Positions 1-60,405 of a DNA stretch of 60,405 nt are shown here, piece by piece. The stretch comes from Arenicellales bacterium (GTDB taxonomy: Bacteria > Pseudomonadota > Gammaproteobacteria > Arenicellales > JAANXG01): assembly GCA_030066885.1 (NCBI GenBank), contig JASJAT010000052.1, positions 1 through 60,405 of the forward strand, written 5' to 3'. The notes below the pieces were generated by a model. The model saw only the letters and a program-made list of their open reading frames with translations, did not search any database and was not told where the DNA came from. Numbering within the stretch: position 1 is the first letter of the stretch; every line of letters begins with the position of its first letter. The position numbers and the translations under genes were made by a program.

Positions 1-3
1 CCC

Positions 4-28
4 GAAAATCCCTGTGTCGGCAGTTCGA
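4..28 (+). other. tRNA-Phe(GAA)-like fragment (anticodon loop to T-loop), not a complete tRNA
   Basis: GAAAATCCCTGTGTCGGCAGTTCGA resembles the anticodon-variable-T-arm part of bacterial tRNA-Phe. It then diverges (AAAATCGG), with no 3' T-stem, acceptor stem or CCA. It lies at the window edge. Confidence 0.5.
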
Positions 29-191
29 AAAATCGGTTTAGTGACAGTTAATTCATGGCGCAAGCACTGCGCATTTATTAAGTATTCCTCAAACCCTCAT
101 GTATGACTTAGCAGTCGAATTCAGATGGTATTGTCAGTAGTTAGAAAGACGACTTTCCAGTCGCTTGCCAGTGACTCACACCCACCTTGGG

Positions 192-220
192 TTGACATCT
201 AACGGCCAACATTGGAAAAT
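192..220 (+). promoter_or_regulatory. putative sigma70 promoter of phaP
   Basis: TTGACA (192-197), 17-nt spacer, GAAAAT (215-220); 40 nt upstream of the phaP ATG. Confidence 0.45.
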
Positions 221-234
221 GTTGCAGTGCAACA
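220..234. promoter_or_regulatory. PhaR-type operator
   Basis: Perfect palindrome TGTTGCA-G-TGCAACA abutting the putative -10 of phaP. The TGC-N3-GCA core is typical of PhaR sites. Confidence 0.7.
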
Positions 235-260
235 ATTATGGTCTTTTACGGAGAAACAAA

Positions 261-731
261 ATGTCTGCAAAAAACCAAAACCCTTTTGATTTTTCAGAGT
301 ATTTTGCCCAGATCGATCCCACGTCAGTACTCAAGGAATGGCAGAAGATGCTTAACGCAAGCGGCCTACCCACGGTAGATCATAGTGCCCTGTTCGAGAC
401 CCAGAGCAAGAATCTGTATGCATTGATTGCCGCTAATCAATCAGTGATGGCCGGTGCCCGTAATCTCATGCAACGTCAAGGTGAGCTTTTGCAGGAGGCT
501 TTTGCGGAAGCGAATCGCACCATCCAGGATATGGGTAAAATCAGCGACCCAGCAGAGGCCGCCGAAAAGCAAGCCGAAATGGTAAAAGCAGCGTGCGACA
601 AGGCGCTGGCGAACTTCACCGAAATCAGTGATATGGTAGCGAAAAACTATCAGGAAGCAGCCGAAACCATCAATCAGCGATTTAGCGAATCTTTGAACGA
701 GATTAAAAACGCTATTACTGAGAACAAGTAG
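261..731 (+). CDS. phaP: phasin (PHA granule-associated protein)
   Basis: Ala/Gln/Glu-rich helical protein (Q.KNL.AL.AANQ....GA..L..RQ.E) directly upstream of phaC. Start moved to ATG 261, after the GGAGA RBS. Confidence 0.85.
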   Translation: MSAKNQNPFDFSEYFAQIDPTSVLKEWQKMLNASGLPTVDHSALFETQSKNLYALIAANQSVMAGARNLMQRQGELLQEAFAEANRTIQDMGKISDPAEAAEKQAEMVKAACDKALANFTEISDMVAKNYQEAAETINQRFSESLNEIKNAITENK

Positions 732-865
732 CATCGGGATCATAAATACATCCCTGTTGGCAGACGACGCCTAGGATGGCGATTGAGCGCCGCAACCGAA
801 TGGTGGTCCACGTCTGTCAAAGGGGGTATGACGGGCAAGAGAGAAGCTGAAGACCAACACGAATC

Positions 866-2656
866 ATGACAAATACCCGCGATACAGATTCTCAATCTCC
901 CGACTATAGCGACCTAGTCGGAGAGTTGGCTGCCAATTTTACAGCTTGTCAGAAAGTTATGGCAGATTTCACCGAGGCTTACAAAAACATGGAAGTAGAT
1001 CCGCTCAATCTACGTGGCGCCTACGCCCACTGGTTGGTTGAAACTGCTAAAAACCCACTCCATCTGCTCGGTGCCGGGTTGAACTACTGGCAGGACGCCA
1101 TGAAGCTCTATGGGCAATCGATGTCGAGGTTGGGGAACGTCAAAACCGATCCGGTAATAGAACCGGCGAAAGACGACAGGCGATTCAACGATGAGGCCTG
1201 GCTAGAGAACCCGCTCTATGATTTCGTCAAGCAATCCTATTTGCTGAGCGCTAAGTGGATGCGCGAAGTCGCAAACCACAATAATCCTGCGGATGAAAAA
1301 ATTGCAAAGAAAGTGGCATTCTTTACTGAACGCTACGTAGAAGCGCTGTCACCTACCAACTTCGTGCTGAGCAATCCCGCGGTGCTGGAAAAAACTCTGG
1401 AGACCAAGGGTGCAAATCTGGTCATGGGTCTTAAAAACATGCTGCAGGACCTGGAGCGCGGGAACGGTCAACTCCGCATCCGTATGACTGACGAGGATGC
1501 TTTCGAACTGGGGGTAAACGTGGCTACAACACCCGGTAAAGTGGTGTTTCAGAACCGGATGATGCAGCTCATCCAATATTTACCCTCGACGGAAAAAGTA
1601 TTCAAGCGCCCGCTGTTGGTGGTACCTCCATGGATCAACAAGTTTTACATCATGGACCTACAGCCGAAGAACTCACTAATAAAGTGGCTAATCGATCAGG
1701 GTCACACGGTGTTTGTCATCTCTTGGGTCAATCCCGATGAGAGTTATCGAGATACGCCATTCGATGCTTATCTTTTAGAGGGCACTATTGCCGCCCTGGA
1801 GGCAATCGAGTCGGCGACCGGAGAAAGCACCGTCAATGCCATCGGCTACTGTATCGGCGGCACATTGCTGGCGATGACGCTGGGTTATGAAACTGCCCAC
1901 CGTCGCCCCCGCATCAAGAGCGCCACCTTTTTGACCACTATGCTAGATTTTTCCGATCCCGGTGACCTTGGTGTATTCGTCGACGAAGGTCAGGTGTCGG
2001 CGCTCAACGAAAAGATGGTGGAAAAAGGTTATCTTGACGGCAGTTCAATGGCCACTACCTTCAATCTGCTGCGAGCCAACGATTTAATCTGGTCTTTCTT
2101 CGTCAATAACTATCTGCTAGGCAACGATCCAAAACCCTTCGACTTGTTGTACTGGAATTCGGACTCCACTCGCATGCCAGCCAATATGCACAACTGGTAC
2201 CTGACCAATTTGTACATCAAGAATCTATTGAAGGAACCAGGGGGGGTTGCATTGGATGATACCGCGATCGATCTGACCGAGGTCCAAACACCGGTATGTT
2301 TTGTTTCGACCGTGGATGATCATATTGCACCGTGGCTTTCCACCTATGCAGGTGCTCAGTTGTTTGCGGGGCCGGTCAAGTTTATTTTGGGCGGTTCCGG
2401 GCACATCGCCGGGATAATCAACCCACCGGCAAACAATAAGTACGGTTACCGCTCTACCGACGAACCTCCCACCGACCCTGTCGCTTGGGCAGAAAAGGCG
2501 GACAAACACGAAGGGTCTTGGTGGCCCGAATGGGCACACTGGGCAAAACACCGAGGCGGAGACCAAATACCTGCGCGTATGCCGGGTGACGGCGAACTCG
2601 AGGTTCTGGAAGACGCGCCCGGATCTTACGTCAAGGTCAGATCTTTAGATGTCTGA
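866..2656 (+). CDS. phaC: class I poly(3-hydroxyalkanoate) synthase
   Basis: PPWINKFYIMDL, lipase box GYCIGG, DHIAPW, SGHIAG, GSWWPEW; 596 aa. Confidence 0.97.
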   Translation: MTNTRDTDSQSPDYSDLVGELAANFTACQKVMADFTEAYKNMEVDPLNLRGAYAHWLVETAKNPLHLLGAGLNYWQDAMKLYGQSMSRLGNVKTDPVIEPAKDDRRFNDEAWLENPLYDFVKQSYLLSAKWMREVANHNNPADEKIAKKVAFFTERYVEALSPTNFVLSNPAVLEKTLETKGANLVMGLKNMLQDLERGNGQLRIRMTDEDAFELGVNVATTPGKVVFQNRMMQLIQYLPSTEKVFKRPLLVVPPWINKFYIMDLQPKNSLIKWLIDQGHTVFVISWVNPDESYRDTPFDAYLLEGTIAALEAIESATGESTVNAIGYCIGGTLLAMTLGYETAHRRPRIKSATFLTTMLDFSDPGDLGVFVDEGQVSALNEKMVEKGYLDGSSMATTFNLLRANDLIWSFFVNNYLLGNDPKPFDLLYWNSDSTRMPANMHNWYLTNLYIKNLLKEPGGVALDDTAIDLTEVQTPVCFVSTVDDHIAPWLSTYAGAQLFAGPVKFILGGSGHIAGIINPPANNKYGYRSTDEPPTDPVAWAEKADKHEGSWWPEWAHWAKHRGGDQIPARMPGDGELEVLEDAPGSYVKVRSLDV

Positions 2657-2691
2657 CCCCCTAACAACACATTTTAAACGAGGAGCAAAAA

Positions 2692-3879
2692 ATGACAGGC
2701 GAACGTGAAGTAGTTGTATTGAGTGGCGTGCGTACTGCGATTGGTGATTACGGTGGGGCACTGAAAGACCAGAGCCCGATCCAGCTGGCTGCAGAGGTGA
2801 TCCGTGAAGCCGTATCCCGGGCCAAGGTAGATGCAGGCGACATTGGGGCGTGTGTGATGGGTAACGTGATTCATACCGAGCCCCGAGATATGTATCTCTC
2901 CCGCGTCGCGGCCCTCGAAGGGGGTTTGTCACAGGACAGCCAAGCATTCACTCTCAACCGACTTTGCGGTAGCGGGATGCAGGCAATTGTATCCGCGGCG
3001 CAGCAGATCCTGCTCGGAGACGTAGATGCAGCCGTCGCTGGCGGTGCGGAATCTATGAGCCGCGGTGGTTATATGATGCCGAGTGCCCGTTGGGGCCAGC
3101 GCATGGGCGACGGCAGCATGGTCGATATGATGGTGGGAGCGCTAACCGATCCTTTCGATACCGTCCATATGGGCATCACTGCCGAAAACATCGCGGAAAA
3201 GTGGGACATCAAGCGTGAAGATCAAGACGCTCTGGCGGTGGAGAGTCACAAGCGGGCCGCTAGCGCCGCTGAACAAGGATACTTCAAAGAGCAGATACTG
3301 CCTTACGAAATCAAGACGCGCAAAGGCACCAACGTTTTCGACGCTGATGAACACATACGTGCTGACGCGAGCGTTGAAGGCATGGCCAAACTGCGGGCGG
3401 TATTCAAGAAGGATGGCAGCGTCACTGCCGGCAACGCCTCCGGGATCAATGACGCTGCTGCAGCGATTGTGCTGATGGAACGCAGCGTAGCGGAACAAAA
3501 GGGTTTGCAGCCCGCGATGCGTTTAGTCGGCTATGCGCTGGCTGGAGTTGACCCCAAGTACATGGGCATTGGTCCAGTACCGGCGATCAACAATGTACTG
3601 AATCGTACCGGGTTGTCCGTTTCAGATATGGACGTGATCGAACTCAATGAAGCGTTTGCCGCGCAGGCGCTGGCGGTATGTAGAGACCTGGATCTGCCGT
3701 CGGATAGAACAAATCCCAACGGCAGCGGCATATCGCTCGGACATCCTATCGGAGCCACCGGCACGATTTTGACCGTGAAAACCCTGTATGAACTACAGCG
3801 AACCGGCGGCAGATACGGCTTGGTCAGCATGTGCATTGGTGGCGGTCAGGGGATCGCCGCGGTTTTTGAACGCATCTAG
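2692..3879 (+). CDS. bktB: beta-ketothiolase (acetyl-CoA C-acyltransferase, BktB type)
   Basis: NRLCGSG, NEAFA, GHPIGATG, CIGGGQG; BktB-like N-terminus REVVVLSGVRTAIGDYGG. Confidence 0.9.
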   Translation: MTGEREVVVLSGVRTAIGDYGGALKDQSPIQLAAEVIREAVSRAKVDAGDIGACVMGNVIHTEPRDMYLSRVAALEGGLSQDSQAFTLNRLCGSGMQAIVSAAQQILLGDVDAAVAGGAESMSRGGYMMPSARWGQRMGDGSMVDMMVGALTDPFDTVHMGITAENIAEKWDIKREDQDALAVESHKRAASAAEQGYFKEQILPYEIKTRKGTNVFDADEHIRADASVEGMAKLRAVFKKDGSVTAGNASGINDAAAAIVLMERSVAEQKGLQPAMRLVGYALAGVDPKYMGIGPVPAINNVLNRTGLSVSDMDVIELNEAFAAQALAVCRDLDLPSDRTNPNGSGISLGHPIGATGTILTVKTLYELQRTGGRYGLVSMCIGGGQGIAAVFERI

Positions 3880-3893
3880 CCAGATTTTTAAAT

Positions 3894-4032
3894 CGAGTTG
3901 CAGTGGCACGGAGGAACCCGGGGAATAGGTGAGGCTATTTCTATAGCTTCGGAAGACGCTGGCTATAAAGCCGCGAACTCCCGAGGAAACGAAGAACGCG
4001 CCAAGGAACTCAGTGACAGAACCGGGATTCCG
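3894..4032 (+). pseudogene. phaB: 5' relic of acetoacetyl-CoA reductase
   Basis: Reads RVAV, then after a frameshift GGTRGIGEAISIASEDAGYKAANSRGNEERAKELSDRTGIP, which matches the PhaB N-terminus. No start codon, and the rest of the gene is missing. It occupies the canonical position after the thiolase. Confidence 0.8.
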
Positions 4033-4083
4033 CTGTGTCCCTGCAGGCTGATCTGCTAGATAACTATCCGCGATTGGACGAAG

Positions 4084-4371
4084 CTAAGCTTCAGCCGTAC
4101 TCAGCGACTTCGGGCCTTCGGGGTGGGTGGCGATGAAGTGTTTCAACACCTTCCGGAGCCGCTCTACTTCTTTGTCGTTGCCGTGAGATCTGGCCTCCTC
4201 GATATCGTCGAGGATGATTCTGCGCAGGTGAGGCACACCATTTTCACAGTGAATAAGATACTCCCCGAGTTCGGCAGCAATGATTTCCGGCACGTGTTCG
4301 TGCTGCGCGATCGCTTTGATTTCCTCTTCCGTGAGTTCACACATGCCAATGCAGTCTTGTAGTGTAAGCAT
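4084..4371 (-). CDS. small hypothetical protein (95 aa)
   Basis: Compact helical ORF (DCIGMCELTEEEIKAIAQHEHVPEIIAAELG) with a well-positioned upstream promoter. Confidence 0.75.
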   Translation of the reverse strand: MLTLQDCIGMCELTEEEIKAIAQHEHVPEIIAAELGEYLIHCENGVPHLRRIILDDIEEARSHGNDKEVERLRKVLKHFIATHPEGPKSLSTAEA

Positions 4372-4397
4372 AACGTCTGGTTCGATTCGTTTTTCTT

Positions 4398-4439
4398 AGA
4401 ATAATACCCCGCGCCGAAATTTGCGTTGACTTGGATCAA
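4398..4439 (-). promoter_or_regulatory. FNR/CRP-family class II promoter for ORF 4084..4371
   Basis: TTGAC-TTGG-ATCAA at 4426-4439 (1 mismatch to TTGAT-N4-ATCAA). Minus-strand TATTCT at 4403-4398 lies where a -10 is expected for a -41.5 site. Confidence 0.65.
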
Positions 4440-4606
4440 AGGTAGCCGACCATCCGGATGTGGGGTCATTTTTCACTCAACAACCAGCCCCATCGCTGAT
4501 GGCCCCAAGTTGAGTGACTCAAAATTACCCTTGAGGTGATCTTCACACCTGGGCATCACGGCGCATCTGACAAAGAGAGGATTTTAGGCCCAAAACTGAT
4601 CCAAAT

Positions 4607-4621
4607 TGCTGCAATGCAGCA
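4607..4621. promoter_or_regulatory. second PhaR-type operator
   Basis: Perfect palindrome TGCTGCA-A-TGCAGCA about 65 nt upstream of the SDR start. Confidence 0.65.
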
Positions 4622-4687
4622 TAAATGGGTATATAATTATTGGGGGCGAAACCTTGTATTTCCTGACCTACTAGAGAGGAAATCGAA

Positions 4688-5506
4688 ATGATAATCAACG
4701 ATAAGGTTGCGGTGGTAACCGGCGCCGCGAGTGGAATAGGGCTGGCTTTGTGTGAAGAACTGATTGCACGCGGGGTATTGGCCGTTGCCCTGGTTGACAT
4801 GAGCGATACCGTCTTCGAAGCAGCCGAAAAACTAAACCAGGGTGCGCCTAAAAAACCCGCCAGACCATATCAAGGAGACGTCACCGATCACGATTTTCGT
4901 AAACAGGTGTTCGACGATTTGTGTGACAATTTCGACACGGTGAACATCTGCGTCCCGGCTGCGGGAATTTTCCGTGACCGGATGGCTGTGAAGATAGACA
5001 AGGCAACAGGTGAACCCGACATATATCCGCTGGACACCTTTTACAAAGTCTTGGACGTTAACTTAATACACCCGATCTACTGGTCTATGGAGATGGTGGC
5101 GCGGGTGGCACAGCACCGCTATCGCAACGGTCTTAAAAAGTGGCATCCGAACGAGCTAATTCAGGGTTCCATAGTTTTCATTGGCTCCGTTGCATCCCAA
5201 GGAAACAAAGGACAGATATCCTACGCGACGACCAAGGCGGGCCTGGAAGGTGCGGCAACCACATTGATGAAGGAGTCAATGTATCACGGCGTACGCACCG
5301 CGGTTATTCATCCAGGCTTTGTAGATACTCCAATACTACAGGGTATGCCGGAAGGTTATATCGATAATTACATCTTACCCGACACGCAGCTTGGGCGATT
5401 GATCAAACCGGAAGAAATCGCCGACGCGATCTGCTTTCTCATCTCTAATTCTGCAGTGAGTGGTGAACTTTGGGCTGACGCCGGTTGGCATCCACCGGCC
5501 AACTAG
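4688..5506 (+). CDS. SDR oxidoreductase, FabG/3-oxoacyl-CoA reductase-like
   Basis: TGAASGIG, AAGIFRD, GQISYATTK (YxxxK), HPGFVDTP; Asp after beta2 (VDM) suggests NAD(H). Confidence 0.85.
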   Translation: MIINDKVAVVTGAASGIGLALCEELIARGVLAVALVDMSDTVFEAAEKLNQGAPKKPARPYQGDVTDHDFRKQVFDDLCDNFDTVNICVPAAGIFRDRMAVKIDKATGEPDIYPLDTFYKVLDVNLIHPIYWSMEMVARVAQHRYRNGLKKWHPNELIQGSIVFIGSVASQGNKGQISYATTKAGLEGAATTLMKESMYHGVRTAVIHPGFVDTPILQGMPEGYIDNYILPDTQLGRLIKPEEIADAICFLISNSAVSGELWADAGWHPPAN

Positions 5507-5509
5507 CCT

Positions 5510-5546
5510 GCGGGACCAGGCGGGTTAAGGTCACCTGGTCCTGTTT
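5510..5546 (+). terminator. hairpin, probable terminator
   Basis: GCGGGACCAGG...CCTGGTCCTGT-TT immediately after the SDR stop. Confidence 0.45.
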
Positions 5547-5661
5547 CGGGACTTAAAGCAATCAGCAAGCGTTTTTTCGACGTTGTAGATTCGAACTTTC
5601 ACACCATCTATCTTGTGTGTATCGATACCAGCATAAAAGGCTGACGGTGTACTAAATGTGT

Positions 5662-6726
5662 CTATGCGCCCTTCTGAACCGACAAGACGGTAAATCCCTC
5701 TCCAATGATCGCTCGCCCAATTTCTCCATCGAAACCTGCATTTCGAAGGAGTAATTCTTGCTCCTCGCGGGTGGGGACAACATTGCCCCAGGTCAATTCC
5801 TCAAATCCCGTCTGTACTGGAAATAAAAATTCTTTCATACGTGATTCTTCCAAGGTGCCTGGATAGGTTTCGTCTATGATCAGGAGCCACCCCCCAGGCC
5901 GTAGTGCTCGATGACAGCCATCTACTACTGACTGCCGGAATTGGGGTTCGATTTCGTGCAAAACCTCGATCATAACCACCGCATCTACAGAGTCTGCATC
6001 CACCGCCTCGGCGATGTCTGCCTCAATCAGAGATACTCGATCCGCAACCCCAGCCTTCTCCAAAGCAGTATTTGCAGCTTTCATGCCCGTTGGATCTATA
6101 TCCACACCAATGCACTGCGCTTTTGGAAAAGCTTTGGTGAGTTGGATGAGATGCTGTCCAGTACCACAACCGACTTCGAGAATGGATCCACCTGCGTCTA
6201 AGCGTTCCTGGAGTCCTGGAAGTTCAGGCAATAGCTTTTTTGCACTGAGCACCTGCAGTCCGGCTGTACTCTCCGCTATGACATCAGCAAAGGTTTCGCT
6301 ACGGCCTTGAAATGGGACGATCTCACCAGTTCGAAACGCCTCAAGGCAATAGCGATGATCTTCCGTTGCGAACTCTGTCCCTAATCGGACGTAACCACCC
6401 AGATAGCGTGGATGTTTAGAATTAGCCAATATCTGGTCCATATAAGGAGCGAGCCGAAATGAACGATCTTCATTTCCCTCAAGAAGCCCAAAGGAATAGG
6501 CCGTAGTGCACCAAGTCTCAACATATTGCGTGTGCAGATCCAGCGCCTGTGCGACATCCGACGCTTTAGCATCGGGAGTCTCGGCTAGCGCCTTGAACAG
6601 TCCCAATCGAATCCCTAAATCGATCAAGTGCATCGCATTAAATCCACGGCGCCATTCGAAAATCTTGGCAACCTGATCGTCAGCGGTGATGTCTTTGATT
6701 TCTCTAGATGATTTTTCTTTTGACAT
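5662..6726 (-). CDS. class I SAM-dependent methyltransferase with N-terminal winged helix
   Basis: ILEVGCGTG, GVDID, EVLHE, ALRPGGWLLI; N-terminal IDLGIRLGLF...YVETWC. Confidence 0.85.
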   Translation of the reverse strand: MSKEKSSREIKDITADDQVAKIFEWRRGFNAMHLIDLGIRLGLFKALAETPDAKASDVAQALDLHTQYVETWCTTAYSFGLLEGNEDRSFRLAPYMDQILANSKHPRYLGGYVRLGTEFATEDHRYCLEAFRTGEIVPFQGRSETFADVIAESTAGLQVLSAKKLLPELPGLQERLDAGGSILEVGCGTGQHLIQLTKAFPKAQCIGVDIDPTGMKAANTALEKAGVADRVSLIEADIAEAVDADSVDAVVMIEVLHEIEPQFRQSVVDGCHRALRPGGWLLIIDETYPGTLEESRMKEFLFPVQTGFEELTWGNVVPTREEQELLLRNAGFDGEIGRAIIGEGFTVLSVQKGA

Positions 6727-7155
6727 GAATCCTCCCTCCCAGGGTCATTAAAAGAGAGTGACGGCGAGCAATACTAGCTAATAACACTAGCGCAAAGCCA
6801 TTATTACGTTTTTAACTCGCTATGGAATCCTAGACAGCAGGAAGTAAAGACTATAGGCAGATCCCAATTCCACAGATTGATCTGGTATGACCTAACCAGA
6901 AGTAGATAATCCACGTATCTCTTTTGTTAGACGTTCATGTCGGCGAAGCAACTGAATGAGCCTGCTAATTCTCAATTAAAATAGAAGGTTATCATTGGTC
7001 ACACGTCTAGGCAGCTCGGGCTTGCGTGTGGAATTTTCAGAAAAATTTTTGTATGGCCCCCTAGAAATTAGTTGCTTGTATCGCAACGGCAGTTCGCCCA
7101 GACTTTCGTCTTGGCAATATAAGCCGAATTTACCTATTGAGGAGCTTGATCGTTT

Positions 7156-7950
7156 ATGTTGACTTCCAATCCTTTTTCCGAGCTTGCAGTATCAATTTCC
7201 CCGGGGGTTATGCAAGCCTACGTCTTTCTGGCGTTACTGCTGGTGATCGGCGGCACCATTTTTGACGTGATTCACAAAGGGAGCGCCAAGTATTTCTTCG
7301 AGAATATGCAGCGATCCAAGAAGCGAGGGGGACGAACCGTCGAGGGCGGCGAGAAAGTTGCGATCGCCGTCAAGACCATCACCCACGATGTCCTGGCCAC
7401 AAGCGAGTTGGGCAATTCAAATCGTCGCATCGCCCATTTGTTGGGTATGTACGGATTCATCCTGTTTGTCATCAGCACTGTAGTGATGATCTTCTCCTAT
7501 CCCACTGCCGGAGATGCTACGCCGGTGATTTGGCCACTGCTATGGCACCTTGGCGCACTGATGGTCTGCGCCGGTGGCTACTGGTTCTGGTTTGTCATGC
7601 GTGTAGATGTTGCGGCGGAAGGTGCCTCGCCATTCAAGCTGATGAAAGCGGATTTATTTGTCCTCTCGTTGGTGGCGACGACTACGTTCGCCCTGCTGTG
7701 GTCGTTCTTTCAGGCAGTCGGCGCCTCGGGACTGGCCGTATTCTTTTTCGTGCTGTTTGTCATTGCGGCCACGATCCTGTTTGGCGGTATTCCCTGGTCC
7801 AAGTTTGCCCACATGTTTTTCAAGCCAGCGGCAGCTTTCGAAAAACGATTGTCGGAAGCAGACGGTTCCATGAACAATCTACCTCCGCCGGCAGAGGCGC
7901 CCGCGAAGTTTGGTCTGGGAATCGAGCGGGAGCCGGCGAGCCACTACTGA
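7156..7950 (+). CDS. aprM: APS reductase membrane anchor
   Basis: Multi-TM protein with HKGSAKYFF, RRIAHLL and WSKFAHMFFKP; directly upstream of aprBA. Confidence 0.92.
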   Translation: MLTSNPFSELAVSISPGVMQAYVFLALLLVIGGTIFDVIHKGSAKYFFENMQRSKKRGGRTVEGGEKVAIAVKTITHDVLATSELGNSNRRIAHLLGMYGFILFVISTVVMIFSYPTAGDATPVIWPLLWHLGALMVCAGGYWFWFVMRVDVAAEGASPFKLMKADLFVLSLVATTTFALLWSFFQAVGASGLAVFFFVLFVIAATILFGGIPWSKFAHMFFKPAAAFEKRLSEADGSMNNLPPPAEAPAKFGLGIEREPASHY

Positions 7951-8065
7951 TCTGTGATGGGTATGAACCAACTAGCGTCACAACAACGACTTCGAAACGA
8001 TTTATCAACTGACAGGGATCACCATACCGTCGGTTTATTCATCAATTGACAGAGTAAAAGTAACA

Positions 8066-8536
8066 ATGCCTACATTCGTATACATGACCCGCTGCGATGG
8101 CTGCGGACACTGCGTGGATATCTGCCCCTCCGATATCATGCATATCGACAAGACTTATCGGCGGGCAGTTAACATTGAACCCAACATGTGCTGGGAGTGC
8201 TATTCCTGTGTAAAGGCCTGCCCGCAGCACGCCATCGACGCCCGGGGCTACGCCGACTTTGCGCCGTTGGGCCACAGCGTAAGGGTTCGCCGAGAGGAGG
8301 AGAAGGGAATGATCTCCTGGAAAATCAAATTCCGCGACGGGCGTGAGAAAGACTTTGTTTCGCCGATCACCACTCAACCCTGGGGCGAGAAGATCCCGAA
8401 GCTCGCGGAAACCGAAGCACCTGACGACGACACCGTGAAGTCCCAGAATCTCTACTATGAGCCGCACGGCCTTGAAATCGATGGAGGGCTTCCAACGGTG
8501 CCGAAAGATAAGTTCAAACAGGGAGTGTACTACTAA
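8066..8536 (+). CDS. aprB: adenylylsulfate reductase beta subunit
   Basis: MPTFVYMTRCDGCGHCVDICP and CWECYSCVKACP (two 4Fe-4S motifs). Confidence 0.97.
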   Translation: MPTFVYMTRCDGCGHCVDICPSDIMHIDKTYRRAVNIEPNMCWECYSCVKACPQHAIDARGYADFAPLGHSVRVRREEEKGMISWKIKFRDGREKDFVSPITTQPWGEKIPKLAETEAPDDDTVKSQNLYYEPHGLEIDGGLPTVPKDKFKQGVYY

Positions 8537-10371
8537 TGGCTAAATTCAAAACGGTATTCGAGGACTGCGATATTCTCGTCGTCGGTGGCGGCATGGGTGG
8601 CACCGGAGCCGCCTACGAGGCGCGCTACTGGGGCCGTGACATGAAGATTGTCGTGGCCGAAAAAGCCAATATCGACCGCAGCGGCGCGGTGGCCCAAGGC
8701 CTCTACGCTATTAACTGCTACATGGGAATGCGCTGGGACGAGAACCAGCCTGAGGATCACGTCCACTATGCGCGCAACGACCTGATGGGGATGGTGCGCG
8801 AAGATCTGGCCTACGACATGGCGCGCCATGTGGATTCCAGTGTACATCAGTTCGACGAGTGGGGGCTGCCCTTCATGAAGGACCCGGAAACCGGGCGCTA
8901 CCAGCGTGAGGGCAAGTGGCAGGTCATGATCCACGGTGAAAGCTACAAGCCCATCGTGGCAGAAGCCGCTAAAAAGTCCGCCGACAAAATCTACAACCGG
9001 ATCATGGTGACCCATCTGCTGATGGACGAAAGCAAGCCCAATCGGGTAGCCGGGGCCGTGGGTTTCAACGTCCGTACTGGGGACTATCATGTTTTCCGGG
9101 CTAAAGCGGTGATCGTGGGCGCTGGCGGCGCATCACACATCTACAAGCCGCGGTCCGTAGGCGAAGGTATGGGCCGTACCTGGTACGCGCCATGGAGCAG
9201 TGCATCCGCATATGCGCTACCCATCCAGGTAGGCGCCAAGATGACCCAGATGGAAAATCGAATCGTGCTGTGTCGGTTCAAGGATGGTTACGGACCTGTA
9301 GGCGCGTATTTCCTCCATCTCAAAACCTACACCCAGAACGCCTACGGCGAGGAGTACGAGTCCAAGTGGTACGACCATACCAAGGAACTGGTGGGTGAGT
9401 ACATCGATCACCATCCGACACCGACCTGTCTGCGTAACCATGCTTTCCTCGAGGAGGTAAAAGCCGGCCGTGGCCCCATCCACATGGTCACGAAGGAGGC
9501 GTTTCAGGACCCTCATAAAGAGATCGTTGGTTGGGAGAATTTTCTCGGGATGACCATAGGGCAGGCCGTGGTTTGGGCCTCTCAGGACATTGACCCGAAA
9601 TACACCAACCCCGAGCTCACCACATCAGAGCCGTACGTCATGGGTTCCCACGCTACCTGTTCCGGCGCCTGGGCGAGCGGGCCCGAGGATCTTTCCCCAG
9701 ACGAGTATCAGTGGGGCTATAACCGGATGATGACCGTTGACGGTTTGTTTGGCGCGGGTGATGCCTTGGGCGGCACCGCCCACGCATTCTCCTCGGGGTC
9801 CTTTACCGAAGGCCGCCTGGCGGCGAAGGCTGCGGTGAAATACGTGCGGGATCTGAAGAACGAGCAGATCCGGGTCACTGAAAAGCAGTACGATGATCTC
9901 AAGGAGACCATCTATAAACCGCTGGAAACCTATAAGGTGGGGCGGAACGAAATCGTGGGTGGAACGGTGTCCCCCAGCTACCTGCTGCCGATTCAAGGTC
10001 TACAACGACTCGAGAAGCTGATGGATGAGTACGCTGGCGGTATCTCAGTCCACTATATGACCAATGAACCGCTGCTCCTGCGTGGCCTTGAGCTCATGAA
10101 AACCTTTCATGAAGACCTAGAGTATCTGGGGGCAGAGGACTTGCATCAGCTTCAACGGGCCTGGGAACTTAAGCACCGTGCCATTGCGTCGGAGTGCGTC
10201 CTTCAGCATACGCTGTTCCGCAAGGAAACCCGCTGGCCCGGGTACTACTATCGTGGCGACTACATGAAGCTAGACGACGAAAACTGGCATGTGCTGACCC
10301 TTTCCCGCTACGATCGGGAGAGTGGTGAGTGGGCGATGGAGAAAGCGCCCGTTTACCACCTCGTCGACTAA
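8536..10371 (+). CDS. aprA: adenylylsulfate reductase alpha subunit
   Basis: GGGMGG FAD motif, RSGAVAQGL, WQVMIHGESYKP, RFKDGYGPVG, ETRWPGYYYRGD; TAATG coupling to aprB. Confidence 0.98.
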   Translation: MAKFKTVFEDCDILVVGGGMGGTGAAYEARYWGRDMKIVVAEKANIDRSGAVAQGLYAINCYMGMRWDENQPEDHVHYARNDLMGMVREDLAYDMARHVDSSVHQFDEWGLPFMKDPETGRYQREGKWQVMIHGESYKPIVAEAAKKSADKIYNRIMVTHLLMDESKPNRVAGAVGFNVRTGDYHVFRAKAVIVGAGGASHIYKPRSVGEGMGRTWYAPWSSASAYALPIQVGAKMTQMENRIVLCRFKDGYGPVGAYFLHLKTYTQNAYGEEYESKWYDHTKELVGEYIDHHPTPTCLRNHAFLEEVKAGRGPIHMVTKEAFQDPHKEIVGWENFLGMTIGQAVVWASQDIDPKYTNPELTTSEPYVMGSHATCSGAWASGPEDLSPDEYQWGYNRMMTVDGLFGAGDALGGTAHAFSSGSFTEGRLAAKAAVKYVRDLKNEQIRVTEKQYDDLKETIYKPLETYKVGRNEIVGGTVSPSYLLPIQGLQRLEKLMDEYAGGISVHYMTNEPLLLRGLELMKTFHEDLEYLGAEDLHQLQRAWELKHRAIASECVLQHTLFRKETRWPGYYYRGDYMKLDDENWHVLTLSRYDRESGEWAMEKAPVYHLVD

Positions 10372-10390
10372 ACCAACCTTCGGGTCACCA

Positions 10391-10432
10391 CGGAAAGCGT
10401 TTGCGGAGTCCCGCAGGCGCTTTTCGCGTTTT
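10391..10432 (+). terminator. intrinsic terminator/stem-loop after aprA
   Basis: CGGAAAGCGTTTGCGG-agtc-CCGCAGGCGCTTTTCG followed by CGTTTT. Confidence 0.6.
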
Positions 10433-10462
10433 ATCCCTCGATGAGATTGGAGGATCAACACA

Positions 10463-12025
10463 TTGACTGAACCCGCATCGGTACGGGGCCGCCCATCATT
10501 ACGGCAGACCCTGCCTGGGCCCGATATTCAGGCCGAGATCGAAGCGGCGATCGTCAACCTGGGTGCTGAACGGCTTGATCTTGAGGCGCTGCTGATCCCC
10601 ATCAAAGATAAGGCCGTCTCGCGGCTGCACTTTAAGGGGCTACTGAAACAAGCCTGGGATCGGCTACAGAATCTGCGGGATTCCCTGCACCGATTCCCAC
10701 TGCAGGAGGTGGTGGATCCTCACGTTATCGATACTGTCAAGGAAGCCGACGCGGCGCTCGTCACCGGCCGTTCGTTTTCGATTGACGATGCGTCGATGGC
10801 CCTCGACGCTGCCTGCAAACGGAGTCGCGAGCCGCGGCAGGCAGCGCATATTGTCGCTGCGATTCAGGGGATGCAAGCGATGGTTGCTATGCTCAGGCAG
10901 GATTACCGCGGCGCGAGTGCGCGCTTTATCGGGGCAGCGGAGACGGCAGAACTAGATGCCGCCCTGCAATGGCACTATCGCCACGAAAGCGTTCTGGCGC
11001 TGGTCGATCTCGGCAGGGAATTCGACGACAGCGCAGCGTTGGAGGAGGCCATTTCACTACTGGAAAACGAAATCATGACGCTCGCCCGGGGAACGGGGCA
11101 TACCAGTCATCTGGCCGCGACCCAGAACTCACTCGGTAACGCTTGTGGCGTTCTGGGTCAACGTCAGCGGGGCACACGGAACCTGGAAAATGCGATCTCG
11201 GCCTACGAGGCCTCCCTCGAAAACCGGATTCGCGAAGAAGAGCCTTTAGACTGGGCGGCCACTCAGAACAATCTCGGTAACGCTCTGGGCATACTGGCGC
11301 ATAGACACAATGACGAGGAAATGTTGAGTAAGGCGGTGGAGGCCTTCAAACTGGCACTTGAGGAGCGAACGCAGAAACTGGCGCCGCAGGGATGGGCAAC
11401 CACAAAGAACAACCTGGCGGCGGTTCTCCAATCTCTGGGACAGCGCAACAAGGATGTCAAAATGCTGAAGCAGGCGGTGGAGGCTTACAAAGCGGTGCTG
11501 CAAATCTGGACGCGTGAACGGGTGCCCCTGGACTGGGCCACGACCATGAACAACCTGGGGACGGCGCTGAGACTGCTCGGTGAACAACGCAAAGGACCAA
11601 GAACGCTGGAACAGTCCGTGGCTGCCTATAACAGCGCCCTGTCGGTAAGGACTCGCAACCATCTACCGCAGGACTGGGCTATGACCCAAAACAATCTGGG
11701 AGCGGCGCTACAGAAACTGGCGGAAAGAGAGGAGAATCCGGAGACGCTGATCCGGGCTGTCGGTGCTTATGAAAGTGCGTTAATGGAGTTGGATCGGGAG
11801 CGGGTGCCCATGACCTGGGCGATGACCATGGGCAATCTCGCCGTCGCCCGTAAGACGCTGGCGGAAGTAACCGGGGACCGTGAATCCGCCGTTCAGGCGG
11901 TTGCAGAACTGGAGGCCGTGTGCGAAGTGTTCCGCGAACTGAGTCACGCCCAGTATTCTGAGCTCAGCATCGATCAGCTGGCCAAGGCGCGCAAATTGGT
12001 TAGTGCGCTCGCCGCAGCCGGGTAA
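10463..12025 (+). CDS. tetratricopeptide repeat protein
   Basis: About 46-aa repeats P.DWA.TQNNLG.AL...A.EAY..AL; TTG start with GGAGG RBS at 10449-10453. Confidence 0.85.
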   Translation: MTEPASVRGRPSLRQTLPGPDIQAEIEAAIVNLGAERLDLEALLIPIKDKAVSRLHFKGLLKQAWDRLQNLRDSLHRFPLQEVVDPHVIDTVKEADAALVTGRSFSIDDASMALDAACKRSREPRQAAHIVAAIQGMQAMVAMLRQDYRGASARFIGAAETAELDAALQWHYRHESVLALVDLGREFDDSAALEEAISLLENEIMTLARGTGHTSHLAATQNSLGNACGVLGQRQRGTRNLENAISAYEASLENRIREEEPLDWAATQNNLGNALGILAHRHNDEEMLSKAVEAFKLALEERTQKLAPQGWATTKNNLAAVLQSLGQRNKDVKMLKQAVEAYKAVLQIWTRERVPLDWATTMNNLGTALRLLGEQRKGPRTLEQSVAAYNSALSVRTRNHLPQDWAMTQNNLGAALQKLAEREENPETLIRAVGAYESALMELDRERVPMTWAMTMGNLAVARKTLAEVTGDRESAVQAVAELEAVCEVFRELSHAQYSELSIDQLAKARKLVSALAAAG

Positions 12026-12143
12026 CCAGGCTTCACTCTCAACTGACGATTGATGGCAGTCACGCTCCCGTGATTCCATTCGGGCTTGACAAAGAGAACG
12101 ACACAAAACACGCTGCCATGAACCGATATCGGGAGGTGGAGTG

Positions 12144-12788
12144 ATGACAACGACTGCATGGGTACTCAGAGGCACTGAATACGGCAATTGTAATTGTGAC
12201 TATGGGTGCCCTTGTCAATTCAATGGGCGACCTTCTTCACCCGATGGGGACTGTAGATATGCCCTGTTCACTCAGATCGACGAGGGTAATTACGGAAACG
12301 TGAACCTCGATGGACTACGGTTTGTCTGGTTGGGTGGCTGGCCTGGTGCGGTGCACGAAGGCAACGGGACAATTCAACTCATCATCGACGAACGCGCTAA
12401 TGAAGAGCAACGTGAGTCAATCCGCCATATTGTCTATAACGAGGACACTGACGAGCTACTGACTCACTATTCGATATTCTGTGCAATGTGCACGACGATC
12501 CATGATCCGATTGTCGCGCCTATTGAACTGGAGTTCGATATCGAGGCAAGGACAGCCCATGCTGAAATTCCCGGAATTGTTATTTCTGACGCTGAACCGG
12601 TGCGCAATCCGGTTACCGGTGAACCCCATCGTGCACAGATCGTGTTGCCAGAGGGGTTTGCTTCGACACTGCTAGAAACAGCTAGTGGAACAGTCAAAGC
12701 GACCGGGATTGTGTCCTTGGACTTTGCCGACACGTTCGCCAGTTTTTCTAAACTGCATATGACGGATCGGGGTATCGTTAGAGGTTGA
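12144..12788 (+). CDS. DUF1326-family Cys-rich putative metal-binding protein
   Basis: NCNCDYGCPC, WPGAVHEGNG, IDERA..EQR; GGAGG RBS. Confidence 0.8.
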   Translation: MTTTAWVLRGTEYGNCNCDYGCPCQFNGRPSSPDGDCRYALFTQIDEGNYGNVNLDGLRFVWLGGWPGAVHEGNGTIQLIIDERANEEQRESIRHIVYNEDTDELLTHYSIFCAMCTTIHDPIVAPIELEFDIEARTAHAEIPGIVISDAEPVRNPVTGEPHRAQIVLPEGFASTLLETASGTVKATGIVSLDFADTFASFSKLHMTDRGIVRG

Positions 12789-12934
12789 GTACACGCGCCA
12801 CATACTAGACAACAACTTCTCTAAAGCCGCGAATAACTCCTCCGGGCCGAACAAGAGAAATCACTGGTACTCCGCACCATATCTAATGATGGATGCCTCC
12901 TACCGGGTTGAGCTAACGAGGTTAAAGAATCCAG

Positions 12935-14107
12935 ATGACCGATTGGCACTATCGGGCTTTTTCAAAGGTTGAGCACAACGAGCGTATAACCCGCGCTAGA
13001 ACGCTCATGGCCAGTAAAGGGCTGGCCGGTTGTATATGCACATCTCCAGAGCTGCTTTACTATTTCACCGGTTACGAGGCGCATACGCATCATGCGATCG
13101 GTTCTCAGGCTATGGTAATGGCCGCGGAGCGGGACGAGCCTATTTTGATTTTGCGCGATGGTGATTTGCCACAGGCAGACGAGACCGTAGTAGTCGGCAG
13201 AATACACCCTTTCCGTCTGGGAGCTGTCGAACTGGGAATGTTGATCAAAGCGGCGGTATCCGAGCTGGGGCTGACCGGGAAACCTCTCGGGCTCGACGGA
13301 TCCGGCCCGACTATGAACGGTGAGTTAGCGCAATCATTGGAACAGGCATTGAGCGACAGTGAGTTGCACGACTGCTGGCGCCTGTTGGGGCGACTCCGAA
13401 CAGTACTCTCGGCTCAAGAAATTGTTTATTTGAAAGAAGCAACTGTCTACGCCAACGCGGGGATCGACGCATTTTACGAGACGGCACGCACTGGTATGTC
13501 GGAAATCGAACTGGCTGCGGAGATCGAGTATGCAATGCGCGCAGCTGGCAGTGACTATCCGGCTGTTCCGACCTGGATGGCCTCGGGCCCGCGGGCCTAT
13601 TGCCAACATGCCATGGCGACGCCCCGCAAACTAGAAAAAGGGGATTTGGTACACGCGGAATTTGCCGGCGTTGCCCGTCGTTATCACAGTGTGACAATGG
13701 GTTCTTTGGTAATGGGGGAACCCAACAAAAGAATGGTAGAAATGGCGGATGGCGCCAAGGCAGCCTTTGAAGCAGGTCTGGCTGCAGTATCTATAGGCCG
13801 ACGTATAGGAGATGCCGAGGCGGCATATCGGGAGTGTCTGAATGAAAGGGGTCTAGGTGATTGCTGTCCCATGCGCTTCGGTGTCGGAATCTCCGCCGCC
13901 TATCCTCCAGTATGGGAAAACCAGGTCACGATACAGTACGAAACGGAGGATCGGTTTGAGCTGGGCATGGCGTTTTATATACACGCGTCGATGCAGTCCA
14001 TGAGAGATCGTGAGGGGATGCTACTTGGAGGCTCTTTCCTTATGACCGAGGCAGGCCCAGAACGTTTAGATAAGGCCCGAATGGAACTCGTTACTACTCC
14101 AGTTTGA
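12935..14107 (+). CDS. M24 (pita-bread) family hydrolase, creatinase/ectoine-hydrolase-like
   Basis: Creatinase-N-type start (YYFTGY), SEIELAAEI, MASGPR..QH, GVGISAAYPPVWE; canonical dimetal ligands absent. Confidence 0.8.
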   Translation: MTDWHYRAFSKVEHNERITRARTLMASKGLAGCICTSPELLYYFTGYEAHTHHAIGSQAMVMAAERDEPILILRDGDLPQADETVVVGRIHPFRLGAVELGMLIKAAVSELGLTGKPLGLDGSGPTMNGELAQSLEQALSDSELHDCWRLLGRLRTVLSAQEIVYLKEATVYANAGIDAFYETARTGMSEIELAAEIEYAMRAAGSDYPAVPTWMASGPRAYCQHAMATPRKLEKGDLVHAEFAGVARRYHSVTMGSLVMGEPNKRMVEMADGAKAAFEAGLAAVSIGRRIGDAEAAYRECLNERGLGDCCPMRFGVGISAAYPPVWENQVTIQYETEDRFELGMAFYIHASMQSMRDREGMLLGGSFLMTEAGPERLDKARMELVTTPV

Positions 14108-14447
14108 AATCAACCACCCGACCTGACAACCTACGCGGCAATGGTGATGAACACGGTCTAATCCATGGTGATCTACACCTTCTAACCTATCCTAATGCGC
14201 TAAAAGTGGCCTAGCCACTTATTGGCTTCACCAACTGGTAGTTTCTTGCCCCAACCGGCTCTGCATGGGCCCATAGGAAGCATGCACCGAACCTGTATAT
14301 GTGTGATTCATGACAGTGTTGTTCACACTTTTCTATACCCATCACACCTTTTCCATTTCAGGTTTTTTAAAAGTGGACTGAACGATTTCTATTCGAATCA
14401 TTCGTCCTTGAGCCCTTTTAGAAAATATCGCCCACTTTATTTTCCAA

Positions 14448-14464
14448 TTGGCACGGTGTTTGCG
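14448..14464 (+). promoter_or_regulatory. sigma54 (-24/-12) promoter
   Basis: TTGGCACG-GTGT-TTGCG with GG-N10-GC spacing; candidate activator site TGT-N10-ACA at 14300-14315. Confidence 0.65.
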
Positions 14465-14529
14465 TTGTTTCGAATTGCGTTGCTTTTCGAAGGCAAGAGC
14501 ACACCAATAATGGGTGAGGTAGAAATACG

Positions 14530-15450
14530 ATGAAATTTGCAGACCACGGTTTGATAGCCAGCCAAACGGACCCGGCTATCAACGTCTTGATAGCGCCACT
14601 CCGCGAGGTCGTGCGAAAACTCTTCGTTAAGCTGGCTTCACCGATGGCGAGTGTGTACCGATGGTATGCCGTGTTTGCGAGACTCTGCACCATTCCTAAA
14701 GAAGATTCACTGTTTACTCGATTCAATCACGACGCGAATACCCATTCGATCTTGAGGGCAATCCAAGTATCACCTGCGGTGGTTTACCAAAATGGAAATC
14801 AATGGGTTGATTCTATAGACGGATCAAAATATCTACTGGATTGTGTTCCTTGTGCGGAATCGAATGAATTACCACCAGGTGATGATTTTTCTTGCCCGGG
14901 CAATCAGCAACGTTTTGCTGCTCAGACGGGAAAACTCTTTGCGAAAACTCGATCGGTGGCTCCATCTGATCGTGTTCTCCTCACGCTACTGATGACGGAT
15001 ATTGTCGGGTCGACCGACAAAGTCACAGAATTGGGAGATGAGAAATGGGGAGAGTTATTGCAACAACATAATCGAATGGTGCGCCGTAACATCGTTGCTT
15101 TCGAAGGGACCGAAGTAAAAACAACTGGGGATGGATTTCAAATCTCCTTTGATCTACCCACCCTAGCGATTCGTTGCGCAGAATCTATCCATCGAGATTT
15201 AGAGCCACTTGGAATGAGTATTCGTGCAGGTGTCCATACAGGTGAATATGTAAGGTGCGGCGATGAACTGAATGGTGTGGCAGTTCATTTGGCGGCCCGC
15301 ATCATGGACATTGGGAAATCAGGCGAAACCATTGTTTCAAGCACAGTGAAAGACCTTGTGGTTGGATCGGGAATCACTTTCTCAACCTTGGGCAACCACA
15401 TACTGAAGGGAATTCAGAATAAGTGGCTGTTATTTAGAGTGGAAGATTAG
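14530..15450 (+). CDS. class III adenylate/guanylate cyclase (LipJ-like) with eroded alpha/beta-hydrolase remnant
   Basis: LMTDIVGST, VKTTGDG, IRAGVHTGE, GVAVHLAARI, LKGI; start codon uncertain. Confidence 0.8.
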   Translation: MKFADHGLIASQTDPAINVLIAPLREVVRKLFVKLASPMASVYRWYAVFARLCTIPKEDSLFTRFNHDANTHSILRAIQVSPAVVYQNGNQWVDSIDGSKYLLDCVPCAESNELPPGDDFSCPGNQQRFAAQTGKLFAKTRSVAPSDRVLLTLLMTDIVGSTDKVTELGDEKWGELLQQHNRMVRRNIVAFEGTEVKTTGDGFQISFDLPTLAIRCAESIHRDLEPLGMSIRAGVHTGEYVRCGDELNGVAVHLAARIMDIGKSGETIVSSTVKDLVVGSGITFSTLGNHILKGIQNKWLLFRVED

Positions 15451-15472
15451 TTCTGCTGTAAACTGCAAAGAC

Positions 15473-16789
15473 TTATTTGACTAAAACTTCGGCTGGATAC
15501 AATACGATCTCAGGGAAGATCATGAGCAGGATGAGCCCGATGAACTGCAGGCCGCAGAACGGTAGGGCAGCGAGGAAAATATCACCCATGGTTATTTCCT
15601 TCGGCGCGACGGACTTGAGGTAGAACAACGCCGCGCCGACCGGCGGCGAGAGGTAGGCGATCTGCATGTTGACGTCGAACAGCACCCCGAACCAGATGAG
15701 GTCGAATCCCAGATCCTTGACGATGGGGATCACGACCGGCCCGGTGATCAGGAGGATCCCGAGCCAGTCCATAGGCACGCCCATGATGAGGTAGAAGACC
15801 TGGATGGAGATCAGGATCCCCCAGGGACCGAGTGGCAGGTCGAGGATGGTGTTCTCAACCAACTCGCCCCCGCCGGCGAGAGTGAACACGCTGCTGAACG
15901 TCGAGACGGCAAAGAAGATCCATAGAATCATGCAGGTCGAACGGGTGGAACGGAGCAGTGCATCCTTGAGGTTTTGCCAATTCAGCTGCCGGTGGATGGC
16001 GGCGCTGACCAACGCGCCGGCAGCACCGACGCCGGCCGCCTCGGTGGGGGTGGCTGCACCCGTGAAGATCGAGCCCAAAACGAGCAACACGAGGCTAAAC
16101 GGAATGATGATGCCCCTTAGCGCAATCAGCTTGTCACGGAGGGGGATATCACGCTCCTCGGGTGGTGCCTTCGGCGCGAGCTCGGGCTGCAGGGTGCTGC
16201 GGATCACGATGTAGCCGATATAGAGGGCGGATAACATCAGGCCGGCGCCTAGGCCCCCGGCGAACAGCTTGCCGATCGAGACGTTGGCGACCAGGCCGTA
16301 GACGATCAGCATCACCGACGGTGGGATGAGCTGGCCGAGGCCGCCGCCCGCCAGGATGCAGCCGAGCGCCAGGTATTTGTTGTAGCCGCGGTTGAGCATG
16401 GCCGGCAGGGCGATCAACCCCATCAGCACCTCGCCGGCGCCGATGATGCCGACCATGGCCGCGAGCACCATGGTCGCCAGGATCGTGCTGACCGCGAGCG
16501 ACCCGGGTATGCGGCCGGTCCACACGTGTATCGCGCCGAACAGTCGCTCGCCGACGCCGGAGCGCTCCAGCACGTTGGCCATAAAGATGAACAACGGGAT
16601 CGCCGCCAGGCTGAACTCGGTCATCTCGGTCCACACGCGCGAGACGACCAGGTAGAAGGCGTTTGGCCCCAGCACGAGCATGGTCATGATGACCGCCATC
16701 GACCCGCAGACAAAGGCGATCGGCGCCCCGGCGATCAGAAACAGCAGGAGCCCGCCGAACATCACGAGGGTGATTATCTCGACGCTCAT
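15473..16789 (-). CDS. dctM: TRAP transporter large permease
   Basis: AIPLFIFMA, GQLIPPS, ATPTEAAGVG, YLSPPVG. Confidence 0.93.
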   Translation of the reverse strand: MSVEIITLVMFGGLLLFLIAGAPIAFVCGSMAVIMTMLVLGPNAFYLVVSRVWTEMTEFSLAAIPLFIFMANVLERSGVGERLFGAIHVWTGRIPGSLAVSTILATMVLAAMVGIIGAGEVLMGLIALPAMLNRGYNKYLALGCILAGGGLGQLIPPSVMLIVYGLVANVSIGKLFAGGLGAGLMLSALYIGYIVIRSTLQPELAPKAPPEERDIPLRDKLIALRGIIIPFSLVLLVLGSIFTGAATPTEAAGVGAAGALVSAAIHRQLNWQNLKDALLRSTRSTCMILWIFFAVSTFSSVFTLAGGGELVENTILDLPLGPWGILISIQVFYLIMGVPMDWLGILLITGPVVIPIVKDLGFDLIWFGVLFDVNMQIAYLSPPVGAALFYLKSVAPKEITMGDIFLAALPFCGLQFIGLILLMIFPEIVLYPAEVLVK

Positions 16790-17334
16790 ATTTCGGGCTC
16801 GGTCTCGTCGGAGGGGCCAACGCCAAGGTCCTTACCGGTCACCAGCGCTCTGACGTCACGGATAAACTGCGCCAGGCCCTGAAGGAAGACGAGCAGTGCA
16901 CCCAGCGGGACCACGAACTTGTAGGGCCATATGATCGGGTTCCACAGCGATCCGCTGCGCTCGTTCTCGACCATCGAGTCCCAGAAGAATATAGTGCCGG
17001 TCCACAACAGCACGCCGACATAGAGGAAGAACAGGGGAAAATGCACGAACACGCGGGTGGCAGCCTGCCAGCGGGGCGGCAGGTAGCCGTAGACGGTGTC
17101 GACACTGATGTGGCCTCGGAGATAGTGGGTGTAGGCGCCGCCGACGATGAACAGGGTACCGGCGAACATGACGACCATCTCGGTCGACCAGGTCGTCGGC
17201 GCGTTGAACATGTAACGAGCGACGACCTCGAACACCATGACGCCGCAGATCGGCAGCAACAGAAAGGACACCACCTGCCCGGAGCGCAGGCTGAGGGTAT
17301 CGACACCGGCGAGCAGCCGGTCGAGTCGTGACAT
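16786..17334 (-). CDS. dctQ: TRAP transporter small permease
   Basis: 4 TM segments, EVVARY.FNAPT.W, GHISVD; start moved to ATG 17334. Confidence 0.9.
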   Translation of the reverse strand: MSRLDRLLAGVDTLSLRSGQVVSFLLLPICGVMVFEVVARYMFNAPTTWSTEMVVMFAGTLFIVGGAYTHYLRGHISVDTVYGYLPPRWQAATRVFVHFPLFFLYVGVLLWTGTIFFWDSMVENERSGSLWNPIIWPYKFVVPLGALLVFLQGLAQFIRDVRALVTGKDLGVGPSDETEPEI

Positions 17335-17400
17335 CGCTTTTAAGCTAATAGCAGCGGGAAAGCAGGGCGGCACCGCACGGTAGCCGCCCTGCTGGTCCGG

Positions 17401-18432
17401 CTACAACAGCCCGATCTTCTTCATGAAGGCTATTTGAGACTCGTAGACCTTTCTGGCGAGGTCAGATTCGCCGCCCCACTTCGCCCAGGCATCCTTGGCC
17501 ATGGTGCGGACGTCGATCATGTCCTGCTCGGCCCAAATCATGTGCTCGTCTCCTGCATCCTTGAACGCCTTCAATGCGTCGACATCGGCGACCGTCATGC
17601 TCTCCCACTGGTACCGCGACCAGTCGGCAACCGCGGTGTCGAAGACCGCTTTCAAGTCGTCGGGCAATGCGTCCCAGGCCTCCTGATCGACGAACACGTC
17701 GTCGACGCCGACCGGGCTGTGGAAGGAGGGATAGAGGAACGCGTCGGTCACCTCGTGGAAACCGACAGAGTAGTTGTCGGCAAGGCCGGTCCATTCACCG
17801 ACGTCGATGGTGCCCTTGTCCAGGGCCGAATAGACCTCGGACCCGGAGATGAACACCGGTGAACCACCCATGGCGGCGAATACGTCGGCCGGGATGCCCT
17901 CGATGGTGCGCACCTTGGGCCCCGCGTCGCGGAACTCGGCAAGCGAACGAAGCGGTTCCTTGAAGTGGAGAGACTCGCCGGGGCGAAGCGTGACGTTGAC
18001 GAAGTGGACGCCCTGTGTCGCGTAGACCTCCCGCGCGATCTCCATACCGCCGCCCTGCCTCAGCCAAGCGTCGTACTGCCAGCCCTGGTCGAAGCCGGCC
18101 GAGGCGTTACGGATGAAGACGAAGGCCGCGTTCTTGCCGGTCCAGTAGGCCGGCGACAGCTGGGCCGCCTCGAACGTTCCCGCGGCAACCGCGTCAAGCC
18201 CTTCTTTACTCTTGACGATGGAGTCGTTGGCAAACGGCTTGATGACCAGGCGCCCTCCGCTCATCTTCTCCACCTTGGGCACGAAGTAGTCCCGGAAAAT
18301 CTCGAACCCGGGGGTACCGGCCGGATGCAGGGACTGCATCTTCCATTCGATGGTTTCAGCTGCTGCGGGGCCCGACGCCATCATCGACAGGCCCAGCGCG
18401 ACGGTCGAAAACAGAATTGTCGGCATTTTCAT
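17401..18432 (-). CDS. dctP: TRAP transporter substrate-binding protein
   Basis: Signal peptide (AAA-ETIEWKMQS), KVRT, EVYSALDKGTID, WDALPDDLK; AGGAGG RBS before ATG 18432. Confidence 0.92.
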   Translation of the reverse strand: MKMPTILFSTVALGLSMMASGPAAAETIEWKMQSLHPAGTPGFEIFRDYFVPKVEKMSGGRLVIKPFANDSIVKSKEGLDAVAAGTFEAAQLSPAYWTGKNAAFVFIRNASAGFDQGWQYDAWLRQGGGMEIAREVYATQGVHFVNVTLRPGESLHFKEPLRSLAEFRDAGPKVRTIEGIPADVFAAMGGSPVFISGSEVYSALDKGTIDVGEWTGLADNYSVGFHEVTDAFLYPSFHSPVGVDDVFVDQEAWDALPDDLKAVFDTAVADWSRYQWESMTVADVDALKAFKDAGDEHMIWAEQDMIDVRTMAKDAWAKWGGESDLARKVYESQIAFMKKIGLL

Positions 18433-18590
18433 CGCTTTTCCTCCTTTGATGTGATTATTGATTAGCCACAACTACGCCTACACTATGTCGCGTTCCTGCT
18501 GCAATATCAACCTCTGGCCTGAAATGCCTTGTACCAATATTTTTTGATCAAGACTGCCCTTAGTCTTTTTAGGATTGCTAACAGATAAGC

Positions 18591-18613
18591 AAACCCGGTA
18601 CGAGACCGGGTTT
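18591..18613. terminator. hairpin downstream of the DUF3604 relic
   Basis: AAACCCGGT-acgag-ACCGGGTTT. Confidence 0.5.
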
Positions 18614-18637
18614 CTACTCATTCATTTTTAAAAGAGT

Positions 18638-18997
18638 TTAAGGCGTGTACCAAATCGGTGAGGTGTATGCACGTTCCTAGTGCTGCAATGGAATTTCGGG
18701 TCTCGTCTCAATGCCATAATGTGCGGCGTCTATGGCCTGCCGGGAAGGGGTTGGAATCTCCAACACACGTGCGTAGTAGACAGCGGGTAGCGCAGGATCG
18801 AAACTGGAGTCAGTCCAAGTCGCCCGTAACTCAGCATCTCCGATATTGTTGAGATAGGTGGCATTGGCCTCATCGACCATGCTGCCGATTGGCCATCGCA
18901 CTTACCATTATTGAGGCCTCGATCGGCCTACGTCATAAACCTTCTCTTTACGATTTCCGTCGGCATCAACCCGACCCTTGATGATCTGGATTCGATC
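18638..18997 (-). pseudogene. C-terminal relic of a DUF3604-family gene
   Basis: One frame reads DRIQIIKGRVDADGNRKEKVYDV..*W*..NATYLNNIGDAEL.ATWTD..FDP...AVYYARVLEIPTP...*ERAYTSPIWYTP*. It has three internal stops, and the 5' part is absent. Confidence 0.85.
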
Positions 18998-19254
18998 TTA
19001 CTTGGCCTTTGAGTATTACCGTTTGTCATAAAAGACCGATATTGAAGTAGGTCAGTATGGTGCGGTAAACCACTGTGAAGTAAGGCTATAGGGGAAAGCC
19101 GCCAATTGCCGTGACTACCTTCTGTCAGATTTAACCTCTTGTCAGAAGTTACCGTTGATCGGAATTTGCATTCAGTCGACTCTTTTAGACTGAACATCGA
19201 AACTAGAAAGAATGCTTGATCGATCAGACCATACTTAGGAGTAGGTGTCTTGAA

Positions 19255-20331
19255 ATGATTAAGCGTGCAATACCCTTCATCTTATTAACAGTATCTAGCG
19301 CGAGTGGCGCACATTTCTTTGATGGCAAAGACCAAAGAATTGACTTTACCGATGAAGGTTATCCCTATAGAGCCATTGGAAAACTCGTCCACAAAATTTC
19401 CAACGGGAATTTGTTTGCTTGCACGGCTTTTCTTACTGGCCCGAGTGAAATCACCACAGCTCGCCATTGTCTTGTTGACAAAGCTACTGGCAGATATGTG
19501 AAAGAAGTCTTCTTTGTGCTTCCTGATTCAAGCTTTACAGGTAGGCGCAATGGAAAATATTACAAATTTAGAGCTCAAGTCCCTCAGAATGGGAAAAGAT
19601 GGAAATTTGAGGAGGAGGGCGCAGTTTCGCTAAACCTCGACCTGGATTCAAGTAATGGAACTAACCTAGGCGACTTAATGGGATACTTTGGAGTATCTGG
19701 ATTACACGTCAGAAGGGATGGATACGTGGGTACCTTACCCAACTCTTACTCCTCCAGGCTAAAAAAGAATTTCTGTAGGCAGGGGACGTCTGCATCCCGA
19801 CCGCTGGAATGGTTCAATCAAATAAACACGACGCAACCCAATAAAGGAGAGGAATGGACGGCGACTCCAGAACAACAAAAAACAATAGTCAGGATGTGCT
19901 CAGCGGGTTTTCCCAGCGACGTTTCAATATCCCAACGCAAGTTAATGGTTGAAAATAAATGTGGTTTAGGTGGTGCACTTTTTGATGGGGTGCGAACCAC
20001 TTGCTGGACTTGTGGTGGCTCATCTGGTGGCCCATTGTTCTATTACGAAGATGGGCAGTATTACGCTATTGCAGTTCACTCATTGAGTTACCCAACAGTA
20101 CGAAACGCCAACGGTATTGAAAAGAGCTCAGATGGTAAATTCCTTATAGGCGAGCCTTTTGGCTCTGACTTTTTTAATTTCGCCGCTCTAATTATTCCCG
20201 ACGTTTACAGGCGGGTTCACAAGCTTAGCCAGAAAGGCTTCTATTCCATAAGTAATGGAGCGCTGCGTCGTGCTAGAACCAGACACTCGACTTTGGGTGT
20301 CGCAGCAAGTCACCGTCCAAAGAATAAGTGA
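19255..20331 (+). CDS. secreted trypsin-like (V8-type) serine protease
   Basis: Signal peptide, YPYRAIGKL, CTAFL, TARHC (His), GSSGGPL (Ser). Confidence 0.75.
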   Translation: MIKRAIPFILLTVSSASGAHFFDGKDQRIDFTDEGYPYRAIGKLVHKISNGNLFACTAFLTGPSEITTARHCLVDKATGRYVKEVFFVLPDSSFTGRRNGKYYKFRAQVPQNGKRWKFEEEGAVSLNLDLDSSNGTNLGDLMGYFGVSGLHVRRDGYVGTLPNSYSSRLKKNFCRQGTSASRPLEWFNQINTTQPNKGEEWTATPEQQKTIVRMCSAGFPSDVSISQRKLMVENKCGLGGALFDGVRTTCWTCGGSSGGPLFYYEDGQYYAIAVHSLSYPTVRNANGIEKSSDGKFLIGEPFGSDFFNFAALIIPDVYRRVHKLSQKGFYSISNGALRRARTRHSTLGVAASHRPKNK

Positions 20332-20571
20332 ACTATGAAAACTTTAGTCAAGTTACGAACATTCAAGCTGACTAGAAATGTTGACCTGGGACACAAGTTA
20401 CGCCTGCTCCCTTTTATTTTGGCTGTTTTACAGTTACTCACGTGGCGGCATCAGCAAAAAGTAACGTTAAAAGGCTGGTGCGATCGAGTCTTTGTGCCGG
20501 GCGTTTTACCAAAGTTCGCGCCACTCACTTTAAAGGCCACTTTTTCGTAGCGTTGTGACTAGGCAGAGATT

Positions 20572-21003
20572 ATGTTCGTAAACGGGGTCACCGTGGTTTT
20601 ATGCGGCGATGAGCAGAGTTTCCAAGGTGCTACCATCGCTTGGCCAACAAAGATTGAGAAAAATCACGTAATGGTATCCTTACCTTCAAAAGCGCTCGTT
20701 ACAAAGACCATTCTCGCCAAAAAGGTTTTCTCTATCAGCGTCCTTAGTGACGGTCAGTCTGATATTGCGAAGCAGTTTGATGGTAGCAAGCAAACTCAGT
20801 CTCTCCCCCAGAATATTGGGAGCTTGGATTTTGAACTGTGGGAGGTTCCGGTGGTGAAGAATTGCCGAGCACATCTGCTGTGCAATACAATCCAAGACAT
20901 CTCAGTAAAAGAGCAAACCGTCGTTATCGCTTCAGTAACTGAGGTCGGCTTTTGCTGAGAGCAGAGCTCCGCTCGATGTGGCCACTATGCGTACTTTGGT
21001 TAA
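20572..21003 (+). pseudogene. flavin reductase-family gene, probably frameshifted at the 3' end
   Basis: GVTVV, FSISVLSDGQ..IAKQF. The ORF stops at 20958 after a T4 run, while SRAPL and GHYAYFG* continue in adjacent frames. Confidence 0.55.
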
Positions 21004-21285
21004 TAGCGGCACCAGCCAGCAGTGGTATAGATAATCTGGATAGCAGCCAAATGAGGCAACTTCCGCTTTCAGGTTAAGAGCAGCCTGTCTTTTCCTCAAA
21101 TCCTTGTTTATTGTCGAGCGGTAGTCCGCGGAAATGTTCCGATATACCTATCAGTGTTTCTAAAAGGCTACGTGGGCCAGGTTCTTTGCGGCCTGAGGTA
21201 ATTAATCTGTAGTGGACTGCCTGGCTATCTTGTGCGTTAGTCCACAATGAGGACAATTTATACAATCTGAGTTGAGGCCAATAAT

Positions 21286-21753
21286 ATGATTAAGCTGTTA
21301 GATAATTTGTATCTGTTCAGGGGGCTTCCGGATAGCGATCTATCACGGATTGCAGAAATCGCAGAACTGAAATCGTACGCCCGAGGTGAGCAGGTTTTTC
21401 GACAAGGCGACAGTGCTGATTCGTTTTTTGTGATTCAGTATGGCACTGTAAACATAGAGCTCGACGACGAGGATGGCAAGGGCGAGCGTATCGAAGTAGC
21501 CACACTTGGTACGGGCAGTCATTTCGGAGAAATGTCTTTTCTAGATAACGAACCCAGATCTGCTAACGCTTCTGTTGCGACAGACTCAGACATTATCAAG
21601 ATAAGTTATGCCTCGATGAGGGAGCTGCTTGAATCCGATTCGAAAATCTCAATTCACGTGTACAGGGAGTTAGCTAAATTTCTTTGTAGTCGATTGCGAC
21701 TGACTACACTCGACCTAAGCTATGAACGTAGTAAGAACCTTGGATATTTGTAA
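21286..21753 (+). CDS. stand-alone cyclic nucleotide-binding domain protein
   Basis: VFRQGD, GSHFGEMSFLDNEPRSA (phosphate-binding cassette); no HTH. Confidence 0.85.
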   Translation: MIKLLDNLYLFRGLPDSDLSRIAEIAELKSYARGEQVFRQGDSADSFFVIQYGTVNIELDDEDGKGERIEVATLGTGSHFGEMSFLDNEPRSANASVATDSDIIKISYASMRELLESDSKISIHVYRELAKFLCSRLRLTTLDLSYERSKNLGYL

Positions 21754-21800
21754 ACCTTTTGGGTTTTACAGCTTAATGCGGATACAGTAGAAGTAGGATC

Positions 21801-22235
21801 TTAAGAGATCTTCTCGATGCTACCGTCAAGGTCCATGAGCAGGAGCTCCACCTTCAAATTAGGATGTTTTTGGTGAATTTGTTGACTCAAATCCTTAAGG
21901 CTCTCGGCGTGAATCGCTGTTTCTCTCTCACGGTCCTCAACAAAGTCCTCGCCTAGAATGAGTTTGTATGCACCACAGTCTCGGTGGTCCATCACTATAA
22001 CCTCGTTAATTTGGGACAGCTTAACGGCCAAATCCACGTGTTCCCAGAATGTTTCACTCCAGGCTGGCTGTTGGTCCGTAATCACCCCGAGAGAAGCGCC
22101 AGCAAGGATTATATGGTAATACTTATTCCGCAGCCCTCTACCCGTCATATAACGCTGTATTTGATCAATAAGACGGTAGTCCATACAACTGAGAAGTAGT
22201 ATTACTTTGTCTGGAGTATCTGAATCGTTTTTCAC
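21801..22235 (-). CDS. beta-class carbonic anhydrase
   Basis: CMDYR and HRDCG zinc-ligand motifs; GTG start with a purine-rich RBS. Confidence 0.85.
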   Translation of the reverse strand: MKNDSDTPDKVILLLSCMDYRLIDQIQRYMTGRGLRNKYYHIILAGASLGVITDQQPAWSETFWEHVDLAVKLSQINEVIVMDHRDCGAYKLILGEDFVEDRERETAIHAESLKDLSQQIHQKHPNLKVELLLMDLDGSIEKIS

Positions 22236-22372
22236 ACCTTCCCTCCATACACAATGTCTATCTTGTATGCTGAGTACTCATACTCACATATGCACAACGG
22301 AATTCGGATGCACATCGCCGAAGTAAGCAGTGGACCAGTCGATATCTCTGTCATGGTTGGCTGGCACTACAA

Positions 22373-24247
22373 CTAAGGCACTTGCGAGGCAACCATAGGT
22401 ACTGCCTTCGCGCTACCGAAGGGACGAATGGCCGCCTCATCTATTATCAAGCCTGCTGTTGTCGCGTACTGCTGAGCGACGGTCAAATCCCCCACAAACA
22501 CCAAGTCTGCGCCTTTGTCATTTAAACGCTGTACAAACGATTGACTTGGAAAACCATCGTTGTCTCGGCCACCTGGCATGGGCGTGTGGATCCAACTTCC
22601 AGATACTACGGTGCAATCAGAGACAACCGGCACGTAGCTCACTAATCGATAGCCATGGGCGTATCGATCGGCGATGGGTAGACCTTGTGTAGCAACGTAG
22701 CAAGGCGCCTTTTCGCTAAAAGCCGCGAGTGTTGACGTGGCTTCTTTGATCTCTTGACGCGAGATGTGACTGGCCTTTACCAGCAATCGAACTTGGCGAG
22801 CATCATCCCATACATAGGGGATTCGGGTGCTTAAAACACCAAGCGCCACGATACCGACCATAGCTGCCAGTCGCCGATTTTTACCCTGCCAAGCCTTGAT
22901 CGTTACGATGCACACTGCCAGCACTACAATCGAAAAAACAATAAACTGGGGAACGAAAGAAAACCATCGTGCATAGTCAAGACTTACTTGCGCGGAAGAG
23001 ACCAGCCCACTCCCCAGCATGGCGCCAAGTACGACTGCTACTCCTCCGCCCAGCGCCAGCCAAGCACATTGTTTGAGAAGGCGCTTGGTCTTCGAAGACA
23101 TGGCCCACAAAGCGACAACCAGCGCGATAGCCCCGAGTAGCACCCATCCTTTGTTGGGCCAATGCGACAACCGAGCCACATCGTGGAAAATGAACAGAAA
23201 ATGACTCCGATAGCCCAGTAGAGCATCGCCGAACAGCTCGAAAAAGGGGATGTCCTGTTGCGCTTGTTGCTCAATGCCTGCAGCCTTGGCGAACAACGCC
23301 ATCGGCACAAATAAAACTGCGCTGCATATTGCCGCCACGGCACCCAACGTAAATCGAGCTCGGCGTTTGGCATGCGGTTGCCACATTGCAAGACATAAAA
23401 AAGGGATGAATATGAACAGCAAATGGATGGCTGAGTAGTGAATGAGCACAAGGCCTAAGATGCTTACCACAGCCAAAGTAAAAGAACCGATTGACCGATA
23501 AGCTTGAGATACGCTCCATAAACAAAAAGGCAACAACGCCCCCGTAACAATGAGTGCATATTTACCCGCAAACGAAGGAGCCAGCAGCAGTGTTCTTTCC
23601 AGAAGAAAAACACCGACGACGAACGCGATATGAATAAGAATGAGAGGAATACGCAGGCGAAACAGCCGTTGACAGTAGCACGCCCAGATGAGAGGTATTG
23701 TGGCGATCACCAGCAGCAAGGCCCATTTAAATATCGATAAGACGTTCACGGTAGAAAGGCCCGAGAATAACAGTGATAGAAGGATCGGCAATCCAGGCGG
23801 ATAGGCAGCCCAAGTGGCTTCAGACGCAAAGGGGATCTGCAAAATGGCTTGATTGGCTGCGATGCGTCGCCCAAACGCGAGAATGGCAACCGCGTCATGA
23901 GATGGAAATACGCAGCCGCCCCAATACAAAAGCCCCACCATTAAAGTCACCAAACCCCACAACATCAGCGACCAATGTTGGTGTGCAGACGTTGCCACAG
24001 ACTCGGCCACAAATATTCGGTCAGCTTTCCACCTGCGTGCCATGATTACCCCCGCCCCCGCTACGGTTGCAGAGAAAAACCATGGCCCTACGATACCAGG
24101 TAATAGGCCAAATGGCGTCAAAACGATATCTAGAAGATAAACCGTGGCGACGTAAAGCAATGGCGCGAATAGAAAACGGTCATACCAGCGCATCATGGCT
24201 GGCCACAGCGTAGCCAAAATGCAAACACCCAGCCCCAGGAAAATCAT
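22373..24247 (-). CDS. polytopic membrane protein, probable GT-C-type glycosyltransferase
   Basis: More than 12 hydrophobic segments, loop motif HD...YPPG; translationally coupled to the DUF2304 gene. Confidence 0.6.
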   Translation of the reverse strand: MIFLGLGVCILATLWPAMMRWYDRFLFAPLLYVATVYLLDIVLTPFGLLPGIVGPWFFSATVAGAGVIMARRWKADRIFVAESVATSAHQHWSLMLWGLVTLMVGLLYWGGCVFPSHDAVAILAFGRRIAANQAILQIPFASEATWAAYPPGLPILLSLLFSGLSTVNVLSIFKWALLLVIATIPLIWACYCQRLFRLRIPLILIHIAFVVGVFLLERTLLLAPSFAGKYALIVTGALLPFCLWSVSQAYRSIGSFTLAVVSILGLVLIHYSAIHLLFIFIPFLCLAMWQPHAKRRARFTLGAVAAICSAVLFVPMALFAKAAGIEQQAQQDIPFFELFGDALLGYRSHFLFIFHDVARLSHWPNKGWVLLGAIALVVALWAMSSKTKRLLKQCAWLALGGGVAVVLGAMLGSGLVSSAQVSLDYARWFSFVPQFIVFSIVVLAVCIVTIKAWQGKNRRLAAMVGIVALGVLSTRIPYVWDDARQVRLLVKASHISRQEIKEATSTLAAFSEKAPCYVATQGLPIADRYAHGYRLVSYVPVVSDCTVVSGSWIHTPMPGGRDNDGFPSQSFVQRLNDKGADLVFVGDLTVAQQYATTAGLIIDEAAIRPFGSAKAVPMVASQVP

Positions 24248-24600
24248 GGGGGGTTGGTTTGGTTTTGCGTTTTAGATGTGGACAGATGCGTGGCTGAGTC
24301 GATGGAAATCGCACGCACTAATTCGGTAAGCTGTTCTTCTGTTTTGGCCTGACGGGCGCGCGATAGAAACATTTCTCGAGCAAGAATGGCTGTGGCGGTG
24401 TAAACGAGAATATCCACAGGGCGCCCAATGCCCAAAAAGTGCGCCAAGCTCCGCCATGCATCGGTAAACAACACCATGGTCGCAGCGACAGAAAACGTCA
24501 GAACCATCATCAGCCAGGCGCGTCGTACAGACCGTGGGAGAAACACAAAATCTACAAGCAGCAAAAAGAGCAGAAAACATAAGAAAAGGATAGGAAACAT
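24244..24600 (-). CDS. DUF2304-family small membrane protein
   Basis: LGIGRPVD, LTELVRAISI; follows a GT2 gene as is typical for this family. Confidence 0.8.
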   Translation of the reverse strand: MFPILFLCFLLFLLLVDFVFLPRSVRRAWLMMVLTFSVAATMVLFTDAWRSLAHFLGIGRPVDILVYTATAILAREMFLSRARQAKTEEQLTELVRAISIDSATHLSTSKTQNQTNPP

Positions 24601-24614
24601 GGGTTCAATTACCC

Positions 24615-25334
24615 TCAGTCACTAGAATTAAATAAATATACGCGCAACAGGTCTTTAACGACCACAAGACCGTCGACATTGCTCTGTCCCTTGCGAAGGC
24701 TGTCTTGAGTGTACGTGATGTGTATGGGGGCTTCGCCATATTGCAGTTTGTGGCGCGCAACGATCTGCTTAAATTCTGTAGCGTGCGCCATGCGATTTTG
24801 TCGCAGGTGAACTGCATCGGCACACCGTCGATTAAAGCACCTAAATCCATTGTGAGCATCGGCGACCTTGACCCCTGTGATTAAACGCTCAAACCAGATC
24901 GCAGCCGTTAACAATGCTTTGCGCATTGTTGGAACTTTGCCGTGGTCCATGGTTAAAAATCGATTCCCAAAAACAATATCGAGATGATCGTCGACAAGCT
25001 TGGTTATCATGACTGGAATATCGTAGGGGTCGTGCTGTCCGTCGCCATCCATAGTCACAAACACGTCAGAATCGAGATGCAACCGTGCGTAGCTAATACC
25101 GGTTTGCAGTGCGGCACCCTGCCCCAGATTCACGCGATGTCGAAGCAAATAAAAATCGATATCGCTCGCGTTTAGCACATTGAAATGAATGGGCTTTGCT
25201 GACCCATCATCCACCACGACAACCGATATCGACCACGATGTCTTGTTGGTTGCGTACCACTCAACAAGACGCTGAAGAAAAACGTCGAAACGTGACCCTT
25301 CGTTATATGTGGGAATAACAACTGCGACTTTCAC
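24615..25334 (-). CDS. GT2 polyprenol-phosphate glycosyltransferase (DPM1-like)
   Basis: VIPTYNE, VVDDGS, NLGQGAALQTG, MDGDGQH, DAHNGFR. Confidence 0.9.
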   Translation of the reverse strand: MKVAVVIPTYNEGSRFDVFLQRLVEWYATNKTSWSISVVVVDDGSAKPIHFNVLNASDIDFYLLRHRVNLGQGAALQTGISYARLHLDSDVFVTMDGDGQHDPYDIPVMITKLVDDHLDIVFGNRFLTMDHGKVPTMRKALLTAAIWFERLITGVKVADAHNGFRCFNRRCADAVHLRQNRMAHATEFKQIVARHKLQYGEAPIHITYTQDSLRKGQSNVDGLVVVKDLLRVYLFNSSD

Positions 25335-25865
25335 AGTTTGCTCCCCCGCTCAACATCTAGTTGTATCGAAACTCGGCGTTATTGAAGTGTAAAGGTGACC
25401 GCAGATATCCCGCAAACTGCTAGTTTCGCCACTAAAGCACCTGTATTGAAAAGCTTCTTGGATATTCACGGTATCCTTGTAAGTCACAGTCTTCGTCGTA
25501 TGGGAAAAGCACTGAAGACATTTGTAGATTCGGAACACATACATCGTGCCGATTGAGTATTATCAGTATGAATCCACGCAGTGTCTGTTGCAGCAACTTT
25601 CTCTCCAACGACCGACATGTGTCAATACGTTTCGTTAACCAACGCGAGCTTGTTCGTTTTTATCATCGCAATGATGGTTCCATCGAAAACGGAGGGCTTA
25701 ATTGGATGGGTTACGACGCGAGTGCTTAAATTTAACACGTTCAGGCGTCTCGGGCCGGGAAACCATCATATTCTAAGCTATTACACGAAAACCAAAGGCA
25801 TATACGGCAGCGGCGGGCCACTGAGTTTCGATCACCAGATTGGTAGATTCTCCTCTGTTTGTAAC

Positions 25866-26405
25866 CTATTTAGTTACAACGACAAGCTTGGCCAAATCAC
25901 CTAGCGCAGACTGCATCTGATCAATAGTCAGATAACCTTCAATGGCCGTAGTTCCCCATATTGCACATCTCAGATCGCGCACTTCCGGTTGTTGATCTGA
26001 AGACAACTCCATAATTGTTGTCGGATATCTAGTTGGATCTCCAGCAAACTCCATGGCAGCGAGCTGCACGCCATCATAAGCTTGCCGCTGATAAGTTCTT
26101 TTAACTGTAAATGTACCCGGTTGCACGACTACAGGATCACGCATTTCTTCACTCGTACGATAGAGAAAAAACTGGCAATGTGGGTCCTGCCATGAGATTT
26201 CCGCGCGTGGCATCACTCGTCCATATTGCATAGTCACTCGAGAACCACTAACCGCATTCAACTCTTGCTCAACTTGAACCTTAGAGCCCGCCGGCAACAT
26301 ACGGGTGGGTGAAGCATCTATAGATGCACAGCCACTTAATGAAACTAGAACAATCAAGGTGACGATACACCTCGAAACCCGATCATTCACAAGATACTTA
26401 CTCAT
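25866..26405 (-). CDS. hypothetical lipoprotein
   Basis: Hydrophobic stretch ending in lipobox LSG-C; GAGGAG RBS before ATG 26405. Confidence 0.65.
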   Translation of the reverse strand: MSKYLVNDRVSRCIVTLIVLVSLSGCASIDASPTRMLPAGSKVQVEQELNAVSGSRVTMQYGRVMPRAEISWQDPHCQFFLYRTSEEMRDPVVVQPGTFTVKRTYQRQAYDGVQLAAMEFAGDPTRYPTTIMELSSDQQPEVRDLRCAIWGTTAIEGYLTIDQMQSALGDLAKLVVVTK

Positions 26406-26649
26406 ACTCGGTGTCTCCTCTGTAAAGAGCCGCACTGCCCGGAGGTTCTGCTCTTTCTAAAACTTTGGGGGATCGGCAGTGGATAACTTTTTTATTTATA
26501 GGCTATCGCTTGTGAATTTTCTGTGAACGAAATCCGCGAACCACGGGGAGGTAGGCCTCCGATACCGGAAGACTATGTCGCGATCGACCTGTGCAGTTCG
26601 GGCCAAAATCAATCATGTATTTTTTAGGAATGTGGCTATCCTTTAATAT

Positions 26650-27228
26650 ATGAAAACGCTTGTTTTTGTCCTGTGCCTCGGCCTATTTCAGGCCACCCAT
26701 GCGGATGCTCTTGATGACGCGAGAGCAGCACTTGAAAAAGGCGACTATGAGGCTGCAATTGAGTTGCTCAAACCAATAGCAGAACAGGGAAACACTGAAG
26801 CGCAACACAACATGGGATTTATGTATGACCAAGGGCTGGGTGTCCAACGCGATTACCATAAAGCAATTGAATGGTATCGCAAAGCTGCTGAGCAAGGGTA
26901 CGCGGAAGCCCAATACAACCTGGGTGGTATGTACTTAAATGGTCTGGGGGTATCGCAGGATTTCAAGGAAGCGGTGAAATGGTTTCGCAAAGTAGCAGAA
27001 CAAGGCTTTCCATATGCGCAAAACAATTTGGGGGTTATGTACGCCAATGGACAGGGGGTCCCAAAAAACTTTGTTCAGGCATATGCTTGGTTTGATCTTG
27101 CGGCGTCGCAGGGTGATGATGGTGGTGCTGAGAATCGTGATATGGTTGCCAAACAAATGACGCCCAACGAAATCGCGGATGCGAAAGAGTTAGCACGCGC
27201 GTATGCTGATAGATATTACCAAGAATAA
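26650..27228 (+). CDS. exported Sel1-like repeat protein
   Basis: Signal peptide; three AEQG..AQ.NLG.MY..G.GV repeats. Confidence 0.9.
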   Translation: MKTLVFVLCLGLFQATHADALDDARAALEKGDYEAAIELLKPIAEQGNTEAQHNMGFMYDQGLGVQRDYHKAIEWYRKAAEQGYAEAQYNLGGMYLNGLGVSQDFKEAVKWFRKVAEQGFPYAQNNLGVMYANGQGVPKNFVQAYAWFDLAASQGDDGGAENRDMVAKQMTPNEIADAKELARAYADRYYQE

Positions 27229-27391
27229 TAAAGGACGGCTTTTGACTGCGAAGCGGAAGCAGAATCCTTAGTCGTACCGCATCCGGATCCCAGGGATACT
27301 CAGAAGAAAACCCAACTAACGAGCGCCGCCGTTAAGCCTGATATAACCGAACTAGCGGGCCATCTAGGATTGCAGGTTGTTAGTCAAACCA

Positions 27392-28960
27392 CTAGAAGAA
27401 GAATTCTCTAGCGTCTAGCCCATATTGTTCAGGACTCACGACCTGGGTGATCTTCCAAGGGGTGGAATCGTCCCCAATCTGCTGCCTGGCCAGATCGAGG
27501 GATTCGGGTGTCTCCAGCCTATTGCCCTCGCTGTTTACTACGATCATCACCCGCGGTTTGAGTTGCTCGATGCGATTAGGGCTGATGACTACGGCAATGT
27601 CTCCGGTGTTGAGCATAACGAAAGTTCCAACTGGAAATGGACCCACACACTGAATGAGATGTTCTACCATAGCCTGAGGAAACCACTCATCGCCCAACTT
27701 ATACATTTTAGTCAGTGCATCCAACGAGGTCATAGCTGGACGGTAAGGTCGATGACTAGTCAATGCTTGGAACGTATCAGACATGGCTGCGATTGTAGTC
27801 GCTGGAGTGATCAAATCCCCATGAAGGCCTTTTGGGTAGCCGCTGCCGTCGTGCCTCTCATGGTGTGAACGCACAATTTCTATTGTGTCGGAAGAAAATT
27901 CATGTTGGCAGTCAAGCATCTTGATCCCCATCTCCACATGTTTGCGCAAGACCTGGCGTTCGGCTGATGTGAGTTTCTCTTTTTTATCCAATAAGCCTTT
28001 TGGTATATGAATTTTCCCGATGTCTTGGAGTAATGTTCCGATTCCCATGGAATTGAGATCACTTTCCGGGAGCCCGAGATGCCGACCCACAGTTAGGGAC
28101 ATCACACACACCGCCATTGAATGATAGTAGGTGTAATCGTCCTGTTGTTTCAGCTTCATCAGCCAATTCAGTGCATCTGGATTGCGGATGACACTTTGCA
28201 CCAGCTCTTCGACTGTGCTTTTGACTGCTTCGGTGTTAGGTATGCGTCCAGCCTGCACGTCATGTACAAGGTTTTCGCATACTTTCACTGTATCGGTCAC
28301 AATATCGCGTGCGATCACAATTTCGTCTTCAATCGGCCGCTGGATAGGATAGACGGGTGTGTGTGTCTCGCTGGCAACAAATATGAGTTTCGGTTTATCT
28401 GAGGCTTTAGATGTATCGATTCGCTTTTGCTCAACGTCATCCACATACCGTATTCTCTGTCTGCCAGGCTTGTACTCACCTTGGTATTTGCGTCGATGAG
28501 ATCCGGGTCGTTTACTGGAATCCCACCACTTCTCTTGGGTAGAAGTTATTGCACTTTGGGCAGTGTTTTTCTTTGAGGTACGGTAATCCTCTGTCGTTCT
28601 GGAGATTTTTACAGCAGATGTCAAAGCGGGCGCTAGCTTGTTACGTTCTGAGTATTTGTTTAACGAAACATAACGTACATTTCGTAGTGCACCGGGTGCC
28701 TCGATGAATTCAGTGACGACGCGCGGTTTATTGACAGCCAAGTCATCCGTACTAACGGTTTCCTCAGGAATATCAACATAGACATATTGGCAGTACTTTT
28801 TAATCTGGTTGAGATCTGTCTCGGACGAGACAATGAAGCCCTGTATCTCGAAAGGCGGTTCGAAGGGCACCGCACTCCATGGGCGATCGAGCTCGGAAAC
28901 GTACATCCCTAGTTGGACTTTGTCGACGGCGGTTTTTTGTTTCACGTAACGATCAACCAA
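27392..28960 (-). CDS. DUF3391 + HD-GYP domain protein (HD motif replaced by QD)
   Basis: QLGMYVSELDRPW N-domain; YTYYHS, LLQDIGK, HHERHDGSGYP, RPYR. Confidence 0.85.
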   Translation of the reverse strand: MVDRYVKQKTAVDKVQLGMYVSELDRPWSAVPFEPPFEIQGFIVSSETDLNQIKKYCQYVYVDIPEETVSTDDLAVNKPRVVTEFIEAPGALRNVRYVSLNKYSERNKLAPALTSAVKISRTTEDYRTSKKNTAQSAITSTQEKWWDSSKRPGSHRRKYQGEYKPGRQRIRYVDDVEQKRIDTSKASDKPKLIFVASETHTPVYPIQRPIEDEIVIARDIVTDTVKVCENLVHDVQAGRIPNTEAVKSTVEELVQSVIRNPDALNWLMKLKQQDDYTYYHSMAVCVMSLTVGRHLGLPESDLNSMGIGTLLQDIGKIHIPKGLLDKKEKLTSAERQVLRKHVEMGIKMLDCQHEFSSDTIEIVRSHHERHDGSGYPKGLHGDLITPATTIAAMSDTFQALTSHRPYRPAMTSLDALTKMYKLGDEWFPQAMVEHLIQCVGPFPVGTFVMLNTGDIAVVISPNRIEQLKPRVMIVVNSEGNRLETPESLDLARQQIGDDSTPWKITQVVSPEQYGLDAREFFF

Positions 28961-29133
28961 ATAATCACGTCAGGTAGTCTTGTTAGTGTGCAACTTGCCT
29001 GAAAGTTGAATCCGGATTTCCCGAAAGCTTAAAACAAGTTTATCTGTGATTTATTCAGTATAGTTTACGTATCCGGCAAGGTAGTGCTCATAAACTCAAT
29101 GACGCAATGAAGCGACCTTAAAAGTACTAGAAT

Positions 29134-29505
29134 TTACTTGCCCACGCTCCATAGACCTGCTCCCCGTGCCGCGATAAACAAAAAGATGAAACAGTAAAGT
29201 GCTGCAATTTCACCCCCGTTGGCAATAGGGAAAAAGCTCTTAGTGCCATGAGCCATCCAATAAGCCACCGCCATCGTGCCACTACAGATAAAGGCTGCTG
29301 ACCGCGTAAATAGACCAATCATAATGAGCGTACCACCAACCAACTCAATTGCACCCGCAGCGCCCGCTATGGGATTAAGAGAGCCAAACGGGTACTCGAC
29401 TGGGAAATTGAAAAATTTCTGGGTGCCATGCCATATAAACAAAAACCCACTGACTATTCTTAACAATGCATAAGTATGGTCTTTGTAATTGTCTAACCAT
29501 TTCAT
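29134..29505 (-). CDS. DoxX-family membrane protein
   Basis: LLRIVSGFLFIWHGTQK, GLFTR.AAF..SG.MAVAY, NGGE. Confidence 0.9.
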   Translation of the reverse strand: MKWLDNYKDHTYALLRIVSGFLFIWHGTQKFFNFPVEYPFGSLNPIAGAAGAIELVGGTLIMIGLFTRSAAFICSGTMAVAYWMAHGTKSFFPIANGGEIAALYCFIFLFIAARGAGLWSVGK

Positions 29506-29777
29506 TAGATCTTGCTCCTGTTTTTGAGAAATATGACAAGTTTACACGCCTTGATCGCGGTTTCTTGGCGCGGATTTCCTGTGGGCTCTCGAGTTTATGT
29601 CACTCCAGGACCGAAGTTTTTTACTTCTCTTCTTTAGTCAGAATTAAACTTCGCTCCGACCTCAATGGCTGATGGGTGGAGGTTAATTGTTGCCACCAAG
29701 TGTGGCGAACACCACATATTTATCAGCATCGGTTTGCGAAAATATCAAACATCATGAGAGACAGTTAGGTGACCGCC

Positions 29778-29897
29778 ATGCAAACCGCTCACGATACATA
29801 CGATCTAACAGAACACAGAGCCACTGGTAAAGACGTTAAAAGTGGTTGGATATTAGTTGCCTTAATAAATCTTGGCCTAGTGGTCCTAACGCTTTAA
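29778..29897 (+). CDS. unannotated 39-aa single-pass membrane micro-protein (paralog of 46345..46446)
   Basis: AGGTGA RBS; MQTAHDTYDLTEHRATGKDVKSGWILVALINLGLVVLTL*; 15 of the last 21 residues are identical to the second copy. Confidence 0.75.
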   Translation: MQTAHDTYDLTEHRATGKDVKSGWILVALINLGLVVLTL

Positions 29898-30141
29898 GGC
29901 AATACAATTTAGATTCACAAACTGACCCAACCGCAGCGGGTTGGATGAGTGCAACCATCTTCAAAAAGGTCCTCGTCCAGGCTTTCCATCGAATATGTTC
30001 TCCTAGGTTGAATCCCAACGATGGATCGTCGTGGTAAATCTATAAGTTTTTTTCCGGTGAATAGTTGTATATTGTGACGTGCGCCGTTTACTTCATCGAT
30101 TGCAGACCAGAAGGTTGAACTCAGTATGAGAGGATTCACAC

Positions 30142-30528
30142 ATGCATAAAAGTCGGCTTGGCACGCTTATCATAGATTGCCTCACAGACGACCTTCAAAG
30201 AGAGGTGGCATTTTGGAGTGCTGCCTTAGGCTGTACTGAACAACCCTACGACGAGCCGGAAAGTCAGAACTACATAAAGCTTCAAACCGACTCGACTCAG
30301 CCCACGATCGAAGTTCAGAAGGTAGATCATCCAAGCAGGGTTCATCTAGACATCGAGACAGATAACATCCAAGCAGAGGTTGAGCGTCTTGAAAAACTAG
30401 GAGCTAAGAAGGTGGCAAAGGTACGGGATTGGTGGGTAATGGAGGCGCCGAGCGGTCACCGGTTCTGTGTCGTAAGACCTCAGCGTCCCGATTTTGAGGA
30501 AGGGGCAAACGTGTGGGATGACGATTAA
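30142..30528 (+). CDS. VOC/glyoxalase-family protein
   Basis: HKSRL..IIDC, FWSAALG, SRVHLDIETD, WWVMEAPSGHRFCVV. Confidence 0.88.
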   Translation: MHKSRLGTLIIDCLTDDLQREVAFWSAALGCTEQPYDEPESQNYIKLQTDSTQPTIEVQKVDHPSRVHLDIETDNIQAEVERLEKLGAKKVAKVRDWWVMEAPSGHRFCVVRPQRPDFEEGANVWDDD

Positions 30529-30585
30529 TATGTCATCTGCCATAAAAGCATGATCAGGCGTTTTGTTGTGCGCTGAACAACAGGG

Positions 30586-33150
30586 TCAGGTTTTGGGTAA
30601 CTCGTTGGCCGGATCGTACAACCCTTTGCAGCCTACGGCTTCAACCTTCATCGGAAACGATTCCTCGAAATATTCCATCCTCAATTCCCTGCCTTCATTA
30701 GCGTAATCTCGCGGCAGGTACGCCAAGGCGATATTCTTGCCGACAGAGGGACCGTAGGCGATGCTGGTGATATAGGAACGTCTGCCCAACTCATCCACCA
30801 ATACCTCATTGGATTCGGGATCAAGCACCGGCCACTGACCAACCGGGTAACGGGCGATGCCCTTTGCGTCCACGTTATCCGTCATCGTCATCGTGCACAG
30901 GTACGCTGGCTGATGTTCGCGCTCCCGCTGTGCGACATAGGCAGCCTTGCCATGAAAGTCCGCCTGCTTGACCTTGGGCCTCGCAAGACCTGCCTCGTAC
31001 AGGTTGTACTCGGTTAAAAGATCTGCGTTTTGCAGTCGAAGGCTTTTCTCCAGGCGCCGGCTGTTGGCATAGGTCTCCACGCCGACCGGCGTCGGACCCT
31101 GCTCATATACTATGTCCCACAGCGACAGGCCATAGCTGAACGGAACGTGCAGTTCCCAGCCCTGTTCACCCACATAGGATATACGGAATGCCAGCACTGG
31201 AATGCCCCGCAGGGTAATATTCCGAGTGGTGGCAAAGGGAAAATTATCGGCTTCCAGTTGTTCCGGTTTATCGGCCACAGCCTGCAACACCTTACGCGCA
31301 TTGGGTCCCCACACACCCAAGCAAGCAAGATGATCGCTGCGGTCTTCGATGTATACGTTCCATCCACGGTCTTCCGCCATCCGTTTCATCCAGACATAGT
31401 CCCTATTGCCTGCATCGGCGCCGTCGATCACCCGGAACCTGTCCGATGCGAGTCGAATCACCGTGAGATCAGCGCGTATACCTCCCGCGTGATCTAAAAA
31501 GTGAGTGTATATTCCCTTCCCGACCGCGGTATCACCGCCCACCTTGGCAACACAAAGGTACTCCATCAATGTCTCCGCATCGGCGCCGGCAACATCGTAA
31601 ACCGCGAAGTGGGACAGGTTGATCATCCCGACGTTTTCGGACAGGGCAAGATGTTCAGCGTTGGATACCCGCCAGAAGTGGCGGCTGTCCCATTCGTTTT
31701 CGCGCACCGGTACCCGGTCGCCATACTTCTCCAACAGATGTTCGTTGGAAGCGTATCCATGCGCCCGCTCCCAGCCAGCAAGTTCCATGAAATACCCGCC
31801 CAGTTCTTGCTCTCGCGACCAAAACGGGCTGCGGCGAAGATTGCGCCCTTTAGTGTAGGGTTCGCGCGTGTGCACCGCCGGGTTATAGATTTTGAATGCT
31901 GTTTCGTAGCAGCGGTCGTAGATGTAGGAAGGCGTCTTCTGGATTGGGTAATAGCGGGCGACATCGATGCCGTGGACATCCATCTCGGTCACACCGTCGG
32001 TCATCATTTCCGCCAACACTTTTCCGATACCGGGTGCGTCTTTGACCCATACCGACTCGGCGTACCACAGTCCGCGGGTATCGGGTGATTCCCCGATTGA
32101 AGGACCACCATCCGCCGTGACCTGCAACAAACCATTGAAGGAGCGCTTCTCATCCCAGCCCAGTTCACCGAGGATGGGTGTCAACTCCATCGCCCGCTCC
32201 AGGGGCTCCATGATTTGTTCGATTTCGAGGTCGCGCTGAGAGGGCGACAGACGGGCTTCCTCTTTCTCTAGAAGATTCATTGGATGTACCAAGCGCGGAT
32301 CCTTCTCTTCGTAGTAACCCCATTCGATCTGACCGCCTTCTGGTGTGGTGGAGTCACCGGTGTCTCGGAGATATGCCGAGTTACCCTGGTCACGCAGTAG
32401 GGGGTAACCGATATCTTTTCCGGTGCCGTCGAACTCGGTGAAGGGGCCGAAAAAAGACAAAGGATGATCCACCGGCATGATTGGGAGGTCTTCGCCGGCC
32501 ATTTCTGCTATGAGGCGTCCCCATAAACCCGCGCAGACCACCACTGTACTGGTTTCGATGTAACCTCGACTCGTTTGTATACCCTTTATCCTGCCGCTCT
32601 CTATATCGAGACCGGTAGCCGGCGTGTTGGGGAAAGTCTGCAATTTACCGGTTGCCTCGGCCTGCTCAACCAATATACTCACCACAGTCTGGGAACGAGG
32701 TACGACCAGACCGGCGTCTGGATCCCACATTGCACCCTGGATCATGTCTTCTTCCAGTAGCGGGAATTTCTCCTTTGTTTCCTTCGCGCTGATCATCCGA
32801 ACATTGGTGCCGAACGCTTTTCCCGAGCCAACTTTACGCTTGAGTTCTTCCATGCGTTCATCATCGTCGCGACGCGCTACTTCAAGACCGCCGATCCGAC
32901 TGTAATGCCCCAACTTGTCGTAAAACTCCACACTGTATTTGGTGGTGTAACAAGTCATGTTGTCATGGGCCGTTAGATAGCAGAAATCAGACGCGTGGGA
33001 AGTGGAACCGATGTCGGTAGGAATCGAGGACTTGTCGATGCCGACAATATCCTGCCAACCTTTTTCAATCAGGTGATGCACGACCGAGGCACCGACAATT
33101 CCACCTTGGCCGATGATGACAACATTTGCACGAGTAGGAAAGCTCGCCAT
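30586..33150 (-). CDS. GcvT-family flavoprotein (dimethylglycine oxidase/dehydrogenase-like)
   Basis: N-terminal FAD domain with GSTSHAS (covalent-FAD His position); C-terminal folate-binding domain (GGIRADLTV, RISYVGEQGWE, RLEKS); 854 aa. Confidence 0.88.
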   Translation of the reverse strand: MASFPTRANVVIIGQGGIVGASVVHHLIEKGWQDIVGIDKSSIPTDIGSTSHASDFCYLTAHDNMTCYTTKYSVEFYDKLGHYSRIGGLEVARRDDDERMEELKRKVGSGKAFGTNVRMISAKETKEKFPLLEEDMIQGAMWDPDAGLVVPRSQTVVSILVEQAEATGKLQTFPNTPATGLDIESGRIKGIQTSRGYIETSTVVVCAGLWGRLIAEMAGEDLPIMPVDHPLSFFGPFTEFDGTGKDIGYPLLRDQGNSAYLRDTGDSTTPEGGQIEWGYYEEKDPRLVHPMNLLEKEEARLSPSQRDLEIEQIMEPLERAMELTPILGELGWDEKRSFNGLLQVTADGGPSIGESPDTRGLWYAESVWVKDAPGIGKVLAEMMTDGVTEMDVHGIDVARYYPIQKTPSYIYDRCYETAFKIYNPAVHTREPYTKGRNLRRSPFWSREQELGGYFMELAGWERAHGYASNEHLLEKYGDRVPVRENEWDSRHFWRVSNAEHLALSENVGMINLSHFAVYDVAGADAETLMEYLCVAKVGGDTAVGKGIYTHFLDHAGGIRADLTVIRLASDRFRVIDGADAGNRDYVWMKRMAEDRGWNVYIEDRSDHLACLGVWGPNARKVLQAVADKPEQLEADNFPFATTRNITLRGIPVLAFRISYVGEQGWELHVPFSYGLSLWDIVYEQGPTPVGVETYANSRRLEKSLRLQNADLLTEYNLYEAGLARPKVKQADFHGKAAYVAQREREHQPAYLCTMTMTDNVDAKGIARYPVGQWPVLDPESNEVLVDELGRRSYITSIAYGPSVGKNIALAYLPRDYANEGRELRMEYFEESFPMKVEAVGCKGLYDPANELPKT

Positions 33151-33408
33151 GGACTACGTCTCCGTGTGTATTTTTTTCGACTGGTTTGAGATATGCATAA
33201 CGGCTGGATCAAGTAGACAAATCGAGTCAGACATTGTGACCTACACGCTGCATCTCAAAGTTGTGAGTGGTTAGATTATAAGCAGGTTTATTCTGACAGA
33301 TAAGCGCGTAGCCGACTTCTAGTTTCCACACAGCGGATGGATGGGAGTGGCAATGGAACCAGTTTACGGTCTAAGGCGCATTGTCTGCTGCGACCTCAAT
33401 CAAATATC

Positions 33409-33476
33409 ACTTCGAATAATTCTTACTTTTTATTCCTATAAATCGACTTATCGGAATAGTTGTCTGCGCCTAATAT
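33409..33476 (+). promoter_or_regulatory. LysR/NhaR-type promoter, copy 1
   Basis: ACTTCGAA-N3-TTCTTA-N12-ATAAATCGACTTATCGGAAT-N13-TAATAT, the same architecture as at 46245..46312. Contains T-N11-A (TCGACTTATCGGA). Confidence 0.7.
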
Positions 33477-33588
33477 AGCAACCAGATCCAGTTACAAGTC
33501 ACAGCAGGGATCCACCCGGCAAACTGGCACAAACGATAACTGGTTGATTTCAACCCGACTTACCAAAGTCAACTAAGGAGAATAGCTA

Positions 33589-33672
33589 ATGTACCTGATA
33601 GCGAAGATTTGCAAGACCAAACCGGTAGTACGAAAACGGCCTACAAGGGCTGGAGGTGCGGACAATGAATAG
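33589..33672 (+). CDS. putative 27-aa basic peptide
   Basis: Strong TAAGGAG RBS; MYLIAKICKTKPVVRKRPTRAGGADNE*; the stop overlaps the next start (ATGAATAG). Confidence 0.45.
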   Translation: MYLIAKICKTKPVVRKRPTRAGGADNE

Positions 33673-33868
33673 CTTCGTGGACCTTTGGCCGACAACCGAG
33701 TCGTTTCACATGCCCTGCGTACCACTCACCGATGCGCAGACTAAAGACTACCGGGACTTGATGACCAGAGCTGAGGCACTTCAAGCGTTGGGCCGATACC
33801 AAGAGTCCAGGCGCATAAAACAGGTCGCTTCAGACATTCTTCGGACCGGTGCACCGAATTTGGATTGA
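33665..33868 (+). CDS. hypothetical 67-aa protein
   Basis: GGAGG RBS, overlap-coupled to the upstream peptide, helical C-terminus. Confidence 0.5.
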   Translation: MNSFVDLWPTTESFHMPCVPLTDAQTKDYRDLMTRAEALQALGRYQESRRIKQVASDILRTGAPNLD

Positions 33869-33950
33869 CACCGATGATCGATACCGGGAGTCCGGAACCC
33901 TAATCAACGTGAGCCCAGTTTCACTTGAGCTAACTACAGGAGAACACAAT

Positions 33951-34604
33951 ATGTTTGATGCAAAACGATTACTCGATCAACTCGTCGGTAGCGGTGTAGC
34001 CGGCGGTTTCGCAGGAGGACTAGCCGGTGGGGCGCTGGCCAAAACCCTGACGGGGAAGAAGGCCAGAAAATTCGCCGGTTCAGCATTACAGCTGGGTGGC
34101 CTAGCCCTGGTTGGCGGGCTCGCTTATAAAGCATGGCAGAACTACCAGCGCGGTTCAGCCCCTGCATCGCCGAGCGGTGGCGGGGTTGCCACTCTACCCT
34201 CCCGCAGTGCTTTTCTTCCCGACAGCAGTGACCGCGCCGGCACCAATGCCCTCAGCCTGCTGCTTGCACGTGCGATCATTTCGGCTGCCAAAGCGGACGG
34301 AAAGATCGATGCAGAAGAGAGCCAAGCGATTTTGCATCAGATCAACGGACTCGACCTGCCAGCGGAAGACAAGGGGTTTCTGTTTGAGGAGTACGGTCGG
34401 CCACTGGACTTACAAGGCCTGGTGTCGGCTGTTGATTCCCCGGAACATGCCGCCGAGGTATACGCGGCATCTGTGTTGACAGTCGCTCCGCCGTCTCCGC
34501 CGGAGAAAATCTATCTTGATTCCCTTGCTAAAACGCTAGGTCTGGAATCGGGCCTGGTAAATGAGATCCACAACACAGTGCAGGCCAATCGAGCGGCGGC
34601 CTAA
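33951..34604 (+). CDS. DUF533/YebE (TerB-like) membrane-anchored protein
   Basis: GGLALVGGLAYKAWQNY, AIISAAKADGKID.EE, AAEVYAAS; AGGAG RBS before ATG 33951. Confidence 0.88.
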   Translation: MFDAKRLLDQLVGSGVAGGFAGGLAGGALAKTLTGKKARKFAGSALQLGGLALVGGLAYKAWQNYQRGSAPASPSGGGVATLPSRSAFLPDSSDRAGTNALSLLLARAIISAAKADGKIDAEESQAILHQINGLDLPAEDKGFLFEEYGRPLDLQGLVSAVDSPEHAAEVYAASVLTVAPPSPPEKIYLDSLAKTLGLESGLVNEIHNTVQANRAAA

Positions 34605-34744
34605 CAACCATAGAAGCCTGGCGGTATAGATTTAAGGGGCGAAAATGTTGGCATCGTCATACTACCGCCAGCATTTCTTCCCAAGGTGGCACTTCCTCAA
34701 CTGCCTTTTCTTGGTTTAAGCGGCATAGAAAATAACCTCCTTCC

Positions 34745-35713
34745 ATGATTCTGCCGCTCCTCTCTTTCCTCTTTGGAATCATCGTCCTTGTCTGGAGCGC
34801 AGATCGCTTCGTGGCGGGATCCGCCTCTACGGCAAGCCACTTCGGTATGCCGCGGCTGTTGGTCGGCATGTTGGTGATCGGTTTCGGGACGTCGGCACCG
34901 GAGATGGTCGTATCCGCCCTCGCCGCGTCCTCGGGCAATACCGAGATCGGTTTGGGCAATGCTTATGGATCCAACATTGCCAATATCGCGCTCATTCTCG
35001 GTTTGACTGCCCTGATTCATCCGATCGCCGTGCACTCCGGAGTGCTGCGCAAGGAGCTGCCCATTTTAGCTGTTGTGACGGCGCTCGCTGCATACCAGGT
35101 GTGGGACGGCCGACTTACCCGTCTCGAGGCGATCTTACTACTCGTGGCATTTGCGGGCCTTCTGGCGTGGTCCATACACAAGGGCCTGCGGCATCGCGCC
35201 GATGCCCCACCAGGCCACACGGAACGGGAGCTTGGCGCGGGGGGAATGCCCATCGCGCGTGCGTTGTTCTGGCTTGCCTTAGGTCTGATACTGCTCGTTG
35301 CCAGTTCTCGCGTACTGGTTTGGAGCGCTGTGGAGATTGCAAAGTTACTCGAGGTAAGCGACCTGGTCATCGGTTTGACGATCGTGGCCCTCGGGACATC
35401 GCTGCCGGAGCTGGCGTCTACAGTTGTCGCGGTTCGCAGAGGCGAGCATGATATTGCCGTAGGTAATGTCCTCGGCTCAAACCTGTTCAACACATTGCTC
35501 GTCGTTGGAATCGCAGTGGCAATTGAGCCGACCGTAGTCCCACCGGAGATCTTCTCCCGCGATATGGTTGTGATGGGTGCTCTTACCCTGGCGCTGTTTG
35601 TCGTGTGTTTCGGATTTCAAGGTCCGGGCCGGGTGCAGCGGTTCGAGGGTGCGGCTCTGCTGTCGGTTTTCTTAGTTTATAACACCTACTTGGTGAGTGG
35701 CGCTGTCAGTTGA
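34745..35713 (+). CDS. Ca2+/Na+ antiporter (CaCA, YrbG-like)
   Basis: Alpha repeats GTSAPE...GSNIANI and GTSLPE...GSNLFN. Confidence 0.93.
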   Translation: MILPLLSFLFGIIVLVWSADRFVAGSASTASHFGMPRLLVGMLVIGFGTSAPEMVVSALAASSGNTEIGLGNAYGSNIANIALILGLTALIHPIAVHSGVLRKELPILAVVTALAAYQVWDGRLTRLEAILLLVAFAGLLAWSIHKGLRHRADAPPGHTERELGAGGMPIARALFWLALGLILLVASSRVLVWSAVEIAKLLEVSDLVIGLTIVALGTSLPELASTVVAVRRGEHDIAVGNVLGSNLFNTLLVVGIAVAIEPTVVPPEIFSRDMVVMGALTLALFVVCFGFQGPGRVQRFEGAALLSVFLVYNTYLVSGAVS

Positions 35714-37188
35714 AGCCCTGCGCCTCGGATGTAGCGCAGGATCCATTCGAAGATGTCGCCTGGAGGTACTCGGCCGACCCAGGTGACACCCCGCGTCGGT
35801 GAATAAAACCAAATCACCGCTGCAATGGCGATGCCCGCAATGACAATGGCGGTGTTCATTGCTGACGGCGGACCACCGTTGACGACAAGCGGGAAAGCCA
35901 ACACCAATACCAGCAATCCCAACCAGGGCAGTGCCAAGCCAGCTCCGTGACTCGACGGGTCAGTGGTATAAGGCCGAACTAGATTCAGGAAGCGGGCCAT
36001 CAACAAGGTGGCACCGAACGTTGAAACAAACAACAACCCGACAAACATTTGAATCCAACCGCTGTATCCCGTGTCGAGGGCGATTTTCAATATGTCCTTG
36101 GCGGCAGCACCCGATGTCAGTGGCGCACCTGCCAGGGCGAGGGCCGGAATGAACAACAAGTAAAACACCCATGACGCACCGGTGTCTTTGGCAATACCCA
36201 CGCCAAGAAACAATGCACCTTTAGCCAGACCATGATGCGCGGCGTAGATGGCCAGCGCTGAAATTACCGCCGGCGCTAGACGTGGATCCATCGCTATCAG
36301 GCCTATGGCAGCGCTCATGATGCCCATCTTGCCGATGCTCGAGTAGGCCAGAACAGCCTTGGGTTCCTTCTGCATCAGTCCAACCGGAATCGCGCTCAGG
36401 GTCGTCATCGCTCCAACCGCCAAAAGCAAACCCCCAAACTCGGGCAACGCCGATTCACCGAGTGGGAGATAACGCATCCATCCAATCAGCGCTGCCTTGA
36501 TCATAGTCCCGCTTAAAACGGCGCTGGCTGGCACCGGGGCTGCGGGGTGGGCGAGCGGCAACCAGAAATGAACACCGATCAGCCCTGCCTTGATGGCAAA
36601 GGCCAATCCCAGAAATGTGAGCTCTATGTTGCCCGCCCCGATAATCGCGCCCACATCGGGTGTCAGGTCGCCGGTGCGCTGATACAGCAACAGTAGCCCT
36701 ATCAGCAATGCGAATTCAGCAGCCAGCGTCATCACAAGGTAAACCCGGCCTGCATGGCGAACCGATTCGGTCCCGTCGTGCACAACCAATCCATAGGCGG
36801 CGAGCCCCATTAGCGCGAATCCCAGATAGAAACTCGACAGGTCCTGACCGATGATCAAACCGAAATTTCCACCCATGGCCAGCATAAAAACGACTCGAAA
36901 ACGGCCGGCACGCGAATCGTCGGACATTTGCAGCGTGGCTTGGGCCCCTGCGACAAGCCACAGAACGGCAGTGAACAAAAGAAAAATGCGGGACGTGTCA
37001 TCCAGCCCCAGCTGAACACCGAGCAACAACCAGGGGATCTCGACCGATTCATTTGATGGGACCAGGGCAGCGGCTGCCAGCGCCGGCAGGGTGGCCAGTG
37101 CCGGCAGCAAACGACCCTTTCGACTGTATGCGAGTAGTGCCAGCACCAGAGGCGACAGCCAGGTGAACACGAGTAGGGCAGCATTCAT
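35686..37188 (-). CDS. mrpD: Mrp antiporter MrpD/MrpA-like subunit 3
   Basis: HFWLPLAHPAAPVPASAVLSG, LAYSS, HHGLAKGALFL. Confidence 0.85.
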   Translation of the reverse strand: MNAALLVFTWLSPLVLALLAYSRKGRLLPALATLPALAAAALVPSNESVEIPWLLLGVQLGLDDTSRIFLLFTAVLWLVAGAQATLQMSDDSRAGRFRVVFMLAMGGNFGLIIGQDLSSFYLGFALMGLAAYGLVVHDGTESVRHAGRVYLVMTLAAEFALLIGLLLLYQRTGDLTPDVGAIIGAGNIELTFLGLAFAIKAGLIGVHFWLPLAHPAAPVPASAVLSGTMIKAALIGWMRYLPLGESALPEFGGLLLAVGAMTTLSAIPVGLMQKEPKAVLAYSSIGKMGIMSAAIGLIAMDPRLAPAVISALAIYAAHHGLAKGALFLGVGIAKDTGASWVFYLLFIPALALAGAPLTSGAAAKDILKIALDTGYSGWIQMFVGLLFVSTFGATLLMARFLNLVRPYTTDPSSHGAGLALPWLGLLVLVLAFPLVVNGGPPSAMNTAIVIAGIAIAAVIWFYSPTRGVTWVGRVPPGDIFEWILRYIRGAGLQLTAPLTK

Positions 37189-38687
37189 CGCAGGTACTCC
37201 CGCTCCGCGATCAGCTCAGCCCACTCAAGAGGACTGTACGGGGCAGCCGCGAACAGCCCTGCCGCGAGTGCCAGCACCGCCGTGGCTACAGGGGGCCAGA
37301 ACAGGGCACCGGTCGTCTCAAACCAGCCCGTCCTTGGGTGCTCGTTTGGCCAGTCAACCGGCGCCTCAAGGAACCAAGCACGGTATAAAACCGGGAGGAA
37401 GTAAGCCGCGTTGAGTAAACTGCTGATGATCAGAACCGGTAGCACCCAGGCAGCCGCGCCGGCCTCCAAGGCACCCAAACCAAGATACCACTTGGTGACG
37501 TAGCCGGCTACCGGGGGTATGCCGATCATCCCCAACGCTCCCACGGTAAACGCAAGTGTTGTGCCCGGCATACGACGGCCGATTCCATTCATTTCACTGA
37601 CTTTATGCACACCCAACGTCTCGGCGTAGTTGCCGGCGGCGAAAAACAATGTGATCTTCATCACCCCCTGGTGCACAAGGTGTACTACACCACCGATGGT
37701 CGCTATCGGCCCGAGTGTCGCCGTACCGAGGGCGATGTAGGAGACCTGACTGACAGTGGAATAAGCCAAGCGTTTTTTAAGGTTGTCCTGAGACAGAGCC
37801 TTTATGGAACCGTAAATGATTGTGACAGCCGCCATGACACCGAGGGGGAGCAACAAATTAAGGTCCGCCGCGAATTCAACACCATACACGTCGTACACCA
37901 CTCGAACGATACCGAATGCGCCGGCTTTGACTACGGCGACCGCATGAAGCAGGGCGCTGACCGGTGCCGGAGCTACCATCGCCTGCGGTAACCAGCCGTG
38001 TAGCGGAACAAGTGCAGCTTTGACACCCAGTCCAAGCACCAGCAGCACAAAGATCCATTTGAGCTGGCTGTATGTCTGCTCGGGTAGACGCGACAACACA
38101 CCTCCCTCCACAAAAGTGACCGGACCGGCGACGGCGTGCAACCACACAGCGCCCAATAGCAATGCGAGACCACCGCCCAGGGTATAAACCAGATAGATTC
38201 GCGCCCCGCGAATCGCCTCGGTGTTACCCCTATGCGCCACCAGCGGATAGGTGGCCAGCGTCAGCAGCTCGTAAAAGATCACGAATGTGAACAGATTAGC
38301 AGCCAATGCAAGTCCAACAGTCGCCGATACGCATAGGCTAAAAAATCCGAAGAAGCGACTCCGTTTTGGCGAGTGCTCCAGATAACCGATCGCGTAGAGA
38401 GTGGTGACGAACCACAGTATCGTGGACAGGGTAACGAACAGAACCGACAGTGCGTCGGCGTGCAGTGCCAGTTCAAGTCCAGGCGCCAGGGTCCAGCGGG
38501 TGGCATAGACCTTTTCGTGGAACACACCCCAGATCATGATACCGACGAGCACCAGCTTGGCGAAGGCACCACCAAGGTTCAGCAGTGTGCGGGTAAATTG
38601 GCTACCCTCGCGTAGAAAAAAAATGACCAGGCCCGGAAGCAGCGAGGAGGCGACGATCAGGCCGGGCAGCGTAGACGATAGGTTCAT
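37185..38687 (-). CDS. mrpD: Mrp antiporter MrpD-like subunit 2
   Basis: FYELLTL, HGWLPQAMVAPAPVSALLHAVAVVKAG, KKRLAYSTVSQ. Confidence 0.88.
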   Translation of the reverse strand: MNLSSTLPGLIVASSLLPGLVIFFLREGSQFTRTLLNLGGAFAKLVLVGIMIWGVFHEKVYATRWTLAPGLELALHADALSVLFVTLSTILWFVTTLYAIGYLEHSPKRSRFFGFFSLCVSATVGLALAANLFTFVIFYELLTLATYPLVAHRGNTEAIRGARIYLVYTLGGGLALLLGAVWLHAVAGPVTFVEGGVLSRLPEQTYSQLKWIFVLLVLGLGVKAALVPLHGWLPQAMVAPAPVSALLHAVAVVKAGAFGIVRVVYDVYGVEFAADLNLLLPLGVMAAVTIIYGSIKALSQDNLKKRLAYSTVSQVSYIALGTATLGPIATIGGVVHLVHQGVMKITLFFAAGNYAETLGVHKVSEMNGIGRRMPGTTLAFTVGALGMIGIPPVAGYVTKWYLGLGALEAGAAAWVLPVLIISSLLNAAYFLPVLYRAWFLEAPVDWPNEHPRTGWFETTGALFWPPVATAVLALAAGLFAAAPYSPLEWAELIAEREYLR

Positions 38688-40123
38688 ATGTCATTCCCGA
38701 GCAGCGGCCACAGCCAACCACTGCCGACGCCGAGAAGCACCGCTGCGATGGCACTCAGCAGTAGCGCGGGCCACTCCTCTCTCGCGATGGCGACCGGGGC
38801 ATCGGGCTGGGAACTTCCAGCGAAAGCCCGCTCCAGTACTCGAAAAACGTAGGCGGCGGCTAACATCGACCCCGTGGCCACGACAATCACCCACAGCCAC
38901 TGACCAAGCCCGAGGGCGCTGGACAGGAGCTGCCACTTGCCCAAAAAGGCGCCGCTGGGGGGCAGGCCGATCAGCGCGACCCCGGCCAGTGCAATCGTGA
39001 AAGTGGTTACAGGCATTCGCTGTGCCATTCCGCCCAGGTTAGAAATCTGGTCATTCCCCGAGCGCTTTTGCACCATCCCGGCAGCAAGAAACAAACCGGC
39101 CTTGGCAAACCCATGGGTCAGGGCCATCAGCACGATGCCCCCGAACAGAACGTCACGCGTCGGCCCCGGTGCAAGCTGGAACAGTAACGCCAGACCGAGA
39201 AAAAGATAGCCCAATTGGGCGACGGTGGAGTAAGCGGCCAACAGCTTAAGCCGTTCCGCCTTGAAGGCCTGCCACGAACCCCAAAGCACCGCAGCCGCGC
39301 CAGGGATCCCGAGCAGCAGACCAGTAGAAGGTGTCAGCAGAGCCGGGAACAGGTCTATCCACAGCCGCATAACCAGGTAGAAACCGGCCTTCACCACCAA
39401 TGCAGACAACACAGCACTGACCGGAGCCGGTGCATTGGCATGCGCCGGCGGCAACCAGAAGTGCAACGGAAACAAGGCTGTCTTCAACAAGAGGCCACCG
39501 GTCATCAGGCACAGCGCCAGCCACGCAATCGGTTCCGATTCGATCTGGGTCGCGATGGCCGGGAGGTCAAGGGTGCCATAGCCGAGGTAGAGGAGCGCCA
39601 CCCCGGCGAGGTAGACCATGGACCCCAGCAACCCAACCAACAGGTAGCGCAGCGCCGCGTCGATCGCGGCACGTTGGCCGCTCAGTGCAGCGAGAGAAAC
39701 CGCGGTCAGTCCAAGGAGCTCTAGGGTCACATATACATTGAACAAGTCGCTGGAGAGCACCAGGGCATTCAGAGCAGCCAGCAGCAACAGCCACATCGGC
39801 CAGAAATGTGCCTTCTCCCGGGGTTGTCCGAAATACCCGGTTGCGTAGACGCTGCTGGCCAAAACCACCAACCCGACGAGCACTAAAAAGACAGCGGAAA
39901 GGATATCGACGCGGAGGGCAATACCCAGCCCTGGCGTCCAGCCACCCATCTCGTGTTGGAGCGCACCGACGACGAGAACTTGGACCAGCGTCAAAACCGC
40001 CGCGACGCTGACAGCGAAGGCTGTCAACATGCCAACGACCTCGCAACGTCGAGGCCACGCGACAGCGATCAGCGCCCCGCAGAGCGGCAGGGCCACAGAA
40101 AGGACCAGCACGTCAACTTCCAT
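38684..40123 (-). CDS. mrpD: Mrp antiporter MrpD-like subunit 1
   Basis: DLFNVYVTLE, KTALFPLHFWLPPAH, AYSTVAQLGY; start moved to ATG 40123. Confidence 0.88.
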   Translation of the reverse strand: MEVDVLVLSVALPLCGALIAVAWPRRCEVVGMLTAFAVSVAAVLTLVQVLVVGALQHEMGGWTPGLGIALRVDILSAVFLVLVGLVVLASSVYATGYFGQPREKAHFWPMWLLLLAALNALVLSSDLFNVYVTLELLGLTAVSLAALSGQRAAIDAALRYLLVGLLGSMVYLAGVALLYLGYGTLDLPAIATQIESEPIAWLALCLMTGGLLLKTALFPLHFWLPPAHANAPAPVSAVLSALVVKAGFYLVMRLWIDLFPALLTPSTGLLLGIPGAAAVLWGSWQAFKAERLKLLAAYSTVAQLGYLFLGLALLFQLAPGPTRDVLFGGIVLMALTHGFAKAGLFLAAGMVQKRSGNDQISNLGGMAQRMPVTTFTIALAGVALIGLPPSGAFLGKWQLLSSALGLGQWLWVIVVATGSMLAAAYVFRVLERAFAGSSQPDAPVAIAREEWPALLLSAIAAVLLGVGSGWLWPLLGNDI

Positions 40124-40397
40124 CTTTGTCCCTGCGGCGGCGTTCAAGGGCAAGTCCGAGCGCAGTAGCACTTACCGCCACGACAATCCCGGTCAGAACC
40201 AATGCATGCAGTACAGGGTCGGCGGCGGTGTCCGGACCGGTATACGCGGTCGCTATCATCAGCAGGAAGATACCGACCCCCATGATGTTAATGGCAAGAA
40301 GTTTGCGTATGACCTCGGGCTCCAGCAGCGTTGCGCGAAATCCCATTGCCGCCAGAGCGACCCCCGTTAATCCATACAGTACGCCGGTGTCGATCAT
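40113..40397 (-). CDS. mrpC: Mrp antiporter subunit C
   Basis: RKLLAINIM, DPVLHALVLTGIVV. Confidence 0.9.
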   Translation of the reverse strand: MIDTGVLYGLTGVALAAMGFRATLLEPEVIRKLLAINIMGVGIFLLMIATAYTGPDTAADPVLHALVLTGIVVAVSATALGLALERRRRDKDGS

Positions 40398-41362
40398 GGT
40401 TTGGATCCCGCTGGAGTAATGCGCCTCCGTTCCGGCTCACTTCCGAGATAGCAAAGAATCAACGTTACGGCGATTGCCAAGGTGGCGAACAGCTCGATCA
40501 ACAGAATCAATTCGCCGGCCCATCGCTGCGGATAAGCGAGAAAACCCCGGCCTCCCAGGAACGTCCATAGACCCATCGTCATGAAAATGCCGATGCCGCT
40601 CACCATAAGTACTCGCAAGACCGCTCCGACGGGTAAACCAGCGTGCGCTCTTCCGGCAAGATGCTGAACCACCCCGGCGGCCGCCAGCAAAGCTCCAGCC
40701 TGGAAAGCCCCACCCGGTGCGTGGGCGCCCACCCATAACTGGTAGCCGGCCGTCAGGATCAGCAATGGCACCAGCCAACCCCTCAGGCTGGTGGCGATTG
40801 GATCTACGGTACAATGTGTGGCGCGACCCCCACCGAGTGACAGAATACCTAGCAGCGCCGCAAGCAACACAGCCAGTTCAAGCAAGGTGTCGTAGGCTCG
40901 GAAGTTGAGGAGCACTGCGGTCACCGGGTTGCTGACACCACTAAGCTCGAGTGCGCTTCCGACCTGACCGGCCAGCCGTCCGCTTTGAGTGTCGTTCATG
41001 CCGTAAAGTACAGCCCAGCCGATACCCAATGCCACTAAGGATACGGACACCGTGATTGCAACATTACCCCAGCGCCCTCCCCATCGCATTCCGTTGTTGG
41101 AGACAAGCCTGCTCTCCTCCGATGGTCTGTTACGTAGTGCGGTGAGCAGCAGGGCGCCGGTGAGCCCGGCACCGATTGCGGCTTCGGCCAGTGCAACGTC
41201 GGGCGCTCTCAGTCTAGCCCAGACCAGAGCCGTGACCAGACCGAAAGCGATAAAGAGGATTATTGACTGGCGTAGGCTGCGGGCACGGAGTGCTGCGCCT
41301 GCCAATAGCACAAGGGCAATAACCAATAGGATGTCGAGGAACGACCACGAGAGGGTATTCAT
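40394..41362 (-). CDS. mrpB: Mrp antiporter DUF4040-MrpB fusion subunit
   Basis: APDVALAEAAIGAG, NPVTAVLLNFRAYDTLLE, HAPGGAFQAG; start moved to ATG 41362. Confidence 0.88.
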   Translation of the reverse strand: MNTLSWSFLDILLVIALVLLAGAALRARSLRQSIILFIAFGLVTALVWARLRAPDVALAEAAIGAGLTGALLLTALRNRPSEESRLVSNNGMRWGGRWGNVAITVSVSLVALGIGWAVLYGMNDTQSGRLAGQVGSALELSGVSNPVTAVLLNFRAYDTLLELAVLLAALLGILSLGGGRATHCTVDPIATSLRGWLVPLLILTAGYQLWVGAHAPGGAFQAGALLAAAGVVQHLAGRAHAGLPVGAVLRVLMVSGIGIFMTMGLWTFLGGRGFLAYPQRWAGELILLIELFATLAIAVTLILCYLGSEPERRRITPAGSKP

Positions 41363-41375
41363 GTCAGGGATCCTG

Positions 41376-41648
41376 TTAAGAGCGCCCGGAATACTGGGCA
41401 ATCAACTGGCTAGCAGCGGCGCTGGCGGTCAGCACCAGGATCCAGATCAAGAGCAGTTTAAGCGCTGTTAAAAGGTCATCCGATCGAAGCATAAGGCCTA
41501 GGATTAGCAACCCATGGCCGAGGTTATCCGATTTGGTCAAGGCATGCAGACGGCAGTATAAATCGGGCAGGCGTAACAATCCGATGGTGCCGGAAACGAA
41601 AAAGGCAACGCCCGCCAGGATTAGAAAAGTAGAGATCCAATCAAGCAC
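41376..41648 (-). CDS. mrpG: Mrp antiporter subunit G
   Basis: GLLRLPDLYCRLHALTK; GTG start after GGAGG. Confidence 0.9.
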   Translation of the reverse strand: MLDWISTFLILAGVAFFVSGTIGLLRLPDLYCRLHALTKSDNLGHGLLILGLMLRSDDLLTALKLLLIWILVLTASAAASQLIAQYSGRS

Positions 41649-41904
41649 GTTCGCTGCCTCCGCTCCGCCGGGTAAACGCAACCACAGCGATTACCGCTAG
41701 CAGAGCAAGCACCAGGGCAACGTCGACAAGCGCGGGCATATCGAGTATTTGCGCGAGCAACAGGATCAACCCGACGCCATTGGTCCCGAGCAACTGAGCG
41801 GTCAACATCCGCTCAACAGAGCTGGTGGATCGGACCATGGGCACCAATCCGACGACCAACGTCGCCGCCATGACCACGCAGGCGAGCATGAGCACGTCAG
41901 GCAT
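41641..41904 (-). CDS. mrpF: Mrp antiporter subunit F
   Basis: 3 TM segments, ERMLTAQLLGT, DVALVLALL. Confidence 0.88.
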   Translation of the reverse strand: MPDVLMLACVVMAATLVVGLVPMVRSTSSVERMLTAQLLGTNGVGLILLLAQILDMPALVDVALVLALLAVIAVVAFTRRSGGSERA

Positions 41905-42400
41905 GCTGCGGATCCCCTTCCAGCACGAAAACAGCCGCTATAGCTTCCTCGAGTCTCTGAAGTTCCAGTTCAGACTGCGCGTCTGTGTCCAGCACGTGTA
42001 CCGTCAGAACGTCGTCCTGAAACTCCGCTGTTAGCGTACCCGGTAACAGGCTTACGCAGTTTGCAAACAAGATCCTGGGACCTCCGGCGGGTAAACGGCA
42101 GGTATACGTCAGGAAGCCGGGTTGTATTTTAAGTACTGGTGTAAGGGTGCGGCGCGCCACGTCTAGCCCGCCGCGCAACGACTCAAACAGGAAAAAACTG
42201 ACAAAGCCAAGCGCACCTAACAAGGAAACCTTGCGGTTTTCTCTCGGGCCGAGTTCTGTACTCGCCCAGGCCGCCACGACCACGGCCGGCACCCCAATAA
42301 GCCATGAGCTGGTGTCGCCGTCGGAGATGACCACCCAAAGTCCGGCCAATACGAAGCATCGCAGGGCCCAAGACGGCCACAGTTTCAAAGTGGATTTCAT
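41897..42400 (-). CDS. mrpE: Mrp antiporter subunit E
   Basis: GGLDVARR, SLLPGTL, LTVHVLD; start moved to ATG 42400. Confidence 0.9.
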   Translation of the reverse strand: MKSTLKLWPSWALRCFVLAGLWVVISDGDTSSWLIGVPAVVVAAWASTELGPRENRKVSLLGALGFVSFFLFESLRGGLDVARRTLTPVLKIQPGFLTYTCRLPAGGPRILFANCVSLLPGTLTAEFQDDVLTVHVLDTDAQSELELQRLEEAIAAVFVLEGDPQHA

Positions 42401-42416
42401 TCTTCTAATACGATTG

Positions 42417-44642
<2,226 letters not shown>

Positions 44643-45060
44643 TCAAGTTGCTCGATTTAAAGTTGTTGACCACCATTAATATTGTTATTACTGCCGTGAA
44701 CGTTCTGTGAACAACTTGGGTGTTTCAATTATGGCTACAAGGATCGTGGATCAGTCCATCCCGATCCTTTGAGGTTCTGCAGTAAGTACGTTGCGGCTGT
44801 TCAGGCTCTAGAGACGTATGACTTGGGTTGGCCGATCCCAAAACAGACTAACCAAACATTTGACGTCGATCACACGCCTTAATAAGAAAAAACCTTTAAA
44901 AATATCCTGTCGCCTTACAAGTTCTTGGTATGACTACCTTCGTTCTTATTTCTCGAAAGTTGTTTTTGCTAGTGTTGAGCGGACTGGTACATTGTTGTAT
45001 TTCAAATTAGGCTCGTACAGTAGACGTTTCAATTTGGTTTGTTAGAGGATAGTTACACAA

Positions 45061-45960
45061 ATGAATAACCTGAATCTCAAGCACCTCCGCTATTTCTGGG
45101 TTGTGGCCAGTCGGGGATCGATCACCAGCGCCAGCGAAGTCCTGCATCTGACGCCACAAACGATCAGCGGCCAGCTACGCGTGCTCGAGGAGAGTATAGG
45201 TGCCAAGGTGTTCGAGAAATCGGGGCGTAACCTTGTACTCACCGATACCGGACGCACGGTGTTTTCCTATGCAGACGAAATATTCCGGCTGACCGGTGAA
45301 CTCCAGGATCTCCTCGAGGGCCGCCCGGCCAACAGAGGACTGGTGCTTGATGTTGGAATATCCAATATTGTGCCGAAACTGCTGGCCTATCGTGTTCTCG
45401 AACCGGTGATGCACATGGAGGAGAAGGTCCGGCTGATTTGCCATGAGGCACCGCTCGTTGACTTACTGGCCGATCTCTCGGTGCACAAGCTTGATCTCGT
45501 ACTGGCCGACAGCCCGGTCAGCCCCGTATTCAACGTCAAAGCGTATAACCACGTGTTAGGTGAATCCGGTACCAGTTTTTTTGTAAGTGGCCGAAACGCG
45601 GCGCGTTACAGCAAAGGATTTCCGGGGTCTCTCGACGGCGCGCCTATGCTGATGCCGACCAGTGGCAGCAGCTTTCGGCGGACGCTGGACCAATGGCTCG
45701 AGCGTGAAGGCATTCAACCCCTGATCGTTGCTGAATTCGAAGACAGGGCTCTGATGAAGGCATTCGGTGAGGCCGGTGCGGGTGTGTTCACGTCACCCAC
45801 AGCCGTTGAAGAGGACGTCAAGGCTAAATATAGTGTACACGTGATCGCCCGGGTTGAAGATCTACACGAGAGGTTCTATGCCATCTCCACCGAGCGCCGT
45901 ATTAAACATCCAGCAGTAGCAACGATCACGACCGCCGCTAGGAAGGATTTGTTCAAATAG
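45061..45960 (+). CDS. nhaR: LysR-family transcriptional activator NhaR
   Basis: LNLKHLRYFWVVA, LHLTPQTISGQ, EFEDRALMKAFG, FYAISTERRIKHPAV. Confidence 0.9.
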   Translation: MNNLNLKHLRYFWVVASRGSITSASEVLHLTPQTISGQLRVLEESIGAKVFEKSGRNLVLTDTGRTVFSYADEIFRLTGELQDLLEGRPANRGLVLDVGISNIVPKLLAYRVLEPVMHMEEKVRLICHEAPLVDLLADLSVHKLDLVLADSPVSPVFNVKAYNHVLGESGTSFFVSGRNAARYSKGFPGSLDGAPMLMPTSGSSFRRTLDQWLEREGIQPLIVAEFEDRALMKAFGEAGAGVFTSPTAVEEDVKAKYSVHVIARVEDLHERFYAISTERRIKHPAVATITTAARKDLFK

Positions 45961-46244
45961 CCGAAAACCTATAATCGAAAATTAGCCTATTCATTTCGAA
46001 TAGTATAGTGGCCACGACATATACCGGTGGACAGGGATGCTCGAAAGCCTCAGAACCGCAGCAGGTTAGATCTTGAAAAGAGTTCCAAAAGCCTTTAGTG
46101 ACTTTTTAAAACACGACATGGCGGCGTTTCATCCTATCTCGTTAAACTAAAAATGAACGAAAGCTATATAAACGGCGAAACCAAGTTTACGGAGAGAAAT
46201 TCGTTACTCGATTTGAAGTTTTGCCCCTGAGGTATCGGTGTAGT

Positions 46245-46312
46245 ACTTCGAAATTTTCTTAATATCAGTATACATAAATCGACTTATCGGAATGGTGGTT
46301 CACCCCTACAAT
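46245..46312 (+). promoter_or_regulatory. LysR/NhaR-type promoter, copy 2
   Basis: ACTTCGAA-N3-TTCTTA-N12-ATAAATCGACTTATCGGAAT-N13-TACAAT; the 20-bp core is identical to 33438..33457. Confidence 0.7.
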
Positions 46313-46344
46313 GGAGCCTATCTAAATCAAACTCGGAGTTAAAA

Positions 46345-46446
46345 ATGAACTACTTGGAAGATCGCAGAATTGACCGTAACGATGTTAAGAGTGGCTGGAT
46401 CTTATTAGCCATGGTAAAACTGGGTTTCGTGGCACTGACACTTTAA
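46345..46446 (+). CDS. unannotated 33-aa single-pass membrane micro-protein (paralog of 29778..29897)
   Basis: GGAG RBS; MNYLEDRRIDRNDVKSGWILLAMVKLGFVALTL*; lies directly downstream of promoter copy 2. Confidence 0.75.
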   Translation: MNYLEDRRIDRNDVKSGWILLAMVKLGFVALTL

Positions 46447-46481
46447 GTACCGAACCGAAATTCCGTGATATAAGCCTTGAC

Positions 46482-47528
46482 TCACGTAGCTGACGAGTGT
46501 AGCTCGACGATATCGCCGTCGGCCACCGGATGGTCAGGGCCGACCTGTTGGCCTTCGAACTGACCACTCTCGCCCCACACCCGGGCAAATCGAAGCGTGG
46601 CGGCGATGTCCTTGTGCACGAGTTTGGCGACGTCGATGACGGTGTCACCGCGACGTACAGTGAACGGTCGTTCGGTGTCGGCAGACTTGCCAGGTATTTT
46701 ACTGTAGACACGCACAATACCTAGTCCCTTGAACAGGAGCTCAATCAACTCCTCCAGTCCTTGTCCAGTTTTGACGGACGTGGCAATCGCCGGGTAGTCC
46801 ACACCGAGCAATTCCTCGAGTGCGTCCAGTTCCCCGGGGTGGGGGTCGAGATCGCACTTGGAGGCCACCAGTACAGTCGGCAGCCGAATCAGGAATGGAT
46901 CGTCGAGGATCTCGTCCTCCTCCGCCGGTGCCGAGGCTACGATTCCGCCCTCGAGCCATGGCCAGTGCTCTTCCAGGACGATCTGACGCTCGGCAAGCCG
47001 CTCGCGAACGGCCGCCACGTGATCCACACACTCCGGTTCGTTCAAGTCCACCACCAGCAACGCGGCGTCAGCAGGCTGTAGTGTGTTGACAATCCATGGC
47101 TCCATGAAATCACGGGAGACGGGCGGTAGGTCCACGAGCTGTAGATTGATGTCGTGGCAAGGGATCATCCCTGGTACTGGCAACTTGGTGGTATAGGGAT
47201 ACGGACCGACATCGGTGTGGGAACCCGTCAACTTCGTGTGCAGACTCGATTTGCCAGCATTGGGCGGGCCAAGCATGGCAATCTGTGCGGCACCCTCGGG
47301 GCGCACCGTGTAGCTTGGCCCTTTGCGCCCACCCTTCTTGGGAGCCGCCAGTTCCTCGTTGAGTTGTTTGATGCGGGTCTTGATTTCAGCCTGGAGATGC
47401 TCCGTGCCTTTGTGTTTGGGGATGGTACGCAGCATTTCTCGCAGGCAATCGAGACGTTCGCGATTACTTCGTGCCTCGCGAAATGCCTGTTCGGCTTTCT
47501 TATAGTCGGCGGTAACGTTTGTCGGCAA
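46482..47528 (-). CDS. OBG/DRG-like GTPase with C-terminal TGS domain
   Basis: IPKHKGTE, GPPNAGKS (G1), YPYTT (G2), DLPP (G3 variant), SKCD (G4), VHKD...ARVWG...DGDIVELH. Confidence 0.88.
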   Translation of the reverse strand: MPTNVTADYKKAEQAFREARSNRERLDCLREMLRTIPKHKGTEHLQAEIKTRIKQLNEELAAPKKGGRKGPSYTVRPEGAAQIAMLGPPNAGKSSLHTKLTGSHTDVGPYPYTTKLPVPGMIPCHDINLQLVDLPPVSRDFMEPWIVNTLQPADAALLVVDLNEPECVDHVAAVRERLAERQIVLEEHWPWLEGGIVASAPAEEDEILDDPFLIRLPTVLVASKCDLDPHPGELDALEELLGVDYPAIATSVKTGQGLEELIELLFKGLGIVRVYSKIPGKSADTERPFTVRRGDTVIDVAKLVHKDIAATLRFARVWGESGQFEGQQVGPDHPVADGDIVELHSSAT

Positions 47529-47613
47529 GGGATATCGTTCCTAACCGCACCACTAGAAATTAAACTTGATGAGCATGGATTACAAATGGTCTGCCTTCAC
47601 CGTTAGATTCTCA

Positions 47614-47817
47614 TCAAACCCCCGAGAACACAATGTTTTCGACCGCTTTAACCGAAGGTCTTGCGTAAAGGCTAGCGCCGACCGAACCGTCAAATGTGCG
47701 GAGCGTATCGAATACAGCATCACCATAGACAAAACCTCTATCGTGTATGCTGATCACTGCACGGCTTTCCGGAACAATTTCGCCGTTAACGTAGGCCTTG
47801 CGTTCGATGGTGGCCAT
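47614..47817 (-). pseudogene. 5' relic of a class IV (IlvE/Dat-type) aminotransferase
   Basis: YVNGEIVPE..AVISIHDRGFVYGDAVFDTLRTFDG, then similarity is lost after about 44 codons. Confidence 0.8.
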
Positions 47818-47961
47818 GCGTACCTCAAGAGTCTCGGTTTGAATAACTTAACTCAGGTATTTTCAATCTAATAAAACACGAACGACATCACGGAGTATTG
47901 AACCTATAATAACTGTGGGAAGCCTTCACACCATGGCCCACACTCTAATGAAACCAAACGC

Positions 47962-48633
47962 ATGAGCCAGATCGATTATCAACAACTTCGACACATCATG
48001 TTGGAGATTATAAAAGCATATGCCGAGGCATCGTGCGATGTAACCGGACGCGACAGTGTCGATGCCGAAGTTATGCGGATTATGGGCGAAGTCCCCCGCC
48101 ACGAGTTTGTCCTGGAGGAATTTAAGAACTTCGGATATGCAGACGATCCATTGCCAATCGGATACGAGAAAACCACCTCCCAACCTTTCATCGTCGCTTT
48201 AATGCTCGACCTGCTAAACGTGAAGGCCGACGACACTGTACTGGAAATAGGTACGGGTTTAGGTTACCAGGCAGGGATCTTGAGCCAGCTTGCCTCACAT
48301 GTGTACTCGATGGAAATTATTGAAGAGCTAGCAAGCGACGCAATTGAACGTCTAGACCGGTTCGGCTATGCAAATGTCGACGTTCGAATAGGAAACGGTT
48401 TCTATGGGTGGTCTGAACACGCGCCGTTCGACAAGATCGTGGTTGCGGCGGCACCAGAACAAATACCACCACCACTGATCGAACAACTCAAACCCGGGGG
48501 CCGCATGGTGATGCCTTTAGGTCCTGCCGGTGAGAAACAACAGCTCGTGCTGATCAACAAGGATTTATACGGCGAAGTGAGTGTAGAAAACAAGCTTCCT
48601 GTAGAGTTCGCACCAATGGTGATAGCACACTAA
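47962..48633 (+). CDS. pcm: protein-L-isoaspartate O-methyltransferase
   Basis: VPRHEFV, PLPIG...SQP, VLEIGTGLGYQ, APFDKI, QLKPGGRMV. Confidence 0.93.
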   Translation: MSQIDYQQLRHIMLEIIKAYAEASCDVTGRDSVDAEVMRIMGEVPRHEFVLEEFKNFGYADDPLPIGYEKTTSQPFIVALMLDLLNVKADDTVLEIGTGLGYQAGILSQLASHVYSMEIIEELASDAIERLDRFGYANVDVRIGNGFYGWSEHAPFDKIVVAAAPEQIPPPLIEQLKPGGRMVMPLGPAGEKQQLVLINKDLYGEVSVENKLPVEFAPMVIAH

Positions 48634-48639
48634 CGGGGA

Positions 48640-49395
48640 TTAACTCGCCTGCTGCGTTGGTCGGATCAGGATGTCGTGGATCTGCATATGTGCGGGTGCT
48701 TCGAGCAGGTAACAGACCGCGTCCGCAATATCCTCGGGGTTAAGCACCTGAAAAGCGGTATAGATTTCCTTTGCCTTGTCTTCACTGCCGTGGAACAGAC
48801 TTGCAAACTCGGTTTCGACCAAACCCGGGCTGACCGATCCGATCCGGATCATGGAATTCTGCTCGCGTAACTCCATGCGAAGTGACTCCGTCAGCGCTCT
48901 GACCGCGTGCTTGCTGGCCGAGTACATGCCGGTGCTGTGTGGAACCCGGTGCCCCGCCATCGAGGAGACATGGACGATGTGCCCGCTGCGAGAAGCCTTT
49001 GTCATCTGCATGACGGCTTCGCGAGTGGCGATACACAACGCCAGAACATTGACTTCCAGCATTTCACGCCACAGATTCGTGTCCCCCGAGGACAACGGTG
49101 ACTTGTAGCCCAGCCCGGCATTGTTCACTAACACGTCCAACGGACCAAGTGCTGACTGGATCCGGGCGAAAGCATCAACGATTTCGGTTTCCTTTCGCAT
49201 GTCAACAACCAGTGGCAGGCAGGGATTCTGCAACTGGTCAGCAAGTCTTCTTAGCCGGTCCTCGCGCCGGGCGCAAAACGCCACATGTGCTCCACGTGCA
49301 TCGAGCTCCCTGACGATCGCGGCGCCGATTCCTGATGATCCTCCGGTTACAAATGCAGTTTTACCGGAAAGGCTGCTGTTTTCCCGGACATTCAT
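48640..49395 (-). CDS. SDR NAD(P)-dependent oxidoreductase
   Basis: TGGSSGIG, CARR, VNNAG, YSASK, SPGLVETEF. Confidence 0.9.
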   Translation of the reverse strand: MNVRENSSLSGKTAFVTGGSSGIGAAIVRELDARGAHVAFCARREDRLRRLADQLQNPCLPLVVDMRKETEIVDAFARIQSALGPLDVLVNNAGLGYKSPLSSGDTNLWREMLEVNVLALCIATREAVMQMTKASRSGHIVHVSSMAGHRVPHSTGMYSASKHAVRALTESLRMELREQNSMIRIGSVSPGLVETEFASLFHGSEDKAKEIYTAFQVLNPEDIADAVCYLLEAPAHMQIHDILIRPTQQAS

Positions 49396-49642
49396 CAGCT
49401 AGGTTCGAACGCAAAGACCATATCGATTTACCTTCCAATATCAGTAAGACGGGGTTCGTTTCGGTGAGGTATTTCAGTTCACCAAATACCTAAACCGCAT
49501 CAGTGGATTGTGTATTGTAGCCAGGCTCGTGCGCCAAGAGAAAGGCGCTCTATACCACACATACCGTAACAGAGTTTGTTCAGGACCTTCTCGATTCTTG
49601 CGGAAGCGAATTCAGAGTAGTCCTCCTCCAGTACGGTGAATC

Positions 49643-50899
49643 TTATCGAAGCAAATCCTCTTCAAAAGGAAACCGTGACAATAATTCCGTGCCATGTTCC
49701 GTGATGAGTACCTGTTCCTCCAATTTTACGCCTTCGTGACCACCTTCTTCACCGATGTAACTTTCCACACAAATAGTCATACCCGGGAGAATAACTCCAT
49801 CATAACCCGCATCTGCGAAGTCCGCGCGATGGTATAAATAAGGATACTCGCCGGTCATACCGACACCATGAGACGAGAGATAGTAGCGGTTAGCAAAGTA
49901 CTTCCCGGGGATATCCCACGCCTTGTCCGCGTATTCGCGAAAACTCAACCCCGGCCCCAAAATACCAATATTGTGGTGCACCTGCTCGTGGGCAACTTTA
50001 TACAGGGTCTTTTGCAACTCTGTTGGTTTCGCGGGACCCACGTGAAACGTGCGCGAGAAATCCGAATAATATCCATGGCAACCGACAACATCAGTGTCTA
50101 GTGCAATCAGTTCATTCTCACCGATGATTTTATTCGCCGACTCCTGAAACCAGGGGTTCGTACGTTCTCCAGAATTTAGCAATCGAGTTTCACAATAATC
50201 CCCATTAAGTGCAATAACCGACTGGTGCAATACAGACCACAATTCATTCTCAGTTATGCCCGGACGAATAGCCTGGCGTAATTTACTTACCCCAGCCTCT
50301 GTGGCTCGCAGTGAGGCAATTACGCATTTAATCTCTTCATCCGACTTGATGCAGCGTGCCATTTCTATCGGTTCTTGGGCGTCGACCAATTTCGAACCCA
50401 GCTCCGCCAAAGCCAATGCCGCACCCGCATTCATGCGTTCAATCCCAACGATTGTTTTTGCCCCAACCAACTCTGTAATAGTCGATAAGATTTCTTTAGC
50501 CCAATTGCGCTCTCGTGCAGAAATACCTGGGCCCGCGGCCACAAAGCTCGCCGTCTTTGCCGGCCGCACCTCGTCTACAGTTTCGAAACCCTCCGCCAAA
50601 TGAAGACAGCCTGTGAATTCGTACAGGATTGTCCGAGCATCAGTGACTAATAAGTAGCGAGACGGCGTATTACGCGAAGAAAATATTTGCATATTACGCG
50701 TGCCAGTGGTGTATCGAATATTCACCGGGTCCGAAACGATAAGCGCGCCGATGTCTCGCTTCTTCATCTCCTCCCGGACACGGCTCAGACGGTAAAGCCT
50801 TACCGCTCGCATATCGATGCCTTTGCTTTCCGGTGCACTATCAAGCAATGCTATCCCGGATAGGTTGGATCGGCCCGAATGCCAGTCAAGTTCTGTCAT
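49643..50899 (-). CDS. M24 metallo-enzyme, DddP (DMSP lyase)-like
   Basis: DPVNIRYTTG.RNMQ, ETRLLNSG.RTNPWFQE, DTD....GYYSDFSRT, HGVG, VESYIG...GVKLEEQV. Confidence 0.8.
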   Translation of the reverse strand: MTELDWHSGRSNLSGIALLDSAPESKGIDMRAVRLYRLSRVREEMKKRDIGALIVSDPVNIRYTTGTRNMQIFSSRNTPSRYLLVTDARTILYEFTGCLHLAEGFETVDEVRPAKTASFVAAGPGISARERNWAKEILSTITELVGAKTIVGIERMNAGAALALAELGSKLVDAQEPIEMARCIKSDEEIKCVIASLRATEAGVSKLRQAIRPGITENELWSVLHQSVIALNGDYCETRLLNSGERTNPWFQESANKIIGENELIALDTDVVGCHGYYSDFSRTFHVGPAKPTELQKTLYKVAHEQVHHNIGILGPGLSFREYADKAWDIPGKYFANRYYLSSHGVGMTGEYPYLYHRADFADAGYDGVILPGMTICVESYIGEEGGHEGVKLEEQVLITEHGTELLSRFPFEEDLLR

Positions 50900-50926
50900 A
50901 AGGTTTTCCCAAGTTTTTTAATCGCA

Positions 50927-51796
50927 CTACTGATCGGTGGAAGCGATTCGCTTCTTAATGGAACGCCGCAGTCTGCGTATTGATCGGCGATACCACGGCG
51001 GTCGTGGCTTTTGCGGCTGCTCAAACAATCCCTCTGGTATCGATCGGTCGACTTCACCTATGATGTTCACAAGACGCCGTGTGTACGGGTTGGGCGGTCT
51101 GTATGAAACGGCGTGCAGTGCCTCGTCCGAGTTGATGAATCCGACGAGGACGTTTGGGCGGTAATCGATCGTACGCAGGTACTCCGCATCCTGCTCGTCG
51201 ACCTCACTGCCGCGAAAACGTCGATTTCCGGTAATCCAGCGATAGATCTCGAGGTCTCCTCCTTTAACAGCGTCGTCGGTACCGCGGAAATAGAGCAACA
51301 TTGCGAACAACTCGACCGGTGCATCCGTGTGGACACGGCGCACGCTCGATGAGACCTCAACAGGCGTATTGATCCCGACCTGACAGTCCAAAGAGATGTC
51401 GACGGACGCCTCGAATCGGCGCCCGACCGTGCAGGCATCAAGGGATTTACCCAATCTCCGCTCGAGGTTGGGATGCGTCGCGCGTATGTGGTTACCGAGG
51501 AGTGATACAACCTCACGATAGAATTCTGAGGAAGTGTGGTAGTCGATGAATTCGCGCCAAACTTGGGCCAGCTCGCAATCGGTGCCAAGGGCTTCGCTGG
51601 CCGAGATCTGATAGCGGGTGTTCTGCTTGCGTACATTACACATACGGTCAAGCGCTATGATGTATTCATCAGCAGGATAACTTTCTTCGAGCTGGTGATA
51701 GTAGGCTTCGGACAACGGACGCTGGACTGCGAAGTGCACATAAGGATCGACGACAACGTCGGGCGGCGTGGCTCGGCTAAGGATACTCTCGACCAT
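50927..51796 (-). CDS. 2OG-Fe(II) oxygenase-like protein
   Basis: HTD...LLYFR...GGDL...LHAV...RR facial-triad pattern; start moved to ATG 51796. Confidence 0.7.
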   Translation of the reverse strand: MVESILSRATPPDVVVDPYVHFAVQRPLSEAYYHQLEESYPADEYIIALDRMCNVRKQNTRYQISASEALGTDCELAQVWREFIDYHTSSEFYREVVSLLGNHIRATHPNLERRLGKSLDACTVGRRFEASVDISLDCQVGINTPVEVSSSVRRVHTDAPVELFAMLLYFRGTDDAVKGGDLEIYRWITGNRRFRGSEVDEQDAEYLRTIDYRPNVLVGFINSDEALHAVSYRPPNPYTRRLVNIIGEVDRSIPEGLFEQPQKPRPPWYRRSIRRLRRSIKKRIASTDQ

Positions 51797-51968
51797 CGGC
51801 CGAGAATTATAGCGTGACGGGAAAGTGGTGTGATTGACGAATAGGGCCTTGATGCATATGCGGGCCAACTTGATTACGTCGGGGAAAACTAACAGTATTG
51901 ACTGATCCATTAAAAACAACGAACGAAGACTAATATTCACACACATTCGTAACTTACTAACAGGGCAC

Positions 51969-52724
51969 GTGCGCGTATTCATAACAGGCGTTTCATCCGG
52001 CATCGGTAGAGCCTTAGTTCGGCAGCTCATTGCGGCTGGTCACGAGGTATGGGGAATAGCCCGCCGGGAAGATCAACTGGAAGAACTCAACAAGGAGCTG
52101 AATAGTTCAAAATTTCGGTATACCGTTTGCGACGTTAAAAACGAGAATGAGGTTCGAAACGTCCGGCAAGAGATGGTGACCAGTAGTTATTTTCCAGACA
52201 CATTTATTCTCAACGCTGCCGTTGATATTGAGGAACCGTTACCCCACCTGTCCGCAGAAGTATCCCGTGAAACCCTCCGAACCAATCTGGAAGGCGCCCT
52301 TATCTGGGTCAACTTGTTTATCGATCACTACCTGGGCAAAGAACATTGTCAGTTTATCGCCATATCATCTTTGTTCGCCCATTGGCCGGATACTTCGAGC
52401 GTGGCGTACGCAGCGAGTAAAGCAGGACTGGCTATGGCCTTTCGCAGCCTTTGGCTGCGCTACCGCGAGTACGGCATTCGTTTCAAGGTGGTTTATTTTG
52501 GCCCAGTCGACACTGGAATTAATCCGCGTTTTGTAAATCAAGCCGGGGAGAAAGTGCCGCGTTGGGTGACGTCCCCCGAAAACGCATCCCGTTTTATTAT
52601 CAAGTCCGCTTCAAGTTCTGGACACGTGTTTTATCATCCCTGGTACGTTTCTGTCCTGATCAAGCTGTTTGGCTGGCTCCCGGATAGTTTCTTTGAAACT
52701 GTAACGGGCTCATTTAAGCGATAG
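51969..52724 (+). CDS. SDR oxidoreductase
   Basis: TGVSSGIG, ARR, YAASK, GPVDT. Confidence 0.88.
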   Translation: MRVFITGVSSGIGRALVRQLIAAGHEVWGIARREDQLEELNKELNSSKFRYTVCDVKNENEVRNVRQEMVTSSYFPDTFILNAAVDIEEPLPHLSAEVSRETLRTNLEGALIWVNLFIDHYLGKEHCQFIAISSLFAHWPDTSSVAYAASKAGLAMAFRSLWLRYREYGIRFKVVYFGPVDTGINPRFVNQAGEKVPRWVTSPENASRFIIKSASSSGHVFYHPWYVSVLIKLFGWLPDSFFETVTGSFKR

Positions 52725-52728
52725 CCGG

Positions 52729-53472
52729 GTGACAACCGACCCAAAACGAAACTCCTCCGGCTCTCCACCGGAACTTTCTGTTGTCGTGCTTTGTTATCGA
52801 GCCGGGGAGTACGCACGCCAATTCGTCGGTCAGCTTTCCGACGAGTTACAGACGTCCGGTATTGATTACGAGCTGGTTCTAGTCGGAAATTTCCTACCGG
52901 GCTCAAACGACAAGACGCCGGAGATAATCAACGAGATCGCGCGCAGTAACCCACGGTGTCACGCCGTCGCCAGAGAAAAAAAAGGGATGATGGGATGGGA
53001 TATGCGATCCGGTCTAGAGGCTGCAACCGGTCGGCACCTGGCGGTGATTGACGGTGACGGTCAAATGCCAACCAGCGATATTGTAAAGGTTTACCGTATG
53101 CTTCAAGTCGGCCATTACGATCTTGTAAAGACCTTTCGAGCGCAGCGTTTTGATGGTTTATACCGAAAAACCTTATCTAGCTTTTACAACCTGCTGTTTC
53201 GAATCCTTTTCCCTTCGGCGTCAATGTTACGGGACATAAATTCCAAACCAAAGGTTATGACCCGCGAGTCCTACGAAAAGATGAAGCTCATATCGAACGA
53301 TTGGTTTACCGATGCTGAAATCATGATTGAGGCACTTCGAAACGAAGAACATATTGGCGAAGTCTCGACGATATTTTATGAAAACCAGCGCAGGAGCTCC
53401 TTTGTTCCGGTCTCCGCAATATTCGAGTTTTTAGGGAATCTCTTGTATTACCGCTTTTTCAGAAAATGGTAA
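52729..53472 (+). CDS. GT2 glycosyltransferase
   Basis: LSVVVLCY, IDGDGQ, DINSKPK, WFTDAEI. Confidence 0.85.
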   Translation: MTTDPKRNSSGSPPELSVVVLCYRAGEYARQFVGQLSDELQTSGIDYELVLVGNFLPGSNDKTPEIINEIARSNPRCHAVAREKKGMMGWDMRSGLEAATGRHLAVIDGDGQMPTSDIVKVYRMLQVGHYDLVKTFRAQRFDGLYRKTLSSFYNLLFRILFPSASMLRDINSKPKVMTRESYEKMKLISNDWFTDAEIMIEALRNEEHIGEVSTIFYENQRRSSFVPVSAIFEFLGNLLYYRFFRKW

Positions 53473-53726
53473 CCCGCATTTTGCACCAAGGCCGCCATGT
53501 GCTGTGTATAAATTTTATTTAAATGAAAAGGACACTTGTCGAAGGATCTTATGACGAGCTCAGCTTGTTTCCGCGGTTGGTCAAACCGCGTCCCGGCCGT
53601 TCCCGGGGAAGGGCATTTAAAACGTCATTGCAGGGCCGCATCGGCTCGTCATATCGGCCGAAACGTACCGGATCAAGTCTTCCACTCGTTACTTGGGGCT
53701 AGGGACTCGCTACTGCCCTTGGAACA

Positions 53727-55112
53727 CTATTGAAGCATCACTGATTTCAGTCCATGCGCGCGGGCATAACATCCGTTGGTCCATTCGCTGGGCTCTGTGC
53801 CTATATCTCGCCCAAACAGACGGCCGTAGTTCACATCTCCTTTGCCGGTATTCCATTGCGGCCCATATCTGAGTGGTGGTAACTCCACTGTTGTTTCCCC
53901 ACGCTCTCGAGCAGCCGATATCAATACTTCACGTTGCGCTTCTTGTTTCGAAACCCAACGATATACATTGAATGTGCCTTTCATGTCGTTGACCAGCAAT
54001 ACGGTGAGCGCCAAGCAGACCAGCAAGACCCCGATTCGGAGGGTACCGGTGGACTTGGTCCAAGGTGGGGCAAAGACCTCGTGGGGGAACATGGCGACAA
54101 CCGCCAAGATCAGAAAGTACTCCGTCGCAAAAGCCGTTCGTCCGACCAGTAATAATACCGGGACCACTACGGTTGTATAGGCAGAAAGCAAAGCGACTCC
54201 GCCAAATGCCGCGGCTGCGAACAATCGCCGGCGCAGATCGTGGGCTTGAGACAAAATGGAAACAAACAGGAATCCAACCAGAAGATATAGCAGGGCAAGA
54301 CTAGGGATTCCGGGCAACCTGCGGGTAACGTGTACGATACGGTCCCAAACAGAAAGTTCTGCAGCTACCAGCTCGAAGCGTTCGTAGTTGCCCGGAGCCG
54401 CAATCAATACCGCGGCGCCAGCGACCCAACACACTAGCCCAATGATTAATTCTTGGGGTATGGGTTTTTGACCACGCAAAAAAGCTGACAACAGCAACGT
54501 GAACCAGACCGCAGCCACCGCCGGCACAAGGTTTTCCAGCCAGGCGCCTCCCAAGAACGCCAGCACAGCATACAGTGGCCTTACGGCGGGCGGCAGAACT
54601 GTTTCGTCATCCCAAACGGCAAAGCGAACGACCGGAACAAGACAAGCAGTGGCGACGACCATGCCCCAAAAGTATTGGATGGCTCCTGTTTTCCATAGCG
54701 CGACTTCACCAAACACACTGGGCATGAACCATAACAAGAATACGAAACATACGATCAAGCAGGCTCGGCACCAGAAAGACTTTGCACAACCACTTGTGAC
54801 AACCACAAGATAGCAAGCGACCCCCAAGAAGACAGCGCTGAGGATATCGTGCAGAACAATACCAATGTTTCCAGCTGATAAAAATGAATAACTCAGAAAC
54901 ATAACCGGAAATCGACCGGTCCAGCCCAGGTATTCGCTGACAGTAGACGACCATACGTGATGAAAGCTAAATCCATCATGCCATCGACAGAAATCGTCGG
55001 CGAACAGTGGAACGTGTCGATTGAGCAAGAAAAAGTAGGCGGCAAAGAAACACACAAGGAACGCCGTTCCCCATGTGACTAGTTGGGAATGCCTATCGTG
55101 ACTCAGCTGCAT
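53727..55112 (-). CDS. DUF6056-like polytopic (GtrC/GT-C-type) glycosyltransferase
   Basis: ADDF, YLGWTGR, W.TGA.QY.W, APGN.ER; many TM segments. Confidence 0.7.
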   Translation of the reverse strand: MQLSHDRHSQLVTWGTAFLVCFFAAYFFLLNRHVPLFADDFCRWHDGFSFHHVWSSTVSEYLGWTGRFPVMFLSYSFLSAGNIGIVLHDILSAVFLGVACYLVVVTSGCAKSFWCRACLIVCFVFLLWFMPSVFGEVALWKTGAIQYFWGMVVATACLVPVVRFAVWDDETVLPPAVRPLYAVLAFLGGAWLENLVPAVAAVWFTLLLSAFLRGQKPIPQELIIGLVCWVAGAAVLIAAPGNYERFELVAAELSVWDRIVHVTRRLPGIPSLALLYLLVGFLFVSILSQAHDLRRRLFAAAAFGGVALLSAYTTVVVPVLLLVGRTAFATEYFLILAVVAMFPHEVFAPPWTKSTGTLRIGVLLVCLALTVLLVNDMKGTFNVYRWVSKQEAQREVLISAARERGETTVELPPLRYGPQWNTGKGDVNYGRLFGRDIGTEPSEWTNGCYARAHGLKSVMLQ

Positions 55113-55277
55113 TGAGCACCTTACTTAAAACGGAGTGCGGAGGATATCTGACATCTATCAATAGATGAACACATTGCGTTAAGGTGGCTACACAACGGTT
55201 GCTGGTAGCTAGTATCTAGTCACTGCTAAAAACGGCGAGCCATTGCGGTAGATATAAGCTACTCGCCACTGTTGTTC

Positions 55278-55447
55278 ATGGATTCCCGCTAAAGACCTGT
55301 GGGAATGACAGCTGGTTGATTCCAAAGCCGCTGACACAGCCATAGCTCGTAAAACAACGAAGACCACCCTCGATACTCAGGACTAGACTGCCAGCTACTT
55401 CTATGGATTCCGGCTCTGCGCCCACTGCGCGCTCTGACCGGAATGAC
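55278..55447. repeat. two REP-like palindromes (ATGGATTCC...GGAATGAC)
   Basis: 55278-55309 and 55403-55447 share their termini and form GC-rich hairpins. Confidence 0.6.
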
Positions 55448-55481
55448 GGCCTGTAGGAGGTCTATGCAGCTTGGATGATTT

Positions 55482-56771
55482 TCAGACAGTACGGATGTAA
55501 CGATCTCGCTCCCAGTCGCTGACGGCTCTTTGCCAGGCCTTCAGCTCCCAATTGCGCGAGATCTCGTAGTACTTGCTGAAGTCCTCACCAAGTGCGTCGC
55601 GCAGCCCGGTATCGGCACGGAACGCCGTCAGTGCGTTTTCCAGTGAGTTGGGTAAAGCGATGAGATCGGATCGTTCTGACACATCACCTTCGAGCGGCGT
55701 CGGCGGTGCCATCTCGTTACGGATTCCGTCCGCCGCTGAAGCAACCAGTGTAGCCAGCGCGAGGTATGGATTGGCATCGGCGCCCGGCCGGCGGCACTCG
55801 ATTCGAGATCTCTCCGTACGTTTGGAGTGAATTGCACGGACCGAAGCTGAGCGATTCTCGTAGCCCCAACTGACATTGACTGGGGCAAAGTAGCCGGGCA
55901 CAAGGCGCTTGTAGGAATTGACTGTAGGATTGAGTAGCAGAGAAGCCGCCGGCAGATGATCGAGCACACCTGCGATTGCCGCAGTCGCTACCGCTGTCGC
56001 ATCGTCGGTAGGATCAGCCGGGGCGAAGGCGTTTGTTCCCTCATTCCACAAAGACAAATGCACGTGCCCGCTCGAGCCCTCTTCCAGCGGCATTGTCTTA
56101 GCAAGGAAACTTGCACGCAGCCCAAGCGTAGCGGCTAAGTCTTTGACTGCGAATTTAACGTAGGCGGCATCGTCGGCTGCACGCAAACCATGCCGCGCAG
56201 CAATATTGAGTTCCAGCAAACCGGGCCCCGCCTCGGTATGGACTGCCTCGAGCTCGACGCCAAGTCCATCGAGCGCAGGGACGAGGTTTGAGAGCAAGGT
56301 ATTGAAGTGTCCAATCTCGTTCAAGTGATAGCTGAGTCCACTCGACAGGGGTGCCGCTTCCTGATCAAAGATGCGCACTTCGTATTCAAACGCCGCCAAC
56401 ACTTCGTAGCCGAGCGCCGCCATGCCGTCCAAAGACTCTCGCAATACCTCACGTGACGCGAGTTGGCAGCGACGACCGTCACGCCAACTGGGTGTGGCGA
56501 GGCAAATTTGCCAGCCTGATCGCCAGGTGAGTTCTCGTAAAGTATCGGAATCGGGTTCGATCAACAGGTCAGGCGCACCGGTACGAATGCCGTAGTTCTC
56601 ATAGTCTGCAATGGGTGCATCTACCGGATCCAGGCCGAGCCAGAGGTCGGTCATCACCGCTCCGTTCTTAACTGCTGATTGAAACGCCGAGGGCCGCAGT
56701 GCCTTGCCGCGGATCGAGCCGTGTACGTCAGGCATCCCAAGCAGAACAAACTCTTTGCTGGCGTCCGTCAT
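55482..56771 (-). CDS. glutamine synthetase-family gamma-glutamylamide ligase
   Basis: RGK, FEYE, HTEAGPGLLE, GSSGHVHLSL, NSYKRL, ENRS, RIECRRPGADANPY. Confidence 0.9.
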   Translation of the reverse strand: MTDASKEFVLLGMPDVHGSIRGKALRPSAFQSAVKNGAVMTDLWLGLDPVDAPIADYENYGIRTGAPDLLIEPDSDTLRELTWRSGWQICLATPSWRDGRRCQLASREVLRESLDGMAALGYEVLAAFEYEVRIFDQEAAPLSSGLSYHLNEIGHFNTLLSNLVPALDGLGVELEAVHTEAGPGLLELNIAARHGLRAADDAAYVKFAVKDLAATLGLRASFLAKTMPLEEGSSGHVHLSLWNEGTNAFAPADPTDDATAVATAAIAGVLDHLPAASLLLNPTVNSYKRLVPGYFAPVNVSWGYENRSASVRAIHSKRTERSRIECRRPGADANPYLALATLVASAADGIRNEMAPPTPLEGDVSERSDLIALPNSLENALTAFRADTGLRDALGEDFSKYYEISRNWELKAWQRAVSDWERDRYIRTV

Positions 56772-58126
56772 GATTGATTGGTACGGCCAAGTGCCGCCTT
56801 TATCTCGTGTTCGACCTTCTCTAGCGTCTTTACGAAGCGATTGATCATCTCAGCGAGTTCCTCGTCTTTACTGGTATATGCAGGGGCCAACAGGGTCTGA
56901 TCCCCGGTAAAGCCGTCCCGAGTCGAATGAGTAGAGGTGACCAATAAACCCTGCTCGAGTGCCTTGTCGTCGATGAGCGTTGCTGCGTCGAGACTATCCG
57001 GCAGCAAAGATTGACCGTCGCGTGGATCGACGTAATCTACGCCAAGCAGGAAACCGTGTCCCCGTACCTCCCCAACTATGTCACAGCCGGCAAGCGCCGA
57101 TTCCAACTCATCGCGAAACGATGGACCTCGTGCGGCAACGCGATCGAGCAGCTTGTTATTAATCATAAAGTCGAGCACAGCCAGGCCGACCGCACAGGGC
57201 AGGGGGGCACCGTCCCAAGTATGCCCAAGATCAAAAGCGCGCGACCCGTTGGCGAGAACCTCATACACATGCTCCCGGCATAACGTTCCCGCCAACGGAG
57301 CATACCCCGCACCAAGGGTTTTACCCGCAGTGACGATGTCGGGCTCGATAGGTAAGCCTTGCCCGGCAAACCAGCGGCCGGTTCGACCAATGCCGGTGAC
57401 GATCTCGTCGAAACAAACTAAGAATCCGTGACGCTCCCGGCGCTCCGCCAAGCCTTCCCAAAAGCGAGTCGGCGGCGAATAAGCCGGTAACGCCGCCGCA
57501 CTAACCGGCTCACAGAAAAACGCTGCCACGGTCTCAGGTCCAGCCTCTTCAAGGACTTGGTCCAGTGCGTCCAGGGCGCCTTCACCGGTTGGATCGAAAC
57601 GCTTGGTACTGGGTGGGATATGTAAATGCTTGGCCATGTATGGGTCGAACGGCGTCTGTAATCCCGTACGACCCGATAAGGCCAACGTCGCCATTGTCGC
57701 ACCGTGATAAGACTGGGCCGGCGAGATCACTCGCCAACGTCCGGTATCTCCCCGGTCGACGTGATAAGTTCTTGCCAGCCGTAGTGCCGTTTCGTTAGCC
57801 TCAGCACCCCCACTGACGAAGCGTGCGCGTGCCATTTCCGGCGCTGCCACGTCTAAAAGGCGCTGGGCCAGCTGTTCTTGTGGCTGGTTGGTAAAAAATT
57901 GGTTGTACATATAGGCGATGTCACCGGCACTCTCCCAGGTGGCTTCGACTATCTCATCACGGCCGTGACCGAGGCTCGCTACCATGGCGCCGCCGGAGCA
58001 GGCATCGAGTATTTCGTCACCTTCAGCGGTGTAGAGCCACACACCCTCACCCCTTTCTATACTGGGATAGCTCCGACTAAGGTAACGTGGAAAGACGCTG
58101 GTCGCGTCGGAATTGATTCCGATCAT
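56768..58126 (-). CDS. class III PLP aminotransferase (copy 2)
   Basis: SYHGAT, CEPV, FDEIVTGIGRTG, AGKTLGAGY, GHTW, VRGHG. Confidence 0.92.
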   Translation of the reverse strand: MIGINSDATSVFPRYLSRSYPSIERGEGVWLYTAEGDEILDACSGGAMVASLGHGRDEIVEATWESAGDIAYMYNQFFTNQPQEQLAQRLLDVAAPEMARARFVSGGAEANETALRLARTYHVDRGDTGRWRVISPAQSYHGATMATLALSGRTGLQTPFDPYMAKHLHIPPSTKRFDPTGEGALDALDQVLEEAGPETVAAFFCEPVSAAALPAYSPPTRFWEGLAERRERHGFLVCFDEIVTGIGRTGRWFAGQGLPIEPDIVTAGKTLGAGYAPLAGTLCREHVYEVLANGSRAFDLGHTWDGAPLPCAVGLAVLDFMINNKLLDRVAARGPSFRDELESALAGCDIVGEVRGHGFLLGVDYVDPRDGQSLLPDSLDAATLIDDKALEQGLLVTSTHSTRDGFTGDQTLLAPAYTSKDEELAEMINRFVKTLEKVEHEIKAALGRTNQS

Positions 58127-58857
58127 GGTGCTTCGTCCTTGACAAGAATGCTGTCTGTGGCCAGTGGTCGAAGCCCCGCTACGTCCTCGATGAATCGCTC
58201 GAAGAGTTGCAATGCGATCTGCCGAGAGTTCGCAGCGATACGGTGGGTCTCCGCCATCAACTCATCAGGGTCAACACCGACGGCGGCCAGCTCATGGGGA
58301 TATGCCTTTACCCAATAGTCCATAATCTCGGGGGTCACCTCTGGATGAAACTGCAACCCAAGACTTCGCCCAGCTACAAAGACCTGCGGACCTGCTGGAC
58401 TGTCGGCAACCAGTTTGGCCTCCTTCGGCAGAGTAAAGGTATCGAAATGCCATTGGAACCACGGCCCCTCTGCCACCAGCTCTAGATCGAGGCTTCTAAC
58501 CGGTAACCAACCCACCTCCGACAGTTCTCCACGAAAACACTCGCCACCAAGAATTCGCGCCAGTAACTGGCCACCAAAGCACAAACCGAGTATTGGAACA
58601 TCGGCCTCGGTAGCCTCCACGAACAATTCTTTTTCGCGGTCTATCCATGGCAACGAATCGTCGAATGCGGCGTACTGGGAACCAAGGGAAGCGATGAGGT
58701 CATAGTCTCGGGGTTTGATCTGTCGCTCATCGATATCAATCCTGAAAATGTCAATCCGTGCGCCCAAGTCAGTAAGCCATTCAGCGAGCACACCCGGTGG
58801 CGTGGGCTCTTCGTGTTGGATAATCAGTGCTCGAAAATCACTATTGGTTCCGTTCAT
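58123..58857 (-). CDS. class I glutamine amidotransferase-like (gamma-glutamyl hydrolase)
   Basis: LGLCFGGQ and QFHPE provide the Cys-His-Glu triad. Confidence 0.9.
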   Translation of the reverse strand: MNGTNSDFRALIIQHEEPTPPGVLAEWLTDLGARIDIFRIDIDERQIKPRDYDLIASLGSQYAAFDDSLPWIDREKELFVEATEADVPILGLCFGGQLLARILGGECFRGELSEVGWLPVRSLDLELVAEGPWFQWHFDTFTLPKEAKLVADSPAGPQVFVAGRSLGLQFHPEVTPEIMDYWVKAYPHELAAVGVDPDELMAETHRIAANSRQIALQLFERFIEDVAGLRPLATDSILVKDEAP

Positions 58858-60245
58858 CGAATATCTCCCTGAGCCTCGGCGGCTGTTGGTTGTTTGTGAT
58901 TAACGAGCTCGCGCTCAACCTGCTCAGCCACTTCCGATATCGACGCCGCAAAGCGACGTACCATCTCTGCCAGCTCTTCTTCGGTGGTAACAAAAGGCGG
59001 GGCAAATAGGCTTTGGTCTCCCGCATACCCGTCTCCGGTGGGTTGTGTAGACAGCACGATGAGTCCATTCTTACCCGCGGTCTTGTCGATTCGGCCGGCA
59101 ACACCCAGTTCACGAGGCAGAAAAGACTGCCCGTCTCGAGGATCGACATAGTCAACACCCAGTAAAAAACCGTGTCCCCGTACTTCACCAACGAGATTGA
59201 TCCCAGCCAGCGCCGCTTCGAGCTCCTCCCGCAGTACAGGACCACGTGAAGCAACCCTTTCTACCAAGCTTTCAGAACGTAACGCGTTAATCACGGCCAC
59301 GCCCACCGCACAGGACAAGGGAGCCCCATCCCAGGTGTGACCCAGCGAAAAAACTTGGGAGCCTTGGGCAAACGCGTTGTAGACAGACTCCTGACATAAA
59401 ACTGCTCCGATCGCAGTGTAGCCCGCACCCAGACCTTTCGCAGTTGCGATGATGTCAGGCAGCAGGGGCAAACCTTCGGCTGCAAACCAGCGACCGGTTC
59501 GGCCGATACCAGTGACGATCTCGTCGAAACAAACCAGGAATCCATGACGCTCCCGTCGCTCTGCCAAACCCTCCCAGAAGCGGCTCGGAGGTGAATAAGC
59601 CGGCAACGCCGCTGCACTGATCGGTTCGCAGTAAAACGCCGATACTGTCTCAGGCCCAGCCTCTTCCAGCGCCTGATCCAGCGCCTGCAAAGCAGCTTCC
59701 CCGGTAGGGTCGAAGCGCTTTGTGCACGGTGGGATGTGCAAATGCCGGCTGAGATAAGGCCCGAATGGTCCTTGCAGACCCGGCCGCCCCGTCAAAGCCA
59801 ATGTTGCCATGGTCGGTCCATGATATGCCTGTGCCGGCGATATGACCTGCCATCGCTGTGTCTCTCCGCGTTCGACGTGATACGCTCGAGCCATCCTTAG
59901 CGCAGTCTCATTTGCTTCGGCACCACCGGTAACGAAACGCACCCGGCTAAATCCCTCTGGTGCGACCTCAACCAACTCCTGGGCCAGCCGTTCCTGCCAC
60001 GGGTTGGTAAGCCGTTCATTATGGACATAGCTGAGCTGTTGTGCCTGCTGGCGCGCCGCGTCGATCAGATCGCGCCGCCCGTGGCCTAGTGTTGCCGCCA
60101 TCGAACCACCGCTCATGGCATCGAGGTAACGTTGCCCCGTTGAATCCTCTACCCATGCACCTTCGCCCCGCACGACGACAGGGTATGGATGGCTCAGGTC
60201 CAACGGAAGAACAGACGTGTGTGCGCTGTCAACCACTGATGTCAT
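58854..60245 (-). CDS. class III PLP aminotransferase (copy 1)
   Basis: AYHGPT, CEPI, FDEIVTGIGRTG, TAKGLGAGY, GHTW; AGGAG RBS. Confidence 0.92.
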   Translation of the reverse strand: MTSVVDSAHTSVLPLDLSHPYPVVVRGEGAWVEDSTGQRYLDAMSGGSMAATLGHGRRDLIDAARQQAQQLSYVHNERLTNPWQERLAQELVEVAPEGFSRVRFVTGGAEANETALRMARAYHVERGETQRWQVISPAQAYHGPTMATLALTGRPGLQGPFGPYLSRHLHIPPCTKRFDPTGEAALQALDQALEEAGPETVSAFYCEPISAAALPAYSPPSRFWEGLAERRERHGFLVCFDEIVTGIGRTGRWFAAEGLPLLPDIIATAKGLGAGYTAIGAVLCQESVYNAFAQGSQVFSLGHTWDGAPLSCAVGVAVINALRSESLVERVASRGPVLREELEAALAGINLVGEVRGHGFLLGVDYVDPRDGQSFLPRELGVAGRIDKTAGKNGLIVLSTQPTGDGYAGDQSLFAPPFVTTEEELAEMVRRFAASISEVAEQVERELVNHKQPTAAEAQGDIR

Positions 60246-60405
60246 TGAAAATGGCTCCTTTAATACTTACAGAATCTCTGAATTATTCGTCTATTTCGAA
60301 CAAATGTGAAACGATCTAACTGAGCTAAAAGTACAAAGTGGAAAGTATAAAGTGAAATAACTAAACCTAAAGTCCTTATTGAAAACTGGGTTCTTTAGAC
60401 TTTTA

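Follow-up and report, generated by a model that had tools for sequence, protein, structure and literature searches.

The question raised by this locus is whether the very short open reading frame at positions 29778 to 29897 of the window (the whole stretch of DNA analysed here, 60,405 nt) encodes a genuine protein and, if so, to which family it belongs, how the gene may be switched on and what the product might do. A preliminary description of this DNA had reported two paralogous micro-protein genes, each with a ribosome binding site, and the translations, ATG codons and Shine-Dalgarno-like stretches were found as described at 29778-29897 and 46345-46446. The features are as follows:

29778 to 29897, forward strand: micro-protein gene copy 1, 39 aa, a core member of the family with Asn in the transmembrane (TM) segment (profile E 4.3e-24)
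29767 to 29772, forward strand: Shine-Dalgarno sequence AGGTGA, 5 nt 5' of the copy 1 ATG, kept in 7/7 core copies
46345 to 46446, forward strand: micro-protein gene copy 2, 33 aa, of a divergent subtype with Lys in the TM segment (profile E 7e-15), without a Crp-type box
46335 to 46338, forward strand: Shine-Dalgarno sequence GGAG, 6 nt 5' of the copy 2 ATG, read from the sequence

The two peptides match each other with an E value of 2e-11 in a pairwise BLASTP comparison. The codon comparison reproduced the earlier count of 15 identities over the final 21 residues, with different codons at 8 of the 15 identical positions, and the flanks are unrelated as had been stated, the 200-nt flanks of the two copies sharing just chance words of 7-12 nt by BLASTN.

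Nine family members in the genome

The family profile was searched against all 124,042 six-frame fragments of at least 20 aa from the window's own assembly (G000; 4.12 Mb in 250 contigs, 50% G+C, 89% complete). The results showed that this genome holds nine family members with E values of 1.3e-25 to 7e-15, the next match having an E value of 0.33, and the family size of two given in the preliminary description was thus too low. In addition to the two window copies, the members recovered by this search are:

C98:2426-2542, reverse strand: family copy
C107:3791-3919, forward strand: family copy of a divergent subtype, without a box
C107:4301-4417, forward strand: family copy (C107b)
C112:3447-3566, reverse strand: family copy
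C113:6074-6190, reverse strand: family copy
C192:5138-5254, forward strand: family copy
C198:7680-7799, reverse strand: family copy

Seven of the nine, including window copy 1, are mutually close "core" copies among which two TM subtypes can be distinguished, while window copy 2 and C107:3791-3919 represent divergent subtypes. Because the flanks of all nine copies differ, they are separate loci and not assembly duplicates. A contig ends at two of the copies, as would fit an assembly interrupted by a repeated family. Counted from the start closest to the conserved block, the members in this genome are 33-42 aa long and those of the whole family 31-47 aa.

The neighbours of the window copies and of five further loci were compared and have nothing in common; the genes flanking the examined copies include those for DoxX, a glyoxalase, an HD-GYP protein, a LysR/KatG pair, a GTPase, a Deg-like protease and a decarboxylase. 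Since the neighbours differ at every locus, guilt by association offers no guide to the function of the micro-proteins, and the partners Mrp, CaCA and DoxX proposed from the window received no support, as no common homology was found among the neighbours at any examined locus. A role as leader peptide of a downstream gene was ruled out as well, as the downstream genes differ and are often convergent.

Distribution and database searches

The family was found by profile search in 13 of the 20 genomes of the window's GTDB family, with 29 matches. Counted by genus and leaving G000 aside, it occurs in 4/4 genomes of g1, 7/7 of g5 and 1/1 of g4, and in 0/1 of g2, 0/1 of g3 and 0/5 of g6. The copy number is highest in G000 (nine), the other carrier genomes having one to five. 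The first profile (A1) matched 0 of 21 genomes that belong to the order but to other families, and in a class-wide sample the broadest profile matched two of 400 scored genomes, namely G000 itself and G343, with one further genome unscored. Judged from these searches, the family is lineage-restricted, being confined to one GTDB family and found almost nowhere else; its reach is accordingly limited to one family of Gammaproteobacteria-like genomes. As to the placement of the genome itself, a thiolase query gave hits of 61-76% to mixed Gamma- and Betaproteobacteria MAGs, compatible with a gammaproteobacterium-like assignment without narrowing it, and an HD-GYP query had no match.

Among 1.84 billion cluster representatives of public protein libraries, 39 proteins were matched at E <= 1e-3, and 37 of these are 31-98 aa long as called and have the same architecture, while the two long ones (934 and 222 aa) align through short internal repeats only. 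These match lengths rule out that the peptides are relics of a longer gene, which the preliminary description had raised as a possible refutation. Where library entries for family members carry a name, it is "hypothetical protein". The description of the pair as unannotated was partly correct: no record was found of the copy 1 peptide beginning at its ATG, while the exact copy 2 peptide is recorded as a predicted protein from an NCBI-sourced contig, and a member of the same 90% cluster is present in other public data (P0007). That the family was not recognised agrees with the searches of named collections. There was no match in Pfam, PADLOC, PHROGs or Rfam; the best NCBIfam match had an E value of 0.083 (13 bits versus a cut-off of 60) and the best profile match in the PDB sequence set an E value of 0.54. 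The best score in the ESM Atlas was 0.87, to unnamed clusters and thus nothing usable, and 27 pattern stretches matched in metagenome contigs were none of them confirmed on closer alignment.

Protein architecture and predicted topology

An alignment of 45 members, 22 from genomes and 23 from the library, was used to describe the architecture, and the pattern of a polar head followed by a single C-terminal TM helix, as predicted from sequence, fits 45/45 of them, in line with the preliminary description. The head of 15-29 aa (median 19) is the best-conserved part. One Trp is invariant, and together with the hydrophobic stretch that runs to the extreme C-terminus it spans 14-23 residues (median 16). 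The tails consist almost exclusively of aliphatic and aromatic residues, with a polar Asn or Lys in the middle of the TM segment in many members, and the members keep this architecture at identities of 23-79%. In G000 the head motif is Y-[DE]-x-x-[DE]-H ... D-V-K-S-G-W; the element Y-[DE]-x-x-[DE]-H recurs in the heads, twice in some members, and this pattern suggests a short autonomous binding motif.

The AlphaFold2 model of copy 1, computed with the family alignment, shows a single helix at residues 17-38, with mean pLDDT per 10-residue block of 92-95 for residues 21-39 and 61-70 for residues 1-20, the latter having no regular structure in the model. The hydrophobic stretch after the Trp, of about 15 residues, is short for a bilayer. 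A homo-tetramer prediction for copy 1, run without controls, gave a score of 0.10 and a mark of 0.42.

A Lys or Arg is present within the last 12 residues of the head in 38 of the 45 members and after the Trp in only one, window copy 2. By the positive-inside rule, the presence of K/R before the TM segment with almost none after it argues for a cytoplasmic head and a C-terminus on the outer side. The members are thus probably inner-membrane proteins with a tail anchor and the N-terminus inside, and so short a peptide with a terminal TM segment would be expected to insert only after release from the ribosome.

Selection on the protein sequence

The ratio of non-synonymous to synonymous change (omega) between the G000 paralogs was calculated from Nei-Gojobori counts. 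Within TM subtypes synonymous change dominates, as in the comparison of C107b with C113 (13 synonymous and 2 non-synonymous changes, omega 0.02), and between TM subtypes omega is near 1 (0.81-0.97). For window copy 1 against copy 2 omega is 0.22 with dS saturated, and for copy 1 against other copies in the genome dN/dS is 0.19-0.97. Among five syntenic orthologs of genus g5, omega is 0.04-0.36 in 9/10 pairs, the tenth pair being saturated, and the ortholog pairs of G002 and G004 gave 0.12-0.13. The synonymous divergence among copies reaches 0.3-1.7, so the duplications are not all recent.

The preliminary description had argued for selection on the protein sequence, and this is borne out by dN/dS values that are mostly 0.02-0.4; the frame disruption that it named as a counter-indication was found in none of the 29 homologous matches, all of which lack an internal stop. 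From these patterns we infer translation, and the members would be translated micro-proteins forming a gene family under selection.

A conserved promoter with a Crp-type palindrome

In a nucleotide alignment, about 110 bases upstream of the seven core genes are conserved, and the conservation between copies ends at the stop codon. The upstream conservation consists mostly of a 16-bp palindrome, a TG-extended -10 element and the Shine-Dalgarno sequence AGGTGA; the preliminary description had not noted this palindrome. An unexplained hairpin also lies upstream, within the conserved region of about 110 nt of these seven promoters. The promoter elements of copy 1 are:

29701 to 29716, forward strand: Crp-type palindrome, the TGTGG-N6-CCACA form of TGTGA-N6-TCACA, with its centre at about -41.5
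29735 to 29743, forward strand: TG-extended -10 element from the promoter alignment, consisting of TG, one base and the hexamer GAAAAT (29738-29743)

The TGTGA-N6-TCACA-type palindrome starts 74-77 nt 5' of the ATG in the seven core genes and is perfect in four of the copies, its left half-site being degenerate in C98 and C192. The TG-extended -10 element is present in 7/7 core copies in the form TGn followed by GA[A/C]AAT, or GAACAT in C112. Exactly 21 nt separate the box from the -10 hexamer, which starts 22 nt after the box. The transcription start of copy 1 would lie near position 29750, and with a start assumed 7 nt after the -10 element the centre of the palindrome falls at -41.5, in place of a -35 element. 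Class II Crp sites are described as sitting in the -35 region, and a distance of 22 bp to the -10 element's second position is given as peculiar to class II (PMC10187061). The spacing from the box to the second -10 position is here the 22 bp of class II if it is counted from the 16-bp core. Read from the sequence, the layout is that of a class II activator-dependent promoter without a -35 element, and the seven boxed genes of this genome, including 29778-29897, would be stand-alone transcription units.

A generic scan found no consensus sigma-70 -35/-10 promoter on the forward strand at either window locus, which at copy 1 is as expected for a class II promoter, with the reservation that such a blank alone proves nothing. 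No intrinsic terminator was found on the forward strand at the two window loci. There is no box within 130 nt upstream of copy 2 (46345-46446), and C107:3791-3919 is likewise without a box.

Specificity of the box in the genome and in relatives

Perfect TGTGA-N6-TCACA sites are not enriched in the 4.1-Mb genome as a whole, with four observed against about 6.9 expected under a third-order Markov model, and all four (4/4) lie upstream of family genes. The Fnr-type palindrome TTGAT-N4-ATCAA was observed 39 times against 13.7 expected. To avoid circularity, a weight matrix was built from 10 sites of other genomes only, and G000 was scanned with it on both strands. The results showed that ranks 1 to 7 are the boxes of the seven core genes, with 21.4-30.4 bits, the box of copy 1 being the sixth-best site with 24.5 bits. 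Rank 8, with 21.3 bits, lies on contig C56 about 80 nt upstream of a 39-aa open reading frame that was missed by the family profile and that has its own Shine-Dalgarno sequence, a polar head and a C-terminal hydrophobic helix. A GC-rich hairpin 3' of the stop codon of this reading frame may be read as its terminator.

In genera g1 and g4, a box with at most two mismatches was found 74-87 nt before the ATG in 19/19 genes examined (7 of G000 and 12 of G001-G004 and G007), within a search window of 70-95 nt upstream that was set after the first sites had been seen. A -10-like hexamer, with A at position 2 and T at position 6, occurs at the same spacing in 15 of the 19, and the surrounding sequence is not conserved in the relatives, though the box is. 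Palindromes of this type also precede the family gene of G343, a distant genome and the only carrier found beyond the GTDB family. The arrangement is different in genus g5, where the spacer of the palindrome is 5 nt and the site is about 112 nt away from the ATG, with a second palindrome, unlike the first, after it; in the g5 genomes G018 and G019 the upstream sequence differs again and the neighbouring gene is DsbA-like.

Candidate regulator and signal

Six proteins of G000 exceed the HTH_Crp_2 cut-off. Two of these six Crp/Fnr-family proteins pass the FNR subfamily cut-off and have an E-x-x-S-R helix, and none reaches the CRP equivalog cut-off (NCBIfam NF008732, 266 bits), the best scoring 69.3 bits and the protein encoded at G000:C46:5037-5711 scoring 62.3 bits. 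This C46 protein of 224 aa has the Pfam domains cNMP_binding and HTH_Crp_2, and it alone among the six combines a Crp-type H-R-E-A-V-T-R helix with an FGE...PRSA phosphate-binding cassette. In the RETVGR helix, TGTGA is recognised through R180, E181 and R185 (PMC10187061). Orthologs of the C46 protein are found in G003 (70%), G002 and G004 (53%), G007 (47%) and G006 (46%).

In G002 and G004 the C46 ortholog lies tail-to-tail with a family gene, with gaps of about 80 and 160 nt by coordinate arithmetic. In 5/7 genomes of genus g5 (G008, G010, G012, G014 and G016) a different Crp-like gene, with an S-R-E-M-V-S-R helix in its product, is followed about 130 nt downstream by a family gene; in G008 two family genes stand in tandem after it. 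Overall, a family gene has a Crp-like gene beside it in seven relatives. The co-occurrence is imperfect, as G006 has the 46% ortholog and no family gene was found there, and the g5 genomes have only relatives of about 30%. One more Crp-like gene, located on C198 at 2.5 kb from a family copy, was not retained among the candidates, since it has no ortholog above 29% identity in the relatives and its helix is atypical.

Class III cyclase domains were matched 45 times in the genome and a class I cyclase not at all, and this large number of class III matches makes a cyclic nucleotide signal plausible. Two cyclase genes lie within 4 kb of family genes, which by our own estimate is about what is expected at 45 per 4.1 Mb. 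Adjacency and site type point to Crp-family control, with the acting protein in this genome and its ligand a matter of inference.

Proposed mechanism and alternative explanations

Taken together, we think it reasonably probable that this is a lineage-specific family of tail-anchored micro-proteins and that most of its members make up the core of a small regulon of the Crp type, probably driven by a cyclic nucleotide. A cyclic nucleotide made by some of the class III cyclases would load a Crp-family regulator, the 224-aa C46 protein being the best candidate, and the regulator would then bind the box and jointly induce the entire set of micro-protein genes. The acidic, His-containing head would remain in the cytoplasm while the hydrophobic C-terminus would cross the membrane and reach its outer face with the last residues. 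Our best guess at the function is that the micro-proteins are anchored at the membrane as adaptors or modulators and present their heads to a partner in the cytoplasm or in the membrane, the TM subtypes perhaps addressing different partners. This guess is based on the head showing the strongest conservation and on the TM segment falling into discrete subtypes.

As a tentative extension, the system could be a second-messenger circuit whose output consists almost entirely of micro-proteins, in which a dedicated cNMP-sensing Crp-family regulator would control at least eight tail-anchored peptides (seven of the family and the unrelated 39-aa C56 peptide) that rewire membrane processes. One possibility within such a circuit, by analogy with MgrB acting on PhoQ, would be feedback on the membrane-bound class III cyclases.

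The preliminary description had also offered a type I toxin-like peptide, and more generally the members could be pore-forming stress peptides that oligomerise in the inner membrane and depolarise it, being kept silent by antisense RNA or by dependence on an activator. The small size, the single TM helix and the several scattered copies per genome would agree with this, since the type I toxins Hok, Ldr, Ibs and TisB are short hydrophobic peptides and several scattered copies per genome are also found for Ldr, Ibs and Hok; moreover, the Asn or Lys in the middle of the TM segment in many members could drive helix association. According to a review, most type I toxins have fewer than 60 aa and a single TM helix (PMC12648545). 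The idea agrees with size and copy number, but it fits poorly with the remaining features and we consider it unlikely: the best-conserved part is a long polar head, the promoter looks to be of the activator type, the copy 1 mRNA is no more structured than its shuffles (z +0.61) and has no Rfam match, the conservation stops at the stop codon and is accounted for upstream by the box, the -10 element and the Shine-Dalgarno sequence, and no conserved antisense promoter or partner was noticed in the copy alignment, which was inspected without a formal scan.

The micro-proteins could also be real while the palindrome is bound by another regulator, or serves as a repressor or operator site, or is a functionless part of a recently duplicated cassette. 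The imperfect co-occurrence of the candidate regulator with the family leaves some room for this, and so does the likeness of the seven promoters over about 110 nt including the hairpin, as would be seen after recent duplication. Such explanations nevertheless appear improbable to us in view of the retention of the box across species and genera where its surroundings are not retained, the fixed spacing between box and -10 element, the agreement of the site type with an R-E-x-x-x-R helix, the Crp-like genes adjoining family genes in seven genomes, and a synonymous divergence of 0.3-1.7, by which not all duplications are recent.

With its conserved head, variable tail and many copies, the family resembles multi-copy precursor families such as the prochlorosins, and the peptides might be exported or modified precursors of the RiPP or bacteriocin kind, in which the N-terminal leader is conserved and the hydrophobic core varies. 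We regard this as very unlikely, as no gene for a modifying enzyme, protease or exporter recurs beside the examined loci, there is no double-glycine site, and the tails are almost all aliphatic or aromatic and have the length and composition of a TM helix. That these very short reading frames are untranslated and the conserved element is an RNA or purely DNA feature is hardly credible, given a frame open in 29/29 matches, an excess of synonymous change, a conserved Shine-Dalgarno sequence and ATG, an architecture conserved at 23-79% identity, and neither an Rfam family nor an unusual predicted fold.

Comparison with known systems

Both regulator-induced single-TM small proteins and class II Crp-type promoters are known already. 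The proposed control resembles that at class II promoters of CRP/CAP in Escherichia coli and of its relatives Vfr, Clp and SYCRP1, in that a TGTGA-N6-TCACA-type palindrome replaces the -35 element at a fixed spacing from the -10 element and in that the candidate has a cNMP-binding domain, a phosphate-binding cassette and an R-E-x-x-x-R helix. Clr of Sinorhizobium meliloti is similar as a Crp-type regulator in a cyclase-rich genome. In contrast to CRP proper, the C46 candidate is not a CRP equivalog (62 bits versus 266), the regulon looks tiny and dedicated and not global, perfect sites being unenriched overall, and the apparent targets are micro-protein genes instead of catabolic operons.

MgrB, MgtS and AcrZ of enterobacteria are induced by regulators and act by binding larger membrane proteins. 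The family described here is like them in having fewer than 50 aa, one TM helix and, as proposed, control by a specific transcription factor, but it differs from them in showing no sequence similarity to any library family, in having nine paralogs versus one gene, and in its TM segment at the extreme C-terminus, its conserved acidic head and its lack of a conserved neighbour. Prli42 of Listeria is a small membrane protein with a tail anchor that has been reported to tether the stressosome; its N-terminus, on the cytoplasmic side, is believed to keep a cytosolic complex attached to the membrane, which is the working model adopted here, whereas its sequence is unrelated, it belongs to a different phylum and it is single-copy. 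We know of no Crp-type control of Prli42. Regulator-induced single-TM small proteins have been reviewed as a class (PMC12648545).

A literature search, mostly at the level of abstracts, did not find in print this family, its multi-copy tail-anchored form or the near-exclusive use of a Crp site by micro-protein genes. Bacterial micro-proteins are still found singly and mostly in model organisms, while here a whole family, apparently co-regulated, comes with a recognisable cis-element. If the favoured reading is true, a Crp-type regulator would have a narrow regulon consisting mainly of micro-proteins, a case not met in that mostly abstract-level search, and cyclic-nucleotide signalling would gain a testable output in a genome with an unusually large complement of cyclases.

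The box also marks further members, as with the C56 peptide, and names a likely regulator and signal. G003 has a sixth box, located upstream of an OsmC-like gene that is about 1.4 kb away from the regulator gene; the OsmC-like gene was dropped as a target in G000, where it has no tblastn match. In G006 the regulator gene is flanked by boxes, and one of these is followed at the usual distance by a -10-like hexamer and then by a 47-aa open reading frame whose start resembles a signal peptide.

Crp-type boxes in the genome and in its relatives

A 39-aa ORF on contig C56 of the whole assembly containing the window (G000) is likely an additional member of the putative Crp-type regulon of the micro-protein family genes.

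G000:C56:595-616, minus strand, Crp-type box, rank 8 among the genome's box sites
~80 nt downstream of the C56 box, 39-aa ORF with its own SD

The product of this ORF is unrelated to the micro-protein family and consists of a polar head followed by a C-terminal hydrophobic helix, and the GC-rich hairpin found 3' of the stop codon was read as a terminator. Among the seven similar family members of G000 (core copies), an inverted repeat (CCTGA, 9 nt, TCAGG, then TAT) was conserved in six, such as C98, C107b, C192 and C198, where it lies ~77-110 nt 5' of the ATG and immediately upstream of the box; this repeat was not seen in relatives.

Crp-type boxes were also observed near orthologs of the candidate regulator, a 224-aa Crp-family protein, in two relatives from the same GTDB family (G006 and G003).

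L137 (G006:C1:1619702-1623346), local 1200, 1269 and 2552, Crp-type boxes
L137, local 2654-2797, 47-aa ORF with a signal-peptide-like N-terminus and one Crp-type box upstream
L154 (G003:C30:11849-14865), local 1501-1517, minus strand, Crp-type box
L154, local ORF 845-1408, minus strand, OsmC-like gene preceded by a Crp-type box

No family gene was found in the complete genome of G006, and the regulator ortholog there carries Crp-type boxes on its flanks. In G003, the OsmC-like gene is located at a distance of ~1.4 kb from the regulator ortholog, and the -10 spacing of its box is 1 nt off the usual value; tblastn found no counterpart of this gene in G000.

Fnr-type sites and cyclic-nucleotide cyclases

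Across the whole G000 genome, the Fnr-type palindrome TTGAT-N4-ATCAA was observed 39 times vs ~13.7 expected, and two proteins passed the FNR cut-off; a conventional Fnr regulon therefore seems to be present alongside the narrow Crp-type one. The cyclic-nucleotide signalling complement of the same genome (4.1 Mb) is unusually large, with 45 matches to PF00211 (class III adenylate/guanylate cyclase domain), many of them within open frames of ~1,100-1,130 aa. A whole-genome search for a class I cyclase found none. One class III match falls in the window.

14980-15420, plus strand, class III cyclase domain match (PF00211), inside ORF 14530-15450

Head-like repeats and other window genes

The family profile matched P0032, a 222-aa cluster representative in the protein library, with an E-value of 1e-4. 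This protein has a signal peptide and four to five tandem repeats resembling the family head motif (Y-x-x-Y-E-H-S-x-D-G ... V ... G-G), a resemblance that could be due to chance or could hint at the head motif as an independent module.

Other genes observed in the window include the following.

866-3879, plus strand, PhaC and thiolase genes (PHA synthesis)
12935-14107 and 49643-50899, two creatinase/prolidase-type M24 peptidases
35686-40171, minus strand, long ORFs, putatively Mrp according to the preliminary description
42417-44642, minus strand, KatG-type catalase-peroxidase gene
45061-45960, plus strand, LysR-family regulator gene

The last two are divergent, which we take to be an OxyR-like arrangement, and this pair lies directly 5' of the second micro-protein gene.
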